A program made the position numbers and the translations under genes. 64,000 nucleotides of DNA from Candidatus Aenigmatarchaeota archaeon (GTDB taxonomy: Archaea; Aenigmatarchaeota; Aenigmatarchaeia; QMZP01; JAFGSV01): the NCBI GenBank assembly GCA_016931255.1, contig JAFGFG010000009.1:164661-228660 (forward strand). The letters are read 5' to 3'. Positions 1-64,000 of the stretch are shown piece after piece. Each line of letters starts with the position of its first letter. Within the stretch, counting starts at the first letter, position 1. The notes under the pieces were generated by a model that saw only the letters and a list, made by a program, of their open reading frames with translations, was not told where the DNA came from and did no database searches.

Positions 1-1
1 T

Positions 2-1171
2 GAACGGAAGGAGGTCATAAAGGCCATAGAATGGGCATGGTTCATGAAACCTGACTATGGAGATGTGGCGCTCACAGCGCGGGCCGGAGGGCTCGACGGC
101 CTGAGAAAATCAGGGCTTGAGATTGGAAAGCCATTTCAGGTGCTTCTTGCCGAGAAGGCTCCCTCACTTGAAGATGCGCTTGGGGCTTACGAGAATGTGC
201 AGGTTGAGTGGAAGTTCGACGGGGCAAGAATTCAGGCCCACAAGGACGGAGACAGTATCTGGCTGTTCACAAGAAGGCTTGAGAATGTTACAAAGCAATT
301 TCCTGATGTTGTCAGGATCCTAAGGAAGAATGTCACAGCGGACAGGTGCGTTCTTGAGGGAGAGGTTCTCGCAGTGGGAAAGAACGGAAAGCCTGCGCCG
401 TTCCAGATACTCTCGCAGAGGATACGCAGGAAATACGACATAAGCAGGATGGTCTCAGAGATACCCGTAAAGATGGTGTGGTTCGACATCGTGCTTCTCA
501 ACGGGAAGCAGCTTTTCGACAGGCCTTTCTCGGAAAGGAGGAAGCTTCTCGAGGGTATCATAAATACTGAGCCGGGGAGGAACGTCCTTTCCGAACCCCT
601 TATGACAAAGGACATCAATGCTGCAAGGAAATTCTACGAGGATGCGCTTTACGCAGGCCAGGAAGGCGTCATGGTGAAGAACCTCGATGCTATTTATCAG
701 CCAGGAAGGCGCGTTTCCGGAGGCTGGCTGAAGGTGAAGCCAATAATGGAGACGCTGGACCTTGTGATAACAGGAGCCCAGTGGGGCACCGGGAAAAGGG
801 CCGGATGGATGGGCTCTTTCATGCTTGCATGCAGGGATGATGAAAGCGGGGAGTTCCTCGACTGCGGAATGATGGGCACAGGAGTCAAGGAGAAGAAGTC
901 AGCTGAGAGCGATGTCACTCTCAAGGAAATGACAGAGATGCTGAAGTCGGACATACTCGGTGAGGACGGGAACATGGTCAGGATAAAACCAAAAATTGTA
1001 CTGGAGATAGCCTACGAGGAGATACAGAAAAGCCCGACATACAGTTCAGGCTATGCCCTGAGGTTTCCGAGACTTGTCAGGGTCAGGGTGGACAAGAGCC
1101 CGGATGACGCCGACAGCATGGAAAGGATGTCAGTTCTTTACGCCCAGCAGAAGGGAAAGAGCTCAAAATAA
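2..1171 (+). CDS. lig: ATP-dependent DNA ligase, C-terminal part (5' end lies outside the window)
   Basis: The frame is open to the window start. The adenylation-site KxDG motif is present (VEWKFDGARIQ), followed by nucleotidyltransferase and OB-fold-like regions. About 200 aa of a typical archaeal ligase N-terminus are missing. Confidence 0.8.
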   Translation, partial: ERKEVIKAIEWAWFMKPDYGDVALTARAGGLDGLRKSGLEIGKPFQVLLAEKAPSLEDALGAYENVQVEWKFDGARIQAHKDGDSIWLFTRRLENVTKQFPDVVRILRKNVTADRCVLEGEVLAVGKNGKPAPFQILSQRIRRKYDISRMVSEIPVKMVWFDIVLLNGKQLFDRPFSERRKLLEGIINTEPGRNVLSEPLMTKDINAARKFYEDALYAGQEGVMVKNLDAIYQPGRRVSGGWLKVKPIMETLDLVITGAQWGTGKRAGWMGSFMLACRDDESGEFLDCGMMGTGVKEKKSAESDVTLKEMTEMLKSDILGEDGNMVRIKPKIVLEIAYEEIQKSPTYSSGYALRFPRLVRVRVDKSPDDADSMERMSVLYAQQKGKSSK

Positions 1172-1204
1172 CGGAAGAAAAAAATACAGATAAATACCAA
1201 TGCT

Positions 1205-1222
1205 GATAATAATATAATATTC
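1205..1222 (+). promoter_or_regulatory. Putative archaeal TATA/BRE promoter for the surface protein gene (near-leaderless)
   Basis: The AT-rich motif gataataatataatat lies about 20-30 nt upstream of the ATG at 1239. Confidence 0.3.
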
Positions 1223-1238
1223 ATATGGGAGCTACTAT

Positions 1239-4200
1239 ATGGCGCTGAAATGTATCATTGAAAAATCTGGACTCATTGCACTTCTTGCAGTATTTATCAT
1301 TGCAGCTTTCATCATCCCATCCGATGCCGCCATAAGCACTGATACATATTCAGACGTTGAAGTGAACCTTTCCACAGCAGGTAATGACAACTGGACGGAA
1401 TCAGGGAGCTACGAATATTTTTCATTCAACCTCACCAACTCCAATGCAACCCTTGAGATAAACGAGATAAACATAACAGTTCCTTCTTCAGGCGGTTATT
1501 CGCTGTTCACAGTGAACATGAGCACCAAGGGAACAGATAACTCCTCATGGACCTGCTACAGCCAGCAGAACGACAGCGCCGGAAACGTCTCGGTGCTCAC
1601 GTGCAACACCAGCACCGACAACATCACGAACGGCGACACACTTGGAATATTCTTCTTTGCAACCGCAGCCATGACCTCATCGGAGGATGTGCATTACTGG
1701 ACTGTTGAGGCATTCAACCTGACACCGGCAACAGTAACATTGAACCTTTCCAGCGGCATAGACGGCGCAGGCCCGGCAGTGACGCTCTCTACACCAGGAA
1801 CCAATACATGGAATGCAGCAGGCGATGTCGAGTTCGACTTTTCCGCAAACGATTCAAATGCGATGGACAACTGCACCGTATGGCTTGACAATGGAACCGC
1901 ATGGGTATCCACCAATGGAAGCGTAGATTCACCGGTGGACAACACGGTCTACAACATAACCATCAACGGCACAAGCGATGGCTCATACATTTGGAACGTC
2001 GAATGCAGCGACACCTTCGGCAACTCTGCATTCTCAGCCGCCAACCGCACAATCAATGTGGGCAACAGGTCGAACATAATCGTTAGCAGCATAATCCAGC
2101 ACGGCTCCGTAGCTCCGTATGATTATTACAACATAACAGTCAACGTAACGCTGACCAACAACGGAACCGCGAATGTATCCAAAACCACGACTCTGACGGT
2201 TTACTTCGACGATGATAATGCTCCTTTATCCTCTCCTCTGAAAGTCTCAACATACACAATATACAGCTACCAGCTAAACTACAGCGGGAGCTACACAGTC
2301 CAGCCTCAGTTCTACATGAATACAACAGCTGACAGGTACTGGGTGATGGCAGTGGCTGACAGCGGGCTCGTAGAGACGGAGCAGTCCGAAGGCGACAACA
2401 CCCTCACGGAGACATTCGACACCGTGTTCAATGTCAGCATAAATTCAGTGACACGCGGCGCTTTCCTAGTGAAGCCCAATGTCAATGTCACTCAGGATGT
2501 CGTTGTCAATGTGACAGTTCTCTACTCCAACGGAACCCCTGCATCAGGACTGGAGTTGCTGAACTTCAGCATCTACGATACGTGGATTGCCAAGGACATG
2601 GGTAGAACCGAGAGCAATGCGATGAACAGCAGCGCAGTGCTTTCAGACTTCGATGACAGCGCAGATGCTTCAGGCATATACATATTCAATTACAGCGTTG
2701 TCGAGATGCAGTTCTACAGCCACGACGATCTCATAGCTCGTTATGCCGAGTATGGACTGCACAGGATAAGCGTGAAGGCTGTCGGCAACAATACATGCGA
2801 GTACTACACGGGAACCAGCACTGCAAGGATTGCCTACAACATAACAGCGCCTTTCTTGGATGGCGTTGAGGGCATCGATGGTTCCGTGCGTGTAGGCGAT
2901 GAAGACGAGGGTATATTTCAGATAACAAATAACGGAAATGAGAACATCTCCGTCACGATAACAATATCTGCTGATGTTGCCAGTTCAATATTAGACCTTG
3001 ACGACTGGAATGGTACTGGCGGTACGGTAAACACCGTCGGACTCAGTATCGGCCAGATGAAAGCTGTTAATGGTACAGTTCAGGCAATTTCAGCAGGTGT
3101 AACAAATTTCACTCTTAACGTCACCTTCACACACGAAGGGGAATTCTACTTCTTCAATTTCTTGGAGGAGGTTGAAGTCGAGGCAGCCAGCACCGGCGGT
3201 GATGACGACACCACAACCACCACAACCACCACAACACCGACAATCGAATGCACGAGGGACAGCGACTGCGACTCCGATGAGGAGTGCAAGAGCCTTAAGT
3301 GCGTTGAACTGGACTGCGACGATGGCTATGTGGCATCAGACCACGAGTGCAAGCTGAAGTCTGTCTATGAGATAGCATTCAAGAACGCGACTTTCGGTTA
3401 TTCCCTTCTCCAGGATGATGTGCTCACAGCAAAGGTGTTCATCAAGAACACGGGAAACAAGGACATCACAGTCGAGCTGGATACTTCCCTTGAGGTGGAC
3501 GGGCTTGAGATAAACATAAGCCCCTCCGAACAGACCATAGCGGACGGCAAGGAAGGACTTTTCGTGGTGCTTTTCACAACAGCCGAGGACGCCAAGGTCG
3601 GCATAAATGAAGGCACATTCAAGGCAACAACTGATTTCTCCACAGCCAAGGCCGAGCAGGCGTTCACTGTTACAATAGAGCCGCTTCCTGCGACAATAGC
3701 AAAGATAAAGACAGACTATCCCGATTATACATCCAGAGTGAACTCGATGTTCGCAGAACTTGAGGCTGCCAAGGCATGGCTGACAGAGGGAAACCTCACT
3801 CTGGCTGAAGCAAAGGCAGTGGAACTGGAGGCACTTCTCAACAGCCTGACAGACGCAATGGATTCAGAGGACTTTGTCCATGCATCGATGTACATGGATG
3901 ACATTGATGCGCTGCTCAGCGATGCAAGGTCAATACTGGATGCGTCCGCTGTTCCGGGAGCTTCATTCGACTGGAATACAATATTCATGTGGATTATGAT
4001 AGTTGTCGTGGTCGCAGGTGCAGCAGGCCTGCTGTTCTACATGATGGCCCCGACCAAGGGCTATGCACTCGGAAAGGGTTATGTGTCACAGAGCGGGACA
4101 AAGAAGCTCTCAGGCATCATCACATCGATAAGAGAGAGTTTTACCAGCAAGCCGACGAGCGCCGGCCAGATAGTCCAGAAGTACAGGCCGACTGCTTACG

Positions 4201-4286
4201 GCAGTGCGTACAGCAAGCTTCCGATAACTTACAGGCCGCCAGCAAGGACGATGCAGGAACGAATGAAAAAGGCGATGAAGAGGTAG
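1239..4286 (+). CDS. Giant N-glycosylated type-I surface (S-layer-like) membrane protein, 1015 aa
   Basis: An N-terminal hydrophobic signal or anchor is followed by dozens of N-x-S/T sequons and a poly-Thr linker (TTTTTTTTTTPT). After that come a Cys-rich module (CTRDSDCDSDEECKSLKCVELDCDDGY), an IKNTGNKDITVELD beta-domain, a coiled-coil, a C-terminal TM (IFMWIMIVVVVAGAAGLLFYMM) and a basic tail. It is a paralog of 18790..22224. Confidence 0.7.
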   Translation: MALKCIIEKSGLIALLAVFIIAAFIIPSDAAISTDTYSDVEVNLSTAGNDNWTESGSYEYFSFNLTNSNATLEINEINITVPSSGGYSLFTVNMSTKGTDNSSWTCYSQQNDSAGNVSVLTCNTSTDNITNGDTLGIFFFATAAMTSSEDVHYWTVEAFNLTPATVTLNLSSGIDGAGPAVTLSTPGTNTWNAAGDVEFDFSANDSNAMDNCTVWLDNGTAWVSTNGSVDSPVDNTVYNITINGTSDGSYIWNVECSDTFGNSAFSAANRTINVGNRSNIIVSSIIQHGSVAPYDYYNITVNVTLTNNGTANVSKTTTLTVYFDDDNAPLSSPLKVSTYTIYSYQLNYSGSYTVQPQFYMNTTADRYWVMAVADSGLVETEQSEGDNTLTETFDTVFNVSINSVTRGAFLVKPNVNVTQDVVVNVTVLYSNGTPASGLELLNFSIYDTWIAKDMGRTESNAMNSSAVLSDFDDSADASGIYIFNYSVVEMQFYSHDDLIARYAEYGLHRISVKAVGNNTCEYYTGTSTARIAYNITAPFLDGVEGIDGSVRVGDEDEGIFQITNNGNENISVTITISADVASSILDLDDWNGTGGTVNTVGLSIGQMKAVNGTVQAISAGVTNFTLNVTFTHEGEFYFFNFLEEVEVEAASTGGDDDTTTTTTTTTPTIECTRDSDCDSDEECKSLKCVELDCDDGYVASDHECKLKSVYEIAFKNATFGYSLLQDDVLTAKVFIKNTGNKDITVELDTSLEVDGLEINISPSEQTIADGKEGLFVVLFTTAEDAKVGINEGTFKATTDFSTAKAEQAFTVTIEPLPATIAKIKTDYPDYTSRVNSMFAELEAAKAWLTEGNLTLAEAKAVELEALLNSLTDAMDSEDFVHASMYMDDIDALLSDARSILDASAVPGASFDWNTIFMWIMIVVVVAGAAGLLFYMMAPTKGYALGKGYVSQSGTKKLSGIITSIRESFTSKPTSAGQIVQKYRPTAYGSAYSKLPITYRPPARTMQERMKKAMKR

Positions 4287-4287
4287 A

Positions 4288-6375
4288 CTATTCGATAACA
4301 ACCGGGGAATATCCCCTGTGACTTCTGAATCTTTCTTCAAGCTCTTCTATCTTGTCGTGTATTTCCTTAAGGTCGAACTTGTGAACAGTGCTCTCAAGCC
4401 AGTCAGCCTTTGTCTTGAGTATCTCTATGTCCCTCATCACATTCACAACACCGGAATCCTCGACATTCCTGACTGTGGAATCGAATGAGCTAAGCCTTGT
4501 ATTGAGAGCCTTCATGTCAATGCCGAGGGTCTCGTTCTCCTTGTTTACATTGTCTTCAAGTTTCTTTATGCTGTCCTTCAGGGAATTCAGCTGCTTCTGG
4601 AAGCTCTCGAACTGCCTGAGTATCGTTGTCATCTTGGCCTCTGAGGGTTTCATCACGTCCTCCATCTTGGCAACATTCCTGTCAAGAAGGTCTATCTTTC
4701 CTTTTATCTGGTCTCCGAGAAGCTTGCTTATTGTTCCCGGCTGCGCAAGAAGCTGCTCGATTGTGTTCTCCACAATCTCTTCCTTCAGGTCATCAAGCTC
4801 CTTGAGCTTGCCCTTCAGCTGTAGGCTGAAATCATCTAGCCTGTGCTTCGTGTCGTTTCCTACATATTCAGGAAGCCATTCCCTGAGCTCTTCCATCCTC
4901 CTTTCGAGGTCCTTGAACTTATCATAACCGACTCCCTCGCCTATTTCCTTCTCAAGGGATTTTACCCTCTTCTCAAGGGCTTCACTTACACTGCCCTTGC
5001 CGCTGTCAGGGATGTCTATGGGCTTGAGTCCCTCAGCGAGAATGTTGAGCTTTGATGTGCTTTTTTCGAGCTTCTCAATCTTGCTTTTCATTGCATGTAT
5101 CTCTTCAATGGGTATCTCGCCCTTGAACTTCCTGAGTTCCTCAAGCGCATCCGGAGCCATTCCGACGCTTGCCGCCTTCTTCTCGATGCCGGATATCTGC
5201 TCACGGACAGAATTGATGTCCCGGGAAAGTGTGTCTATCTTTTCAAGCAGTCCCGCTCCCCCCTTGTCTGTCTTCAGATCAAGTATATCCTTGCCCTGGT
5301 CGTCTATGGACGTCCTTATGCTTTCAATCATGCTCCTGAGTTCTTCCACATCGCCGTTCTCCTTTTTCTCAGACTTCTTTCCTGACTTCACCTTCACAGC
5401 GCTGAGCTTTTCGACATTGCCTTCAAGCTCTTTGATTTTCCTGATAATGTCTTCAGGAATCGCTTTCTGCGGTTTCTGGGCAGGCTCTCGGAAAGCATCA
5501 ACCCTTTTCTCTATTTTTTCAAACCTTTCAAGAAGTTCATCCGGAGAGTCGTGCGGAAGCCCGTCTATGGAATCATTGAGCTTTTCTATACGGCCTTCCA
5601 TCCGCTCAAGCCTTTTCAGCAGGTCCTTCGATGGTTTTGCATTCACTTCAACGGGCTTTGCGTCTTCCCCGCCGCCGATTGCGGCCTCAAGCAGCTTCAG
5701 CCTGTCAAGAACATCATCATCCATTTCAGTCCCATCCCCCCCTGCTCTGGACTTTATGCCCGAAAGGATACTCTTTTGTTCGCCTATCTCATCCTTCAGC
5801 TTTTCCATCTGAGCTGAGAATCTTTCTATCTTTTCCAGCTTGCTGAGTATGCTTTTAGGGGTGGGTACCGCCTTGCCGGACGGTGCTGATGCCGAAGATG
5901 CATTGACAGGGCCTGCGGTCTCAAGCTTCTCTATCCTTTCCCTGAGTGCCCTGATTTCGCTGCTCCCGGGAGCTGTTACCTTCACTTTCTTCCCCACAGG
6001 AAGTTTTTCGAATTCATCGAGCCTCTCCCTGAGGCTGTCTATTTCACTGTTTATCCCGCTGAGGTCAACATTCGCACCTGGAACTTTCGCAACCTTGGCA
6101 GGCCTTCTGTTAATATCATCCCTGAGTTCCTCAAGTTCTGAAACCAGCTTTTCAGCCTTCTTTATGCTGTCAGCCTTCTCGACCAGCTTCCTTATCTCAG
6201 ACATCTGGTCGGATGTGACAGCTGAATTGCCATCGGAAAGGCTCGCCCTGTCCAGCTCGTTCTTGACATTGATTATGTCCAGCTTGTTCACCAGCTGGAG
6301 ATCCTCGAGCTCAGCCAGCTTATCGTTTATGGATTTCAGAATTTCGCTCTCTGTGTTCTGGTTTTCCTCTTCCAT
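4288..6375 (-). CDS. Large acidic coiled-coil protein (695 aa), possible cytoskeletal or membrane-associated scaffold
   Basis: The protein is nearly all heptad-like E/K/L/D-rich sequence, with no TM segment and no ATPase motifs. It is convergent with, and abuts, the surface protein gene. Confidence 0.55.
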   Translation of the reverse strand: MEEENQNTESEILKSINDKLAELEDLQLVNKLDIINVKNELDRASLSDGNSAVTSDQMSEIRKLVEKADSIKKAEKLVSELEELRDDINRRPAKVAKVPGANVDLSGINSEIDSLRERLDEFEKLPVGKKVKVTAPGSSEIRALRERIEKLETAGPVNASSASAPSGKAVPTPKSILSKLEKIERFSAQMEKLKDEIGEQKSILSGIKSRAGGDGTEMDDDVLDRLKLLEAAIGGGEDAKPVEVNAKPSKDLLKRLERMEGRIEKLNDSIDGLPHDSPDELLERFEKIEKRVDAFREPAQKPQKAIPEDIIRKIKELEGNVEKLSAVKVKSGKKSEKKENGDVEELRSMIESIRTSIDDQGKDILDLKTDKGGAGLLEKIDTLSRDINSVREQISGIEKKAASVGMAPDALEELRKFKGEIPIEEIHAMKSKIEKLEKSTSKLNILAEGLKPIDIPDSGKGSVSEALEKRVKSLEKEIGEGVGYDKFKDLERRMEELREWLPEYVGNDTKHRLDDFSLQLKGKLKELDDLKEEIVENTIEQLLAQPGTISKLLGDQIKGKIDLLDRNVAKMEDVMKPSEAKMTTILRQFESFQKQLNSLKDSIKKLEDNVNKENETLGIDMKALNTRLSSFDSTVRNVEDSGVVNVMRDIEILKTKADWLESTVHKFDLKEIHDKIEELEERFRSHRGYSPVVIE

Positions 6376-6411
6376 TTTATCACTTATATTATTGCTTTTC
6401 TGCTATAAATC

Positions 6412-6921
6412 TTACAATTCAATGCTTGGCGCCACTTCCGGGCAGACCGAACTGATAATCTTCACATCATTAAGGCTGGCTGTTGACGCATTGAAGTCTT
6501 CTGTGACATTGGCCTCTATGAAGGCTGACATCCCCGGTCTCAGGGGGTCTGACGCGCCTATGTCAGTGCTGTCTGTCAGCACGTAATGGTATATGTTTTC
6601 CACTGATGCATTCTCAACTGTCACCTCAAACGTGAAGCTGTAAAGGTCTATGTTTCCGGTGTTCACTATTTTCACCCTTATGAGGTCTGTTTCATTGTTA
6701 GAGACGTTGTAGCTGAAATTGGACATGACGCCGTAATAACCGTAACTGCTGTCGAAATCAAGTCCGGCTGACCGGCATTTCATCTGCTGCTGTGCACTGC
6801 TGCCGGTCTGATTGGACAGCGTGAATGTAAGCTCATACATCCACGGAGCCATCATCGATGCTATTGATATAGATATGACAATCAGGATTACAACTGAAAC
6901 AAGAGGAGAGAGGCCTTTCAT
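6412..6921 (-). CDS. Type IV pilin-like protein (class III signal peptide)
   Basis: The N-terminus MKG|LSPLVSVVILIVISISIA has a short basic leader, then Gly, then a hydrophobic helix, as in archaeal prepilins. The mature part has N-glycosylation sequons. Confidence 0.6.
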   Translation of the reverse strand: MKGLSPLVSVVILIVISISIASMMAPWMYELTFTLSNQTGSSAQQQMKCRSAGLDFDSSYGYYGVMSNFSYNVSNNETDLIRVKIVNTGNIDLYSFTFEVTVENASVENIYHYVLTDSTDIGASDPLRPGMSAFIEANVTEDFNASTASLNDVKIISSVCPEVAPSIEL

Positions 6922-6943
6922 GAATATAATTGCTTTCCTGTCC

Positions 6944-7669
6944 TTAAAATTCTTCAGCCTCTATGGTAATGAAATCAGCACCGGATTCGAGCGTGAATGT
7001 GATGCTGTAGTTGTTGAGGTAGACATATGATGTGTTTATGTAGGCATTGACCATTCCCCTTGGAAGGTTGTAGCCTTCATCAGCAAGCTCTGTGTAACCT
7101 GTGCCGTACATTGAGTCAGGGCTTCCGTCTATTGATATCTCAAGCCTCTCAAGGTCCATCCATGCGTCAAGGTCCTTGTTGTATACCTTCATGAGAAGCT
7201 CGCTTGTGTTATAGGCCTCAGGGGAGGACGAATTTCCTATGTTCTTCAGGTACACTACCAGATGCTGATTCTCGAGTATATGGGCTCCCTGGGTGCTGTT
7301 GGTATACGCGCTTGTGTCAAGGTTGGCGCCTACCATGAGGTTGCCCATCCTCTGATAGCTTCTCGGAGAGACTATCATGCTGCTGGTCTCCATTGTCCAT
7401 TTGATGCTGTCAGTGTCACTATCGAGCAGGAGCTCGCCGCCGCCGAGGTTTATGTAAATCGTCCTCTTGCTGCCCTTGCCTTCTGATGCGACTTCCTGTA
7501 TCTTCTCGTCAAGGTCCAGCATCATGGACTTGGTCTGCTCGAACACCGATGCGTCCTGCATGGACTTTATAACAGGTGTTGCCATGCTGTAGACAAGGAA
7601 TACGAGTGTCACGGTGATTGCGAGGAATATCACTTCTGTGGTGATTGCTAAACCTTTCATAATCATCAT
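6944..7669 (-). CDS. Type IV pilin-like protein (class III signal peptide)
   Basis: The N-terminus MMIMKG|LAITTEVIFLAITVTLVFLVY is followed by a beta-rich extracellular domain. It is co-oriented with, and tightly spaced to, its neighbours. Confidence 0.6.
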   Translation of the reverse strand: MMIMKGLAITTEVIFLAITVTLVFLVYSMATPVIKSMQDASVFEQTKSMMLDLDEKIQEVASEGKGSKRTIYINLGGGELLLDSDTDSIKWTMETSSMIVSPRSYQRMGNLMVGANLDTSAYTNSTQGAHILENQHLVVYLKNIGNSSSPEAYNTSELLMKVYNKDLDAWMDLERLEISIDGSPDSMYGTGYTELADEGYNLPRGMVNAYINTSYVYLNNYSITFTLESGADFITIEAEEF

Positions 7670-7677
7670 TTGTTCTT

Positions 7678-8268
7678 TCAGGCTAATATCTCTTTCCTGA
7701 CTGAATTGTCCCCGCTGCTCACAGATATGAGAGAGTACACGGATGTCTTGTTTGTCAGGACGTCCGCGCTGAATGTTTCCCCGTAAACTTCCATCGCAAG
7801 CAATAATGTATAATCAGGTGTGCTGAAGGTTGTCGAGTTCTGTGTGCCTGCATCCGCATAAAGCGTCTTGTAGGTTCCGGATATGTTTATTCCCAGTGTC
7901 ACCGGGCTGTCCATGAAATTGCCTGCAGTCACATTCATGCTTCCTGCCATGGGCTCGAACAGCACCCACAGGCAATCAAGCTCAGCACCTGAATCCGATG
8001 CTGCGCTGAGTGCATAAACCGTGAAATTTGTAAGCACGCCTGCTGCATTGGAAGCATTGACGCCGACACCTGCTGCATGGGGAATTTCCATCTCAAGGTT
8101 TTTAGCGATATTCTCTATTCCCGCTGATGATGTCGATACGAGCCTTACCGCAGGCGTGAGACCGAAGAACAGCAGCATGCATATGGCCAGTGCGCCGACA
8201 AGGAAGAACTGGCCTTTCTTACCTGAATACATATAGAATAACCTCCATCGGCTGGTAAGTATCGTCAC
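7678..8268 (-). CDS. Type IV pilin-like protein; the likely true start is the internal Met at 8232 (MYSGKKG|QFFLVGALAICMLLF)
   Basis: A class III signal peptide motif (KKGQ followed by a hydrophobic stretch). The start is ambiguous between 8268 and 8232. Confidence 0.55.
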   Translation of the reverse strand: MTILTSRWRLFYMYSGKKGQFFLVGALAICMLLFFGLTPAVRLVSTSSAGIENIAKNLEMEIPHAAGVGVNASNAAGVLTNFTVYALSAASDSGAELDCLWVLFEPMAGSMNVTAGNFMDSPVTLGINISGTYKTLYADAGTQNSTTFSTPDYTLLLAMEVYGETFSADVLTNKTSVYSLISVSSGDNSVRKEILA

Positions 8269-8593
8269 CTGAAAGAATTATCCTTGATGTCCACACATCG
8301 CTGCTTTCAGGCACGCTTCCTGTGCATGAACCCGAATAATCGCATATGGAAACAGCATGGCTTAGTCCTGAGAGATATCCGGTTTCCTCTATGGCATCAT
8401 CTATTGACATGGTGTCACCCTGCGCGGCAAACTCCCTCAGCATTCCTTTCATGTAGATGTCATTGAGCGCTTTTTGTCCATTGTCCGAGAAGTCAGCAGG
8501 TTTTTCCATGTATGTTGCTGATATGACTGCCAGGAAGAGCAGTATAACCACTCCGGCAAGCATTGACTCAACTGTCTTCCATTGTCCTTTCAT
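8219..8593 (-). CDS. Type IV pilin-like protein (124 aa). The start is re-assigned to an internal Met and shares its T with the upstream TAA stop (TAATG)
   Basis: The sequence MKG|QWKTVESMLAGVVILLFLAVISATYM begins at aa 68 of the tracked ORF. The long ORF N-terminus has no features. The ATG at 8593..8591 shares one base with the stop of gene 8593..9282. Confidence 0.6.
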   Translation of the reverse strand: MKGQWKTVESMLAGVVILLFLAVISATYMEKPADFSDNGQKALNDIYMKGMLREFAAQGDTMSIDDAIEETGYLSGLSHAVSICDYSGSCTGSVPESSDVWTSRIILSGDDTYQPMEVILYVFR

Positions 8594-9282
8594 TACCACA
8601 ACCTCACTGTTATGTTTACAGTCCCGTCTTCCCATAGCCTTCCGGACTTCCGGAATGCGAAGACATCCCTGTCTGTTATCGGAACCGGCGGGCCGCATGT
8701 CATTTCCGTGCCGTTGTCTACCAGGACATTGAAGTCCATATTCAGCCCTATGGAATCCTTCACAGACTGGTAGCTGCTGTTGATGACATGACACAAATCA
8801 AGGTTCTTTGAGTCTGAGAAAAATTCAATTATCTCCGTAGGCCATAATTTTGTCTGGTTCTCGTCTGTCTCAGCCAGTGATGCGCCGCACTGCACAGGCA
8901 TGCCGTAGTCCAGTGACTCTATGAAGAAGAAGTTGTCGCCTGTTTTGATGTCTCCGGTCCAGTACAGCCTGTCTCCTGATATCATGCATGGCAAGGATGA
9001 CCCGGAGTATCTTGAGAGGACAATCCTTGTGGAATCCTCAGTGTCTCCGGTCCAGTTCATGTAAGCCCACATCACTGCGTCATCTGCATCAGAAGGCGCG
9101 TCCAGATAGGCTGCATTGGAGATGGAATCAGCTGAAAGATATGACACCACATTCTCCCCTGCCCTGATGGCGTAGTCAGCCTTTTCTGTTACAGCTCCGC
9201 TGTTCATCATGCCGTAATATGCAAAGGCCCATGTCGAGAACATGAGAAACATGAATATGGCGATTATCCAGTCGATGCGCAT
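8593..9282 (-). CDS. Membrane-anchored extracellular protein of unknown function (pilus operon member)
   Basis: An N-terminal TM (IDWIIAIFMFLMFSTWAFAYY) is followed by an extracellular domain with sequons and Cys. It is translationally coupled to the downstream pilin. Confidence 0.5.
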   Translation of the reverse strand: MRIDWIIAIFMFLMFSTWAFAYYGMMNSGAVTEKADYAIRAGENVVSYLSADSISNAAYLDAPSDADDAVMWAYMNWTGDTEDSTRIVLSRYSGSSLPCMISGDRLYWTGDIKTGDNFFFIESLDYGMPVQCGASLAETDENQTKLWPTEIIEFFSDSKNLDLCHVINSSYQSVKDSIGLNMDFNVLVDNGTEMTCGPPVPITDRDVFAFRKSGRLWEDGTVNITVRLW

Positions 9283-9285
9283 ACT

Positions 9286-9840
9286 TTATTTTTCTCTTAG
9301 CGCGATTATATGCTTTCTCAGCTTTGCTGTCAGTCTGTCCCATTTCAGCCAGCACAGCCATATAACCAGCACAACTGCAAGCAAACCCAGTTGCCACAGC
9401 CAGTCGTGGACGAACATTGCCGTGTCGTAGCCATACAATGATTCTGTGAAGACAACCGCAAGAATCCTCAGGAGGTTGGCAGCATATATGAGCGGGATTC
9501 CCACAGCAAGGCCGAGCAGCTTCCTCCTGTAGCCTGCTTCCATGGTCGCGAACATGAGTGCGAACAGCAGCATCATGGATTTCCAGCCTGTGCAGTCCTC
9601 TCCTATATAGAAAGTGAAGGGTTCTCCCGGACCGCATACGAGTACGAGTCCCATGCTGCTGACGTCGAATCCGGAAGCTGATATGAGCCATTCGGAATGG
9701 GCTGCGACTGCCTGCTGGAGAGGAAGCATGCTTATGCCAAGCACAATCACGAGGTAAAGCGGAACTGAAAGCAGGATGAGCCTTACCACGAAGAGCAGCA
9801 GTCTGACTAGTTTTTCATTCTCAGGAACTTTCAGAACCAT
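9286..9840 (-). CDS. Short exosortase/archaeosortase-family-like polytopic membrane protein (putative)
   Basis: It has about five TM helices. The segment EDCTGWKSMMLLF resembles the C-[ST]-G-x-[RK]-S Cys motif of exosortases, and the downstream AANLLRI has the conserved Asn and Arg. It is the first gene of the pilin-like operon. Confidence 0.4.
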   Translation of the reverse strand: MVLKVPENEKLVRLLLFVVRLILLSVPLYLVIVLGISMLPLQQAVAAHSEWLISASGFDVSSMGLVLVCGPGEPFTFYIGEDCTGWKSMMLLFALMFATMEAGYRRKLLGLAVGIPLIYAANLLRILAVVFTESLYGYDTAMFVHDWLWQLGLLAVVLVIWLCWLKWDRLTAKLRKHIIALREK

Positions 9841-9882
9841 ATAAATTATAATGGCGTTATATCTTTATAGAAAGGTGATGTA

Positions 9883-10188
9883 ATGACAAGCAGATGCGAG
9901 AAAGCTGTTCATGACATTTTCCCTGTAGCCAGGGCAATGATAGCCAAGAGGCTTGTTGATGTCTACAAGTTTTCCCAGACCAGGTCAGCGAAATACATGG
10001 GCATATCCCAGCCTGCCATATCGCAGTACAGGAAGAACATGCGCGGCAATAAGAAAACCTCATTCATGGATGACGCAGGATTTCTGGATGTGATAAATGA
10101 AATTGCAAAAGGCATAGCCGAGGGAAGCATAAAGCCCGAGCAGGTAGATGACAGTATGTGCAGGATATGCAGGGAAGTTCAGAAGTAA
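9883..10188 (+). CDS. Small HTH transcriptional regulator
   Basis: The segment YMGISQPAISQY is a helix-turn-helix. It is divergent from the pilin operon, and an SD (aggtga) lies 6 nt upstream. Confidence 0.55.
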   Translation: MTSRCEKAVHDIFPVARAMIAKRLVDVYKFSQTRSAKYMGISQPAISQYRKNMRGNKKTSFMDDAGFLDVINEIAKGIAEGSIKPEQVDDSMCRICREVQK

Positions 10189-10234
10189 ACCCAAACATAT
10201 TTAAGTTATTATTACAATTTATTACAATTCGATT

Positions 10235-11362
10235 GTGATTCTTATGGCAAAAAAATCAAGGGAAAAGAAAAGAAAAGCCGATGCTGCAAAGAAGGCAGAA
10301 CCCGTCAAGGCTGTTGCTCCGAGTTCCCCTAAGAAGACCTGCTGCAGGCATGCGCCAAAGCAGATATTCCTTGCCATTGCTGTTCTTGCTGCCGTCGCAT
10401 TGATCTCATGGTACGCAGGTTCCATGATGTCAGGCAGCGGCCCGGCAGACGCCGGAGATGATGTTGTCGGGGACAAGGTGGTCTCATTCCTCCAGTCAAG
10501 GCTTGCTGTATCATATCCGGGCATTGAGGTCGAGCTCGCGGGAGTTGAGGACTACCCGAACATGACAGACACTTATGAGGTCATGGTCAGCATAACCTAT
10601 CAGGGCCGGACACAGGAACTTCCGTATTATGCTTCAAAGGACGGTAAGCAACTGTTCACCATAATAGGCGACCTTGACGAGGTCATTGAGGCATCTGCAC
10701 CAGCCACACCTTCAGAGAACACAGGTGACTTGTGTTCACAGCTTGGCATAACTAAGAGTGAAAAGCCAAGTGTTGAAGTATTCATAATGTCCTATTGCCC
10801 TTACGGGCTCCAGATGCAGAAGGCGGTGCTTCCTGTCATGACGCTTCTTGGCGGCAAGGCTGACATGGAGATAAAATGGGTATACTACATAATGCACGGA
10901 CAGAAGGAAATAGACGAGAATAATATCCAGGAATGCATAAAAACAGTGTATCCGGACAAGTATATTGATTACGCAACGTGCTTCACAGTCAGCGGAACAA
11001 GTGATGAATGCCTTACACAGGTTGGAATTGACAGCGCGACAATAGACACGTGCATAGCAGCACTTGACACAGAGTTCAGGATAAGCGAGCTTTACGCTGA
11101 CCAGAGCACATGGCTAAGCGGAAACTATCCATTATACAATGTTCATGCCGAAGACAATGCAAAGTACAGCGTTGGAGGCTCGCCGACAACAGTGATAAAC
11201 GGAAAGGTTGTCTCAGTGAGCAGGTCACCCGAGGCAGTCAAGCAGGCAGTCTGCTGTGCATTCACGAACCCCCCTCCTGAGTGCGACACAGTGCTGAGCA
11301 CAGCATCCGCATCAGCAGGAATAGGTGGCGGAGCAGGCGCTGACACAGCCGCAACCTGCTAA
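10235..11362 (+). CDS. Membrane-anchored thioredoxin-fold (DsbA-like) protein with a degenerate CPYG motif
   Basis: A Lys-rich cytoplasmic N-terminus is followed by a TM (IFLAIAVLAAVALISWY), the extracellular segment VFIMSYCPYGLQMQK, and a C-terminal Cys and Gly-rich tail. Confidence 0.4.
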   Translation: MILMAKKSREKKRKADAAKKAEPVKAVAPSSPKKTCCRHAPKQIFLAIAVLAAVALISWYAGSMMSGSGPADAGDDVVGDKVVSFLQSRLAVSYPGIEVELAGVEDYPNMTDTYEVMVSITYQGRTQELPYYASKDGKQLFTIIGDLDEVIEASAPATPSENTGDLCSQLGITKSEKPSVEVFIMSYCPYGLQMQKAVLPVMTLLGGKADMEIKWVYYIMHGQKEIDENNIQECIKTVYPDKYIDYATCFTVSGTSDECLTQVGIDSATIDTCIAALDTEFRISELYADQSTWLSGNYPLYNVHAEDNAKYSVGGSPTTVINGKVVSVSRSPEAVKQAVCCAFTNPPPECDTVLSTASASAGIGGGAGADTAATC

Positions 11363-11368
11363 GAATAA

Positions 11369-12223
11369 TCAGAATTCTATTCCCGATGACTTGAGCACAT
11401 CAGGTATCTTTTCTATGATGTCCGTTGCCAGAAGTCCCGGCCCCATTTCATCCTTGGAGAGGTCGCCCGCGCTTCCGCAGACGTAAGCAGCCGCTCCCGC
11501 AGCTTTCATTGAATCCAAGCCCATTGCAAGGAACGCGCCGCATATGCCCGCGAGCACATCGCCTGTGCCTCCGACTGTCATGAAAGGGTTCCCTGTTGAG
11601 TTCACCATGACCTTCGTGCCTTCTGCTATGACATCCTTGTATCCCTTGAGAAGCACAGTTGACCTGAATTCTTTCGTGAATCGCGTTGCCTCTTTAATCC
11701 TACCCTCGACCTTGCTGTAGAGCCTGTGACCGCTGAGATTGAAGAACTCCTGCGAATGCGGGGTTATCACCCATCCCTTCCTGAGCAGCTTCTTGTCATC
11801 GCTTATCAGATGGAGCGCATCAGCGTCTATGACGCAAGGCTTTTTGAGGTACGTAAGGAATTCATGCACAGCATCCTTCGACATTAACGTCCTTCCGAGC
11901 CCGTTCCCTATCAGGACGGCATCATGCTTCTCTGCGAGGGATTCAAGATGAGAGGTGTTTCCTGTGTTTATGTAATCCCCAAACAGCGGCTCGACAATGA
12001 GATTCGGGGAGAATGATGATATCACATCAGCAGCAGATTCCGGTGCTGCTATTGTGACGATGTCCACGCCTGAACGCAGCGCAGCCATTCCCGCAAGCGC
12101 AGGGGCGCCCTTGTATTTTCTGCTGCCGCCTACTATCAGCAGCCTTCCGTGGTCGCCTTTCCTGTCCCACTGGTGCCTTTTCGGATAGCACTTCAGAAGG
12201 AAGTCGGATGTCACTGTCTCCAT
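11369..12223 (-). CDS. nnrD: ADP-dependent NAD(P)H-hydrate dehydratase (YjeF C-terminal domain)
   Basis: The motifs DHGRLLIVGGSRKYKGAPALAGMAALRSGVD and GTGDVLAG are hallmarks of the carbohydrate-kinase-like YjeF_C domain. Confidence 0.8.
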   Translation of the reverse strand: METVTSDFLLKCYPKRHQWDRKGDHGRLLIVGGSRKYKGAPALAGMAALRSGVDIVTIAAPESAADVISSFSPNLIVEPLFGDYINTGNTSHLESLAEKHDAVLIGNGLGRTLMSKDAVHEFLTYLKKPCVIDADALHLISDDKKLLRKGWVITPHSQEFFNLSGHRLYSKVEGRIKEATRFTKEFRSTVLLKGYKDVIAEGTKVMVNSTGNPFMTVGGTGDVLAGICGAFLAMGLDSMKAAGAAAYVCGSAGDLSKDEMGPGLLATDIIEKIPDVLKSSGIEF

Positions 12224-12257
12224 ATTTAACTATTGTTCATCCCTGCTAAAAAAGTTC

Positions 12258-13166
12258 TCACTTCCAGTACGGGTTCTTTATCATCTTGTATGCAGCGTAA
12301 ACAGCCTTTTCCCCGGTTGCGAGCGCCTGAGGTATTCTTTTCAGCGATGATATCATGTCTCCGGCTGCGAAGAGTCCTTCAACACTTGTCATGCAGTTTT
12401 CGTCGACTTTCACAGAGCTTCCCTCAGCCGTGATTCCAAGCTTTTCAAGGCATGAAGTCGAAGGCAGAGAGCCTATGCATATGACAGCATTGTCTATTGA
12501 CAGCTTCTTCTTTCCTTCCTTTCCGGACAGCACAGCGCCTGAGAGCTTGTCTTTTCCGGTGAAATTAACAACCTCGTGGCTCCAGAGCATCTTGACGGAT
12601 GATCTGGATATGCTTTCCCTGTTCTCGTCAGTTGCCCGGAGCTCATCCTTCCTGTGTGCCATCCATACATTCGCACCTGCTTCCTCAAGCCCGAGTGCGC
12701 AGTCAGCTGCTGAGTCGCCGCCGCCAACAACGAGCACATTCCTTCCCTTCATTTCAGATGGGTCTGAGACAGAGTATGACACTCCTGTGAGGTCCTCTCC
12801 CGGAACGCCCAACTTCCTCGGTGTCCCCCTTATGCCTGTGGCAACTATCACAGTCCTGGAATCGTAAATGCCCTTGGAGGTCTTCACTGAGAAGTGGCTG
12901 CCTTTCGTTATCTCCAGCACGCATTCATTCTCTTTTATCTCCGCGCCGCTGTCCATGACATGCCTCACTATGACATCGGATATCTCCCCTCCCTTCTTCT
13001 TATGGAAACCAAGGAATGAGTCAACACCCTTCCACGGGTAACTCTGTGACAGGGCACCGCCTGCTTTGTCAGCCTCTATGACAAGCGTCCTGAGCTTCAG
13101 GTAATGTGCATCCAGGGCTGCAGCGAGACCACCAGGCCCTGCGCCAACGATGATAAGGTCGTACAT
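12258..13166 (-). CDS. FAD/NAD(P)-binding oxidoreductase, thioredoxin-reductase-like but lacking the redox CxxC
   Basis: It has LIIVGAGPGGLAAA (FAD GxGxxG) and a second VVGGGDSAADCAL. At the TrxB CATC position it reads VSYSVSD. Confidence 0.65.
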   Translation of the reverse strand: MYDLIIVGAGPGGLAAALDAHYLKLRTLVIEADKAGGALSQSYPWKGVDSFLGFHKKKGGEISDVIVRHVMDSGAEIKENECVLEITKGSHFSVKTSKGIYDSRTVIVATGIRGTPRKLGVPGEDLTGVSYSVSDPSEMKGRNVLVVGGGDSAADCALGLEEAGANVWMAHRKDELRATDENRESISRSSVKMLWSHEVVNFTGKDKLSGAVLSGKEGKKKLSIDNAVICIGSLPSTSCLEKLGITAEGSSVKVDENCMTSVEGLFAAGDMISSLKRIPQALATGEKAVYAAYKMIKNPYWK

Positions 13167-13237
13167 AGACTGTTATTGGCGAAAGGATTAAATAATTTTT
13201 TAAAGAATGAACGTCAAAAGAAGTTATTGGTGCTCTT

Positions 13238-14158
13238 ATGGAAAAGGAGATGAAAGGTACAATTCTGGCGCTTCTGACAGCGCTCATAAGCGGCGTGTCG
13301 ATAACAGCCAACAAGGTTTTCGTCGTGGGCATAGACCCCACTGTCTTCACATCGGTCAGGGCGCTGATAATAGGGCTCGCATTCCTTGTGATAATAGCCT
13401 ACACAAAGAAGTTCGACACGAAGCAGATGACAGCAGCTTTCAGGACAGCTGACTGGAGAGCGCTTCTCGCAATAGGCATAGTCGGCGGGGCAGTCGCATT
13501 CCTCATGTTCTTCTCAGGACTTCAGATGACAACAGGCGGCCGCGCATCGTTCATACACAAGACGCTTCCGATATACGTGGCCCTCCTTTCGTACTGGTTC
13601 CTGAAGGAGAAGATACCCATCAGGCAGACCTATGCGCTCATCATAATGCTCCTCGGCACTGTGCTGATATTCGGCTCCGCAATAGAGCCTTCAGCCCTCT
13701 GGTCGAACCCCACGCTCGGCGATGCCCTTGTACTTGGCGCAACAGTAATGTGGGCGGTTGAGAACACCATAGCGAGGAAGACCATGCTCAAGGGGGAGAC
13801 CAACTGGATAGTCGCGTTCTCAAGGATGTTCATAGGCGCGCTCATACTGTTCGGAGTTGCGGGACTCACCGGAAAGGCCGGTATGCTCATGGCACTGACA
13901 ACCACCCAGACAGTGAACATACTCATATCCACGGGATTCCTGTTCGGCTATGTGTTCTGCTGGTACTGGGCGATAAAGCTTATCAACGTTTCAAAGGCGG
14001 CAACAATACTGTTATTGGCTCCGGTCATATCAACTGTGGCAGGCGTGCTTGTGCTTTCAGAGCCGGTGCCGATGGTGCAGATGCTCGGCTCGGCGCTGAT
14101 AATTGCGGGAGCATACGCCGTGACAACCGTAAGAAGCGAGATGGCAACAGGCGTATAA
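13238..14158 (+). CDS. EamA/DMT-family transporter (10 TM)
   Basis: Two repeated five-TM halves with the typical EamA hydrophobic pattern. Confidence 0.7.
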   Translation: MEKEMKGTILALLTALISGVSITANKVFVVGIDPTVFTSVRALIIGLAFLVIIAYTKKFDTKQMTAAFRTADWRALLAIGIVGGAVAFLMFFSGLQMTTGGRASFIHKTLPIYVALLSYWFLKEKIPIRQTYALIIMLLGTVLIFGSAIEPSALWSNPTLGDALVLGATVMWAVENTIARKTMLKGETNWIVAFSRMFIGALILFGVAGLTGKAGMLMALTTTQTVNILISTGFLFGYVFCWYWAIKLINVSKAATILLLAPVISTVAGVLVLSEPVPMVQMLGSALIIAGAYAVTTVRSEMATGV

Positions 14159-14174
14159 AAAACAACTAAGAAAA

Positions 14175-14783
14175 TCATTTCTTATTCTTCTTGGAAGCTT
14201 CCATCTTTATGGCCTTCACAGGGATTCCGAGCTCTTCAAGGCTTACCTTGAATTTCGCAAGTGCTGTATGGATTTCTTCCTCTTTCCTGGCTCCGGTGCA
14301 GATTATCTTTCCGGTTCCGAAGAGCAGGAATGCCACCCGCGGGTCTGATATCCTGTAGACAAGCCCGGGGAACTGCTCCGGCTCGTATTCCGCGTTCTCA
14401 AGGTTGTATGCTATGTGCTCGAGATTGAGCTTCTCCTTTGCCTCTATCTGCGTTGAAGCCACTATGTTCTCGACTCCTGTGTGGTACTCTGTCGGAAGGT
14501 CTATGTTCAGCGCCCTCATGTCATCAACAACCTTGTTGACAGCTATTCTTGCGAATTCAGGGCTTCTTGCGCCTGTGCATACGATTTTCCCTGACGAGAA
14601 TATCAGCGCAGCTGTCTTCGGGTCCTTTACCCTGTACACGACACCCGGGAATGACTCCGGCTTGTATTCAGCTTCAAGAAGTTCCCTGGAAATCCTGTCC
14701 ATGGGGATGTCTTTCCCAAGGGTTGTGAAGACAACGACGTTTTCAATCTTTACATCAAACTTGCTTGAATTATTTACAGTCAA
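14175..14783 (-). CDS. tbp: TATA-box-binding protein
   Basis: Two direct repeats with ENIVAST, FPGLVYR and GKIICTGA signatures, plus an acidic tail. An AT-rich promoter-like stretch lies at 14790-14850. Confidence 0.95.
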   Translation of the reverse strand: MTVNNSSKFDVKIENVVVFTTLGKDIPMDRISRELLEAEYKPESFPGVVYRVKDPKTAALIFSSGKIVCTGARSPEFARIAVNKVVDDMRALNIDLPTEYHTGVENIVASTQIEAKEKLNLEHIAYNLENAEYEPEQFPGLVYRISDPRVAFLLFGTGKIICTGARKEEEIHTALAKFKVSLEELGIPVKAIKMEASKKNKK

Positions 14784-14897
14784 AGAATCACCGATATAAT
14801 ATATAGTGCGTTGGTGATATTTAAATCCTATAAAAAGGTGATACTACTGACCGATAACAAGAAACGCTAAAACGGGGGTAAAATCTCAGTGTCTTTA

Positions 14898-17069
14898 CTA
14901 ACTTTTTCCGAAATTCCTGCCTACCAATGAGAGATCATCTATGCATATAACGCCATCTTTGTTAAGGTCAGCTAATGGATTCCATTTGTCCTGTCTTTGC
15001 GGTAAACAATCGCATGAACCGCCTACAATGTAATCCGATGCACATGATTTCATTGATTTGGCTACTATTACGAGGTCTTTAACATCCACTATATCGTCAC
15101 CGTTGGCATCGCCTTTAGGCTTGCATTCACAACTTCCATAACAGTAATCGTCAATGTTGCAGTCTCCATCACTTTCACACTCAGCACCGCACTGTATGAT
15201 GTCGCATGTGTGTGTCAGCGTAACAGTTCCAGTTGTGCATACATCATTGGCTTCGTCACAGCTTGATGTGAATCCCGGGAACCAGTCCCATGTGAATGCT
15301 ATGCTGTCAGGGTCATTCGTGCATGTGGCTATTGAGAGAATATTATTGGCTGAACAATCAACTGCAATTCCAGCTTGGCAATCCAGAAGTGCGTCACATG
15401 TCTCACTGCCGTCGCACCAAAGTTCATTGTCACAGTTCCCATTATTTGGTGTATTTACTATCACATCATTTATTTCATCACAACTGTCGTCAGTGCATGT
15501 TACACCATCGTCTACAACAGGAGGAGTTCCTGCCTGACAGTCAAGGAGTGCGTCACAGAATTCATTCCCATTACAGAAAAGAGTGTCATCACAGAGAGCG
15601 TTATTTACCGAGTTCTCACATGAGTCTGTTTCCTCGTCGCACGAATCAACAGTGCAGCCTACGCCGTCCGAGCAGTCTCTGGATTCGCAACTGCATTCCC
15701 CAGACTGGCACACATCATTCACTGTGCAGAAGTTCCCGTCGTCGCAGGGCGTCCCATCATCCTTGTTGCTGCTCGTACCGGTGTCGACCCACTGCGTGTC
15801 CGTCACGGAGTACTCGCATCCTGAACCTCCACATATGTAATCCCTGTATTCCTCTTCCTTCTGCTCTTTTTCAGTGCACTCGCCGGTGGATACCCACTGT
15901 ATCTCTCCTGTGTCGTACCAGACGTCTGATGCATTACAATCCTCTGTGAGATAGAAACATGAACAGTCGCTCTCGCACGAGCCGCCGTAATTGTAGACAT
16001 CGCCTACACACTTGTCGCTGCACGGATTCTGGGAGTCGCATTCCGCACCGCACTGGGAAACGTTGCATGTGCTCGTTATGCTTACGGTTCCGGTAGTGCA
16101 CACGTCGTTCTCCTCATCGCATGCCGATACGAATCCAGTGAAAACATCCAGTGTCCAATCGTAGCCGTCAGGTGTGTAACTGCATATTGAAATCGGTTCT
16201 ATGTCATTGTTGGTACAGTCAAACGGCTGGAAGAAGCATCCGTCAGGACCCATGCATTCACCGTCATGTCCTTCGCACCAAAGACCGCTTTCAGGAAGCA
16301 GACACAATGCATCCCCATCGTCATCAATCACTCCATTGCAATCGCTATCATTTCCATCACATACTTCATCCACGCTTTCATCAGCGCTTGCACCAGGGTT
16401 CGTGGAGCAGTCAGCAGTGCTTGTTCCCGAACACTCGACCAGTCCCAGTCCGCACTTTCCAATGCCGTCGCATGTCTGGTTTATGTTCAGGCCCTGATAA
16501 GTGAAATCCTCATCACTCAATCCATCGCAGTCATCATCGAGGGCGTTGCAGGTTTCCGATGCAGAATTGTCACGCGTACCGCCCGGGTTCGACCAGCATG
16601 ATGCTGTATTTACATTAAAACACTCGACTTTACCAAAGCCACATGTACCGATTCCATAGCATCCCTGTCCGACATATCTAGACTCTTCATAAACAGGATC
16701 ATCATAATAAAATTCTTCGTCTGTACTGCCGTCGCAGTCATTGTCAAATGTATCGCATATTTCAACGCTAGAGTTATCATGACTTCCACCAGGATTTGTC
16801 CAACAATCTACCTCATTTGTAAAGTTCTCACACTCGACTTTACCAAAGCCACATGTACCGATTCCATAGCATCCCTGTCCGACATATCTAGACTCTTCAT
16901 AAACAGGATCATTATATTCGTCTATGTATCCATCTCCATCATTGTCGATACCATCGCAAATCTCAGTAGCGGCTTTGACATTAGTTGGAGCAAAAAGAAG
17001 AACTAAAGTTACGACTAAAAGAAGAGCCAGTGGAATTGGGCTAGATTTTGTCATCTTAATCCCATCCAT
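14898..17069 (-). CDS. Secreted Cys/Asp-rich protein with MopE-like C-x-DNDCDG-x-DE repeats, internally duplicated Cys modules and a C-terminal dockerin type-I module
   Basis: It has a Sec signal peptide (cleavage after VKA) and four repeats of the form EICDGIDNDGDGYIDE / EICDTFDNDCDGSTDEE. The segment YNDPVYEESRYVGQGCYGIGTCGFGKVEC is duplicated. The C-terminus reads DANGDDIVDVKDLVIVAKSM...DLNKDGVICIDDLSLVGRNF, a paired Ca-binding dockerin repeat. Confidence 0.7.
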   Translation of the reverse strand: MDGIKMTKSSPIPLALLLVVTLVLLFAPTNVKAATEICDGIDNDGDGYIDEYNDPVYEESRYVGQGCYGIGTCGFGKVECENFTNEVDCWTNPGGSHDNSSVEICDTFDNDCDGSTDEEFYYDDPVYEESRYVGQGCYGIGTCGFGKVECFNVNTASCWSNPGGTRDNSASETCNALDDDCDGLSDEDFTYQGLNINQTCDGIGKCGLGLVECSGTSTADCSTNPGASADESVDEVCDGNDSDCNGVIDDDGDALCLLPESGLWCEGHDGECMGPDGCFFQPFDCTNNDIEPISICSYTPDGYDWTLDVFTGFVSACDEENDVCTTGTVSITSTCNVSQCGAECDSQNPCSDKCVGDVYNYGGSCESDCSCFYLTEDCNASDVWYDTGEIQWVSTGECTEKEQKEEEYRDYICGGSGCEYSVTDTQWVDTGTSSNKDDGTPCDDGNFCTVNDVCQSGECSCESRDCSDGVGCTVDSCDEETDSCENSVNNALCDDTLFCNGNEFCDALLDCQAGTPPVVDDGVTCTDDSCDEINDVIVNTPNNGNCDNELWCDGSETCDALLDCQAGIAVDCSANNILSIATCTNDPDSIAFTWDWFPGFTSSCDEANDVCTTGTVTLTHTCDIIQCGAECESDGDCNIDDYCYGSCECKPKGDANGDDIVDVKDLVIVAKSMKSCASDYIVGGSCDCLPQRQDKWNPLADLNKDGVICIDDLSLVGRNFGKS
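16621..16922. repeat. Intragenic direct repeat. Two identical 82-bp copies (16621-16702 and 16841-16922) lie 220 bp apart
   Basis: The copies begin cactcgactttaccaaagccacatgtaccgattccatagcatccctgtccgacatatctagactcttcataaacaggatc and match exactly. Each encodes one of the duplicated YNDPVYEESRYVGQGCYGIGTCGFGKVEC segments. Confidence 0.85.
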
Positions 17070-17253
17070 ATTAGATTCTTGGTTACTTGGATAATTAATA
17101 TTTATCGATTGTATTTAATACTGTGAAGTAGTTACTTATAAAGATTTCCACCCTTTTTTAAGGTGAAAAGCTTTCCAAAAATATGATTTATGTTTAAACG
17201 GTCATGTATAAATCTTATACAAGCTTATAAAACTTACTCAAATAATTTGAATT

Positions 17254-17676
17254 ATGGATTGGCTTATAATGCCAAAAAGACAGTTCTTATACGATTTCTT
17301 ATACATTTTCATATTGAAATTCAGACAAAAATCACTTTTTACTTTTGTTGGACGGGGGATGCTGCTGATGTCTGACATTCCAATGCGCTACTATAAAATC
17401 ATTGATATTCATGGCAGGCTGAAAACTGTTTACAGGCCGGTTCATATGATGCAGCCCTATGTTGATACGGGATTGGCTATGGAAAGACTTTCTGATTATG
17501 ATGGCTGGAGACGTTGTTACAAAGGTATCAGGAAAGCTGGCGGTGGAAGAATTGAGGTTGAGCCTTTCAAATGGGATCACGAGAAGATGGCAGAGGCTTA
17601 CGCGCCACTCATGGCCGCTTACAGAAAAATACTTTCAGGTCAGATATTACCGCCAGAATATAGGAGTGTAGCGTGA
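17254..17676 (+). CDS. Hypothetical protein. The start probably lies downstream at about 17359 (MLLMSDIPMRYY...), based on the composition shift
   Basis: The first about 35 codons are AT-rich promoter-like DNA. The remainder has coding-like composition and no recognisable domain. Confidence 0.35.
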   Translation: MDWLIMPKRQFLYDFLYIFILKFRQKSLFTFVGRGMLLMSDIPMRYYKIIDIHGRLKTVYRPVHMMQPYVDTGLAMERLSDYDGWRRCYKGIRKAGGGRIEVEPFKWDHEKMAEAYAPLMAAYRKILSGQILPPEYRSVA

Positions 17677-17724
17677 CAAATCCCGCATGTTTCACGATTC
17701 CTAAAAATATAGAGGTGAAATAAA

Positions 17725-17919
17725 ATGGAAATTAAATTAAAACGTGACTGGAGAGGAAATTACAAAGGAATGGAAATAACTGGTCAGGAACATGAAGTCG
17801 AGGACGTTGGCATGTACAAGAACATCATAGAGATGTACATGAAGGAAAACGATATCGAGAAGATTGAAGGCAACTCCGGATTTGACCTCGCAAATAGACT
17901 TCGCAGAGGTGACTATTGA
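17725..17919 (+). CDS. Mini-protein 1 of 5 (64 aa) in a tandem paralogous array
   Basis: Its own SD (agaggtga) lies 8 nt upstream. The stop overlaps the next start (ATGA). Confidence 0.5.
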   Translation: MEIKLKRDWRGNYKGMEITGQEHEVEDVGMYKNIIEMYMKENDIEKIEGNSGFDLANRLRRGDY

Positions 17920-18098
17920 TGGCAGATGGGGAAGTCAAAGTCACCATTACCGAAGATATCAAGTATAAGGGAGTCTTCAGGAAGAGCACAGAGTACATAA
18001 CTGAGGTGAAGATTGAAGGTGAAGGCGACCTTGGGAAATTAGCAAACAACTTCGGAACTTACATTGATAGCAGAAGCATGAATTCATATGAGGAGTGA
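17916..18098 (+). CDS. Mini-protein 2 of 5 (60 aa)
   Basis: An SD (gaggtga) lies upstream. The sequence GEVKVTITEDIKYKG...EGEGDLGKLANNF is paralogous to neighbours 3 and 4. Confidence 0.5.
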   Translation: MMADGEVKVTITEDIKYKGVFRKSTEYITEVKIEGEGDLGKLANNFGTYIDSRSMNSYEE

Positions 18099-18302
18099 TT
18101 GCATATGGGAGAGATAGAAATAAAGGTGAGAGGAAAAGTGGAAGAAAGACTATTCGGAGAAGGAGTGAAAGTCTCCGGCTCTGGAGAATTCTCGACCGAT
18201 GACCACAGTTATAGTGAGACATTAGGCTCATCTGTTCCGCATTATGCAAGCAGGTTGGCTGAAGTTTCATCTTCTCGGCATAACGAGAAGTATGAGAAGT
18301 GA
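18099..18302 (+). CDS. Mini-protein 3 of 5 (67 aa)
   Basis: An SD (aggagtga) lies upstream. The sequence GEIEIKVRGKVEE...GEGVKVSGSGEF...HYASRLAEV is present. Confidence 0.5.
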   Translation: MHMGEIEIKVRGKVEERLFGEGVKVSGSGEFSTDDHSYSETLGSSVPHYASRLAEVSSSRHNEKYEK

Positions 18303-18306
18303 TAAA

Positions 18307-18519
18307 ATGAATTACAGCGGAAGTTTCAATTTTGAAGGAGAAGCATACAGAAGAAGTGATGACCATTCAGGAGTAAGAGGTTCAGGTAATCTCTACAGCA
18401 ACGATAAAGACATCGCAATAAATCTTTCGCACTCAGTACCAGATGCCGCACAGTGGGCGGCAGGACATGCATCGGACATGGTTCGGAGCATAAGATTAAG
18501 TAAGGAAGCACATAGGTGA
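18307..18519 (+). CDS. Mini-protein 4 of 5 (70 aa)
   Basis: The start is re-set to the Met that follows an SD-like gagaagtga. The sequence SGSFNFEGEAYRR...GSGNLYSNDKD...GHASDMVRSIRL is present. Confidence 0.45.
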   Translation: MNYSGSFNFEGEAYRRSDDHSGVRGSGNLYSNDKDIAINLSHSVPDAAQWAAGHASDMVRSIRLSKEAHR

Positions 18520-18525
18520 ATAGAA

Positions 18526-18660
18526 TGTTCGGTGGTAGATTCAGATTCAGCTTTGATGACATAGATGGTCATCGGGATAACTACAGGTACTCTGCATCAG
18601 CTTCTCATGGCTACCTGAACAGAATACTCGACAGGAAGCTAAGAGGTCTTTACATTTAGG
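18526..18660 (+). CDS. Mini-protein 5 of 5 (44 aa, below the ORF-track cutoff)
   Basis: An SD (aggtga) lies 6 nt upstream of the ATG. The sequence MFGGRFRFSFDDIDGHRDNYRYSASASHGYLNRILDRKLRGLYI shares the C-terminal [YL]-[AL]-[SN]-R-[LI] motif with the other four. Confidence 0.4.
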
Positions 18661-18789
18661 GCGGCGACGCCCTTTTGAATTTTTGTATCATGGTAAGCCA
18701 ATAAATGATTCAGTCGGATATTTCTTATTTCGTGCTAGAAAATTGATATTAAGAAAGACGCCCAATTATTTAATAACAGGTGTTAAACC

Positions 18790-21700
18790 GTGGCTTTGGA
18801 AGATGGCGCGACCAAAAACAGAGTTGTTGTTATAGCCTTGAGCATAGCGCTCGTATTCGCTGTTTATTTCATTCCGGCTAATTTCACGGGTTTTGTGGCT
18901 TATGCTGTTACTGAGGAAACAGTTGATGGGGAAGGAACGACTCTGGGTGATGGTACTCTTCAAGGAGCTACAGATTACACAGACACTAATTCATTCGACG
19001 GAAACTTTGAGTACATAGAAGAAAATATCAGTAGAAGAGTTAAATGGGACTACGTCTTTAATACAAATTATAATGACACAATACCAGCTAGAATGGAATT
19101 TTTTGCATATTATGTAAATTTTGCAGAATTTGTGATGTTTGGTATTTATAATTATGAATTTTCTCAGTGGGATGTATTGAATCAAACTACACAAAAAAAT
19201 CAAAATTTAAATCTTACATACGTGTTCTCTTGGGATGTAAAGAATCTGACAGATTATATAAATCCAGTAAATGGTGAAATCAAGATATACTTTGAAGACG
19301 TCAACTCCTCGTCCATTCAAAATCTATTTTCAATCGACTACCTCGCCATCAACGTCACTGTGTCGCCGCTGTATGACCTTTCCTATGTGCTGACGAACTC
19401 ATCTGGGGATGCGCAGTCGGACGGCGTCAATGTGACCAGAAGCGGCTACCTCAATGCCTCTGCGCTCTGGAACCTCTCAGGTGTGGAGCAGTCACTTGCA
19501 TGGCTCAATGCAAGCGGCTATGTGAGCACATACAGCTTCCCTCACTACGATTCCAATGACAACTGGACGAATCATACTTTCAACTTCACGAACTATACGC
19601 TGTGCCCGGTTGCCGGGAATGTCAGTGTGAGGCTGAAGGCTTACGATGAGTTCTACCAGCAGAACTTCACGCAGGAGACGCGGTACTTCTACCTGTGGGG
19701 GCAGAGTGCACTTGGAAGCACGATGCTGGTGAATGCCTCGATATACGATGAGAATTATACGATTGCATCCGGCTCTGTTTATCAGGTTTCCTGCATTGTC
19801 ATGGACGCCAACAGCAGTGCTGCTGTTCCCGGCCATAACGTCACTTTCTACGAGGACCATGCTTTCATAGGGTCGGCACTTACGAATTCTACGGGATGGG
19901 CGGGTTTTGTCCATACAGCTTCCAGTGGTGCGGGAAGCCATGACATCATCTGCAACATAACCGATGATGGTTCCGTTTATTATACACTCGGCGGGGCGAA
20001 CACCACCAACACGACAGTCTATTACATCGATGACGTCTACCCGCCTTATTTCACAGAGGACTGGTTCGAGTATGAGGGGCAGAGGCTTGCCAATACATCC
20101 GGCTATTATGAGGCACCTTTCTACAGGAACGTGACACTCGTGGTCAATGCCAGCGACAACACGACGTACGTCACCAGCGTCATAGCGGAGGTAACGCACA
20201 ACGCAGGCACCCATATCAATCATACGCTGGCTGAAGGAGGAGATGGTTTATGGAGGATGGACTTTGACAATTCAGATGCGACAATGTCACTGAACGCCTC
20301 CCTCACATTCCACTTCTATTATCAGGATGCAGGAGGCAACTGGAACAACACGAATGTCGTCGGGCCAGGAGGCAGCCTGAGCCCGAACTGGACCATGCAC
20401 ATAAACCTCACATCCTGGAATTCGTCCGCAGTGTACAACCGCGGCGAGAACCTCACATTCTTCGCTTCGGACATCCACTGGTTTGCCTTTGATGAGGCCA
20501 ACTGGTCGCTGAATGTGAGCAAGTACAACCAAACAGGCAGCAATCTCTTTACTGGCGGCACGCAGGGATACTTCAATTACAGCGTGAATGCTACAGACCC
20601 TCTGGGCAACTGGTCATTACTGGTCAACACTTCATGGATGGACAACAACGGCACTGCGGACTTCACTTTCAATGTAACGGACCAGCTTTCCGTTGCCTTC
20701 ACATCGCCTGCAGGGACAGTCTTCCAGCCGAGTCAGTCCATTAGTCCAATAGTCACTGTGAAGAATGTGAGAGGAGGGATTGTCCCGTGGAACGTCACTG
20801 TCAACGTATCGTGCAATGGCGGGGAATACATGACGCTACTGAGGTCAGGCAACAGCTACATAATGAACGCATCTGACAACTCGCATACATGCACTGCTCC
20901 GGGTTCTTACAGTGCGTCCTTCAGCATCTCGGCGAATGTCACATGCCCGTACAACAACAGCAATGTGCTTGAGACTCTGTCACTCTCGACTGTGTCTGAA
21001 GGCGGCGGGTCGAATCCACCGGGAAGCAGCGGAAGCACTGTCTACATACCGCCTGCCTGCAACTGCACTGAATGGAAGGACGTGGACTGCGGCTCAGGGA
21101 ACTGCACTGAGGACGAGATGTATCAGGAAAGGGTGTGCGTTCCTTCCGGTTGCGAGGCCGAGGCGAGATGCATAGCTGTATCGGAGTGCAGGGACAGGAA
21201 GAACTTCCAGATAACGTCATACACTGAAGTGGTTGAGGTTACGCAGGGAAAGAACGGCACTGCATTGTTCACAGTGGAGAACACAGGCAACAAGGACTTC
21301 AGCCTTGCGATAAAACTTGACCATGACTGCTGCAGCATGTTTCCGAGATTCAATGAGTTCAGTCTTCCACAGAAGACAAGCGTTAGCATTCCGATAGTCA
21401 TTCATGCACCGCTTTCACAGGAGCCGGGTGAATACACGATGGAGGTGAAATTCACGGAACAGGATTTCGAGAAGACGGAGACCGTGAGGATTATTGTCAA
21501 TCCCAATGAGATGATTGATGAGCTCAGCAGTTTCAGGTCTCTTCTCAACAGCCTGCGGGAGCAGATTGATGTACTGGAGAATGCCGGCGTGGATGTCACA
21601 GGCCTCAGGAGGCAGCTGGACGAGCTGGCAGCAGCCATAGATTCCGCCCAGAGAAGCACGATTGAAGACGACCTGAATGCATTTGGCGCAATGCTGGACA

Positions 21701-22224
21701 GCATCCAGTCGGTTTCTGATTCAGTGAATGAGTCGCTTCTTCCTGTGAAACTGCAGGGATTCTTCTACATGTCATGGTACATGTTCGCAGCGATTTTAAT
21801 GGCTGCTCTGGTTGAGGTGTACCTGCTGAGACAATTCATGCTTCCTCCTGTTATCAATGAGGGAAGAATAAGAAGGCTTCGCGGAAAGCTTGATGATATC
21901 ACAAGTGCAAAGAAAGACACCCTGCGCAAGTACAGCAACAGGAAGATAGATGAGAAGAGCTTCGGGACGCTCTCCGAGAAATACTCCAGCGAAACAAGCA
22001 TGGTGAATTCTGAGATCATCAGGCTGGAGGAAGAGAAGAGGAACGCTCTGTCATCAGGGCCCAGTTTCAGCGGCTTCGCACGATGGCTGCTTCACAGGAA
22101 GACAGAAGAGGAAAAGAAGAGGGAGACGTCATCAAAGAGCAAGGCGAAGAACACGAAGATGATGGATTTCCAGAAAAAGTATCTCGACGCCAAGAAGCGG
22201 CAGGAAGAGATGGACAGAAGATAG
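18790..22224 (+). CDS. Giant N-glycosylated type-I surface membrane protein (1144 aa). It starts with GTG and is a paralog of 1239..4286
   Basis: An N-terminal TM (VVVIALSIALVFAVYFIPA) is followed by a very high density of N-x-S/T sequons. The C-terminal part has a Cys-rich module (PACNCTEWKDVDCGSGNCTEDEMYQERVCVPSGCEAEARC), VENTGNKDFSLAIKLD, a coiled-coil, a TM (FFYMSWYMFAAILMAALVEVYLL) and a K/R/E-rich tail. Confidence 0.7.
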   Translation: MALEDGATKNRVVVIALSIALVFAVYFIPANFTGFVAYAVTEETVDGEGTTLGDGTLQGATDYTDTNSFDGNFEYIEENISRRVKWDYVFNTNYNDTIPARMEFFAYYVNFAEFVMFGIYNYEFSQWDVLNQTTQKNQNLNLTYVFSWDVKNLTDYINPVNGEIKIYFEDVNSSSIQNLFSIDYLAINVTVSPLYDLSYVLTNSSGDAQSDGVNVTRSGYLNASALWNLSGVEQSLAWLNASGYVSTYSFPHYDSNDNWTNHTFNFTNYTLCPVAGNVSVRLKAYDEFYQQNFTQETRYFYLWGQSALGSTMLVNASIYDENYTIASGSVYQVSCIVMDANSSAAVPGHNVTFYEDHAFIGSALTNSTGWAGFVHTASSGAGSHDIICNITDDGSVYYTLGGANTTNTTVYYIDDVYPPYFTEDWFEYEGQRLANTSGYYEAPFYRNVTLVVNASDNTTYVTSVIAEVTHNAGTHINHTLAEGGDGLWRMDFDNSDATMSLNASLTFHFYYQDAGGNWNNTNVVGPGGSLSPNWTMHINLTSWNSSAVYNRGENLTFFASDIHWFAFDEANWSLNVSKYNQTGSNLFTGGTQGYFNYSVNATDPLGNWSLLVNTSWMDNNGTADFTFNVTDQLSVAFTSPAGTVFQPSQSISPIVTVKNVRGGIVPWNVTVNVSCNGGEYMTLLRSGNSYIMNASDNSHTCTAPGSYSASFSISANVTCPYNNSNVLETLSLSTVSEGGGSNPPGSSGSTVYIPPACNCTEWKDVDCGSGNCTEDEMYQERVCVPSGCEAEARCIAVSECRDRKNFQITSYTEVVEVTQGKNGTALFTVENTGNKDFSLAIKLDHDCCSMFPRFNEFSLPQKTSVSIPIVIHAPLSQEPGEYTMEVKFTEQDFEKTETVRIIVNPNEMIDELSSFRSLLNSLREQIDVLENAGVDVTGLRRQLDELAAAIDSAQRSTIEDDLNAFGAMLDSIQSVSDSVNESLLPVKLQGFFYMSWYMFAAILMAALVEVYLLRQFMLPPVINEGRIRRLRGKLDDITSAKKDTLRKYSNRKIDEKSFGTLSEKYSSETSMVNSEIIRLEEEKRNALSSGPSFSGFARWLLHRKTEEEKKRETSSKSKAKNTKMMDFQKKYLDAKKRQEEMDRR

Positions 22225-22443
22225 TCAGTCTGCTGTGACGTCCATGTAGAGTATGTGCTTTCTGTTCTCCCTTACAGGGCCTTTGCAGTGATAGCAGAAC
22301 TGTCTGTTGCCGTCGACGAATCCCGGAATGTATCCCCCGTCATTGAGACTGACATCGGATTCCGGTATCATCACGAAGCCGCCTGAGAAAGGCGCAATGC
22401 TTATTTCCCTTCCGGTAATGTTAAGTTTCCTGTATTCGACCAT
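22225..22443 (-). CDS. Small hypothetical protein (72 aa) downstream of mscS
   Basis: A clean ORF with coding-like composition, a Gly-rich beta-like sequence and a single CYHC motif. No family is recognised. Confidence 0.3.
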   Translation of the reverse strand: MVEYRKLNITGREISIAPFSGGFVMIPESDVSLNDGGYIPGFVDGNRQFCYHCKGPVRENRKHILYMDVTAD

Positions 22444-22472
22444 GAGAATAAGTGGAGAAAAGAAATTAAAGT

Positions 22473-23588
22473 CTACTTCTTCCGCGGTTTTCTGGCGGCT
22501 TTCACATGTTTGGGCGCACTGCTGTCGAAGTGGACGTCCATCTGCGGGAACGCTATCTCTATGCCTTCCCTGTCGAAGCGCTTCTTGATGTTCTTGATGA
22601 AGCCGTGCGTCGCGAAGTACGTGTCTCCCAGCGTCTTCGTTCTCATTATCACGCGGAAGTTTATGCTGGAACTTCCGAATTCCCTGAACCTGAATACCGG
22701 CTCAAAATCCTTGACCCCGTTGTATTCATTCAATGTCTCTTTGGCCACTTCCAGAGCCACCTTCTCTACCTTCTCGAGGTCAGAATCATACGCAACCCCG
22801 CAGTCCACAGTGAATCCAGCTGTCGGGTCCGGGATGCTGTAGTTTATTATCTTGCTGTCAGCTATCTTGCTGTTCGGAAGGACAACGATGTTGTTGGTGA
22901 ATGTCCTTATCTTCGTGCTTCTCCATCCTATGTCCATGACAACGCCCTTCTCAAGCGACTCTATCTCTATGTAATCCCCTATCCTTATCGGCCTGTCGGC
23001 TACCATCTGCGCGCCTGAAAAGAAGTTGGTGAGAGTCGGCTGGAGCGCAAGGGCCACAGCGAGTCCGCCTATGCCCAGTGCCGCTATCGCGGTCTCGACC
23101 TTGACGCCAAGCTGGTTGAAGACTATGAGTATCAGCACGCCGAATATCAGGGCGTATATGAGCTTCTTGACTATCGGCAGAAGCTGGTCATCGACCTTGG
23201 AGTTGGTCTTCGAAGCCACTTCAGTTGTATACCAGTCAATGAGCCCTCCTGCTATTCTCGATGCAAGGTAGCCGATGAAAAGCGGCACCAGTATAGTGTA
23301 AATCATCCTTATCTCGTTGACATATGCGTCAAGGATTGACATGTATTCAAGCGCCATGACTATGCCTATTATGACTATACCCACCTTCAGCGGGCCCTTT
23401 ACTGCCTCAAGTATCTTGTCATCAAGGCTGATCTTGCTTCTGGATGTTATGTGCCTCTCTATGAGCGTGATGATGTAGCTGGCTATGTTTGCTATCATGA
23501 ATGACAGCGCTATCAGTATCGCGGAGACGACATACTGCGTGTAAACAGGTCCCGCAAATCCAGAAACAATGTTTATGAGCCAGTCCAT
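22473..23588 (-). CDS. mscS: Small-conductance mechanosensitive channel (MscS family). The start is re-set to MDWLINIV
   Basis: Three N-terminal TM helices, the pore helix AIAALGIGGLAVALALQPTLTNFFSG, and a beta-domain IRIGDYIEI...GVVMDIGWRSTKIRT. The upstream 50 aa of the tracked ORF are featureless. Confidence 0.8.
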   Translation of the reverse strand: MDWLINIVSGFAGPVYTQYVVSAILIALSFMIANIASYIITLIERHITSRSKISLDDKILEAVKGPLKVGIVIIGIVMALEYMSILDAYVNEIRMIYTILVPLFIGYLASRIAGGLIDWYTTEVASKTNSKVDDQLLPIVKKLIYALIFGVLILIVFNQLGVKVETAIAALGIGGLAVALALQPTLTNFFSGAQMVADRPIRIGDYIEIESLEKGVVMDIGWRSTKIRTFTNNIVVLPNSKIADSKIINYSIPDPTAGFTVDCGVAYDSDLEKVEKVALEVAKETLNEYNGVKDFEPVFRFREFGSSSINFRVIMRTKTLGDTYFATHGFIKNIKKRFDREGIEIAFPQMDVHFDSSAPKHVKAARKPRKK

Positions 23589-23631
23589 TCGTAGAATATT
23601 ATTTCGGTATTTAAAAAAGTCTGACCAATAG

Positions 23632-24453
23632 ATGTTTATGCCGGCAAAAAAGAGAAAATCCTCAAAGGAACACGGCCTTGAGAAAGGCGTGGAGAATTTC
23701 TCAGAGGAGATGGGGAAGCTGGGCGAGAGGTTTGGCAATCACTTCGAGAAGAAGGGAAAATCATTTGACACGTGGTTCAGCTCGACATTCGGGATAGTCG
23801 GTCCTTTTATTTCAAGCATCTTCGGGCTCATCATAATAGCGGTTATGCTCTGGGTGCTGTCGCTGGTTAACATGCCCATAGGAAGCGGGCTGCTCAATCA
23901 CATCTATTACTTCCTGGCTGCGCACATATCATGGTTCTTCCTGATATTGCTTTTCTTCTCATACACGGCATTCATTTCAAGGAAGTTCCCCGGAGAGTAC
24001 AGGCTGCTTTCGCCTGTTGTGTCAGCAGCTGTAATCGTTGTAGCTTTCTGGCTGATATCCAGCGCACTGAGGATAGCGAGCCTTTCACTGGGCGTTGAGC
24101 TGTTCACGTCCGCTGCAGTCTTCATTGACAGCATGCTCATAACATTCTTCTACATATTCACGCTTCTCGGATATCTCATACTCCTCCTGATAGCGCTGAC
24201 AAAAGGTTTTGAGAGGAAGGCAAAGAAACATGCATTTTCAGGAAAGGAGCTTCCGGGCAAGAGGCTCTACAGGTCTGGAGACGAGAGGATTCTCGGCGGC
24301 GTGTGCGGGGGGATAGGCGAATACCTCGGGGTGGACCCTGTGCTGATAAGGATACTCTGGGTTCTCGGCTCCCTCGCATGGGGCTCCGGAATAATAGCCT
24401 ACATACTGCTCTGGATAATAATACCTAGAAATCCCAGGCACAAATGGAATTGA
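23632..24453 (+). CDS. Membrane protein with a C-terminal PspC domain
   Basis: The segment RLYRSGDERILGGVCGGIGEYLGVDPVLIRILWVL matches the PspC signature, and at least four TM helices lie upstream of it. Confidence 0.7.
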   Translation: MFMPAKKRKSSKEHGLEKGVENFSEEMGKLGERFGNHFEKKGKSFDTWFSSTFGIVGPFISSIFGLIIIAVMLWVLSLVNMPIGSGLLNHIYYFLAAHISWFFLILLFFSYTAFISRKFPGEYRLLSPVVSAAVIVVAFWLISSALRIASLSLGVELFTSAAVFIDSMLITFFYIFTLLGYLILLLIALTKGFERKAKKHAFSGKELPGKRLYRSGDERILGGVCGGIGEYLGVDPVLIRILWVLGSLAWGSGIIAYILLWIIIPRNPRHKWN

Positions 24454-24456
24454 TAC

Positions 24457-24726
24457 CTAGCGTTTTCTGGAATAGTGCACCTTCATCGCGATGAGCAGGA
24501 TGGCCATTGCGAATATGGCTATGTTCGCGTATATCACCACTCCGTCGCCTATGTGGATGCCATATGCTATCCAGAGGAATATCCCGAGCGCTATTATGAT
24601 GAGATACCACATGGAGAAATCATCCATCTTCTTGGTGTGGTAACTTCTCGTCATCTGCGGCACGTATGACAGTATGACGCACAGCGTGGCGGCTAATCCT
24701 ACGGTTTCCCAGAACATGAAGCTCAC
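24457..24726 (-). CDS. SemiSWEET / PQ-loop sugar transporter (89 aa, 3 TM)
   Basis: The PQ motif LSYVPQMTRSYHTKK follows TM1. The size and topology fit semiSWEET. It overlaps the pgk stop by 4 nt. Confidence 0.6.
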   Translation of the reverse strand: MSFMFWETVGLAATLCVILSYVPQMTRSYHTKKMDDFSMWYLIIIALGIFLWIAYGIHIGDGVVIYANIAIFAMAILLIAMKVHYSRKR

Positions 24727-26084
24727 GACTCCAGCACTTCTATCCCTGGAAGGCTTCCTTTCTCAATGAATTCGAGTGTTGAGCCTCCGCCTATGCTGGC
24801 GTGGCTTATCTTCACACCGACTGTGTTAACGAGGAGAGTGCTTTCACCGCCTGCTGTGACTGTCACTACACCGTGCCTTGTGGCATCCTCGAGCGCCTTT
24901 GCAATCTTGGTGCTTCCCCTCGCTGCCTCAGGGACCTTCTTGTCGAACATTCCCACTGGTCCTGACATCACCACGAAGCCTGCGGAATTTATCACACCGA
25001 TGAATGCATCTATGGTTTTCGGACCTATGTCCAGCGCCTTCCAGCCCTTCTCAATTGATGACGATACCTTGAGCTCTTCCTTCTTCATCACGAGATGGTC
25101 TTCAGGAATCATGACATTTATTCCTTTCTCCCTTGCCTTGAGAAGGACTCTTCCCGCGAGCATAATCTGGTCGTGTATCTGGTCCTCTGCTATGTAGGAA
25201 TCTCCGATTATATTTTTGATGTCACCTGATGATATCTTTGACACGGCATCGGGACCGTCTCTCACCCTGCCGAGGTTCTCCCTGGCTATCATGAATGTGT
25301 ATGCAACAGCCCCGCCAACGAGTATCCTGTCCTGCTTCTGCATGCGGTCCAGAAGCTTGAGAGCCACAGTTATCTTTGACACCACACCCGGCTTGGTCTC
25401 TATTTTCTTGCCTGCGAGTATGAACACGAACGGCTTTCTTTTGGCTTTATCCAGTTCCTTGCTTATGTTTCCTATGTATTCTATCTCTTCCATTAGGTGG
25501 ATGCCTGCATACCTCTTCTCCATGTGCTTGGCCATTGGCACTATGTCAGCAGCAGGACGGTGCCTCTGCGCGAAATCATCAGCCACGTATATGTCGACCA
25601 TGTCAGCAAGCGTCCTGGCGTAGGACTCGTCACCCTTGTTGTACTGGCTGTCAAACCTCGGGTTCTCAAGGACCAGCACCTGGCCGTCCTGGAGTCCTGA
25701 AATGCTTTTCCTGATTATCTCAAAATTGTCAGCTATCCCCCTGAAATTTCCGTCAAGGTCTGACGGCGCGAATAGCAGCTCATGTTTCAGCAGCTTCATC
25801 TCACCAAGCCGCTTCTTTATGTAGTAGTAGACTGTTATGGTGCTCTTTTCCTTCTCGATACCGTCAGGCCTTCCAAGCCAGCCGGGCTGAAGGACAATCC
25901 GGGCGCCGTTTTTTATCAGGTAAGCCAGCGTTGGAAGGAATGACTCTATCCTTGATATGTCATTTATCCTTGATACGTCATCAAGCTCCCTGTCATCCCT
26001 CAGCGGGACGTCAGCTGAGCCTCTCAGAAAAACAACAGACCCCTTGAGGGCTGATTTCCTCAGTTCTTCAACAGAGTGAATCAT
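24723..26084 (-). CDS. pgk: Phosphoglycerate kinase
   Basis: It has the C-terminal GGGSTLEF signature and the N-terminal VVFLRGSADVPL substrate-binding region. It lies directly downstream of gap. Confidence 0.85.
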   Translation of the reverse strand: MIHSVEELRKSALKGSVVFLRGSADVPLRDDRELDDVSRINDISRIESFLPTLAYLIKNGARIVLQPGWLGRPDGIEKEKSTITVYYYIKKRLGEMKLLKHELLFAPSDLDGNFRGIADNFEIIRKSISGLQDGQVLVLENPRFDSQYNKGDESYARTLADMVDIYVADDFAQRHRPAADIVPMAKHMEKRYAGIHLMEEIEYIGNISKELDKAKRKPFVFILAGKKIETKPGVVSKITVALKLLDRMQKQDRILVGGAVAYTFMIARENLGRVRDGPDAVSKISSGDIKNIIGDSYIAEDQIHDQIMLAGRVLLKAREKGINVMIPEDHLVMKKEELKVSSSIEKGWKALDIGPKTIDAFIGVINSAGFVVMSGPVGMFDKKVPEAARGSTKIAKALEDATRHGVVTVTAGGESTLLVNTVGVKISHASIGGGSTLEFIEKGSLPGIEVLES

Positions 26085-26088
26085 CTGC

Positions 26089-27099
26089 TCACCTCCATTT
26101 TCTCTTCATGAAGTCAATGAGGTCAACAAGCCTGTTGGAATATCCCCATTCATTGTCGTACCATGAGAAAACCTCTATCAGGTCGCCTTCCGCATTGGTG
26201 AGAAGCGAGTCGAATATGGATGAGTGCGGATTCTTTATTATGTCAGTTGATACCAGCGGCTCCTCTGAATACTGCAGTATTCCCCTGAGATTGCCTTCAG
26301 CTGCCTTCTTCATCACCTCGTTCACCTTCTCGGGCGGTGTCGGCTTCTTCTTAAGTTCCACCACAAGGTCTACTATCGAGCCGTTTGCAACAGGCACTCT
26401 TATCGCAGAGCCTGTGATTTTTCCGCCAACCTTCGGTATGACCTTCCCGAGAGCTTTTGCAGCTCCTGTGCTTGTTGGTATTATGTTCAGCGCAGCAGCC
26501 CTCGCCCTTCTCATGTCCTTGTGTGGTGCGTCAAGCAGCATCTGGTCTGATGTGTATCCGTGTATGGTTGTCATGAAACCCTTGACTATGCCAAACTCGT
26601 CATCAAGCACCTTGACAACAGGCGCAAGGCAGTTTGTCGTGCACGATGCATTGGATATTATCATGTCCTTCTTGTGGTCGTATGTCTCCTCGTTGACCCC
26701 CAGAACTATCTGCTTTATGGGCTTGTCATCCTTCGGAGGGGCTGAGAGGACAACCTTTCTGGCGCCTGCATTCAGGTGCTTCTCCGCATCCTCATACTTC
26801 CTGAATCTTCCTGTTGATTCAAGGACAACGTCTATCTTCAGCTTTCCCCACGGAAGCATCGCAGGGTCCTTTTCAGCGAATGTGGAAATCTTCCTGTTGT
26901 TCACCTTTATGAAACCATTGCCCCACTCTGTCTTTCCGTCAAATGGACCAAAAACCGAATCATACTTGAAAAGCCTTCCCAATGTCTTGGCATCAGCAAG
27001 GTCATTTATCGCAACAACGCTGAAGGACCTGCTCCTAAGAGAAGCCTTCAGGAAGTTCCTTCCGATACGGCCGAAGCCGTTGATTGCAACTTTAAGCAT
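26089..27099 (-). CDS. gap: Glyceraldehyde-3-phosphate dehydrogenase, type I (bacterial-type). The start is re-set to MLKVAINGFGRIGR
   Basis: The NAD-binding N-terminus AINGFGRIGRNFLKA and the catalytic motif SNASCTTNCLAPV are both present. Confidence 0.9.
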   Translation of the reverse strand: MLKVAINGFGRIGRNFLKASLRSRSFSVVAINDLADAKTLGRLFKYDSVFGPFDGKTEWGNGFIKVNNRKISTFAEKDPAMLPWGKLKIDVVLESTGRFRKYEDAEKHLNAGARKVVLSAPPKDDKPIKQIVLGVNEETYDHKKDMIISNASCTTNCLAPVVKVLDDEFGIVKGFMTTIHGYTSDQMLLDAPHKDMRRARAAALNIIPTSTGAAKALGKVIPKVGGKITGSAIRVPVANGSIVDLVVELKKKPTPPEKVNEVMKKAAEGNLRGILQYSEEPLVSTDIIKNPHSSIFDSLLTNAEGDLIEVFSWYDNEWGYSNRLVDLIDFMKRKWR

Positions 27100-27149
27100 A
27101 TAATCAACCTGTAACAATGTGTATAATTGCATTAATATCCTAAAAAGGT

Positions 27150-29624
27150 TTAACGTCTCCCTTTCCTGATGAAATTGGACAGGGAAGACTGCGTGTCCCC
27201 GTCTGTTATTATGTCCTCTTCTGTGTATCCCAATGCCGCGAGAACCCTGAGTGCTGTCGGCACCACCTGATTGTTTATGTAGTAGTCGGGGTCATAATTC
27301 GTGGCATCTTCAGCTGGCTCAGCCCTTTCGGATATCGAGCCGCTGCCCTTCGTTATCACGTAGGATATCATCGAGCCCTGCGCCACAGGCCTGCCCCTTG
27401 AAAGCGCCTTCCGCGCTGCTGCTATGTGCGGGCCTGTCTGTTCATAGTCCTTGAGGGGCCTTGTGAGCTGCGTGTGTATTATCATCTTCTCCATTGGCAC
27501 GGCCTCCTTCTGTATCCGGTTTATGGCTCTTCTTGCAATAGACAGCGCCTCATCCTCTGAATCATCCCTCAGTATGGCCATGAGAATCTTCTCCTGTGTC
27601 TCCCTTGCGATCGGGGACCAGTCCCTCCTGACTATCTCGAAGCCCCTTATGACCATTTCATCGTTCCTGTCCACGAGCGCGTACCTCTTCTTGGCTGCAA
27701 GCCCTGTCTTGGCAGGCACGAATATACCCGCCCTGTATATGCCCTGGAACTCCAGCTCCATCGCGCCCGGAAGGGTCTTGTTGACGCCATCTAGTAGCTC
27801 TAGTGCACTCTTCTTGGACCTGAGCTTGACAAAAAGCGAATCAGTATCCCCGTAAATCACTTCGTATCCGAGGTTCTCCACCCTTCTCATGACCCTCTGT
27901 ATGTAGTACCTGCCCCAGGCGGTTATGCTCTGGGCGCATACCCTTGAGTACCAGCGGGAGCCTGCGTACCCGTAGTATCCGTAGCTTGCATTGGCAAGTA
28001 TCTTGAGCGCGTACTGGCGGTTGTAAATGGATCTGTACTCCTCGCTGTCCCTGCTTTTTTTCATGAGTTCGGCTTTCAGCTCCCTTCTCTTCTCCACTAT
28101 GTCTTTCAGCGTCCTCGATACGAATCCTGCATGCGTCTTGCAGAAAAAGTATTCCTTTCCGGGAACCTTATGCACAGGCCCGTCATCTGACCCGTTGCAG
28201 CAGTGGCAGTTGAGGGTTTCCGGCGATATGTTGTGGGTTATGGTTATGCTCGGGTAAAGGCTCATGAAGTCGAACAGCGCTATGTTCTTGTGTATCCCCT
28301 CCTTTGGCGGGAAGACGTATCCGCCCTCGTAGGACGCGGCCTTTCTCCTTATTTGTATGACATCGTAATTAGGCCTCTCGGGTATCAGCTCTCCCGCCTT
28401 TCTTGTCTCCCTCATGAGCATCCATTCAACCAGCTGGGAGTATGTCATCCTGTTTATGTCGAACAGTCCCTGGCCGACTATCCTGCACAGCTCAGCCATC
28501 TGTGGTATGAATGTCTTCGTCAGCGAAAGCGTCAGTTCGGAATCGGTCATGCAGTACTTGACAATCCTTTCAAGCCCACTGGATTCCTCCCAGGCCTTCT
28601 GGAGGTCGTCCCATTCCATCTTGCGTTTCCCCCTTCCTATGATTTCCCGGGAGACGCTGTCAAGGCTCTTGGAATCGGATGAAAGCGTGTCAGAGAGTAT
28701 GTTGTCGACGAATTCGTATGCATCCACGTGAACCCTTCCCTCAATCCATGCCGCATAGAACCTTCCCCTCTTCTTCAGCATAGCGTGCTTGTCAGTCCTT
28801 CCGAGCACGAGCCCGATCTTGTGCTTCGCTGACCTGTCGATAAGGTGCTTGAAATCGAACCGGTCACCGTTGTATGTTGTTATGATATCCGGGTCCCTTG
28901 CCCTGACAATCTCCATGAGCCTTACGATGAGAGCCTTCTCGTCGCTGACCACCTCAAGGAAACCAACATCAGCTTTCTTGTAGCTTATGACCTTCCTAAA
29001 TCCGCGGTTGTCCTTGACGGAAACCATGATTATCTTCTCCTCATCGTTTTCCTCAACAAGCTCTATGTCCATTGCCATTATGCTGAGCCTTGGGAGTTCT
29101 GTGTCTTCGCATGGAGTTATGCTGCTTGAAGAAATTATTGCATAGCTGCCGTCTGTTGATGAGACACCTTCAACTTCGACCCATGACATCGGCCTTACCT
29201 GCCTCTCCAGAAGATACCTCCTGTAGAATGTTAACGACTGCTCGTGCATGGCCTTCACCTCCATCCAGTCTTTCAGCTTTTCCCTGAACCTTATGGCATC
29301 AGACGGCCTCGGAAGTTCTATTTTCAGAAGGTTTTTTTCCTTTCCGAAGAATCGTCGTGTTACAGGCCCGACCTTAAGGGGCTTGATACCTTCTATGGAA
29401 AGCTCTGAAACCTTTCTGGAAAGCTCTTCAACATCATCATCTTTCAGCGTGGCCTTGTACTCGATGAAGAAGAACGGATGAAAAGACCTGTCTATGACTA
29501 AAGCTGGTTCACCGCGCTCTGTCTTTCCCCAGAGAAGTATTTCATTACTGTCCTGCCCCCTCTGGCTGACGTCCAGTATGAAGAACTTGAGAGACTCAGG
29601 CATACACTTTAGTTTTGATTCCAT
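27150..29624 (-). CDS. polB: Family B DNA polymerase
   Basis: Exo I MAMDIELVE, Exo II YNGDRFDF, motif A FMSLYPSI, motif B KILANASYGYYGY and motif C YGDTDS are all present. Confidence 0.95.
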   Translation of the reverse strand: MESKLKCMPESLKFFILDVSQRGQDSNEILLWGKTERGEPALVIDRSFHPFFFIEYKATLKDDDVEELSRKVSELSIEGIKPLKVGPVTRRFFGKEKNLLKIELPRPSDAIRFREKLKDWMEVKAMHEQSLTFYRRYLLERQVRPMSWVEVEGVSSTDGSYAIISSSSITPCEDTELPRLSIMAMDIELVEENDEEKIIMVSVKDNRGFRKVISYKKADVGFLEVVSDEKALIVRLMEIVRARDPDIITTYNGDRFDFKHLIDRSAKHKIGLVLGRTDKHAMLKKRGRFYAAWIEGRVHVDAYEFVDNILSDTLSSDSKSLDSVSREIIGRGKRKMEWDDLQKAWEESSGLERIVKYCMTDSELTLSLTKTFIPQMAELCRIVGQGLFDINRMTYSQLVEWMLMRETRKAGELIPERPNYDVIQIRRKAASYEGGYVFPPKEGIHKNIALFDFMSLYPSITITHNISPETLNCHCCNGSDDGPVHKVPGKEYFFCKTHAGFVSRTLKDIVEKRRELKAELMKKSRDSEEYRSIYNRQYALKILANASYGYYGYAGSRWYSRVCAQSITAWGRYYIQRVMRRVENLGYEVIYGDTDSLFVKLRSKKSALELLDGVNKTLPGAMELEFQGIYRAGIFVPAKTGLAAKKRYALVDRNDEMVIRGFEIVRRDWSPIARETQEKILMAILRDDSEDEALSIARRAINRIQKEAVPMEKMIIHTQLTRPLKDYEQTGPHIAAARKALSRGRPVAQGSMISYVITKGSGSISERAEPAEDATNYDPDYYINNQVVPTALRVLAALGYTEEDIITDGDTQSSLSNFIRKGRR

Positions 29625-29633
29625 GATTTAAAA

Positions 29634-30425
29634 TTAACTGCCGAGCGCAGCGCCTATTGCCGCGCAGTACTCCGCGTTCTTAGGAACAGTGGCCATCCCG
29701 CCCATAAGTTTGACTGTTTCCGTTACAGTCTTCTTTACAATGCCGTTCATGGCAACCCTTCCGCAGACCAGTATGTTCTTCTCCTGGCTGACAGACTTTG
29801 CAGCGAAATATGCCATCACTCCGATGGTCTCGCCTGCCATCTTCAGCAGGCTGTGCGCTATCTCGGACTTGGGCGGTTTCCTTCCGACAGAACCGAAATT
29901 GGACGCTGTCGCATCACCCGGAATCCTGCCGACACCCGAGCCCACAATGTCCTTTACAGTCAGGTCAAGCCTGCCGTAGCCTTTCTTTGACATCTTCTCG
30001 GTCTGTGTTATGCTGCTGCTGAGGAGCAGTTGTGAAAGTCCCTGGAGAGTGCCGCCTCCCATGCCTGTTCCTCCCACATGCACAGACCTGCTGTTCTTGA
30101 CTGAAACGAATGCAGTGCCGGTTCCTATGCTTACGGTGAATATGTTCTTCTTCCCGGACAAGAACATTCCCCCTTTTCCGATGGCCTTTATCTCACTCAT
30201 GATTGCAAAAGGTTCGCCGATGTCCTTTCGTGTGACTTTTCTGGACCCACCTCCTGTGAAAACAAGCCTGTATTTTTTTCCATTAGCCTTCCTGACAAGA
30301 TAATCATGGCATTTCCTTACATGCTTCAATTCATTGCCCTTGACTGATATGCCTGCAACCAGCTTCTTCCTGTCGAAAAGAACCCCATGGGTGTTGGTCC
30401 CGCCTATATCTATTCCCACTATCAT
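29634..30425 (-). CDS. ASKHA-superfamily kinase resembling type II pantothenate kinase (Fumble-like)
   Basis: The motifs MIVGIDIGGTNT (phosphate-1), RLVFTGGGSRKV and VGGTGMGGGTLQGL match. It is 263 aa. Confidence 0.45.
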   Translation of the reverse strand: MIVGIDIGGTNTHGVLFDRKKLVAGISVKGNELKHVRKCHDYLVRKANGKKYRLVFTGGGSRKVTRKDIGEPFAIMSEIKAIGKGGMFLSGKKNIFTVSIGTGTAFVSVKNSRSVHVGGTGMGGGTLQGLSQLLLSSSITQTEKMSKKGYGRLDLTVKDIVGSGVGRIPGDATASNFGSVGRKPPKSEIAHSLLKMAGETIGVMAYFAAKSVSQEKNILVCGRVAMNGIVKKTVTETVKLMGGMATVPKNAEYCAAIGAALGS

Positions 30426-32164
30426 TTCATCAGCCTCTTCCTCGTTGCAACTGAAAGCAGAAGCACTGCTGCGAACAGCGCAAAGAGCGCAGCTGCTGCA
30501 ACTGTGAAGTCAGCTCCTGCCACGAACAGCGCCTTATGCCCGAGCCCTGCAATGCCTTCGCCGCCCATTATCCCTGCTGCTGTTATTATACCGACTGCAG
30601 TGAATATGCTTGCATTCCTCCTGTCCGTGATGTACCTGGCGATACCCCCTATCGCAAGGAGTATTCCCAACAGTGTTCCGAGGAACAGCCCTATTCCGAA
30701 TACCATGGGCATCACAGGCGCCTTCCTCCTTGAAATCGTCTCAGCGACTATCCATGCAAATGCTATGATGAATCCTGTATAGAATGCCCAGGGCTGTGCG
30801 AATCCGAATATGGAGCCAGCCACCATCTGGGCCTGGGGAGCAGGCATCGCCGCTGTGAAGAATTCCGAGCTGTAAACATCCGTTATCATTCCCAGGACAA
30901 AAGGTGCCAGAAGGCCGGCCACTATGACAGCTATGAGGTCAACGCGTATTATGTCACTGGCCCTTGTGCCGAGTATCTTTGCGGACTTGTAATCATGGCC
31001 TATGTCACCAGCGATAGCTGATGCTATGGAAACGAATACCACTATGAGGAATGCTGAAAGGTAGTCGAGCTGCATGCCTATGAGCGCAAAGAAGCCGATT
31101 GCGACCAATCCTATGATAATCCCGAACTGCTCAAGCGGGTCTATGTCAGTCTCACCTGTCATCATGGATGTCACGCTGACCATCACCCATACGCCAAGCA
31201 CTGCTATCAGAGCACCAAGGGGGTGTATCCCTGCAAGTGACAATATCACGAAAGCTGCCACTGAGAATAGCGGAGTGTATCTCGTGTACCACTTACTGTT
31301 CTTCCTTGAGAACAGCGGACTGAATATCCTTCTGGCCCTCGGAAGCACGTATGAAGCGAAGAAACCTATGCCGGCGCCTATGACCATGCCCATGCCGGCA
31401 TTCTGCATCATGCTTGCGCCCACATCAGGTGCGGCGTATCCAAGTCCTGCAAGTAATGGTATCAGTACGAACCATCCAAGAGCAGAGCCGCCGAACCAAG
31501 AGTTCACAGCAGCCTTCGGGCCGAGGAGATATCCTATACCTACAGCCAGCGGCATCGGATAAAGAGCAAGAGTGAGCCCTATCTCAGGTGCAATCGGGAA
31601 GGAACATCCGGCAGGGAAGTACAGCTCGCGCAGCAGAACGAATATGCCTGTCAGCGAGAGCGCGACTGCCAGGAAGAAAGTCCCCCTTCCCATGCTGCTC
31701 TCGGCCTTTATGACCTCTGCACCTGCTGTTCCGCTGGGATAAGGAAGGTTCTCATCGTCCACGAAGACACGCCTCATGGGAACTGAAAGCAGTACGCCAA
31801 GCACGCCTGCGGTGACGCACACCGCTGCCAGAGAAAGCGCTCCGGGCATGGATACAGGAACACCTTGGCTCTGGAGGTAAAGTATTCCGGGTATTGTGAA
31901 CACAACTCCTGAAGCCATGAGGCCGCCGATGGTGCCGCCGGCCTGTGCTACATTAATCTCATGCCTGCCGGTCTTTTTTCCGAATTTCGAAAACAGCTGG
32001 AGGAGCGTTCCTGCTGCAACAGCACTGAATATTATAGGCCATGGCAGCGCCCCCATCTTCAGGGCTATGTAGCTTGAGATGACGAGAAGGAATACCGTAA
32101 GCATGACAGCAACAGAAACAGACCTCAATGTGAATCCTGAATCACCGGTTTCCTCTGGTTGCAT
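30422..32164 (-). CDS. OPT-family oligopeptide transporter
   Basis: About 16 TM helices, an N-terminus MGALPWPIIFSAV and Gly-rich helices typical of the OPT superfamily. Confidence 0.55.
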   Translation of the reverse strand: MQPEETGDSGFTLRSVSVAVMLTVFLLVISSYIALKMGALPWPIIFSAVAAGTLLQLFSKFGKKTGRHEINVAQAGGTIGGLMASGVVFTIPGILYLQSQGVPVSMPGALSLAAVCVTAGVLGVLLSVPMRRVFVDDENLPYPSGTAGAEVIKAESSMGRGTFFLAVALSLTGIFVLLRELYFPAGCSFPIAPEIGLTLALYPMPLAVGIGYLLGPKAAVNSWFGGSALGWFVLIPLLAGLGYAAPDVGASMMQNAGMGMVIGAGIGFFASYVLPRARRIFSPLFSRKNSKWYTRYTPLFSVAAFVILSLAGIHPLGALIAVLGVWVMVSVTSMMTGETDIDPLEQFGIIIGLVAIGFFALIGMQLDYLSAFLIVVFVSIASAIAGDIGHDYKSAKILGTRASDIIRVDLIAVIVAGLLAPFVLGMITDVYSSEFFTAAMPAPQAQMVAGSIFGFAQPWAFYTGFIIAFAWIVAETISRRKAPVMPMVFGIGLFLGTLLGILLAIGGIARYITDRRNASIFTAVGIITAAGIMGGEGIAGLGHKALFVAGADFTVAAAALFALFAAVLLLSVATRKRLMK

Positions 32165-32232
32165 GATAACACCAATATTACCTAAGTCAGTCCTGAATCC
32201 TTAAATATGTTAGTTAATCTACTCGTTGATTG

Positions 32233-33429
32233 TCATGGTTTCAGCCACTCTATCTCGTAGTAGTCGTACTCGGAATCCCTGAGCCTTATCTTGTTGAGGG
32301 CGTAATATGTTATAGCAGTTTCACGGTCTGTTATCGAGAGTATGAGGTTCATTCCCATTACAGCGGATTTTGCAAGGAGTGATGCCAGTTCAACGCCTCC
32401 TATGTGCTCCTCCTCGCTCATTGCAGCAAGAAGGTATCTCGGCCTGTCCTTTGGCGGTGCTTCCCTTATCCAGTCCTTTCCCCTCTTCTTCCTCCTGTAA
32501 GCAGCGAAATCAGCAGGATAGTCCATGAAATCCTTCTTTGTTATCTTCGGGACACCCAGTATGAATGTCTTCTTGACGCCGTGAGCGACCCTGACAGCCC
32601 TAGCCCACTCCGAGACCAGCAGCTTCTCCTCTTTCGGGAATATGTGCAGCACATGCTTTGAGTGCACCCACTTTCCGTCGCCTGTCTCCCTGAGCGGCGA
32701 TGCATCAGGGAAGTATATCCTGAAATGCGTCCCGAACTTGAAACCTGTCTTCACTATGTATCCGCGCAGCCTCCAGTCCTCGTAAGCCTGGTACATGGCT
32801 TTGGCGAACTCCCTTCTCTTTGATATTTCATCCATTATCTTTCCGGATGTCGTGGCCTTTCCGGTCTTTGCATCAACGACCTTGAATCCGAAGCGCTTCG
32901 ACAGCAGCATGACCTCGAAGAAGTTCAGCTTGAGTATGCTTCCCCTCTCCTGCTTGTATACCCCTATCTGGCCGAGCCACCAGTCCTTGTAAAGCTCGAT
33001 ACCCGCCTTGTCATCGAAGACACCCATCGCGGATTCGGAATCCCATATGATTTTTGCTGCTGACTTCCTGATTTTCATTACATTCTCAGGGTATTTCTTT
33101 ACATGGCTCTCCCGGCTGCTTCCGCCTTTCGTGTATTCGTCCACCCTCTTGACTATGAGTCCGCGGTCCCTCCAGTCCCTGTAGGCGTTGTACTTTATCA
33201 TGAGCCTTGTGTCTTTTGAGGCGTAGGCGATAACGATATCCCCGAATCCCATTACAGCCTTTCCGTGCTTTATCTTCCCGTTCATAAGGTCGATTATGTA
33301 AAGCGCTTCCTCCGGATTGAGCCAGAGCTTGTCAGAGACCTGCTCGCCAAAAGAATTATTCCTGAGCCTGTCCGCATCCTCCTTCTCTGCCCATAGTCCC
33401 TTCTTGGGGTCGTAATTGATTTCTATCAT
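32233..33429 (-). CDS. endA: tRNA-splicing endonuclease, long two-repeat form
   Basis: The C-terminal catalytic unit LRGYIVKTGFKFGTHFRIY...HSKHV matches the EndA catalytic motif, and a degenerate N-terminal repeat is present (YRDWRDRGLIVKRVDEY). Confidence 0.8.
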   Translation of the reverse strand: MIEINYDPKKGLWAEKEDADRLRNNSFGEQVSDKLWLNPEEALYIIDLMNGKIKHGKAVMGFGDIVIAYASKDTRLMIKYNAYRDWRDRGLIVKRVDEYTKGGSSRESHVKKYPENVMKIRKSAAKIIWDSESAMGVFDDKAGIELYKDWWLGQIGVYKQERGSILKLNFFEVMLLSKRFGFKVVDAKTGKATTSGKIMDEISKRREFAKAMYQAYEDWRLRGYIVKTGFKFGTHFRIYFPDASPLRETGDGKWVHSKHVLHIFPKEEKLLVSEWARAVRVAHGVKKTFILGVPKITKKDFMDYPADFAAYRRKKRGKDWIREAPPKDRPRYLLAAMSEEEHIGGVELASLLAKSAVMGMNLILSITDRETAITYYALNKIRLRDSEYDYYEIEWLKP

Positions 33430-34247
33430 GCGAATGCATCTTCTATGACCGAGAGCTTGTCGCCGCTCTGGTCGAATGTGTATATCATCACTCCGTCTGT
33501 ATGTTGCTTCGCAAGGTTTAAAAGCTCCCCTATGTATTCGGGCGTTGTCGGAAACTGGGAAGAAGCAGGCGTCGCATAAACACCTATGACTATCATGCCT
33601 TTATACTTTTTACGGACATCTTCCACCATTCCTGTGAAAAAGTCAGCTTCGCTTGCGCCAGCTTCAGGGAAATGCGTGTAGTAAAGCTGTATGCCGTCGA
33701 AATACTGCTTCCTGTCAGCGAATTCAGCTGACATGACGTTATTGTAGTATACGACAGGAATGAATTTCAGCTCCGAATGCTCTTTCCCGGCCTCGGTTAT
33801 GCTCTTCAGGTAGGCGGGCGTGAAATACCTGTAGTCAAGGAGGACATTGTCCAGGCTCCATGCCTTCAGCGCGGGGTATTCCTCTGAGAGAGAAGACAGC
33901 CTCCTTGCTATCCCTATGTAGTCTGTGAAGCTATTGTTGTTCCTGTTGGCGTCTGAAAGCTCTGAAGGAGGCAGTATGGTGACCCAGACATCCACGCCTA
34001 TCCGTTCAGCCTCAGGAAGGAATTCCTCAAGCACCGGTATGTCCCTCTCAGGGCTCTGCACAAGGAAATTGTATGTATTCGCATTCCTTTTCGAAAGCAT
34101 CTGCGCCAGCTTCCCGGTGTCAGGCTTTCCGTCTGTACTGGGAAGCGCATCGTAATATCCTTTCACGAATGGGCCTGCATGCAGCTGCAATGCGACCAAA
34201 GCCAGCAGCACTGCGACGACAGGCACTGCGAGAAATTTCCTTTTCAT
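33426..34247 (-). CDS. Secreted protein, possible TIM-barrel glycoside-hydrolase-like
   Basis: A Sec signal peptide (LALVALQLHAGP) is followed by alternating beta/alpha-like segments. No definite catalytic motif was found. Confidence 0.3.
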   Translation of the reverse strand: MKRKFLAVPVVAVLLALVALQLHAGPFVKGYYDALPSTDGKPDTGKLAQMLSKRNANTYNFLVQSPERDIPVLEEFLPEAERIGVDVWVTILPPSELSDANRNNNSFTDYIGIARRLSSLSEEYPALKAWSLDNVLLDYRYFTPAYLKSITEAGKEHSELKFIPVVYYNNVMSAEFADRKQYFDGIQLYYTHFPEAGASEADFFTGMVEDVRKKYKGMIVIGVYATPASSQFPTTPEYIGELLNLAKQHTDGVMIYTFDQSGDKLSVIEDAFA

Positions 34248-34286
34248 CTTTAAAATAGGCTGTGGTAAATTAAATTAGGTGCTTTT

Positions 34287-34697
34287 ATGGACCTTGTGAT
34301 TTACACGGACGGCGGCTCAAGGGGAAACCCAGGGCCGGCTGCATTCGCGCTCCTGATATACGACATTAAAGGCAAGCTTCTGGAAAGCCACAGCGAGTAC
34401 ATAGGCGAGAACACGAACAATGTGGCTGAATACAGGGGCATGCTGAAGGCGCTCAAGATGGCGAAAAAGCACGGTGACGGGAATGTCACGTGCACGATGG
34501 ACAGCGAGCTTGCTGTCATGCAGCTTTCCGGAAAGTACAAGGTGAAGAAGCCGCACCTGAAGGAACTTTATGAAATGGTCAAGGCAGAGGAGAAGAACTT
34601 CAGGTCTGTGAAGTATGAACATGTCAAACGGGAAAACCAGTACATAACATGCGCAGATGCCATGCTCAACAGGACACTGGACAGGGTGAAAAAATGA
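34287..34697 (+). CDS. rnhA: Ribonuclease HI
   Basis: It has YTDGGSRGNPGPAA, NNVAEY and DSELAV with the catalytic D/E/D residues. Confidence 0.85.
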   Translation: MDLVIYTDGGSRGNPGPAAFALLIYDIKGKLLESHSEYIGENTNNVAEYRGMLKALKMAKKHGDGNVTCTMDSELAVMQLSGKYKVKKPHLKELYEMVKAEEKNFRSVKYEHVKRENQYITCADAMLNRTLDRVKK

Positions 34698-35524
34698 ACA
34701 TGAAGGATGTCCTGAAAGGCAAGCTTTCTGAAGAAGAACTTTCAAAGGTCCCGCGGGCATTCGATATCGTTGGTGACATAGCCATAATCGAGATACCATT
34801 CGAGCTCAAGCACAGGAAGATGGATATCGCGGAGGCCCTTCTGAAGGTAAACAAACACGTGAAGACAGTCTGCGACAAGTACGGCGAGCGTTCCGGAGAC
34901 TACAGGCTTAATGAAATCGAGATACTCATCGGCGAAAGCACAGTAACGGAGCACAAGGAAAACAACTGCAGGTTCAGAGTCGACCTGAGCAAGGCGTATT
35001 TCTCTGCAAGGGAGTCCACTGAAAGGCTGAGGATAGGCCGGATGATAAAGCCCGGAGAGAATGTCCTGGTGATGTTCAGCGGCGTGTGCCCCTCGCCGAT
35101 AACCTATGCGAGGATGCAGAAGAAGATAGGCAGCGCGTACGGGGTTGAGCTGAATCCGGACGCCCACACATATGCTGAAGAGAATGTCAGGCTGAACAAG
35201 GTCGAAGGGAAAGTCATACCTATATGCGGGAATGTAAGGGAAGCATGCCCCAAACTCGGAAAGAAGTTCGACAGGATAACCATGCCGCTTCCAAAAGGCG
35301 CATACGAGTTTCTGGACACTGTATTTGAAGTGGCTGCCAGGGGTTGCGTCGTCCATTTCTACTACTACGACCGTCAGGATGCTCTTTACGGGAAAGCGCT
35401 GGAATATGTTAAAAACGCGGCCAAGAAAGCCAAGAGAAAAATAAAAATATTGGACAAGCGAAAAGTGCTTCCTTACGGCCCGAGAATCTGGAAGGTATGC
35501 GTGGAGTTCAGGGTTCTTGACTGA
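34694..35524 (+). CDS. trm5: tRNA (m1G37) methyltransferase, Trm5/Taw2 family. The start is re-set to the ATG that overlaps the rnhA stop (ATGA)
   Basis: The archaeal Trm5/TYW2 N-terminal motif AFDIVGDIAIIEIP is present, followed by a class-I SAM-MTase fold. Confidence 0.7.
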   Translation: MNMKDVLKGKLSEEELSKVPRAFDIVGDIAIIEIPFELKHRKMDIAEALLKVNKHVKTVCDKYGERSGDYRLNEIEILIGESTVTEHKENNCRFRVDLSKAYFSARESTERLRIGRMIKPGENVLVMFSGVCPSPITYARMQKKIGSAYGVELNPDAHTYAEENVRLNKVEGKVIPICGNVREACPKLGKKFDRITMPLPKGAYEFLDTVFEVAARGCVVHFYYYDRQDALYGKALEYVKNAAKKAKRKIKILDKRKVLPYGPRIWKVCVEFRVLD

Positions 35525-35531
35525 TTCAGTT

Positions 35532-35963
35532 CTATTTGTGATACGAGAAAATCTCTTCCGGTGTTATGTATTTTGTTCTCGTGAGATTTGCACTGTAAGC
35601 GCTTGAAGCAGGACTCCTGTTCAGGTCGATCATGTTTCCGCACGGATTATATGCATCTATCCACTGAACATTGTCGCTGTCTGTACCCATGTCAGGAATA
35701 AAAATTGATTCATTTTCCCTGCTGACTCTAAGCTTGTTACCGTCAGGAAGCTCCAGAATGTCGCCCTTATCCATCTTGCTCAGATAAGGCTTAAGATTTC
35801 CGTTGAAATCCTCAGGTAGGATTATCTCATTCCTTATCTCTGCGTTATCCAGATATTTCGGGCCGTTTGTCTCGCAAGCTGCGTATGTAAGTCCGGCTAA
35901 TGTTGCGATGCCTGCACCCTTCAATATATCCTTTCCTGTTATTTTAATATTCATAATAATCAC
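35532..35963 (-). CDS. Putative secreted lipoprotein
   Basis: A signal peptide is followed by AAC (possible lipobox). No family is recognised. Confidence 0.35.
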   Translation of the reverse strand: MIIMNIKITGKDILKGAGIATLAGLTYAACETNGPKYLDNAEIRNEIILPEDFNGNLKPYLSKMDKGDILELPDGNKLRVSRENESIFIPDMGTDSDNVQWIDAYNPCGNMIDLNRSPASSAYSANLTRTKYITPEEIFSYHK

Positions 35964-36119
35964 TATTCAGTAGTTAATTTAATCCTTTATAAAGGTATCT
36001 GATGTTCTCATGATGCTGGTATTAACAATGAAAACACTGATTTTTAAGCTTTTCCGGGAAACCTTCCGGGGAAAGTACTGCGAAAGCTGGAATAAGGGTT
36101 GGCTACCTGCCTGAAGCCA

Positions 36120-36545
36120 TCATAACGGAATGAATCCGCGTACAATGCCTGTCAGCGTGGGCATGACGTATATGCTCACGAAGTAGCAGACAACGCTCAT
36201 TATCAGAAGAGGCAGAAGCTCCATCTCGCCAAAGAACACCTTCAGGAGACCGAACCACACGAGTACCGGAAGTGCGAACAGGAGTATGCTTCCGAATGGT
36301 ATCATCGCTAGGAATCCTCCGAGCAGTCCCATGATTCCGAAGATGTTTATGAGCGACACTATCAGCGCCACGATGAATGCGTTCTTCGGTGATATGCTCC
36401 CTGACGAGAACTTCTTTGCGAATATCTCCACAATAATCAGTATGACAATGCCGCCGACTATCGTGGAAAGTATCACCCCGATAACAAGACCCACCGGATT
36501 AGCGAACGAAAGCCCTGCCAGTGCTGATGAAAATGGATCCGCCAT
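36120..36545 (-). CDS. Small integral membrane protein (4 TM)
   Basis: The sequence is strongly hydrophobic. Confidence 0.4.
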   Translation of the reverse strand: MADPFSSALAGLSFANPVGLVIGVILSTIVGGIVILIIVEIFAKKFSSGSISPKNAFIVALIVSLINIFGIMGLLGGFLAMIPFGSILLFALPVLVWFGLLKVFFGEMELLPLLIMSVVCYFVSIYVMPTLTGIVRGFIPL

Positions 36546-36567
36546 AATGAATATTGTCTTTCCACCC

Positions 36568-37713
36568 TTAAATCTGCTTGTGGACTTTTCCTGCGCTGAG
36601 GAAGCTGCCGGGCTTTATCATCGCGCCGGGCATTATGGACGAGTTTATTCCTGTCCTGACATTGTCTCCCATGATGCAGCCGAGCTTCCGCCTGCCTGTG
36701 TCAACGGCCTTCCCTTTTATTTCCATCTTCACTGCACTGTCATCGAACCTGAGATTGGCAATCTTCGTGCCTGCGCCGAAATTGCAGTTCCTTCCTATCA
36801 CGGAATCCCCCACATATGAGAGGTGCGGTATCTTCGTTCCTTCCATGATTATTGAATTCTTGATTTCAACGAAGTTGCCTATGACGGCATTATCGCCTAT
36901 GACAGTATACGGCCTTATGACTGCGTTCTTGATTTCAGCGTTCTTGCCTATTATCACGTTCTTGTCAATCCTTGCAGACCTGTCAATCTTAGCTGCCGGG
37001 TCTATGCGGCCGCCGTGCTTCTTTATCATGTATTCGTTGACCCTGAGAATGTCCCATGGATACGTGATGAACTCGCATACGGATGCCTCGACTGCATGTA
37101 TATCATCCTCCTTTGCAAGGCTGACAATCGCATCGGTTATCTCATATTCGCCTCTCCTTGTCTTGGGCATCTTCATGCCGAATATCTTCCGGTCCAGAAC
37201 GTAAAGCGCAGCATTTGCCAGGCTGCTCTTCGGCTTCGCTGGTTTTTCATCGATATCCTTCAGGAGACCTTTTTCGATTTCGCATATCCCGAATATCTTC
37301 GGATTCTCCACAATCCTTGTGAGAATGGAATAATCATGTTTTATGCATCTCTCGATATCCTTCCTTTCGTAGAGGTTGTCGCCCATCATGAAAATGAACC
37401 TGTCCTTTATCAGTGCCTTCGCCTGAAGGAGCGCATGCCCTGTGCCCAGCTGCTCTTTCTGGACAGCATACGATATCTTCATGCCGAGAAACTCGTTTCC
37501 GAAATGGTTCCTGATAATTTCTTTCCTGTACCCGACTACGAGTATCACTTCATCGACAAGCCCCCTGAGCTTCTCGATGTTATGCTCCAGGATAGGTCTG
37601 TTGGCCACAGGAAGCATTACCTTGGGTACAGTCTCCGTGAGCGGCCGTAACCTTTCTCCTTTCCCTGCGGCCAGTATAACAGCTTGCATTTTATCGACCT
37701 TTATTTCCACCAC
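36568..37713 (-). CDS. glmU: Bifunctional sugar-1-phosphate nucleotidyltransferase / acyltransferase (GlmU-like, archaeal type)
   Basis: An N-terminal NTP-transferase motif [16 protein letters not shown] is followed by C-terminal left-handed beta-helix hexapeptide repeats. It lies in a cluster with glmS. Confidence 0.75.
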
Positions 37714-38732
37714 TGCTTGAGACCCATTGCTGTGTCAGTCTTCCTGACACTCGTCAGCGGGTCGCTTTCCATCTCGAGCATGGCCCTTATTGCGTCAACA
37801 TTCTCCGGCACGATATCACTTTCCTGATGGATAGCCTGCATGTAGAATAGTTCGCCTTTCCTGGCATTTATGCTTTCATGCCATACAGCTATTTCATTCA
37901 GGTCCGACCTCTGCCTTCCAAGCTCTTTAGCCCATTCCATTATGTGGGCTGTGGACTTTATTCCCTCTGCTGCCTTGATGAGCACAACCCTCGGAGCCTT
38001 CTCGAAGAGCCCGATTACATCGTCGGTGCTCGTGCCGTTCTTCAGCTTCACGTTCACTGTGTGCATGTGCATCAGGGTCGTCGGCACCTTCAGGGCCACT
38101 GTGGTTATGTTCAGGTCAGGGAATATGGTGTTGACATCCGGTCCGTGGTGGGATGGTACTGTCACTGGATCTGGAACAATGGCGTTCACCGGTCCCTTCT
38201 TTATGTCAGCCGGGTCCGGCCCTCTTCGTATCATGACTGCGCTGACGCTTTCTATTCCGTAGTTGCTGATTATGGGTCCGAGTGTCCTGCAGAGTCCTGT
38301 GGTGTTGCACGAGACCACCCTGACGAACTGCCTGCCAATGGAATTCTTGTAGTTGGATGTTGAGTTGAAGGAGACATCCGCAGTTCCGGGCTTCTCTCCG
38401 CCCTGGAATATTACCTTCTTTTTCATATGTATATAGAATTTTTCCTTGTTCTCTATGCCTATGCCGTCAGGTGCGCCGTCAACGATTATGTCTGCCTCGT
38501 CGATAAGCTCTTTTACAAGTCCTTCCACTTTCAGTCCTGCTTCCTCGAACAGCCTGATGTTCTCTTTGCTGGTTGTGTAAAGGGGGTAATTCTTGTTCAT
38601 AGCGCTGAAGGCCTCGAATGTGGGCTTGGTCTTGACTACACCGACTATCTTCATATCCTTCTGCACTGCCACTGCATCAGCAACCCGCCTGCCAACTGTT
38701 CCGTATCCGTTGATTGCCACTTTTACTGCCAC
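37701..38732 (-). CDS. gap2: Glyceraldehyde-3-phosphate dehydrogenase, type II (archaeal)
   Basis: It has [17 protein letters not shown], the catalytic [20 protein letters not shown] and VPTTLMH. It is near-colinear with methanogen GAPDH. Confidence 0.9.
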
Positions 38733-38759
38733 TTTTTCACCTCGCTAATTTAACATGAT

Positions 38760-40553
38760 TCATTCCACTGTCACTGACTTTGCCAGATTCCTCGGCTTGT
38801 CTACATCCAGCCCCTTCCTGTCAGCTATGTAGTATGCAAGGAGCTGCAGCGGAATTATGTTGACTACCGGTGACACTTCGTCCATGGTTTCCGGCACCCT
38901 TATCACCCAGTCGGCGAGCCTCTTTATGTCCATGTCGCCTTCTGTTGCTATTGCGATTATCTTCCCGCGTCTTGCCTTCACTTCTTCCATGTTCGATATG
39001 ATTTTGTCATAACCCTTTCCCTTGTTGGCAATGAAGACAATCGGCATGTTCTCGTCTATAAGCGCTATGGGGCCATGCTTCATCTCAGCTGCGGGGTAGC
39101 CCTCTGCGTGTATGTATGATATCTCCTTGAGCTTCAGCGCGCCTTCAAGCGCAGTGGGGTAGTTTATGCCCCTTCCGAGGTACAGGAAATTGCTGTGGTC
39201 CGCAACTGCATCCGCTATTGCCTTTATTTTCTTGTTCTGCTTCAGCACATGATCCACCTTTTCCGGAAGCCCCCTTATCTCCGAGATAATGTTGCTGTCC
39301 AGTGTCTTGCCATTGCTCTGCCTGAGATCGAGCGCCAGAAGCATTAATGCAACCAGCTGGTTGGTGTACGCTTTCGTGGATGCGACGCCTATCTCAGGCC
39401 CTGCGTGTATGTATATCCCGGTGTCCGCTTCCCTTGCTATGGTGGACCCGACCACGTTTATTATTCCCATTGTCTTTGCTCCCCTCTTCTTGGCTTCCTT
39501 CAGCGCGGCCAGCGTGTCGGCTGTCTCGCCTGACTGCGATATGACAACCACAAGGTCGTTCTTGCCGACAAGAGGTTCCCTGTACCTGAATTCAGATGCA
39601 TAGTCCACTTCTGTGGGTATCTCCGCTATGGACTCGATGAGATACCGTCCTATGAGGGCTGAATGCCAGGAGGTTCCGCACGCCACTATGATGATGCGCC
39701 TGCAATCGGAGAGTGTGCCGTTGACGCTGAGTTTTATGGTCTTTCCTATCCTTCCCCTCATGACGTTTCTGAGTGATTCCGGCTGCTCGAATATCTCCTT
39801 AAGCATGAAATGCTTGAAGCCTCCCTTCTCTATCTGGTCAAGGTCCCATCCTATTTCCTCAACTTCCTTGTCTATTTTCTTGTCAAAGAGGTTCTTCACA
39901 GTGACCTTGCCTGCCTTTATTGAGGCAATCTCCTTGTCTTCAAGGTATATCATCTTCTTTGTGTGCTCAAGTATAGCGGAAGCGTCAGAAGCTGTGAATG
40001 TCTCGTCGTCCTTGACACCTATTATGAGAGGAGACCCGTTCCTCGCCACTATTATCTCTTCGTGGTTCCTGTGTATCACAGCGATGCCGTACGTTCCCCT
40101 CACCTTGATGAGCGCTTTGCTCACAGCTCCCATGAAGTTTCCGGTGTAGAACTTCTCTATGAGATGCGCGAGAACCTCGGTGTCTGTGTCTGTCTGGAAT
40201 GTGTGCCCCTCGCTTTCAAGGAGGTCCCTGAGTGTGCTGTAGTTTTCAATTATACCATTATGCACAAGAGCAAGGTCGCCGTTGCATGCAGTATGCGGAT
40301 GGGCATTGACCATGTTCGGCTCTCCGTGGGTTGCCCATCTTGTATGGGCTATGCCTATTTTTCCGCCGAGTTTGCTGAAGTCGTGCTTTGTGTCAACCTC
40401 GTCTATCTTTCCGCTGTCTTTTATAACATCAAGGCTGCTGTTGAGCACAGCCATGCCCGCTGAGTCATAACCCCTGTACTCAAGCCTTTTCAGGCATTTC
40501 AGCAGTATGGGCGATGCCTTTCTCGGCCCTATGTAACCCACTATTCCGCACAT
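38760..40553 (-). CDS. glmS: Glutamine--fructose-6-phosphate aminotransferase. The start is re-set to MCGIVGY
   Basis: An N-terminal Cys nucleophile (MCGIVGYIG) is followed by two SIS domains and the C-terminal motif NLAKSVTVE. Confidence 0.9.
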   Translation of the reverse strand: MCGIVGYIGPRKASPILLKCLKRLEYRGYDSAGMAVLNSSLDVIKDSGKIDEVDTKHDFSKLGGKIGIAHTRWATHGEPNMVNAHPHTACNGDLALVHNGIIENYSTLRDLLESEGHTFQTDTDTEVLAHLIEKFYTGNFMGAVSKALIKVRGTYGIAVIHRNHEEIIVARNGSPLIIGVKDDETFTASDASAILEHTKKMIYLEDKEIASIKAGKVTVKNLFDKKIDKEVEEIGWDLDQIEKGGFKHFMLKEIFEQPESLRNVMRGRIGKTIKLSVNGTLSDCRRIIIVACGTSWHSALIGRYLIESIAEIPTEVDYASEFRYREPLVGKNDLVVVISQSGETADTLAALKEAKKRGAKTMGIINVVGSTIAREADTGIYIHAGPEIGVASTKAYTNQLVALMLLALDLRQSNGKTLDSNIISEIRGLPEKVDHVLKQNKKIKAIADAVADHSNFLYLGRGINYPTALEGALKLKEISYIHAEGYPAAEMKHGPIALIDENMPIVFIANKGKGYDKIISNMEEVKARRGKIIAIATEGDMDIKRLADWVIRVPETMDEVSPVVNIIPLQLLAYYIADRKGLDVDKPRNLAKSVTVE

Positions 40554-40595
40554 AATATCACCAAGGATAAGTAGAGACTTGTTGGGCATTATTTA

Positions 40596-40620
40596 AAGAC
40601 ATTACTGATAAAAATGTCTT
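40596..40620. terminator. Perfect 8-bp inverted repeat (aagacatt-N9-aatgtctt) in the glmS upstream / HTH-gene upstream intergenic region
   Basis: The palindrome is seen directly in the sequence. It is flanked by two TTATAAAT TATA-like boxes at about 40660 and 40685. Confidence 0.3.
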
Positions 40621-40715
40621 AATAGATGCCGGTTCTGGGGCATGAATTGGGTAAATGCTTATAAATGGTCCTATGGAAAACTTATAAATATTAAAACAAA
40701 ATTCATAAAGGTACT

Positions 40716-41642
40716 ATGTCAAAATATTTCCTCTTAAAGAGCGGCAAGGAGAATGAGGTAGCTCCTGTGCTGATTTTCAAGAATCCCTCAAGGCTGAGTG
40801 TCCTCACTTCAGAGCTTGGATGGAAGATATTCACAATGATGTCCCAGCCGCAGTGCCCGATGGACCTGGCGAAGAAGCTTGGCCTTCATGAGCAGAAGGT
40901 TTACTATTACATAAAGAAGCTCAGGGAAAGCGGGCTGATACATGAGCTCAGGACAGAGCAGAGGCACGGCGCAGTGGCAAAGTTCTATCAGGCATCCGAC
41001 GAGGCATTTGCGCTGGCATCTGAGAATGTCACATTCAGTAAGCTGAGCATAAAGTCTCCGCAGAAGTCGCGCCTGCTAAACCCTTTCATAAAGGATGGGA
41101 GGCTGAATTCAACCATAGTCGTTGGCTCCCCTGACCCGCACGGCCCGTACAAGGCCCGTGCGAGCGATGCCTGCTGCGCAATAGACCTCGCTCTCTTCAT
41201 GGGGGCATTCACGTCAGGCGACAACCTTCCCAATTACAAGCTGGACACAGAGGTCAGGGATGACACACTCAGAGGCAACATGGTCCTGATAGGCGGGCCG
41301 ACAGCGAACATGATAACAATGAAGCACAACAGGGAATTCCCGATATACATAGACATGGAGCACGAGAGGAACATCATCTCCACACTCTCCAAGAAGACAT
41401 ACACAGATGATGACACGGGCATAGTCAGCATAATACAGAATCCGGAGAACCCTGAGAAGAAGATACTCATGCTGGCGGGAAAGAGGTTCGCAGGAACCCG
41501 TGCGTCCATACTTTCAGTTGTGACAAGGTTCGAGGAGTTTCTTGATGGAAACAAGTTCAGCAGTGATGTCAAGGCGCGCGTTGTCAAGGGCTACGACATG
41601 GACGGCGACGGCATAATAGACACAGCAGAGTTCTTGGAGTAA
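40716..41642 (+). CDS. Winged-HTH regulator with a C-terminal EF-hand-like Ca-binding loop
   Basis: An N-terminal ArsR/TrmB-like wHTH (LAKKLGLHEQKVYYYIKKLRESGLI) and a C-terminal GYDMDGDGIIDTAEFLE (DxDxDGxIxxxE). Confidence 0.5.
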   Translation: MSKYFLLKSGKENEVAPVLIFKNPSRLSVLTSELGWKIFTMMSQPQCPMDLAKKLGLHEQKVYYYIKKLRESGLIHELRTEQRHGAVAKFYQASDEAFALASENVTFSKLSIKSPQKSRLLNPFIKDGRLNSTIVVGSPDPHGPYKARASDACCAIDLALFMGAFTSGDNLPNYKLDTEVRDDTLRGNMVLIGGPTANMITMKHNREFPIYIDMEHERNIISTLSKKTYTDDDTGIVSIIQNPENPEKKILMLAGKRFAGTRASILSVVTRFEEFLDGNKFSSDVKARVVKGYDMDGDGIIDTAEFLE

Positions 41643-41673
41643 CAGATTTTAATCATCTATACGATAAACACAT

Positions 41674-42564
41674 ATGATTTCAGAAGATGAGATTGCGAAG
41701 TACAGGGAAGCCGGCGCCATTGTGGCAAAACTTCGTGTGGACATGCTTAAGACAATCAGGCCCGGAACAAAGCTGCTGGACATCGGAGAGAAGATTGAAG
41801 GAACGATACTGAAAGCCGGCGCAAAGCCCGCGTTTCCTGTGAACATAAGCATAAACGAGTCCGCTGCCCATTATACGCCACAGATAGGCGATGAAAAGAC
41901 TGTTGGTGACGGAGACCTTGTGAAGATAGACATAGGCGCGCATGTCGATGGCTATGTGGCTGACATGGCTTTCACCTACTGCTCAGAGAAGAGCCCGCTC
42001 ATAAAGGCAGCGGAGGATGCGCTCAGAGAGGGCATATCCGTCATAAGGCCCGGTGTGAAGGTTTCAGAGATTAGCCAGGCGATTTATGGAAGCATGAAGT
42101 CTTCGGGATGCGCTCCTGTTGTGAACCTTTCCGGACACGGCATAGGCCGTTACGATTTTCACGGCAGGTTCTCCATACCCAATGTCCCGAACAACAGCAG
42201 CATCGTGCTGGGGGAAGGCGATGTCATAGCGCTTGAGCCTTTCGTTGCGGAAAGCGCTGTGCATGTGACCGAGGCGAACCCTGTTGAGATTTACCAGTTC
42301 GCGCAGAAAAGGCCAGTGAGAATGATGGAGTCGCGAAAGATAATGTCCTTGGCCGAGAATGATTACAGCAGCTTCCCGTTCGCGAAGCGGTGGCTTGCTA
42401 AGCACATATCGCCCATGAAGATAAAGATGGCGCTTCTTGAGCTTGAGCGCGCAGGCGCACTCCAGTCCTATCCTGTGCTCAAGGACATGCAGGGCCGAAA
42501 GATTGCTCAGGCAGAGGACACAATCATCGTCATGGACAAGCCCATAGTCACGACAAGACTTTAG
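41674..42564 (+). CDS. map: Methionine aminopeptidase, type 2
   Basis: Pita-bread fold with metal ligands (D...D...H...E...E) and the GHGIGRYDFHG motif. Confidence 0.85.
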   Translation: MISEDEIAKYREAGAIVAKLRVDMLKTIRPGTKLLDIGEKIEGTILKAGAKPAFPVNISINESAAHYTPQIGDEKTVGDGDLVKIDIGAHVDGYVADMAFTYCSEKSPLIKAAEDALREGISVIRPGVKVSEISQAIYGSMKSSGCAPVVNLSGHGIGRYDFHGRFSIPNVPNNSSIVLGEGDVIALEPFVAESAVHVTEANPVEIYQFAQKRPVRMMESRKIMSLAENDYSSFPFAKRWLAKHISPMKIKMALLELERAGALQSYPVLKDMQGRKIAQAEDTIIVMDKPIVTTRL

Positions 42565-42851
42565 AATACGTGTATATACTTCCCGTCGATTTTCCCGTTT
42601 CGGACTTCTATGCCGCTATCTTTCAGGAGCCTGATTTTTCCATTTACCCCGTCTCTTCCGGAATAACCGCCAACTGAGCCGTCAGATGAGATGACGCGGA
42701 AGCACTGCAGATTTTCAGTGTCCCTGTTCGTTTTCATGTAAACGGCAACAGCGCGCGGATGAATTCCTGCAGCTCTGGCAAGTTCCTTATAAGTGGTTAC
42801 CTTGCTTTTTGGTAACTGTTTCAGAAGTTTGTAGACCTTTTCTCTGGACAT
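42561..42851 (-). CDS. ogt: Methylated-DNA-protein-cysteine methyltransferase (DNA-binding/active-site domain only, 96 aa). The start is re-set to MSREKVY
   Basis: The motif LQCFRVISSDGSVGGYSG aligns to the Ogt active-site PCHRVV...GGY region. A single-domain form. Confidence 0.6.
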   Translation of the reverse strand: MSREKVYKLLKQLPKSKVTTYKELARAAGIHPRAVAVYMKTNRDTENLQCFRVISSDGSVGGYSGRDGVNGKIRLLKDSGIEVRNGKIDGKYIHVF

Positions 42852-42852
42852 C

Positions 42853-43008
42853 TCAGCTCCAGAAGTCTTCCTGTTCGTGTTCGGTTTCCAGCACAACGCC
42901 GAATCTTGAGAATATGGAACAGCAGTTCGGGCATTTCCATACCTCCGGGTTCTTATTCCACAGCTTGCCTTTGGTACCACATGTGTGGCATTTTTCCGTG
43001 AATACCAT
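42853..43008 (-). CDS. Unlisted 51-aa zinc-ribbon protein (MVFTEKCHTCGTKGKLWNKNPEVWKCPNCCSIF...)
   Basis: It has a CxxC-N15-CxxC pattern. The ATG lies 9 nt after the rpl32e stop, and its TGA stop is 1 nt from the ogt ATG, which indicates translational coupling. Confidence 0.45.
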   Translation of the reverse strand: MVFTEKCHTCGTKGKLWNKNPEVWKCPNCCSIFSRFGVVLETEHEQEDFWS

Positions 43009-43017
43009 AGTGCCAAC

Positions 43018-43422
43018 TCACTTTGAGCCCGGAAGCTTCGCCCTGTAAGCATTGCTGACTTTTATCTTAAGTTTTTCAGCTTCCTGAACTATTTCCATTC
43101 GCTTCTTTTTTCCAACACTGGACCTGATTATTGCGATTTCCTTCTTGCTATCTACTTTTCTCAGTTCTTCAACATTGGAAATGTGAACAGGAATGAATCC
43201 TTGCTTTGTCATTCCCTTTACAGCCTTTGGCGATCCGAATCCTGTTGAGGGCTTCTTTCCTCTAGGCTTCCTGCATTTTCTGAGCTTTGAATGCCTGCCT
43301 CTCGGCCTTCTCCAAACATCATCGAGCTTCTCGTACCTGTATCCTTCCTGCCGGACGAAATCAGGCTTCTTAGCCTTCTTTTTCTTCCTTATGCTGAGAA
43401 GCTTTGAAATTATTCCTGCCAT
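43018..43422 (-). CDS. rpl32e: 50S ribosomal protein L32e
   Basis: The sequence KKPDFVRQEGYRYEKLDDVWRRPRGRHSKLR is present. The start is set to MAGIIS, 1 nt after the rpl6 stop. Confidence 0.85.
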   Translation of the reverse strand: MAGIISKLLSIRKKKKAKKPDFVRQEGYRYEKLDDVWRRPRGRHSKLRKCRKPRGKKPSTGFGSPKAVKGMTKQGFIPVHISNVEELRKVDSKKEIAIIRSSVGKKKRMEIVQEAEKLKIKVSNAYRAKLPGSK

Positions 43423-43423
43423 A

Positions 43424-43960
43424 TCAACCATCCTCTGTCTTCGGCTTTCCAAGGGGGTATATGCCGTCCTGGAATACCCTTCTGTCGAATCCCCTTACAT
43501 GCGTTGCCTTCTCGATGTTGGCCACGCACTGTCCGACCTTCTCCTTGTCCGCTCCCGAGACTGTAATCTGGTCACCCTCTATCTTGACGTTTACACCGTC
43601 TTCGAGAACAGCCTTCCTGTCAGACCTTGCCCCTATGAAGTTCTTTATTATGAGTTCATTATCCTTCTGTTCAAGCTTTACAGGGAAATGCGCGTAGACG
43701 AGCTTCATTGAAGATGTCCATCCCTTTGTGGCACCCTTTATCATGTTGTTCATGTGCGCTCTCCATGTGCCCATCATGGATTTTATCTTCTTCTTGTCCT
43801 CTTCGGACCTGATAACTATCTTGTCATCTTTCTTTTCCACTTTTATCTTCGGATGTGAGAATGTCCTGCTGAGTTCGCCCTTCGCGCCCCTGACCTTGAG
43901 TAGGCTGCCCTCCATGGTCACTTCAGCGCCTTCTTCAATCCTGACTTCGTATTCTAGCAT
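43424..43960 (-). CDS. rpl6: 50S ribosomal protein L6
   Basis: Two L6 alpha/beta repeats (VKVRGAKGELSRTF ... VEDGVNVKIEGDQITVSG). Confidence 0.85.
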   Translation of the reverse strand: MLEYEVRIEEGAEVTMEGSLLKVRGAKGELSRTFSHPKIKVEKKDDKIVIRSEEDKKKIKSMMGTWRAHMNNMIKGATKGWTSSMKLVYAHFPVKLEQKDNELIIKNFIGARSDRKAVLEDGVNVKIEGDQITVSGADKEKVGQCVANIEKATHVRGFDRRVFQDGIYPLGKPKTEDG

Positions 43961-44070
43961 TCATTCACCTGATAAATTATCTAAATACTTGTAAGTATAC
44001 TTATAAATATTTGCTTTCTTCCTGAAAAGATTTAAAACACTGAAATATTAACTTGAATGGAGGTGTATGC

Positions 44071-44355
44071 ATGCTGTCGCAAATACCAATAGATTTCAAT
44101 CAGGTGAAAAAGAAAGGCATTGACATGGAAATACTCAGAGTCGGGATGATAGCCGAACTGGACGCCGTGAACCTTTATGAGCAGCTGGCTGCCATGGCGG
44201 AAAACGTGAACATCAGGAAAGCCCTCATGGACATAGCGAAGGAAGAGAAGACTCATATGGGTGAATTCCAGGCGCTTCTTCTGGAAGTGGACAAGGAACA
44301 GAAAAAGGAACTGGAAGAAGGCAAAAAAGAGATAGAAGAGATGTCAGGGAAATGA
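44071..44355 (+). CDS. Small ferritin-like/rubrerythrin-family diiron-carboxylate protein (single E...ExxH half)
   Basis: AELDAVNLYEQLA and AKEEKTHMGEF form one E/ExxH pair on a two-helix hairpin. The start is re-set to MLSQIP. Confidence 0.45.
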   Translation: MLSQIPIDFNQVKKKGIDMEILRVGMIAELDAVNLYEQLAAMAENVNIRKALMDIAKEEKTHMGEFQALLLEVDKEQKKELEEGKKEIEEMSGK

Positions 44356-44439
44356 ACAGACACTTCAGGATGCCAATAACATCATTTCCGGGAAGCCGTG
44401 TCTCACTCAATTTTTAAATCCCTGAGTTTTTCTACTATT

Positions 44440-45282
44440 ATGAGCGAGCTGTATGTTGAGAATCCACTGGAATTCTGGTGCAACAACTATGGAATGAGCT
44501 CTGCTGATGTTGTTTTCCTCGGAGTGCCTTTTGACGGGACCAGTACAGGAAGAGTGGGAAGCAGGGAGGCACCGAACGAGATAAGGAAGATGTCGTACAA
44601 TCTGGAGACTTTCAGCAAATATAACAAGCGCGACCTCTCGAAGCTGAAGATGCTTGATTACGGCAACCTTATAGTTGTTCCCGGAGACACTGACAAGACG
44701 CTTGACAGGCTTGAAAAGACAGTGAAAGAGCTGAAAGAAAAATTCCCCGTGGTAATAGGCGGAGAGCACATAATAACACTGCCAGTTGTAAAAATGATGC
44801 TTAAGCAGCATCCGAACCTGAAGGTAATACAGTTTGACGCGCACATGGACCTGAAGGATGAGTATATTGAAAACAATTATTCCCATGTGACTGTCATGAG
44901 ACGGATTTCAGAGATTATAGGCGACGGCCGCATCATACAGGTCGGGACGCGCTCATTTGACCCTGAAGAAAAGGAATACGCAAAGAAGCATACAATCACC
45001 AAGACTCCTGCGAATCTGCTGGATTACGCAGTTAAGGGACCTGTGTACATAACCGTGGACATGGATGTCTTCGACCCTGCAATAGCACCGGGAGTGTCGA
45101 CTCCGGCGCCTGGAGGCATGAGTTTCACTGAATACGTTGAACTTATCAATAAACTGTCAGAAAAGCTGGAAGTTGTGGGATTCGATGTCGTAGAGACATG
45201 CCCGCCCCATGACGATGCATCGATGACGTCGCTTCTCGCTGCTGAAGTCGTGAAAGAGACGATTCTGGCTTTCAGAAAATGA
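44440..45282 (+). CDS. speB: Agmatinase/arginase-family ureohydrolase
   Basis: The Mn-binding motifs GGEHIIT, DAHMD and DMDVFDPAIAPGVSTPAPGG are present. The start is re-set to MSELYVENP. Confidence 0.8.
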   Translation: MSELYVENPLEFWCNNYGMSSADVVFLGVPFDGTSTGRVGSREAPNEIRKMSYNLETFSKYNKRDLSKLKMLDYGNLIVVPGDTDKTLDRLEKTVKELKEKFPVVIGGEHIITLPVVKMMLKQHPNLKVIQFDAHMDLKDEYIENNYSHVTVMRRISEIIGDGRIIQVGTRSFDPEEKEYAKKHTITKTPANLLDYAVKGPVYITVDMDVFDPAIAPGVSTPAPGGMSFTEYVELINKLSEKLEVVGFDVVETCPPHDDASMTSLLAAEVVKETILAFRK

Positions 45283-46446
45283 TTACTTCTTTTTTGCAGT
45301 TTTTTTCGGCGCGGGCTTCTTGGTTTCTTTCTTTTCTATCTTCTTCTCGGCCTTCGGTTTCCATTCTGCCTTCTTTTCGGTCTTTTTCTCCACCTTCGGC
45401 TTTTCCGCTTTTATGGGTTCAGCCTTTTCCTTGGCTGCCGGCTTCATGGGAACCTTCGGGATGTCTCCGTAAAGGTCGAATGAGCCTGTGCCTGCCGGTA
45501 TGACCTGATTCACCATGATGTTTTCGACTATTCCGGAAAGGTCGTCTTCATCGTTCCTGATTGCAGCTGATATCAGATGTTTCTTGGTTTCCTCGAAAGC
45601 CGCCCTTGCGAGCACTGAGTCCTTCTCCCCAGCGATTCCGTAACGGCCTATTGCTTTTATTGTTCCTGAGAATGTCATAAGGTCTGCGAGAAGCATTATG
45701 TATCTTACGTCCACATGGAGTCCCTGCTCGTCCAGAGTGTACTTGGACTGGTTTATTATGGAGTTTCGTGCAGCCTCGACACCGAGCACTTCCAGTATCT
45801 CGAATATGCTGTTGCATGTGGTCTTGTAAGGGTCCACACCCTCTATTTTCTGGACTTTCTTGAGACTGGAGCCAAGTGTGTTGATTATCCACTCTCCGTT
45901 GTCCTTGTTGACTATGGCCTGCGTCACACCCTTGATGCCCTTCATGTGCAGCTCGAGAAGCTTGTACTTGAGCTTGTGAAGGTTCTTGACATCAACACCC
46001 ATGCTTGCCACCCTGAGTTCGTTTCCTGTGCCATCGACCTTGACCTTCTTCAGTTTGACTGCCTTCTTTATCTTTTCGATGTCCAGTTCAAGCTCTTTCA
46101 GCAATTTTGCATCAAGCTTGCATATGACCTCAAGGTTTGTCATGTCGAGCATGTCAGCTGTCACAAGGTCTTTGAGCTTCACTTCCTTGATGTTCTCAGC
46201 GACTTTTTTGGCCTTTTCAACTGTCTGATGGTCCTTGTCAAGATGAATCTCCATAGTCGGAGTTGCAAGCTCTTTCCTTGCGTCAAAAATCTCTATAATC
46301 CTAGGCAGACCCAGTGTCACCTGTATGCCTGCAGTTCCTGCGAAGTGATATGTTCGCATCGTCATCTGCGTAGCCGGCTCTGAAAGCGACTGGGCTGCCA
46401 CTACGCCTATTGCCTCTTCAGGACTGAACATTCTTTTTCCTTTCAT
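45283..46446 (-). CDS. rpoA2: DNA-directed RNA polymerase subunit A'' with a Lys-rich C-terminal extension
   Basis: It has [21 protein letters not shown]. The last about 60 aa are [39 protein letters not shown]. Confidence 0.9.
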
Positions 46447-48920
46447 TCTTTATCACTCCATTGTACTTTTGCTGGATCCACGCCATCCTCGCCGGCCTTG
46501 AACTGGACTATTTCTCCGTTGGAGTTCTTGACCGAGAGCGAGGTTGTCACGCGGAGGTCCTGCAATGCATTGACAAGCCTTCTCTGCATGTAACCGCTTT
46601 TCCTTGTTCTCAGTGATTTGTCCATAAGGCCTTCACGGCCGTTCATTATGTTCCAGAATAATTCTGTGGGGCTGAGTTCCTGCTTGAAACCATTCTTAAC
46701 GAAACCATGCCCGGCTGCTGAAAGGTCACCCTTCCTGAAATGAGGAAGCGTCCTGTTGAAGAAACCCCTCTTTATCCTCTGGCCGAGTATAGCCTCCTGG
46801 CCGACGCATGCAGCCATCTGCGTTGCGTTGATAAGAGAACCCTTTGATCCTGAATTTGTCATCGTAAGTATGTCACTGTCCTTGATGTTCTCCTTCACTA
46901 TCTCAGAAACGCTGTTTAGCCCTTCTGCAAGAACATTGAGTATCTGGCTTTCGAGCGACTCACTCTTTGTCATCCCAGGCAGTATCCTAATCTCTCCGGC
47001 GTTGTATTTCTCGATGAGGTCATTCGAATGCTTCTCCGCAAGGTCTACCCTTTTCTTGACCTTGACAAGCGTCTCTTCCGGAAGGTCGAGGTCTGATATG
47101 CCTATTGAGAATCCCCTTCTTGCTATGAATGCAACAGCAAGCCTGCCGGCATTGTCTATGAAGTTCTTTATTTCCTCGGTCTCGACAATCCCGTGGAGTT
47201 TGCTTATTATCTTACCCTTAAGTGCGCCGACAGCTGATGAGTCTATTGCACCCTGAAGCAGATGCCCATCCTTTATCTTTACGTAAGAATCAAACTTGCA
47301 TGCATCGCCGATGCATTTATCACACTGCTTGCAGCAGTTCGCCTTGAAATCCATGTTGAGACCCCTCGGAAGTAACAGGCTGAATATTTCCTTTCCTGTG
47401 AATTCCTTCCGTCCGTCAGGGAGGTCTATGTCTATACCAGCCCTTCCGAAAAGATTTGCCGTTTCCTTCCTGCTGACTTTTACATCGCCGTGCGTCAGAA
47501 GATACATGCCTGATATCTGGTCAAGGTCTAGTCCTATTAACGGACCGCCGAACCTTGGTGAAATTATGTTGTTCTTCACATCTATGAGCTCTGATGCTTC
47601 TACCCTTGATTCCTCTGTCTGTAGTGCGTGGAGGTTCATCTCGTCGCCGTCGAAGTCTGCGTTGTATGGCGGGCACACCTGAGGGGATATCCTGAAGGTC
47701 TTCCCTGGCATGACCCTTACTCTATGGGCCATTATGGATGGCCTGTGAAGGGATGGCTGCCTGTTGAAAAGGACTATGTCACTGTCAGTGAGCTGCCTGT
47801 CGATAATCCAGTCGCTTGTTATGTTCTCTATAAGCTCTTCCTTGTTATCATCTGTCACCTTTATTCTCCTTCCGTCAGGCCTCTTTGCGTAGTTGGCCTT
47901 GCCAGATCTTATGAGTTCTTTTATGTGGTTTATGCTGAGCTTCGTTACAGGAACCTCAATTGTCAGTTCTTTGGCTATAACATCCGGAACACCGACCTCG
48001 TTGATTGAAATCCTCGGGTCAGGCGATATGACTGTTCGTGCAGAGAAGTTTACCCTCTTGCCGAGAAGGTTGCCTCGTATCCTTCCTTCCTTCCCCTTCA
48101 TCCTCTGTATCATTCCCTTGAGCGGCCTTCCGCTCCTGTGCCTTGCCTGAGGTATGCCGGTAAGCTCGTTGTCGAAGTATGTTGTAACATGATACTGCAG
48201 AAGCTCCCACAGGTCCTTGATAATGAAATCAGGCGCACCTATGTCTATGTTCTCCCTGAGTGACTGGTTTATCCTGACTATGTCCACGAGCTTGTGCGTG
48301 AGGTCGTCCTCTGACTTCTCACCGCTTTCCAGTGTGATGCTAGGTCTTGTTGTCACAGGTGAAACCGGGAAGAGTGTAAGTATCATGCTTTCAGGCCTTC
48401 CGCCCTTGAACCCAACCCTCTTCAGCTCGTCTTCGGGTATGGCTTCAAATCGTTCCCTTATTTCCTGGGGTGAAAGCTCTTCCTTCTCCTCGTAGAATGT
48501 ATTGGGCTTGAGGAACTTTATCTTTCCCTGCTCTGCTCCGCAATGCGGGCACTTGCTTGGTGGGTTCCTTCCGAGCTCCTTGCTTGCCTTCTTGTCTTCA
48601 GGCTTTGAAAGTATCTTTCCGCACTTTGTGCAGGATATCTTGAGCATCTTGTATATGGCTTTTGTGTAAAGTATGTTTACAACAGGCTTCGCAAGCTCGA
48701 GATATCCGAAATGGCCCGGGCAGTCTCCTATTCCTGCACCGCATGTCCTGCAGTGAAGGCCTGGGTCCACGACACCGAGCCTTGGGTCCATGACGCCGCC
48801 TTCAACCGGATATCCGTCCACATCATATAGGTCTGAAGTGACTATTCTCACAGCTGCCAGTGACTTCACGTCTTCAGGTGTCAGTATGCTGAAACTTATA
48901 CCCTTTATCCTTGATACCAT
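46443..48920 (-). CDS. rpoA1: DNA-directed RNA polymerase subunit A'
   Basis: Zn-binding CxxC N-terminus, [10 protein letters not shown] (catalytic Mg) and the clamp and dock regions. Confidence 0.95.
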
Positions 48921-51900
48921 TATGCGTCACCAACCTTGAGTTTTGGAATTATGCACATTGAAGTCACCTCATCAAGCAGGAGCTTGAATGCGTATGATGT
49001 CTCCACCCATCTGACCTTGCTTTCCTTGCAAAGCTGGCAGTGTGTGCGGTTGTTCGACTTGTCATGTATCGCCATCATTCCGCAGTTCTCGCATACAGGT
49101 ATCATAGCTTTGTCCGAGTCGAACCTTTCCTTAAGCGTAAGTGCAGCACCGTGCGCCACAAGGCACTGCTGCTCCATTTCTCCGAGTCTCAGTCCGCCCT
49201 TCTTTGCACGGCCTTCTGTAGGCTGCCTTGTAAGAAGTGCAACAGGACCCCTTGACCTTGCATGGAGCTTATTTGCTACCATGTGATCGAGCTTGAGATA
49301 GAATGAAATTCCTGTGAATATCATCACTTCGTAGGCCTTTCCTGTTCTGCCGTCATAAAGTATTTCCTTTCCGTCTTCCCTGAATCCGGACCCAAGAAGA
49401 AGCCTTCTTATCTCTTCCTCTCTCATGTGTTCGAATGCGGTGCCCTTTATGTCTGCATTGGCGGTCATGGCCTTTGTCTTGCCTGCGAGTATCTCAAGCA
49501 GCTGGCCCATGGTCATCCTGCTTGGCACGCCGTGGGGGTTGAATATTATGTCAGGCACAACGCCCTTCGATGAGAATGGCATGTCTTCCTGAGGAACCAT
49601 GAGGCTTACGACACCCTTCTGTCCGTGCCTTGAAGCGAACTTGTCACCTATCTCAGGTATGCGCCTGTCACGCACCCTTATCTTGACTACGTGATTGCCG
49701 TTTGTGCTCTCTGATATCAGAATCTTGTCAGCAACACCCTGCTCTCCGTGCCTGACTGTTATTGACGTCTCCCTCTGGTTCTCTATTCCGGCTGCGAACT
49801 CCTCACCTGAAAGGAACCTCAGAGGGGATGTTTTTCCCACGAGAACTGAATCTGAATTTACCTGGGTTTCAGGATTTATTATGCCGTCAGCTGAAAGATG
49901 GGCATACGCTTCTTCGCCCCTGTGACCCTTTATGCCGGGTTCCGGTATGCTGATTTCATCCTCCTGTCCGCCCCAGTATCTCTTTTTCTCGGTTTCATAA
50001 GTTCTGTAGTACATTGACCTGAGGAGACCCCTGTCAACAGAGGACTTGTTCATTATTATGGCGTCGTTAAGGTTGTACCCGTCCATTGACATGACTGCTA
50101 ATACCACATTCTGTCCGCCCGGATAATCCCTTATGATTTGGGATGTGGCTGTGTCTATCAGTGGTGCCTGCGGGTAAATGAGTGTATTGAACTTTGTGTC
50201 AGTTCTTACCAGGAAATTGGTTGACGGGATGCCTATTGACTGTCCGACCATCTTTGCTCCGTAGTTAATCCTGTCACCTCTGTTATATCCCGGGTATGGT
50301 ATAAGCGTGGCCGGAAGGCCGAGCATTGCAAGGGGGGTTACCTCCGCGTGCGTGTGCTCTGCTGTGAGATTGACAGGCTTCATTGCGATGTATGAGTTTT
50401 CTTCTTCCTCAGCATCAATGTATTCCATCAGCCCGTGCTTCAGGAGGTATGATGTGTCAATTTCTCCCTTCGCCATTTTTGCGAGTATGTCATCAGTGAG
50501 CTTTATCTTCCCGTTCTCTGCAATAAGAAGAGGCCTTCGTGCCCTTCCGTTGTCTGTGTTTATCCTTATCTCGCCGAATTCAGCATAAATGACTACATTG
50601 AGCTGGTCGTTTATCAGGCCTGTCCTTCTTTTCTTCCTGAGGTTTTCCGTGACCTTTGTGGGTGCGAAAGTCCTTCCCATGAAGTCGCCGTTGAAATAAA
50701 TGTCATAAGCATGCTTTACTTCCTTGCCTGTGGCTTTTTCCATTTCAGCCCTAACGGACTTCACAAGCACATCATTCTCAGTCTTGCTGAGCCCCGGTGT
50801 TATCTCTGACAGGAGTGCAAGGTGCTTCCTGAGGCCGATTGAACTGCCTTCCGGTGTTTCTGCAGGGCAAAGCCTTCCCCATTCTGTGGGATGTATTTCT
50901 CGGGCGCTGAAGTGCTCCTGTGTGGTTGTAAGCGGCGACACAACGCTCCTGAGGTGTGAAATCGTCTTGAGGTAGCAGCTTCTGTCAAGTCTCTGGCTGA
51001 CGCCTGACCTGCCTCCTATCCAGTTTCCTGTTGCAAGTGATGAAAGAATCTGTTTTGTGACAGCGTTCGCCTCGACAATTCCCTGGACTGACGGCTGCTG
51101 TCCCCTCTTCGTAAGCTTCTGATAGTTGTAGGTCATCTTGGCGATGAGTCCCCATCGTCCAAGAAGCACAGACCTGAACAGCTGGGAAAGAAGCTCTCCT
51201 GACATGAGCAGCCTCTTGTTTCCGTAGTGGTCTATGTCATCCTCAGGTATCGCATCAAGCGATACTGATATGACCTTCTTCATTATCCTTGAAAGATAAA
51301 GTGCCTTTGACATCCTGTTGGATTTTTCCTGTCCGATGTGCGGAAGCAGGTACCTGTCAAGTATCTGGTTCACCCTTTCTATCCTGTAGTCTTCAGAAAC
51401 CTTGAGCTTCCTGCCCATCTCGTCGATGGCCTCGTTCTCGTCTATAGGCTCTGATTCGTAAAGTGAAACATAAAGTTCGTTCAGTATCTTCGGGTCGCTG
51501 CTTATGTTGTCGCAGATATCCTTGTCAGTTGACATCCCGAGCGCCTTGAGAAGGGTGACTATGGAAAGCCTTCTGATGTTTGCGAATGATATGGTGAGAG
51601 TGCCTTCAGGCCTTCTCTCTATCAGGTGCCTCTGTTTGAATCCGCTCCTCTCAGAGTTGACCCTTACTGTGACAGCGTCATCGTTCTTCTCGAAGACAGG
51701 CTTGTTGCCTGCTATCTCCTCTATAAGGACAAGTGCCCTCTCTGTTCCGTTGACAATGAAATATCCTGTTGCGTCATCAGGGTCTTCCCCTGCTTCTATG
51801 AGCTCCTTTCGTGTGATTCCGTATGTTGAGCAGAGCTTTGAACCTATCATGACCGGAAGGTCTCCGATGTGGACCCTTTCTGTCTTCTCCTGAACGCCGT

Positions 51901-52255
51901 TGACTATAGGTGTTATATTTACCCATATAGGGGCGGCATATGTGAAATTCCTTATCCTGCATTCATTCGGGAAAAGCGGGCTCTTGGTCTCCTTTGACCT
52001 TTTGTAGCCGTCGGATTCTATGAGATAAGGGCTTCCAACTTCGACCTTTCCGAATGAGAGCTTAACGTCACCCATGTCAGGAATGAGGTCAATGGTGCCT
52101 ATCTCGTTTATTATGTGCTGGAGACCGTTGTCAACAAATGCATTGAAAGAGTCTATCTGGAACTGGGTCCAGCCGTTCTCCTTTTCAAGGGTATTGAGAA
52201 CAGTAAGCAAGTCCATACCAGTGCCTACCCTTTTAACACCCTTTCCCTTAGTCAT
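48920..52255 (-). CDS. rpoB: DNA-directed RNA polymerase subunit B (unsplit, 1111 aa)
   Basis: A single ORF covers both the B'' and B' regions. It has GEMEQQCL and the C-terminal Zn ribbon CENCGMM...CQLCK. Confidence 0.95.
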   Translation of the reverse strand: MTKGKGVKRVGTGMDLLTVLNTLEKENGWTQFQIDSFNAFVDNGLQHIINEIGTIDLIPDMGDVKLSFGKVEVGSPYLIESDGYKRSKETKSPLFPNECRIRNFTYAAPIWVNITPIVNGVQEKTERVHIGDLPVMIGSKLCSTYGITRKELIEAGEDPDDATGYFIVNGTERALVLIEEIAGNKPVFEKNDDAVTVRVNSERSGFKQRHLIERRPEGTLTISFANIRRLSIVTLLKALGMSTDKDICDNISSDPKILNELYVSLYESEPIDENEAIDEMGRKLKVSEDYRIERVNQILDRYLLPHIGQEKSNRMSKALYLSRIMKKVISVSLDAIPEDDIDHYGNKRLLMSGELLSQLFRSVLLGRWGLIAKMTYNYQKLTKRGQQPSVQGIVEANAVTKQILSSLATGNWIGGRSGVSQRLDRSCYLKTISHLRSVVSPLTTTQEHFSAREIHPTEWGRLCPAETPEGSSIGLRKHLALLSEITPGLSKTENDVLVKSVRAEMEKATGKEVKHAYDIYFNGDFMGRTFAPTKVTENLRKKRRTGLINDQLNVVIYAEFGEIRINTDNGRARRPLLIAENGKIKLTDDILAKMAKGEIDTSYLLKHGLMEYIDAEEEENSYIAMKPVNLTAEHTHAEVTPLAMLGLPATLIPYPGYNRGDRINYGAKMVGQSIGIPSTNFLVRTDTKFNTLIYPQAPLIDTATSQIIRDYPGGQNVVLAVMSMDGYNLNDAIIMNKSSVDRGLLRSMYYRTYETEKKRYWGGQEDEISIPEPGIKGHRGEEAYAHLSADGIINPETQVNSDSVLVGKTSPLRFLSGEEFAAGIENQRETSITVRHGEQGVADKILISESTNGNHVVKIRVRDRRIPEIGDKFASRHGQKGVVSLMVPQEDMPFSSKGVVPDIIFNPHGVPSRMTMGQLLEILAGKTKAMTANADIKGTAFEHMREEEIRRLLLGSGFREDGKEILYDGRTGKAYEVMIFTGISFYLKLDHMVANKLHARSRGPVALLTRQPTEGRAKKGGLRLGEMEQQCLVAHGAALTLKERFDSDKAMIPVCENCGMMAIHDKSNNRTHCQLCKESKVRWVETSYAFKLLLDEVTSMCIIPKLKVGDA

Positions 52256-52256
52256 G

Positions 52257-52523
52257 TCACTTCACTACAAGCCTGAAATAATCAGCCTCACCGGCTGTCT
52301 GGGACTTTCTTGTTATCTTTATTACCTGACCAGGGACTGCTCCAATCATCTCTATGACCGGATCAGAAGAACGTATTTTCGGCAACTGGCTTTCTGTGAC
52401 ACCGTATTTTTCTAAAACAGCTTTCTTTTCTGCGTCCTTAAGAATTTCATGTTTCGGCACAAGTTCATGTTTCGTTATATCTACTATGCAATCACCCTCG
52501 AGTCTGCGAATCCCCAGTAACAT
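52257..52523 (-). CDS. rpoH: DNA-directed RNA polymerase subunit H
   Basis: Rpb5-like, with HELVPKHEIL and GQVIKITR. Confidence 0.85.
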   Translation of the reverse strand: MLLGIRRLEGDCIVDITKHELVPKHEILKDAEKKAVLEKYGVTESQLPKIRSSDPVIEMIGAVPGQVIKITRKSQTAGEADYFRLVVK

Positions 52524-52549
52524 TGTAAATAGATGAATTAACTATTAAA

Positions 52550-52575
52550 TCACTCGCATATATATAAACCTTTCG
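52550..52575 (-). promoter_or_regulatory. Putative TATA box for the rpoH-rpoB-rpoA operon
   Basis: On the minus strand, GGTTTATATATATGCG lies about 35 nt upstream of the rpoH ATG. Confidence 0.35.
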
Positions 52576-52649
52576 GTGTTTGGGCCAAAAACTCCTCAAA
52601 ACAGCGTTTTCGCATGCAAATATTCATTCTGCGGTCTGTAAAAATGTAA

Positions 52650-52887
52650 TGGGCCCGGCAGGATTTGAACCCGCGACACCCAGGTTTGTTCTGTCATCGG
52701 ACCCTTTTGCGGTTCAGTGGTTCGCAAAGCGTCCACGGAAAACCTCCGCTTGGGGGTCCTTTACACGCTTTTAACGCGTTTGCTGAAGCTTTTTGAAAGC
52801 TCCAATGACATTAAAAGCTTCACCTGAGGTGCTGCACAACGTGCAACACGCTCGTCTAGTGCTCTAGCCAGACTGAGCTACGGGCCC
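52650..52887 (-). tRNA. tRNA-like gene with a ~160-nt structured insert (probably one or more introns). Isotype and exon junctions are unresolved
   Basis: The minus strand begins GGGCCCG-TA-GCTC-AGTCTGGCTA-GAGC (acceptor and D-arm). It ends A-CCTGG-GTGTC-GCGGG-TTCAAAT-CCTGC-CGGGCCC-A (anticodon-stem 3' half, variable loop, T-arm, acceptor, discriminator). In between are 9-10-bp hairpins (GAAGCTTTT/AAAAGCTTC) and a TAGACGAGC motif shared with the tRNA-Tyr intron. Confidence 0.55.
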
Positions 52888-53183
52888 ATTGCAAAGAAAT
52901 ATGGTTTCGTACTTTTAAATTAGTTAAGAAGAATCCGGACAGGACCCCTGGCGCAAAAGGCCCTGTCCGGCATGGAGGAATTTAATTTTCACGGACTATC
53001 GAATCATAGTCTTTTTCCCTTTCCAGGTGCTGCGAGCACAGGCACACTGTAAGGTCCTTTATGGTGCATCTGAATTCACTGTTTAATCCGCACGCTATGC
53101 AGGTCATGATAAAGCATTTGTATTCCGCTTATAAAGACTTTTCCCGACTTCTGTCCAGTGTTATTCCCAAATCTTTTCCGAGT

Positions 53184-53465
53184 CTATTCCCAGGTCACGT
53201 ACAGAAGCACGAGAAGTCCCATCATCTCAAGGAACTTGACAACTAGATGGAATGTCGTTATGGATGTTATTCCCTGCAAAAGAAGGGAGTTGTAGAAGTA
53301 CAGGCTCATAGCGTTCTCTAAGAGGAACATGACAGCGAAGAACAGCATCCCCATTGTCATCTTTGATTTAACGAGCTTGTGGTTCCTGGAGTATATGTAT
53401 ATGAGAACCAGCGTGAGGACCACATTCAGGCCGCTTATCCCGAGAACTATCTCATCAAACATCAC
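53184..53465 (-). CDS. Small membrane protein (3 TM), partner of the wHTH regulator
   Basis: Hydrophobic. Its start overlaps the upstream stop (ATGA). Confidence 0.45.
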   Translation of the reverse strand: MMFDEIVLGISGLNVVLTLVLIYIYSRNHKLVKSKMTMGMLFFAVMFLLENAMSLYFYNSLLLQGITSITTFHLVVKFLEMMGLLVLLYVTWE

Positions 53466-53755
53466 TTCTCACCTACCTTATTCTTTATTTCATTAAATAT
53501 ATCTTTTACGTTTTCGAACATTGCTGACGGGAAGTAAATTGTGCCGTATTTCTTCTCCTCTGCTGTGAGCACCCTGTTTTCCTCAAGGACGCGTATGTGG
53601 TGCTGGACAGTCTTGTAGTCGAGTTTGAGCTCCTTGCTTATCTGATGCATGTTGTATGGTCTCTTTTCGAGAAGGTTAACTATCCGTACCCTTGTCGGGC
53701 CGCCTTTGGTTGTAGCAAAGACATACCACAAAATCCGGCCGAAATTCCCGTTCAT
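53462..53755 (-). CDS. Winged-HTH transcriptional regulator
   Basis: It has ILWYVFATTKGGPTRVRIVNLL and MHQISKELKLDYKTVQHHIRVLEE. Confidence 0.6.
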   Translation of the reverse strand: MNGNFGRILWYVFATTKGGPTRVRIVNLLEKRPYNMHQISKELKLDYKTVQHHIRVLEENRVLTAEEKKYGTIYFPSAMFENVKDIFNEIKNKVGEK

Positions 53756-53789
53756 TGCTTTATTTTTCGTCAGAGAATTAAAAAAACAG

Positions 53790-53862
53790 CGCCCCGACCG
53801 GGATTTGAACCCGGGTCATGACCGTGACAGGGTCATATGCTAGGCCACTACACCATCGAGGC
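53790..53862 (-). tRNA. tRNA-Asp (GUC)
   Basis: The minus strand reads GCCTCGA-TG-GTGT-AGTGGCCTA-GCAT-A-TGACC-CTGTCAC-GGTCA-TGAC-CCGGG-TTCAAAT-CCCGG-TCGGGGC plus discriminator G. It forms a cloverleaf with anticodon loop CUGUCAC. Confidence 0.85.
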
Positions 53863-54093
53863 AGGTGAAATAAATTATGCAGCAACATCTTTTAAAGGTT
53901 TGCTGTTTCCGAGAAATATAAGAATTGGCAGCGATCTGGATTTCCCAGCCGAAACCAGTAATGTCCAGACCGTCAGAGAGCTTGACTTCCGTGTTCGAAA
54001 AGGGAACGGGTAAACCTCTCTCCTTTGGCCGCCGAATATTATATTACATGTGTCATTTATAAAGGTATTCCTTTGAAGGTTTCTATTGGTAAT

Positions 54094-54729
54094 ATGATAA
54101 AGGCAGTGATATTCGACTGGGACGGAACCCTTGCAGACAGCCTGAAGTACCATTATGCAGCATACAAGGTTGCACTTGAGCCTTATATGAAGCTGAAACC
54201 CGGGGACATCTATAAGAGGGAAGGCGGAAAGAGTATGGATATTATTTCAGACCTTCTGAGGAACGTTCAGATAGATGAGTATGAGATGAAGAGGATTGTT
54301 GAAAGAAAGCAGAAGTATTACAAATATAATGCAGTCTCAATCAGGATGCTTCCTGGTGGAAGGAAACTCATAGAGAATCTGAGGAAACTCAATTTCAAAA
54401 TAGGGCTTGCGACAGGCACTCACAGGGAAGGTCTTATGATGAGCCTTAAGGAAGACGAAGTCGGACTGTTCGATTATATTCTCACAGCTGACGAGACCAA
54501 GAAGGCAAAGCCGGACCCTGAGCCTTACATTAACTGCATGAAGGCGCTTGACGTGAGGCCCGAGGAGACCGTAGTAATCGAGAATGCGCCTCTCGGAGTC
54601 GAGTCAGCCAAGAGCGCAGGATGCCTTTGCGTGGCCATAACGAGCACCGTGAAAAAAGAAGACCTGAAAAGGGCTGATTTCGTGGTCGGGAGCCTCGATG
54701 AAGTCGGGGACATCATAAAGAGCCTCTGA
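54094..54729 (+). CDS. HAD-IA family hydrolase (beta-phosphoglucomutase/phosphatase-like)
   Basis: Motif I VIFDWDGTLADS, motif II GLATGT and motif IV ENAPLGVESAKSAG. The start is re-set to MIKAVIFDWDG. Confidence 0.75.
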   Translation: MIKAVIFDWDGTLADSLKYHYAAYKVALEPYMKLKPGDIYKREGGKSMDIISDLLRNVQIDEYEMKRIVERKQKYYKYNAVSIRMLPGGRKLIENLRKLNFKIGLATGTHREGLMMSLKEDEVGLFDYILTADETKKAKPDPEPYINCMKALDVRPEETVVIENAPLGVESAKSAGCLCVAITSTVKKEDLKRADFVVGSLDEVGDIIKSL

Positions 54730-54811
54730 GTTTTCCGCTATCTTCTCGCTGCACATTCCAAACTTCCGTTTTCTGGCGTGCGCCACTGGGAAATGTTTAT
54801 AAATCCGGCTT

Positions 54812-55363
54812 TTGAATACACCCATCTATATGAAAGCCAACATCGTGCTGGAGGACATCGGTTCCAATGCATGGGAGAAATATGCAGGCCATATAATGCA
54901 GCTTGAGAATACATATCCCGAGTCCATGAGGTCCACTGAGGACGACATGGCTTATATACTGGATTCTGAGAAGAAAGTGGCCAAGATAGCATTTTCAGGC
55001 AATGAATGTCTGGGTGCTATCATAGGATTTCATGTCGCTCCGGAAGATTACGACTACTACGGGCTCTCCGGAATTCCCGAAGGCGCGAAAGTTATATACC
55101 TCATGAACATGGTCGTTAATCCGAAATACAGGGGAATGGGCTTCGGAAGGATGCTCCTGAATGAATTCATAAAGGATTCCAGAAAGAATGAATTCCATGT
55201 GATTGCAGGCCATTTCAGGCAGTCTTCCTCGCTTAATGCATTCAGGAAATCCGGTGGAGTGGAGAAGGCAGTCTTCAGTAACTGGGAAGGATCCGGAGAG
55301 GATTTCGTGCTCTGCTACCTGAATCTCTTCGGCATGACTCAGTCTCTTCCTGTCCCGGCATAG
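54812..55363 (+). CDS. GNAT-family N-acetyltransferase
   Basis: Motif A VVNPKYRGMGFGRMLL. Confidence 0.65.
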   Translation: MNTPIYMKANIVLEDIGSNAWEKYAGHIMQLENTYPESMRSTEDDMAYILDSEKKVAKIAFSGNECLGAIIGFHVAPEDYDYYGLSGIPEGAKVIYLMNMVVNPKYRGMGFGRMLLNEFIKDSRKNEFHVIAGHFRQSSSLNAFRKSGGVEKAVFSNWEGSGEDFVLCYLNLFGMTQSLPVPA

Positions 55364-55852
55364 TGAAAGCCTCGCGATTGAAAAACATATTTTCCTCACA
55401 TCTATGAAATTATGAAGGACATGTATCTGCGGCTACGGGGTCCAAGAACGAATGACCCCGCTAAACCGAATCTGTATCGAATATGTATCTATTCCTGCCC
55501 GGAGCCGGTGTAACCTGAGTCGTCACGGCTCCTGCGGCCGGAACGTAGTCTGCCTTCCCGTCAGCATACGAATGGAATATGCTTTCCAGATCCCATATGT
55601 CGCACATCTTTTCCATTTTTTCCATAAAGTCTTCGGTCATATTCAACCTCCTTAATTACATGTACCCGCAAGACCAGGACGAAAAGATTAACTTCTTCTG
55701 CCATGAAGGAGAACCAGTCCGCACCCGGCAACGGCTAATGAAATCACAGAGACTTCATTAGCACGATTAGCAATGCTGGGTGCATGGAATATTATTGGCC
55801 GCGCACCTTTTTAAGCATAGTGCTTTCACACGTGTTCCGGAAAAAATAAGAA

Positions 55853-56048
55853 ATCCCGAGAGGGAGATTTGTCCGCTCCTTTTCCGTTGACGCTTTTTCA
55901 TGTCTCTAACCGAAAAGGGTCATTGAACTCCCGGCCTATCGGTCTCTTTCGAGCGACTGCGTCCAACAAACACACTCATAAGACCGTGCATATATCACGG
56001 TGTGCTCGTCTACAGCCGATCGCTCTAGCCAGTCTGAGCTACCTCGGG
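55853..56048 (-). tRNA. tRNA-Tyr (GUA) with two putative introns (66 nt after position 37, and about 50 nt in the T-loop)
   Basis: The minus strand begins CCCGAGG-TA-GCTC-AGACTGGCTA-GAGC-G-ATCGG-CUGUAG. A 66-nt intron follows, then A-CCGAT-AGGCC-GGGAG-TTCA, a second insert, then AAAT-CTCCC-(T)-TCTCGGG-A. The anticodon loop CUGUAGA equals the canonical archaeal tRNA-Tyr loop. The anticodon stem ATCGG/CCGAT, the T stem GGGAG/CTCCC and the acceptor CCCGAGG/TCTCGGG pair perfectly or with one G-U. There is one extra T at the T-stem/acceptor junction. Confidence 0.55.
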
Positions 56049-56092
56049 ATTTGTATAGAATATAAGAAGAGATAAACCTTAAAAAAGTAAGC

Positions 56093-57439
56093 TTATGCGG
56101 CCAGATGGATGTCTTTCGTCCTGACCTTTGTTTTCTTGCCCTTTTCTGTCACATATCTCATGTAGGCTTTAGGCACCTTGAGATTGCCCTTCACAAGAGG
56201 GGTGACCCTGTAGTGGATTATCCGGTGGTCGCCCGGCTCTATGACAGGAAGATTCCAGATGAGCTCTGTGCCGTCTTCCATGTGCTTGAGCACAGGCTTG
56301 ACGGACTCAAATTCGTGCCTGACCTTGAATAGTGGTGATACAACGTCCCTCACGACAACATCGGTTATTTTCCTTCCCGCATTCTTTATCTCGATGACTG
56401 CAGTGTATGAACCATCATCTCCTGTTTTGAATTTCTTGCTGAGTGCCGGAACATTTATCCTGTTCCAGCCGAAAATAATGAAACCTCCGAGAAGAACTGC
56501 TATCAGGAGTCCTTCAGCGAACAGCGGCCAGTATTCTATTCTGTACTTTATCTCTGCGCTTTCCTTCGGCCCGAGCGAAAGCGTCCATTCGCATTCCCCG
56601 TTCTCGCACTTGTCGGGCTGCTGGACGAATGACACGAATCCTGTCGGAAGCGTTGATACAACAGTGTATCCGTCTTCATGGACATTACCCTCGTTAGACA
56701 CGCTTATGATTTTTTCATCGTACATCGACCCGGACACATCGTTTTCTGTTGTCACAATCATTCTTACAGGCTCTACTTTTACAATATCCTCAAAAGCGAT
56801 TGTTGTCCCTTTCACATATACTTTCAGCGTGTATGTCCCAGCTTCAAGTTCTCCAGTGAGGTCAAGCGTTTCAGTCACTTGGGTTTCCCCGTTTATCATG
56901 TATGACTTCGTGTACGCAGCTGAGTTAATGCCCCCTGAATTAACGAGAATGTAATCAACTGTTATATCCTCTTTCTGGGATGAGACAAGGTTCATTGTTA
57001 CAGTCGCTGCGTTGTCTTTCATGGTTATGCTGTGTCCCATGTCATCAACCTTCTCCCCTGAACGTACAATAAGCGTTATGTCTTTGCTGACCTTCAGCGA
57101 CTTGTCAAGGAATGATTGGAGGTGTACAATGTATTCGTATACGCCGGTCTTGTCATTGGGATAGAACTCCATCTCTATGTCCTTGGCATTAAGCAAGGGC
57201 ATATCAATGTAAGAGGTTCCCATGCTTATCCAGCTTGAAGGAGTCCCTTCAATGAACAGGTAAAGTCCTCCTTCCTGCATGTCGCTCTCGACATGCGCTG
57301 TGAAGAACGCAGAATTGAACGGTGTTGTGGTTTTCTCGTTTTCAGCTATATCCAGGCTGAAATCCATGGCCGAAGCAAAACTGAATGTGAGAAGAAACAC
57401 AATGAACATCGACGTCAAAATCTTTTTCACAATAACCAC
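56093..57439 (-). CDS. Secreted, membrane-anchored surface protein of unknown function
   Basis: A Sec signal (FIVFLLTFSFASA), a beta-rich ectodomain, a TM (LLIAVLLGGFIIFGW) and a C-terminal about 125-aa domain. Confidence 0.45.
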   Translation of the reverse strand: MVIVKKILTSMFIVFLLTFSFASAMDFSLDIAENEKTTTPFNSAFFTAHVESDMQEGGLYLFIEGTPSSWISMGTSYIDMPLLNAKDIEMEFYPNDKTGVYEYIVHLQSFLDKSLKVSKDITLIVRSGEKVDDMGHSITMKDNAATVTMNLVSSQKEDITVDYILVNSGGINSAAYTKSYMINGETQVTETLDLTGELEAGTYTLKVYVKGTTIAFEDIVKVEPVRMIVTTENDVSGSMYDEKIISVSNEGNVHEDGYTVVSTLPTGFVSFVQQPDKCENGECEWTLSLGPKESAEIKYRIEYWPLFAEGLLIAVLLGGFIIFGWNRINVPALSKKFKTGDDGSYTAVIEIKNAGRKITDVVVRDVVSPLFKVRHEFESVKPVLKHMEDGTELIWNLPVIEPGDHRIIHYRVTPLVKGNLKVPKAYMRYVTEKGKKTKVRTKDIHLAA

Positions 57440-57542
57440 CTAATCATTTGTGGTAGTTTATTGAATCTTAAATTTATAAAGGCTACTACAGAAAGGAAAA
57501 CAGCCAAGATTTATATTTGATTTTTTCAATATAGTCGTACAC

Positions 57543-57617
57543 GGGATCGTAGTGTAGCTTGGCCTAGCATCGGAGCTTCGGGAGTTCCAGACCTGAGTTC
57601 AAATCTCAGCGATCCCA
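57543..57617 (+). tRNA. tRNA-Pro (CGG)
   Basis: GGGATCG-TA-GTGT-AGCTTGGCCTA-GCAT-C-GGAGC-TTCGGGA-GTTCC-AGAC-CTGAG-TTCAAAT-CTCAG-CGATCCC-A. Confidence 0.85.
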
Positions 57618-57638
57618 TCAGTAATCAACTGGAAATGG

Positions 57639-57713
57639 GGGGCCGTAGTGTAGCTTGGCCTATCACTCGGGGCTGGGGGTCCCGTAACCGGAGTTCGAAT
57701 CTCCGCGGCCCCA
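57639..57713 (+). tRNA. tRNA-Pro (GGG)
   Basis: GGGGCCG-TA-GTGT-AGCTTGGCCTA-TCAC-T-CGGGG-CTGGGGG-TCCCG-TAAC-CGGAG-TTCGAAT-CTCCG-CGGCCCC-A. Confidence 0.8.
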
Positions 57714-57788
57714 TTGAACACTTTTAGAAAAAGCGCTCCCGGAAAATCCTGAAAGGTCTTTTTTATTTGATTTAGGACAACTATTACT

Positions 57789-58637
57789 ATGCTTGGCTGG
57801 ATACTGCTCGCCATTGGAATCGCCGGTTTCGGCTATGGCGGCTGGAAAGACCTAAAGACAACGGAATTCCATGACTGGCTTCCGTACTCAATGATAATAG
57901 CAGCACTCGCTGTGCGGGGGATTTTCTCCTATATCACAGGAGACCTTTCCATCATAACAGGTTCCGTCTTCTATGGGCTGCTGTTCCTCGGCTTCGGATA
58001 TCTCCTCTACTTCGCAAGGCAGTGGGGTGATGGCGATGCATGGCTCATGGGCGCATTGGGATTCCTCTTTCCGGACAGCGCAGGTTTCATTCCACCGCTG
58101 ACAGACATAATGCCTTTCCCGTTCGTCCTTGTTTTTAACTTCTTCCTGCTTTCCCTCTTGTACCTCATAGGATATGCGTTTATACTCGGAATGATGAAGC
58201 CGCATGTTGTCAGGACTTTCAGGAAGAATCTGAAGAGCAGGATAAAAGCGATATATGCGATATTCATATCAACAGGCATTGCATCTGTTGCAGTTCCCCT
58301 TTACATGAGTTATACTTATTCAGTTCCTCTTGAAAGCTTCGCGGGCATTTTCACCATTCCGTTCATAGGGCTTTTCATGATGTTCTTTTTCCAGTATGCA
58401 AGGGCTGTTGAGAACGACTTGTTCAAGAGGAAGATAAAGGCCAAGGATCTTCATGAAGGTGATGTGATAATAACTGACAAATGGAGAGGCATTACGGAGA
58501 AGGAAGTCAAAGAGCTTAAGATAAAAGGCGGGGATGTGTGGATAAAGGAGGGGGTGCGGTTTGCACCTGTGTTCATTCTCACGCTTCTCTTCACAGTTTT
58601 CGTCGGCAGTCTTACGGTTATACTATTTCCTCTTTGA
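57789..58637 (+). CDS. Archaeal prepilin/preflagellin peptidase (A24 family, FlaK/PibD-like)
   Basis: The first catalytic Asp motif WKDLKTTEF (DLKxRxI-like) follows TM1. The second is QWGDGDAWLMGALG (GxGDxKL-like). It has 6 or more TM helices plus a C-terminal domain. Confidence 0.6.
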   Translation: MLGWILLAIGIAGFGYGGWKDLKTTEFHDWLPYSMIIAALAVRGIFSYITGDLSIITGSVFYGLLFLGFGYLLYFARQWGDGDAWLMGALGFLFPDSAGFIPPLTDIMPFPFVLVFNFFLLSLLYLIGYAFILGMMKPHVVRTFRKNLKSRIKAIYAIFISTGIASVAVPLYMSYTYSVPLESFAGIFTIPFIGLFMMFFFQYARAVENDLFKRKIKAKDLHEGDVIITDKWRGITEKEVKELKIKGGDVWIKEGVRFAPVFILTLLFTVFVGSLTVILFPL

Positions 58638-58699
58638 CGTTCTGAAGTAAGATGGCGCATTTTTCTCTAATCGCTTGTTAAACAGTTTTTCAGCTTTCC

Positions 58700-59303
58700 C
58701 GCGTTCCTTAACTTACAGTGTATCCAGTCCTGTATATTTCATTTCGAGTCCCAGTGTTTTCCGGTCATCTGCCGGAAGCCTGTCGTCATACCTGTCAATC
58801 AGGAACTTTGCCACATCAAGATCGTTCCTTGTTCCTCCGTGTAACAACGCATCACCCGGAAGTGCCATAATCGCTAGTGTGGCGAATCCTCCGCCAATTG
58901 CATATCTCCATTTTTTGGGATAATGTGAATGCGGGAATCGAGCTTACTGGCTTCCCTTATAAGGTAATCGGGTATGTCATCTATCTTCATGGGGCTCAGG
59001 CAGTCCGCCAATCATAACCTTCCCTGACGACGCTGCTGTGCCTCCTGTCTGCGTTATATACCTTTCGAGCTCTTCCTTTATGTTGCCGTTGCCTATCATG
59101 CTCGGGATGACACCTATGCGCCTTTCGGAGTATGTCGGTGACATGTTATTTTTTTCGTAGTCCCTGAATGTGAAAACAAACTCATCGTCTGTTCTCTCTA
59201 TGTAGAGGTCGAATTGCTTGTATCTTCCTTTCTCTGGATCTTTCGGGATTACGGTCATTGATGATGTGAATTTCTTCATGATATCGCCAAAAGCAATAAT
59301 CAT
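58700..59303 (-). pseudogene. Probable disrupted gene. Three consecutive minus-strand reading-frame pieces are interrupted by a stop and a frameshift
   Basis: ORF 58977..59303 ends at a TAG (...GKVMIGGLPEPHEDR). Immediately downstream, MKIDDIPDYLIREASKLDSRIHIIP continues in frame to another stop. Then ...GGGFATLAIMALPGDALLHGGTRNDLDVAKFLIDRY... continues in the +1 frame. Confidence 0.4.
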
Positions 59304-59475
59304 AATTGAGAATAAGTTTTTAAGTCTGCCCTTTGCGGTAGTTTAAGTTCATCGCTAAGGTCTTTTTAGATTCGGTGTATAAATAAGTATCGTTTATTGC
59401 ACGCTTGCTATTGTTTTTCATTTATTTTTACTTTATCATATTACTCCAATCATCGTAGGCTGGGGATGGCATCCT

Positions 59476-59847
59476 TCAGTAAAAGCTCATCCAGATTAGC
59501 CACGCTCCCAGAAGCATCAGGACAACTGTGCTAAGAGCCTGCTTGTTCTTGAACCTCTGAGCCTGCTTGTGAATGTGTTCTGGGAATCCAATCTTCATAA
59601 TCCCCTTGATTAAGGTGAACCAGCCCAAAAGCGTGATTACAATCCTCCAGTCGGCAACCCAGACGTTGTGCAGGATTACCGTAGCCAGTCCCATAAGAAG
59701 TGTTATGTAACCCGTGGAGATTACAAACGATTTATCCTCTGTCATCTCTATCGTTTTGCCCAGCTGCCTCGTTATGATGAACAATAAGCCGAAAATCACA
59801 AAGAAACCGCCCAGGAATCTTGCGAGAAATATCGAGACTTCAATCAT
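59476..59847 (-). CDS. Small integral membrane protein (4 TM)
   Basis: Four hydrophobic helices. No family is recognised. Confidence 0.45.
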   Translation of the reverse strand: MIEVSIFLARFLGGFFVIFGLLFIITRQLGKTIEMTEDKSFVISTGYITLLMGLATVILHNVWVADWRIVITLLGWFTLIKGIMKIGFPEHIHKQAQRFKNKQALSTVVLMLLGAWLIWMSFY

Positions 59848-59948
59848 ATTTTATTATTATCTCCAGAGGATATAAAGTTTTATCTGGCTCCCAGGCTTAT
59901 CTTATAATATACTCAAAGTAGTTGAAAAGGAAAGGTCTTTCCCTACCT

Positions 59949-60632
59949 TCACCATTTTCTTGGACAGGTGGCTGCCCTCTGTATAATCCAGGCAACCCTA
60001 TTGCTTGAAATCCTTGTAGCGGTTTTGTCCTTTTCTCTTATGGTCACGAATAACGGCAGGTTCTGCCTGTTGGCATTGGTTCTGTAAGGGTATTCATTGA
60101 GCCAGGCCTTGATACTTTCCATACATGCAACGGCTGGCACCTCACGCTTTCCAGTTTTTCCGTTCAGGTTGACCTTGAAATAGTTGCCACAAAAAGTTAA
60201 ATCGCCTATGTTCAGATTGCATAACTCACCAAGCCTTGCCCCGTTTTCGGATAGCAGGCTTAGCATTGCCCTGTCCCTTGTATTCGCTGTACAGCCTATT
60301 ATCTGCTTGATTTCCTCGCTGGTCAGGAGGTCTTTTGCCTGAAGCGAACGTTCCTGGGCTCTGCATATTCTGTTTATCTTTAATCCAGCCACGCAGTCTG
60401 GATATACCCCACGCTTCTTTATGCCATACAAGAACCTGACGAATTTCCTTAATGTAAATTTGTACAGATTCATCGTTGAACTATTTTGAATCTGCTGCCT
60501 TACCACTGGGTTCTTCTTGCCGTGCTTCTGCCAGCAGTTAGAATATTTTCTGTTCAGCACGTTCATTGCATCAATCTTTTTTATGTACTTTGCGTAGATA
60601 TCTTCTCCTTTATCTTCAGGCATATCAAACAC
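59949..60632 (-). pseudogene. Tyrosine recombinase (XerC/D-like integrase) fragment lacking the C-terminal HxxR...Y catalytic boxes
   Basis: It has a core-binding domain and box I with the catalytic Arg (TRDRAMLSLLSENGARLGELCNLNIGDL). The ORF ends (...RVAWIIQRAATCPRKW*) just before the position of the HxxR box, and no downstream continuation was found. Confidence 0.6.
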
Positions 60633-60767
60633 CCCTTATTAAGCCCTCTTTCGGACTCAATTTAAGCAACGATGGCTTAAGCCATCGTTAGGGGTGCCAA
60701 AAAGTTTTTTAAGGGTTGGCGTGTTTGTAAAAACAAAAGAAAAAGAAAAACAGGGAAGAAGTCAAAA

Positions 60768-61052
60768 TCAGAACTTCTTTACCCTCTCAACGCCGGACTT
60801 CTTAACTACCGGCTTCTTGACCTTGGCTGGAAGCCATGACGGCCTGTTGGCGGGTGCATTGATTACCTTGACAGAACCCTTGAACCTGTGGATGGTGTAA
60901 GTACCGTCCTTGTTCCTCCTGCCTCTCTCCCTGAGCTTTATGTCACCGAAGCCTCGTGCTGCGGCCTTAAGAGCTGCCTGTCTGGGAGATTTTCCGGTAA
61001 ATACATGCTTGTTGCTGCCAGCCTTCATCTCATAATATTTTTTAGCTACCAT
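60768..61052 (-). CDS. Archaeal chromosomal protein MC1
   Basis: The segments HVFTGKSPRQAALKAAARG...IKLRERGRR...HRFKG...APANRPSWLP...KPVVKK align closely with Methanosarcina MC1. Confidence 0.75.
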   Translation of the reverse strand: MVAKKYYEMKAGSNKHVFTGKSPRQAALKAAARGFGDIKLRERGRRNKDGTYTIHRFKGSVKVINAPANRPSWLPAKVKKPVVKKSGVERVKKF

Positions 61053-61185
61053 ATTATTTACCTCCCGTAGAAGATTTCTATAAAACTTTTGCTTTTATGG
61101 TTTATAAAAGTTTACGCTAAGTGCCTGTTTCCGGAGCAAATAGTAACAAAAACGGACACATGAGCTTTAATTCACTAAAAAATCG

Positions 61186-62073
61186 CTATCTTGCGGACTT
61201 GTACCATTCAACCATTTTTGCAGACTCCTTATCGAAGTCTGCTTTCGGCTCGAACCCGAGCTCCCTTCTGGCCTTCCTTATGACATAATGCCTGTTCATT
61301 GTGAGGACGTTGAGATATATGCCCATCTTCATTGCTGCGGCTGCTGCCCTGACCATGAAGAAAGGAAGATGCCTGGGCTTTTTTCCGAGGAGCGTAAGAA
61401 GCTTATCTGCAAAGTCAGTGAAATGCATGGGAGAACTGTCAGCTATGTTGTAGGTTCCGCTGCCTTTTTCAACAGCTTTTACGAATGCGTCAGCAGCATC
61501 TGTTACATGGAGTACATGGGTCATATTGTCTGTATTAGGTACAGGGAATCCCTTTTCAAGAAGCTTCAGGTTCTTTTTCCAGCTTGGGCTGCCTTTCCCG
61601 TATACAGGCGCCATTCTCAGTATAACGTGGTTTATTCCCGAATCCCGGACGAACTGCTCGGCCTTCAGCTTTGACTCCCCGTATGGCGTTGAAGGAGTAG
61701 CAGGATAGTTCTCATCCGCCTCCCCCTTTACCTCTCCGTAAACCGAGACGCTCGATGCGTGTATGAATTTCTTTACGCCAGCGCACTGCTGGAGCAGATG
61801 CTTCGTTCCTATGGCATTGATTCTGAAAAGCTCCTCTGTCGAAAGAGAATATGATACAATTCCCGCAAGATGTATTACTATGTCAACACCGTCCGTGGCG
61901 CTTATCAGGGTCTGTTCTTTTGTGATGTCTCCCTCAACAGCCTCAACGCCTTTCGGAAGGGATGCTATGCTGTTTCTGTTCATGCACAGTGCCCTGACTT
62001 TGTAGCCTTTCTCAATAAGTCTTTTGGTAACTTCGCTTCCGACAAAACCAGTAGCGCCTGTGACGAGAATCAT
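61186..62073 (-). CDS. NAD-dependent epimerase/dehydratase (extended SDR)
   Basis: The Rossmann motif MILVTGATGFVGSEV is followed by an SDR catalytic region. Confidence 0.75.
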   Translation of the reverse strand: MILVTGATGFVGSEVTKRLIEKGYKVRALCMNRNSIASLPKGVEAVEGDITKEQTLISATDGVDIVIHLAGIVSYSLSTEELFRINAIGTKHLLQQCAGVKKFIHASSVSVYGEVKGEADENYPATPSTPYGESKLKAEQFVRDSGINHVILRMAPVYGKGSPSWKKNLKLLEKGFPVPNTDNMTHVLHVTDAADAFVKAVEKGSGTYNIADSSPMHFTDFADKLLTLLGKKPRHLPFFMVRAAAAAMKMGIYLNVLTMNRHYVIRKARRELGFEPKADFDKESAKMVEWYKSAR

Positions 62074-62124
62074 ACTTTATTCTTCTCTCGGGTACATTTA
62101 AAAACCTGTGGACAATCTATAACA
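62074..62124. promoter_or_regulatory. Short bidirectional intergenic region with a TTTAAAAA TATA-like box between the divergent SDR and GGGPS genes
   Basis: The sequence ...ggtacatttaaaaacctgtgg... lies about 25-30 nt from either start. Confidence 0.3.
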
Positions 62125-62937
62125 ATGGCAAGAAAGATGGGCCGGTATGTCCGGAAGATAATACCAGGCAAGAAGAATGTTGTCAAGAAAGGAAAGGTCG
62201 AAAAATACATTGATTCTATCATAGCTGACAGGAGAGGCGTCTTCATGGGACTCATAGACCCGGAAAAGCATACTTCTGAGAACGGAGCCAAGCTCGCCAA
62301 GACGATGTACGAGGGCGGTGCTGATGTAATAATGCTCGGAGGCTCCATAGGCGCTCAGGGTAATGTACTTGACGAGATGGCGAAAATTATAAAGGAGAAT
62401 ATTTCGGTTCCTCTTCATCTCTTCCCGGGAAATGTGAGCAACATAACGAGCCATGCTGATTCGATGTACTTCATGAGCCTCCTGAATTCCAAGAACCCAT
62501 ACTGGATAACAGGCGCCCAGTCACTTGGAGCAGGCACTGTCAGGAAGTATGAGATAGAGTCAGTGCCGACAGCCTACCTGGTCTTCGAACCAGGACAGAC
62601 TGTGGGATATGTCGGCGAGGCGAACCTGCTTCCAAGGGAGAAGGTCGACCTTCCTGTTGCATATGCGCTCGCAGCCCAGTATATGGGAATGAGGTTCGTC
62701 ATACTCGAGTCAGGCTCGGGAGCACCGGCTCATGTGCCTCTGGAGACTGTTGCCGCCATAAGGCAGATGACCAATGTGAACATAGTGATAGCAGGAGGGG
62801 TTAAGACACCGGAGGACGCCAGGAGCCTGATAAAGTCAGGAGCCAACTGCATACATATAGGAACCAAGATAGAGGACGAGAAGAACCCACTTGAGCAGGC
62901 GAAGAAGTTCGCAAAGGCCATACACGCCAAAAGGTAA
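62125..62937 (+). CDS. Geranylgeranylglyceryl phosphate synthase (PcrB/GGGPS family). The start is re-set to MARKMGRYV
   Basis: It has GGADVIMLGGS, HLFPG and FVILESGSGA, which fit a TIM-barrel GGGPS. The upstream 85 aa of the tracked ORF are antisense to the SDR gene. Confidence 0.75.
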   Translation: MARKMGRYVRKIIPGKKNVVKKGKVEKYIDSIIADRRGVFMGLIDPEKHTSENGAKLAKTMYEGGADVIMLGGSIGAQGNVLDEMAKIIKENISVPLHLFPGNVSNITSHADSMYFMSLLNSKNPYWITGAQSLGAGTVRKYEIESVPTAYLVFEPGQTVGYVGEANLLPREKVDLPVAYALAAQYMGMRFVILESGSGAPAHVPLETVAAIRQMTNVNIVIAGGVKTPEDARSLIKSGANCIHIGTKIEDEKNPLEQAKKFAKAIHAKR

Positions 62938-63084
62938 AGAATAAAATCTACTTGCATCGTTATTTAAGTTAAGGACATAAAATGTAGTATGAAAATCGGG
63001 AAAGTAATTAATAGGTCGCATGATACCAAATATCACTTCTTCGGTGGAAAGCGAATGAATTGAAATTCGCCCATTTAAGGAGGA

Positions 63085-63978
63085 GTGGGTAAGACATCCA
63101 TGGCAACAGCCACAGCAGTCACGCTGGCAGGCCGCGGGAAGAAAGTGCTTCTCATATCAACTGACCCCGCCCACTCACTCTCGGATTCCCTTGAGACTGA
63201 AATAGGGGGCGAAGTAAAGAATATGATGAAAAACCTCTTCGCTGTGGAGATAGACCCCCGGAAGTCGATGGATGATTACAAGGCGAAGATAATGCCCAAG
63301 ATTGAGGGCATGAATGTACTCAAAGGGCTCGGACTTGGAGACACATTCGACATGATGGGCATGACACCTGGAATAGATGAGATGGCTGCGATGGACAAGT
63401 TCATGCTGTACATGCGCTCGAAGGAGTACGATGTCATAATATTCGACACGGCCCCGACGGGTCATACGCTGAGATTCCTTTCGCTGCCTGAGGTCATGGA
63501 TTCCTGGGTGGGAAAGATGATAATGGTAAGGATGCGCTTCTCCGGGATGATAGGCGCGTTCAAGAAGATACTTCCTTTCACGAAAGATGAGGATTCTGAT
63601 GACATGGGGCTTGAGCAGCTGCAGGAGATGAAAGTCCGCATGGAGGAGGCCCGCAAGACCATGTCAGACCCCGAAAAGACACTTTACAATCTGGTCATGA
63701 TACCGGAGGAGATGAGCATACTGGAATCCGAGAGGACGCTTCCTGTCCTCAGGCAGTATGGCATAAACATCGGCAGCGTCATCGTCAACCAGATAATCCC
63801 CGCCAATTCGAAATGCAGCTTCTGCTCCGAAAAAAGGAAGCAGCAGATGGAAAGGCTGAAGATGGTGGAGAAGAAGTTCAGTAGCTTCCCGATAAAGCAT
63901 GTCGAGCTTTCGAAGGAAGAGGTGAAGGGCATGAGGATGCTCAAGAAGATAGGAAATGCTCTTGAGGCAAAACAATAA
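63085..63978 (+). CDS. ArsA/Get3-family ATPase with an apparently disrupted N-terminal P-loop
   Basis: It has VLLISTDPAHSLSDS, DVIIFDTAPTGHTLR and a CxxC (CSFC). A GGVGKTS is encoded in frame directly after a TAA stop, so no start exists that would include the full GKGGVGKT Walker A. Confidence 0.55.
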   Translation: MGKTSMATATAVTLAGRGKKVLLISTDPAHSLSDSLETEIGGEVKNMMKNLFAVEIDPRKSMDDYKAKIMPKIEGMNVLKGLGLGDTFDMMGMTPGIDEMAAMDKFMLYMRSKEYDVIIFDTAPTGHTLRFLSLPEVMDSWVGKMIMVRMRFSGMIGAFKKILPFTKDEDSDDMGLEQLQEMKVRMEEARKTMSDPEKTLYNLVMIPEEMSILESERTLPVLRQYGINIGSVIVNQIIPANSKCSFCSEKRKQQMERLKMVEKKFSSFPIKHVELSKEEVKGMRMLKKIGNALEAKQ

Positions 63979-64000
63979 ATACTCCTGTCTACTATAATAT

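Follow-up and report, generated by a model that had tools for sequence, protein, structure and literature searches.

The minus strand of the window (the whole 64,000-nucleotide stretch analyzed here) carries at positions 56048-55854 what is very probably, at roughly 0.88, a functional gene for tRNA-Tyr(GUA) from an archaeon of the Candidatus Aenigmatarchaeota (DPANN), the group to which RpoB assigns the window. The gene would be transcribed as an approximately 200-nt precursor with two protein-spliced introns. Removal of 66 nt at the canonical position 37/38 and of 54 nt at position 58/59 in the T loop leaves a 75-nt sequence, which ARAGORN at its default settings calls as tRNA-Tyr(gta) with all four arms, bearing out the first-pass annotation of the locus as an archaeal tRNA-Tyr(GUA) interrupted twice. 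The two-intron layout is a new example of an already known kind, since a T-loop intron is found in 32 of the 52 tRNA-Tyr loci recovered from related genomes and metagenomes, and the window encodes a homolog of the epsilon2 endonuclease, a type that cuts at 59/60. T-loop introns had been described in the first-pass annotation as rare and lineage-restricted in Archaea; within the Aenigmatarchaeota lineage they are common.

Exon 1 (56010-56048, minus strand; 39 nt) spans tRNA positions 1-37, namely the 5' strand of the acceptor stem, the D arm, the 5' strand of the anticodon stem and CUGUAG, which ends in G37; it is identical or nearly so in the orthologs. Exon 2 (55923-55943, minus strand; 21 nt) covers positions 38-58: A38, the 3' strand of the anticodon stem, the variable loop, the 5' strand of the T stem, and UUCAA, ending in A58. 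Exon 3 (55854-55868, minus strand; 15 nt) supplies positions 59-73, with the AU of the T loop, the 3' strand of the T stem, U66, the 3' strand of the acceptor stem and the discriminator A73. An "extra T" between the T stem and the acceptor 3' strand, previously regarded as unexplained, is U66 itself, which forms a G7-U66 wobble and is C66 in close relatives. The identity elements of archaeal TyrRS are C1-G72, A73 and the anticodon GUA, with C1-G72 and A73 characteristic of the archaeal/eukaryal TyrRS; both the C1-G72 pair (56048 and 55855) and the discriminator A73 (55854) are present. A TATA-like box, TTTTTTAAGG (56077-56086, minus strand), lies 29-38 nt upstream of the mature 5' end and could serve as the promoter; L002, L003, L010, and L015 have TTTTTAAGG equally far upstream. 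Directly after A73 there is a T-rich tract, TTTCTTATTTTTT (55841-55853, minus strand), resembling an archaeal terminator and presumably acting as one, and comparable T-runs follow the tRNA-Tyr gene in the orthologs.

Intron 1 (55944-56009, minus strand) occupies the canonical position 37/38 and is 66 nt long, as first annotated. In its bulge-helix-bulge (BHB) motif, the outer helix h is the 5-bp anticodon stem, and the 5-bp inner helix h' is the CGAGC/GCUCG pairing already noticed on the flanks of the insert. Both bulges read AG|A. The central helix, CUGU/AAAG, forms three of four pairs with one G-A mismatch, a slightly relaxed form, and all introns of the K-turn type described below likewise have an imperfect central helix (2-3 of 4 pairs). 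The 3' strand of h' (GCUCG, 55950-55954) overlaps an element, GUCGCUC (55951-55957, minus strand), that is complementary to exon nucleotides G22-U28 and is paired with exon 1 both by RNAalifold and in the MFE fold. Changes in this second helix all keep the pair (GC in 15 and GU in 8; UG in 20 and UA in 6) and are one-sided, the only kind visible with a search pattern in which the exon was held constant.

Intron 2 (55869-55922, minus strand) is placed at T-loop position 58/59 by its BHB. The first-pass annotation was right that the T loop is interrupted; its estimate of about 50 nt becomes 54 nt, and the insertion site that it proposed, TTCA|...|AAT, gives way to TTCAA|...|AT. The central helix, G53UUC56/GGAC, has four of four pairs, with bulges AA|U and AA|A; the outer helix h has 4 bp in a shifted (slipped) register of the T stem, and the inner helix h' consists of 1 bp, a 2x2 loop and 7 bp. 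For cleavage at 58/59, the T stem would slip by two nucleotides. Excision restores the T loop TTCAAAT. A 59/60 register was also considered for this intron and was rejected, as it leaves one of four central pairs and a loop that would read TTCAATT.

The T-loop introns of the 32 tRNA-Tyr loci range from 15 to 202 nt and lie either at 58/59 (the window and 12 other loci) or at 59/60 (19 loci). A BHB can be drawn for every one of them, with flanking 3-nt bulges and a central helix of 4 bp in 29 and 3 bp in three, and removal of the insert restores a T loop that reads TTCAAAT or nearly so (TTCGAAT in two, TCCAAAT in one). By chance, about 2% of random 4-mers would be able to pair with any given one. 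Comparison with the tRNA-Tyr loci of relatives, which had been suggested as a check, also supports the gene: the same in-silico splicing produces a tRNA-Tyr at every one of the 39 orthologous loci whose 5' part is contiguous. Together, these 39 spliced tRNAs and 32 BHBs place the two-intron structure beyond chance.

Two-intron orthologs with matching exons are located upstream of rpoB in L002, L003, L010, L015, and L032, with T-loop introns of 31, 33, 78, 138, and about 33 nt, respectively; L099, L062, L067, and L114 have no T-loop intron. Close relatives vary in the presence, site (58/59 or 59/60) and length of this intron. Some related tRNA-Tyr loci contain a third intron, in the D loop, and relatives have T-loop introns in tRNA-Lys, tRNA-Pro, tRNA-Gly, and tRNA-Asp genes as well. 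A motif of the window's T-loop intron recurs in a tRNA-Lys (L071) and a tRNA-Pro (L015). This variation, together with related introns across different tRNAs, provides natural material on the movement of BHB introns. The two introns of the tRNA-Tyr gene are conserved to very different degrees: across nine close relatives, whose RpoB proteins are only about 83% identical, mean identity is 96.5% for the exons, 93.7% for intron 1 and 46% for the T-loop intron, with 79% in the 45 nt upstream and 60% downstream. By these identities, selection on intron 1 is about as strong as that on the exons.

An enzyme suited to these introns is encoded 22 kb from the tRNA-Tyr gene. The gene (32236-33429, minus strand) encodes a 398-aa protein that matches Pfam tRNA_int_endo (E=1.9e-27) and, in phmmer, the epsilon2-type (three-unit) tRNA-splicing endonuclease of ARMAN-2 (PDB 4FZ2/9W2K; E=5.4e-92, query residues 3-398 against chain residues 6-387). 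Equivalents of the catalytic residues Y236, H251 and K282 are conserved, as is the Y160-K161 ("YK") of the ASL loop. In vitro, the ARMAN-2 enzyme cuts a T-loop intron located at 59/60 (PMC3239211), and BHB motifs are cut after the central (second) nucleotide of the bulge (PMC12397907). The epsilon2-type enzyme of the window is accordingly expected to be the endonuclease for both introns. Each pair of intron-exon junctions would fold as a BHB, with a 3-nt bulge on either side of a 4-bp helix; once the endonuclease had cut between the second and third nucleotides of each bulge, an RNA ligase would join the exons. From the anatomy of the locus, the conservation of its exons and BHBs and the presence of the enzyme gene, all of which are observed, we infer that both introns are excised. 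The window brings together tRNAs with heavily interrupted genes and an epsilon2-type endonuclease from outside the Micrarchaeota, which supports the joint evolution of endonuclease specificity loops and intron spread.

The unspliced locus is poorly visible to standard tools. Neither ARAGORN nor the Rfam tRNA model calls it in the raw window, and the isolated unspliced region scores 17.2 bits with the Rfam model, below the gathering score of 29. With relaxed thresholds, ARAGORN -i recovers only the first intron from the raw sequence and forces a wrong 3' half. In addition, the MFE fold of the precursor adopts neither the BHB of intron 1 nor that of intron 2; this, the G-A mismatch in the first BHB, and the shifted T stem and 2x2 loop of the second all count against a functional two-intron gene. 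Rejection by standard tRNA finders and BHBs missing from the MFE fold are what a decaying tRNA pseudogene, disrupted by two insertions and left unspliced, might display, but this explanation is very improbable: the exons have stayed nearly identical while the T-loop insert changed in sequence and length, every T-loop insert has kept its BHB geometry, every spliced ortholog is a canonical tRNA-Tyr, the TATA-like box, the T-run and the synteny with rpoB are conserved, and a matching endonuclease is encoded in the window. Standard annotation overlooks this essential tRNA-Tyr and a second tRNA, a tRNA-Lys with predicted introns at 30/31 and 37/38, 3 kb away; statements on the gene content of DPANN archaea and on their "missing tRNAs" are therefore affected.

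Apart from its splicing motif, intron 1 contains a K-turn/K-loop hairpin (55971-56004, minus strand) composed of a C-stem (CACAC/GUGUG), a 3-nt bulge (CGU), tandem G-A/A-G pairs and a 17-nt loop. In the window copy, a box C-like GUGAUAU and a box D-like AUGA are separated by a 12-nt spacer. This layout could be parsed in 30 distinct sequences, with invariant GA dinucleotides and bulge length and, in most, the same 12-nt spacer; RUGA and NNGA are present in every copy, and a consensus box C in some (GUGAUGA in L105, AUGAUGA in L080). The loop includes an antisense element, CGGUCUU (55980-55986, minus strand), complementary to GAG|ACCG, that is, the last three nucleotides of the intron, A38 and C39-G41. 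As a consensus, the element reads CGGUYU, and its duplex with the 3' splice junction and C39-G41 has 6-9 bp, one covarying pair included. In all 30 parsed sequences, the antisense element ends 3 nt before the GA, and C39 pairs with the nucleotide five positions upstream of the D-like box. Intron 1 as a conserved structured RNA was absent from the first-pass annotation.

Covariation supports the K-turn stem and one loop-to-junction pair. The C-stem is paired in 97.9% of cases, three of its five pairs have changed on both sides, and RNAalifold, unaided, recovers four of the five (23-63, 24-62, 25-61, and 26-60). The loop-to-junction pair, at alignment columns 53 and 95, is C-G in 15 sequences, U-A in 14, and unpaired in none, with at least two, and only about two, independent switches between these states. 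The observed covariation score was not attained in any of 500 shuffles, and in slid controls 19-56% of cells were paired, compared to 91.5%. It is probable, on this comparative evidence, that the K-turn element of intron 1 pairs with the anticodon stem of its own tRNA. The exon-like conservation of intron 1 might alternatively reflect a stable, probably circular, small RNA that acts in trans and uses the tRNA-Tyr gene chiefly as a means of expression. Circularized, stable forms are common among archaeal tRNA introns and C/D sRNAs (PMC7994747), and the intron RNP of pre-tRNA-Trp reportedly acts in trans (PMC7994747, PMC4090602). We nonetheless consider such an RNA unlikely to be the main role of intron 1: the loop nucleotide covaries with the final nucleotide of its own intron, which fits the own precursor as the target rather than another RNA, and no second antisense element at a constant distance from a D-like box was found in intron 1.

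Several other elements were sought in the intron. It has one K-turn and one 12-nt spacer, with no second conserved GA pair or C'/D' motif, and conserved boxes at a fixed distance are lacking from its 3' half (UUUGUUGGACGCAGUCGCUC). A candidate C'/D' motif of the canonical form was rejected, as its UUGGAC changes to UUAAAC in L010. Downstream of the conserved CGCAGUCGCUC, a second D-type box was rejected as a ruler-type guide because its distance to the nearest GA varies by 1-3 nt between lineages. Also rejected were an H/ACA reading (lower stem, pocket, ANA), which leaves a grossly asymmetric pocket of 3 versus 29 nt, and a local hairpin, CCGUG/CACGG, which is lost in L062-type sequences although these retain the K-turn stem. 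Searched against Rfam, the region 55780-56120 matches no C/D family at E up to 10; an sR5-like match elsewhere in the window (16486-16540) lies inside a 723-aa ORF, has a 19-nt spacer and was taken as chance. A Pfam scan of the 59 ORFs of the window detected no fibrillarin, Nop5 or L7Ae, and tblastn of 1.6 Mb of related loci found no fibrillarin or L7Ae, a negative of little weight given approximate query sequences and fragmentary DNA.

The reading of intron 1 that we regard as most likely, and hold tentatively, is a minimal single-site box C/D-like guide. L7Ae, Nop5 and fibrillarin would 2'-O-methylate C39, after which the RNA would refold to the BHB and be spliced, as in archaeal pre-tRNA-Trp. 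The C-like/D-like layout in 30 sequences, the covarying stem, the invariant GA distance and the tRNA-Trp precedent argue for such a guide; the single K-turn with no C'/D' motif, a degenerate box C in the window copy (GUGAUAU), the duplex of only 6-9 bp, the small number of covariation events, the lack of an Rfam C/D match and the failure to find fibrillarin, Nop5 or L7Ae genes in the DNA searched argue against it. A single-site C/D RNP is active in vitro but not site-specific (PMC1635284), which also counts against a guide and is consistent with a purely structural or regulatory element. It is quite possible, if short of even odds, that the K-turn and the junction complementarity act without methylation, with L7Ae (or no protein) presenting the relaxed BHB, or with the pairing masking the 3' splice site and so timing splicing. 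The lack of a second, C'/D' platform beside the one K-turn fits such an element, as do the imperfect BHB central helix in all K-turn-type introns, the mutual exclusivity of the two conformers, of which the MFE fold prefers the non-BHB one, and the searches of the window ORFs and, with approximate queries, of the related loci, which yielded no Nop5 or fibrillarin gene. It does not readily account for the conserved box C-like RU before the first GA, for the box D ruler formed by the 12-nt spacer and an antisense end exactly 3 nt before the second GA, or for position 39, opposite the fifth nucleotide, being the Um39 site of pre-tRNA-Trp (PMC4090602). Nor does it account for the tRNA-Lys(UUU) introns of the lineage, in which, by our reading, an antisense to the own anticodon loop lies beside a K-turn-like motif and the fifth nucleotide is opposite position 32 or 34.

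With these tRNA-Lys introns in mind, the methylation guide could be a broader feature. Perhaps, though we would not put it at even odds, the 37/38 introns of Aenigmatarchaeota carry single-K-turn C/D-like guides, directed at C39 in tRNA-Tyr and at 32 or 34 in tRNA-Lys(UUU), with a precursor that toggles between a modification fold and the BHB. If the K-turn/antisense module does guide methylation, it would be a second, simpler case in which an intron modifies the tRNA that hosts it; the intron-encoded guide, described so far as unique to tRNA-Trp, would extend to other tRNAs, and a one-site C/D module would work in vivo in a reduced DPANN genome.

Among known systems, the gene as a whole most resembles the tRNA genes of ARMAN-2 (Candidatus Micrarchaeum acidiphilum; Fujishima et al. 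2011, PMC3239211). This organism is also a DPANN archaeon, its tRNAs are interrupted by BHB introns both at canonical sites and in the T loop (59/60, and 53/54 plus 59/60 in one tRNA), and its endonuclease is likewise a single-gene product of about 395 aa with an ASL loop, to which the window protein aligns end to end. The window differs in phylum, being from the Aenigmatarchaeota, while the cited literature reports the epsilon2 type only from the Micrarchaeota. It also differs in the tRNA affected (tRNA-Tyr), in the 58/59 T-loop site with its slipped outer helix, in the length of the introns (54-66 nt versus 13-25 nt in ARMAN-2), and in having a conserved structured RNA as its canonical intron.

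In the Thermoproteales, as summarized in PMC4090602 (Sugahara 2008, Fujishima 2010), tRNA genes contain up to three BHB introns, at 37/38 and at noncanonical sites including 59/60. Related intron sequences common to different tRNA genes are a shared feature, represented here by the tRNA-Lys of L071 and the tRNA-Pro of L015. However, the Thermoproteales belong to TACK and have an (alpha-beta)2 endonuclease with a CSL loop, unlike the epsilon2 enzyme with an ASL loop of this DPANN window.

The closest counterpart of intron 1 is the pre-tRNA-Trp intron, a box C/D guide for Cm34 and Um39 according to the accounts of Clouet d'Orval 2001 and Singh 2004 in PMC4090602 and PMC7994747; the former terms it a unique example. 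Both introns are about 65 nt long and located at 37/38, and both have K-turn-forming RUGA/NNGA boxes and an antisense to the own anticodon stem, in which the nucleotide five positions upstream of the D-type box faces position 39; in both, the BHB cannot coexist with the guide pairing. The pre-tRNA-Trp guide is bipartite, with C/D and C'/D' motifs, whereas the putative guide of the tRNA-Tyr intron has one K-turn and one antisense; its antisense is located in the K-turn-closed loop, its duplex is 6-9 bp, and its boxes are degenerate in many copies. The hairpin itself resembles L7Ae-bound K-turns and K-loops (PMC5539422) in its canonical stem, 3-nt bulge and tandem sheared G-A/A-G pairs, and resembles the K-loops in that a loop replaces the noncanonical stem; binding of L7Ae to the tRNA-Tyr intron is putative. 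In comparison with those K-loops, the loop of the tRNA-Tyr introns is unusually long (17-57 nt) and contains the conserved antisense.

The tRNA-Tyr gene (minus strand, 56048-55854) consists of three exons, CCCGAGGUAGCUCAGACUGGCUAGAGCGAUCGGCUGUAG (positions 1-37), ACCGAUAGGCCGGGAGUUCAA (positions 38-58) and AUCUCCCUCUCGGGA (positions 59-73), separated by a 66-nt intron 1 (56009-55944) and a 54-nt intron 2 (55922-55869). ARAGORN and Rfam, at its gathering thresholds, do not call the locus in the raw window, where they call three other tRNAs and one 5S rRNA. The Rfam tRNA model scores the isolated region at 17.2 bits (gathering score 29) with the 3' half wrongly forced, and ARAGORN with relaxed thresholds likewise gets the 3' half wrong. 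Removing the second insert alone yields an ARAGORN call of tRNA-Tyr with a 66-nt anticodon-loop intron; removing both gives a 75-nt tRNA-Tyr(GTA) under default settings, which bears out the two-intron tRNA-Tyr proposed in the first-pass annotation, correct in its interpretation as in its observation. The extra T that it left unexplained is present but is simply U66, which pairs with G7; this nucleotide is C66 in several relatives, including L099, L105 and L117. The product has C1-G72 and A73, identity elements for archaeal TyrRS. A TATA-like TTTTTTAAGG at -38 to -29 and a T-run after A73 are conserved in relatives.

Bulge-helix-bulge (BHB) motifs were assigned with a geometry of 4 bp between two 3-nt bulges, cut after the central bulge nucleotide (PMC5829648; PMC12397907). 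In intron 1, the outer helix is the 5-bp anticodon stem, the central helix comprises C32-G, U33-A, a G34xA mismatch and U35-A, the bulges are AG|A on both sides, and the inner helix is the CGAGC/GCUCG pairing already recognized by eye. For intron 2, registers 56/57, 57/58 and 58/59 all restore an identical mature loop, and at 58/59 alone do all four central-helix pairs form (G53UUC56 with GGAC), flanked by 3-nt bulges (AA|U and AA|A); the T-loop insert, initially estimated at about 50 nt, is 54 nt, with its predicted site at 58/59. The 4-bp outer helix (A52-U60, G51-C61, G50-U62, G49-C63) implies a two-nucleotide slip of the T stem, and the inner helix is made up of 1 bp, a 2x2 loop and 7 bp. 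Because neither BHB forms in the MFE fold of the precursor, both are predicted to be relaxed motifs requiring a tolerant enzyme.

A Pfam scan of the 59 ORFs in the window identified a 398-aa tRNA intron endonuclease (32236-33429, minus), which aligns end to end with the ARMAN-2 epsilon2 enzyme (PDB 4FZ2/9W2K; E=5.4e-92). Counterparts of the catalytic Y236, H251 and K282 are kept, as are those of Y160-K161 in the ASL loop, which confer broad substrate specificity (PMC12397907). ARMAN-2 tRNAs with T-loop introns exist, and the ARMAN-2 enzyme cleaves a 59/60 T-loop intron in vitro (PMC3239211). Kaneta et al. knew the epsilon2 type from Micrarchaeota alone and noted that incomplete DPANN tRNA sets hint at undetected disrupted tRNA genes (PMC5829648); the tRNA-Tyr locus is one such gene. 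The window places a three-unit, epsilon2-type endonuclease in an Aenigmatarchaeota genome, a type reported in the cited literature only from Micrarchaeota (ARMAN-1/-2, Mancarchaeum). Adjoining its gene are an RNase H-like gene (34287-34697) and a Trm5/TYW2 methyltransferase gene (34649-35524).

Related loci were retrieved with RpoB (48920-52255, minus) as query. The closest matches are Candidatus Aenigmatarchaeota MAGs, one at 99% identity (L001) and five at about 83% (L002, L003, L010, L015, L032). Upstream of rpoB these relatives carry tRNA-Tyr orthologues with exons and an intron 1 that match those of the window, and with T-loop introns of 31, 33, 78, 138 and about 33 nt. Scanning metagenomes with an exon-1/exon-2 pattern added 42 loci, for a total of 52, and all 39 whose 5' part is contiguous gave a tRNA-Tyr call once spliced in silico. 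In 32 of the 52 the T loop is interrupted by 15-202 nt; in every one the top-scoring register gives back the loop TTCAAAT or a near variant (TTCGAAT in two, TCCAAAT in one), with a central helix of 4 bp in 29 loci and 3 bp in three. Thirteen loci, the window's among them, have the insert at 58/59, and 19 have it at 59/60. Thirteen tRNA-Tyr loci have an additional D-loop intron (among them L080, L083, L084, L085, L092, L093, L097, L098, L100, L111, L120 and L121), making three introns per gene in L080, L084, L085, L092, L098 and L120. The T-loop intron is missing from L099, and its site also varies among close relatives, a pattern indicative of recent gain, loss or sliding.

Intron 1 is a structured RNA that has been conserved. 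Compared pairwise, nine close relatives share on average 96.5% identity in the exons, 93.7% in intron 1, 46% in the T-loop intron, and 79% and 60% in the 45 nt upstream and downstream, respectively. Thirty distinct intron 1 sequences have one layout in common: roughly 5 nt, one 5-nt strand of the stem, a 3-nt bulge whose last nucleotides are RU, GA, 8-48 nt, YGGUYU, 3 nt, GA and the complementary stem strand. This layout is a K-turn, with a canonical stem (CACAC/GUGUG), a bulge (CGU), and then G-A and A-G pairs. In alignment A1 (29 sequences), pairing in the stem reaches 97.9%, and both partners vary in three of the five pairs (AU13/GU9/GC7; CG21/UA5/UG3; AU24/GU4/GC1). The loop CGGUCU(U) complements the last intron nucleotides and A38-G41 (GAG|ACCG); its third nucleotide pairs with the final intron nucleotide in all 29, as C-G in 15 and as U-A in the other 14. 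None of 500 column shuffles reached the covariation score of the full structure, and 91.5% of cells are paired versus 19-56% in slid controls. On a rough NJ tree the C-G/U-A switch occurred at least twice, so the covariation evidence, though genuine, draws on a small number of events. RNAalifold pairs exon G22-U28 with intron GUCGCUC, and G37 and the first intron nucleotide, A(i1), with two further intron nucleotides. Since these exon-intron helices replace the BHB in the MFE fold, the precursor is predicted to have two mutually exclusive folds.

Of the two K-turn strands, one is like box C (RUGAUxx; a perfect match in L105 and L080) and the other like box D (NNGA); they are 12 nt apart in most copies. 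In every sequence C39 lies opposite the nucleotide five positions upstream of the D-like box. The module resembles half of the box C/D guide in pre-tRNA-Trp, the sole described intron unit modifying its host tRNA; that guide specifies Cm34 and Um39, resides in introns with a median length of 65 nt, and has to act ahead of BHB formation (PMC4090602; PMC7994747). Unlike a box C/D sRNA, intron 1 has no C'/D' motif, its boxes are degenerate and its duplex is just 6-9 bp, and the main rival to a guide is a purely structural or timing role. The isolated locus region gave no Rfam match for intron 1; genes for Nop5, fibrillarin and L7Ae were not found by Pfam among the 59 window ORFs, nor by tblastn with approximate queries in 1.6 Mb of related loci. 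A single-site C/D RNP is active in vitro, yet not site-specific (PMC1635284). Given these counterpoints, we take the K-turn and loop-junction pairing as established by the sequence comparison, and assign a probability of about 40% to intron 1 being a methylation guide.

A second hidden disrupted gene, tRNA-Lys(UUU), lies at 52650-52887 (minus): exon 1 (52887-52856), a 37-nt intron A at 30/31 (52855-52819), a 7-nt micro-exon GCUUUUA (52818-52812), a 126-nt intron B at 37/38 (52811-52686) and exon 3 (52685-52650). Intron A has a 4/4 central helix (CACU/GGUG) and bulges AG|A and AA|G. Default ARAGORN and Rfam do not call the locus in the window, and ARAGORN -i miscalls it as tRNA-Phe(aaa); it was located by a purpose-made acceptor/T-arm scan, and once spliced it gives a tRNA-Lys(ttt) call. 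Ten relatives share the micro-exon layout (L001, L002, L011, L015, L099, L042, L064, L067, L071, L078). The 37/38 intron holds GUUAAAAGC, antisense to its own anticodon loop (positions 31-39), in the window (52686-52811) and in L006, L037, L049, L050, L052, L058, L062, L078 and L082. A loop reading ACUUUUAUC is met by antisense GAUAAAAGU, and the change is therefore compensatory. After the antisense come NNGA (degenerate, NNAA or NNUA, in several copies, window included), a hairpin and NRU-GA, a K-turn-like motif of the internal C'/D' type. Counted by hand, the tRNA position opposite the fifth nucleotide is 32 in most loci and 34 in L006, L009, L050 and L052.

The T-loop intron of the window tRNA-Tyr contains a motif, AAAAGCGUCAACGGAAAA (55875-55895), that recurs in a tRNA-Lys T-loop intron (L071, 1653-1670), in a T-loop intron of a tRNA read by eye as tRNA-Pro(CGG) (L015, 55-70), and at the start of L059 (1-140) as a tandem pair of roughly 58-nt units; its reverse complement, UUUUCCGUGGACGCUUU, lies within intron B of the window tRNA-Lys (about 52729-52745). 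This recurrence may reflect a mobile intron family or intron-intron complementarity. At about 1317-1620 of L078, adjacent tRNA-Gly(UCC) and tRNA-Asp(GUC) genes have the same 59/60 T-loop intron sequence (AAUCGAAACCACCAGCGGGUUUCGA...), related to the tRNA-Tyr T-loop introns of L082, L084 and L092; this sharing suggests that the T-loop intron spreads from one tRNA gene to another. A 5S rRNA gene with tRNA-Asp(GUC) directly behind it (53790-54036, minus) sits in the interval between the window's tRNA-Tyr and tRNA-Lys genes and upstream of the rpoH-rpoB-rpoA operon. Two tandem tRNA-Pro genes (CGG, GGG; 57543-57713) have a phage-integrase-family gene (59949-60632, minus) some 2 kb away, and at 16-20 kb G+C is 0.43 versus about 0.49, with large ORFs that have no Pfam match; integrated elements are possible.

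Added interest comes from the conserved K-turn/antisense module inside a canonical intron, and from evidence that modules of this kind, like mobile T-loop introns, occur commonly in the phylum. The two-intron tRNA-Tyr itself belongs with the known disrupted archaeal tRNA genes and broad-specificity endonucleases, its nearest precedent being ARMAN-2, with its epsilon2 enzyme and its T-loop introns at 59/60.
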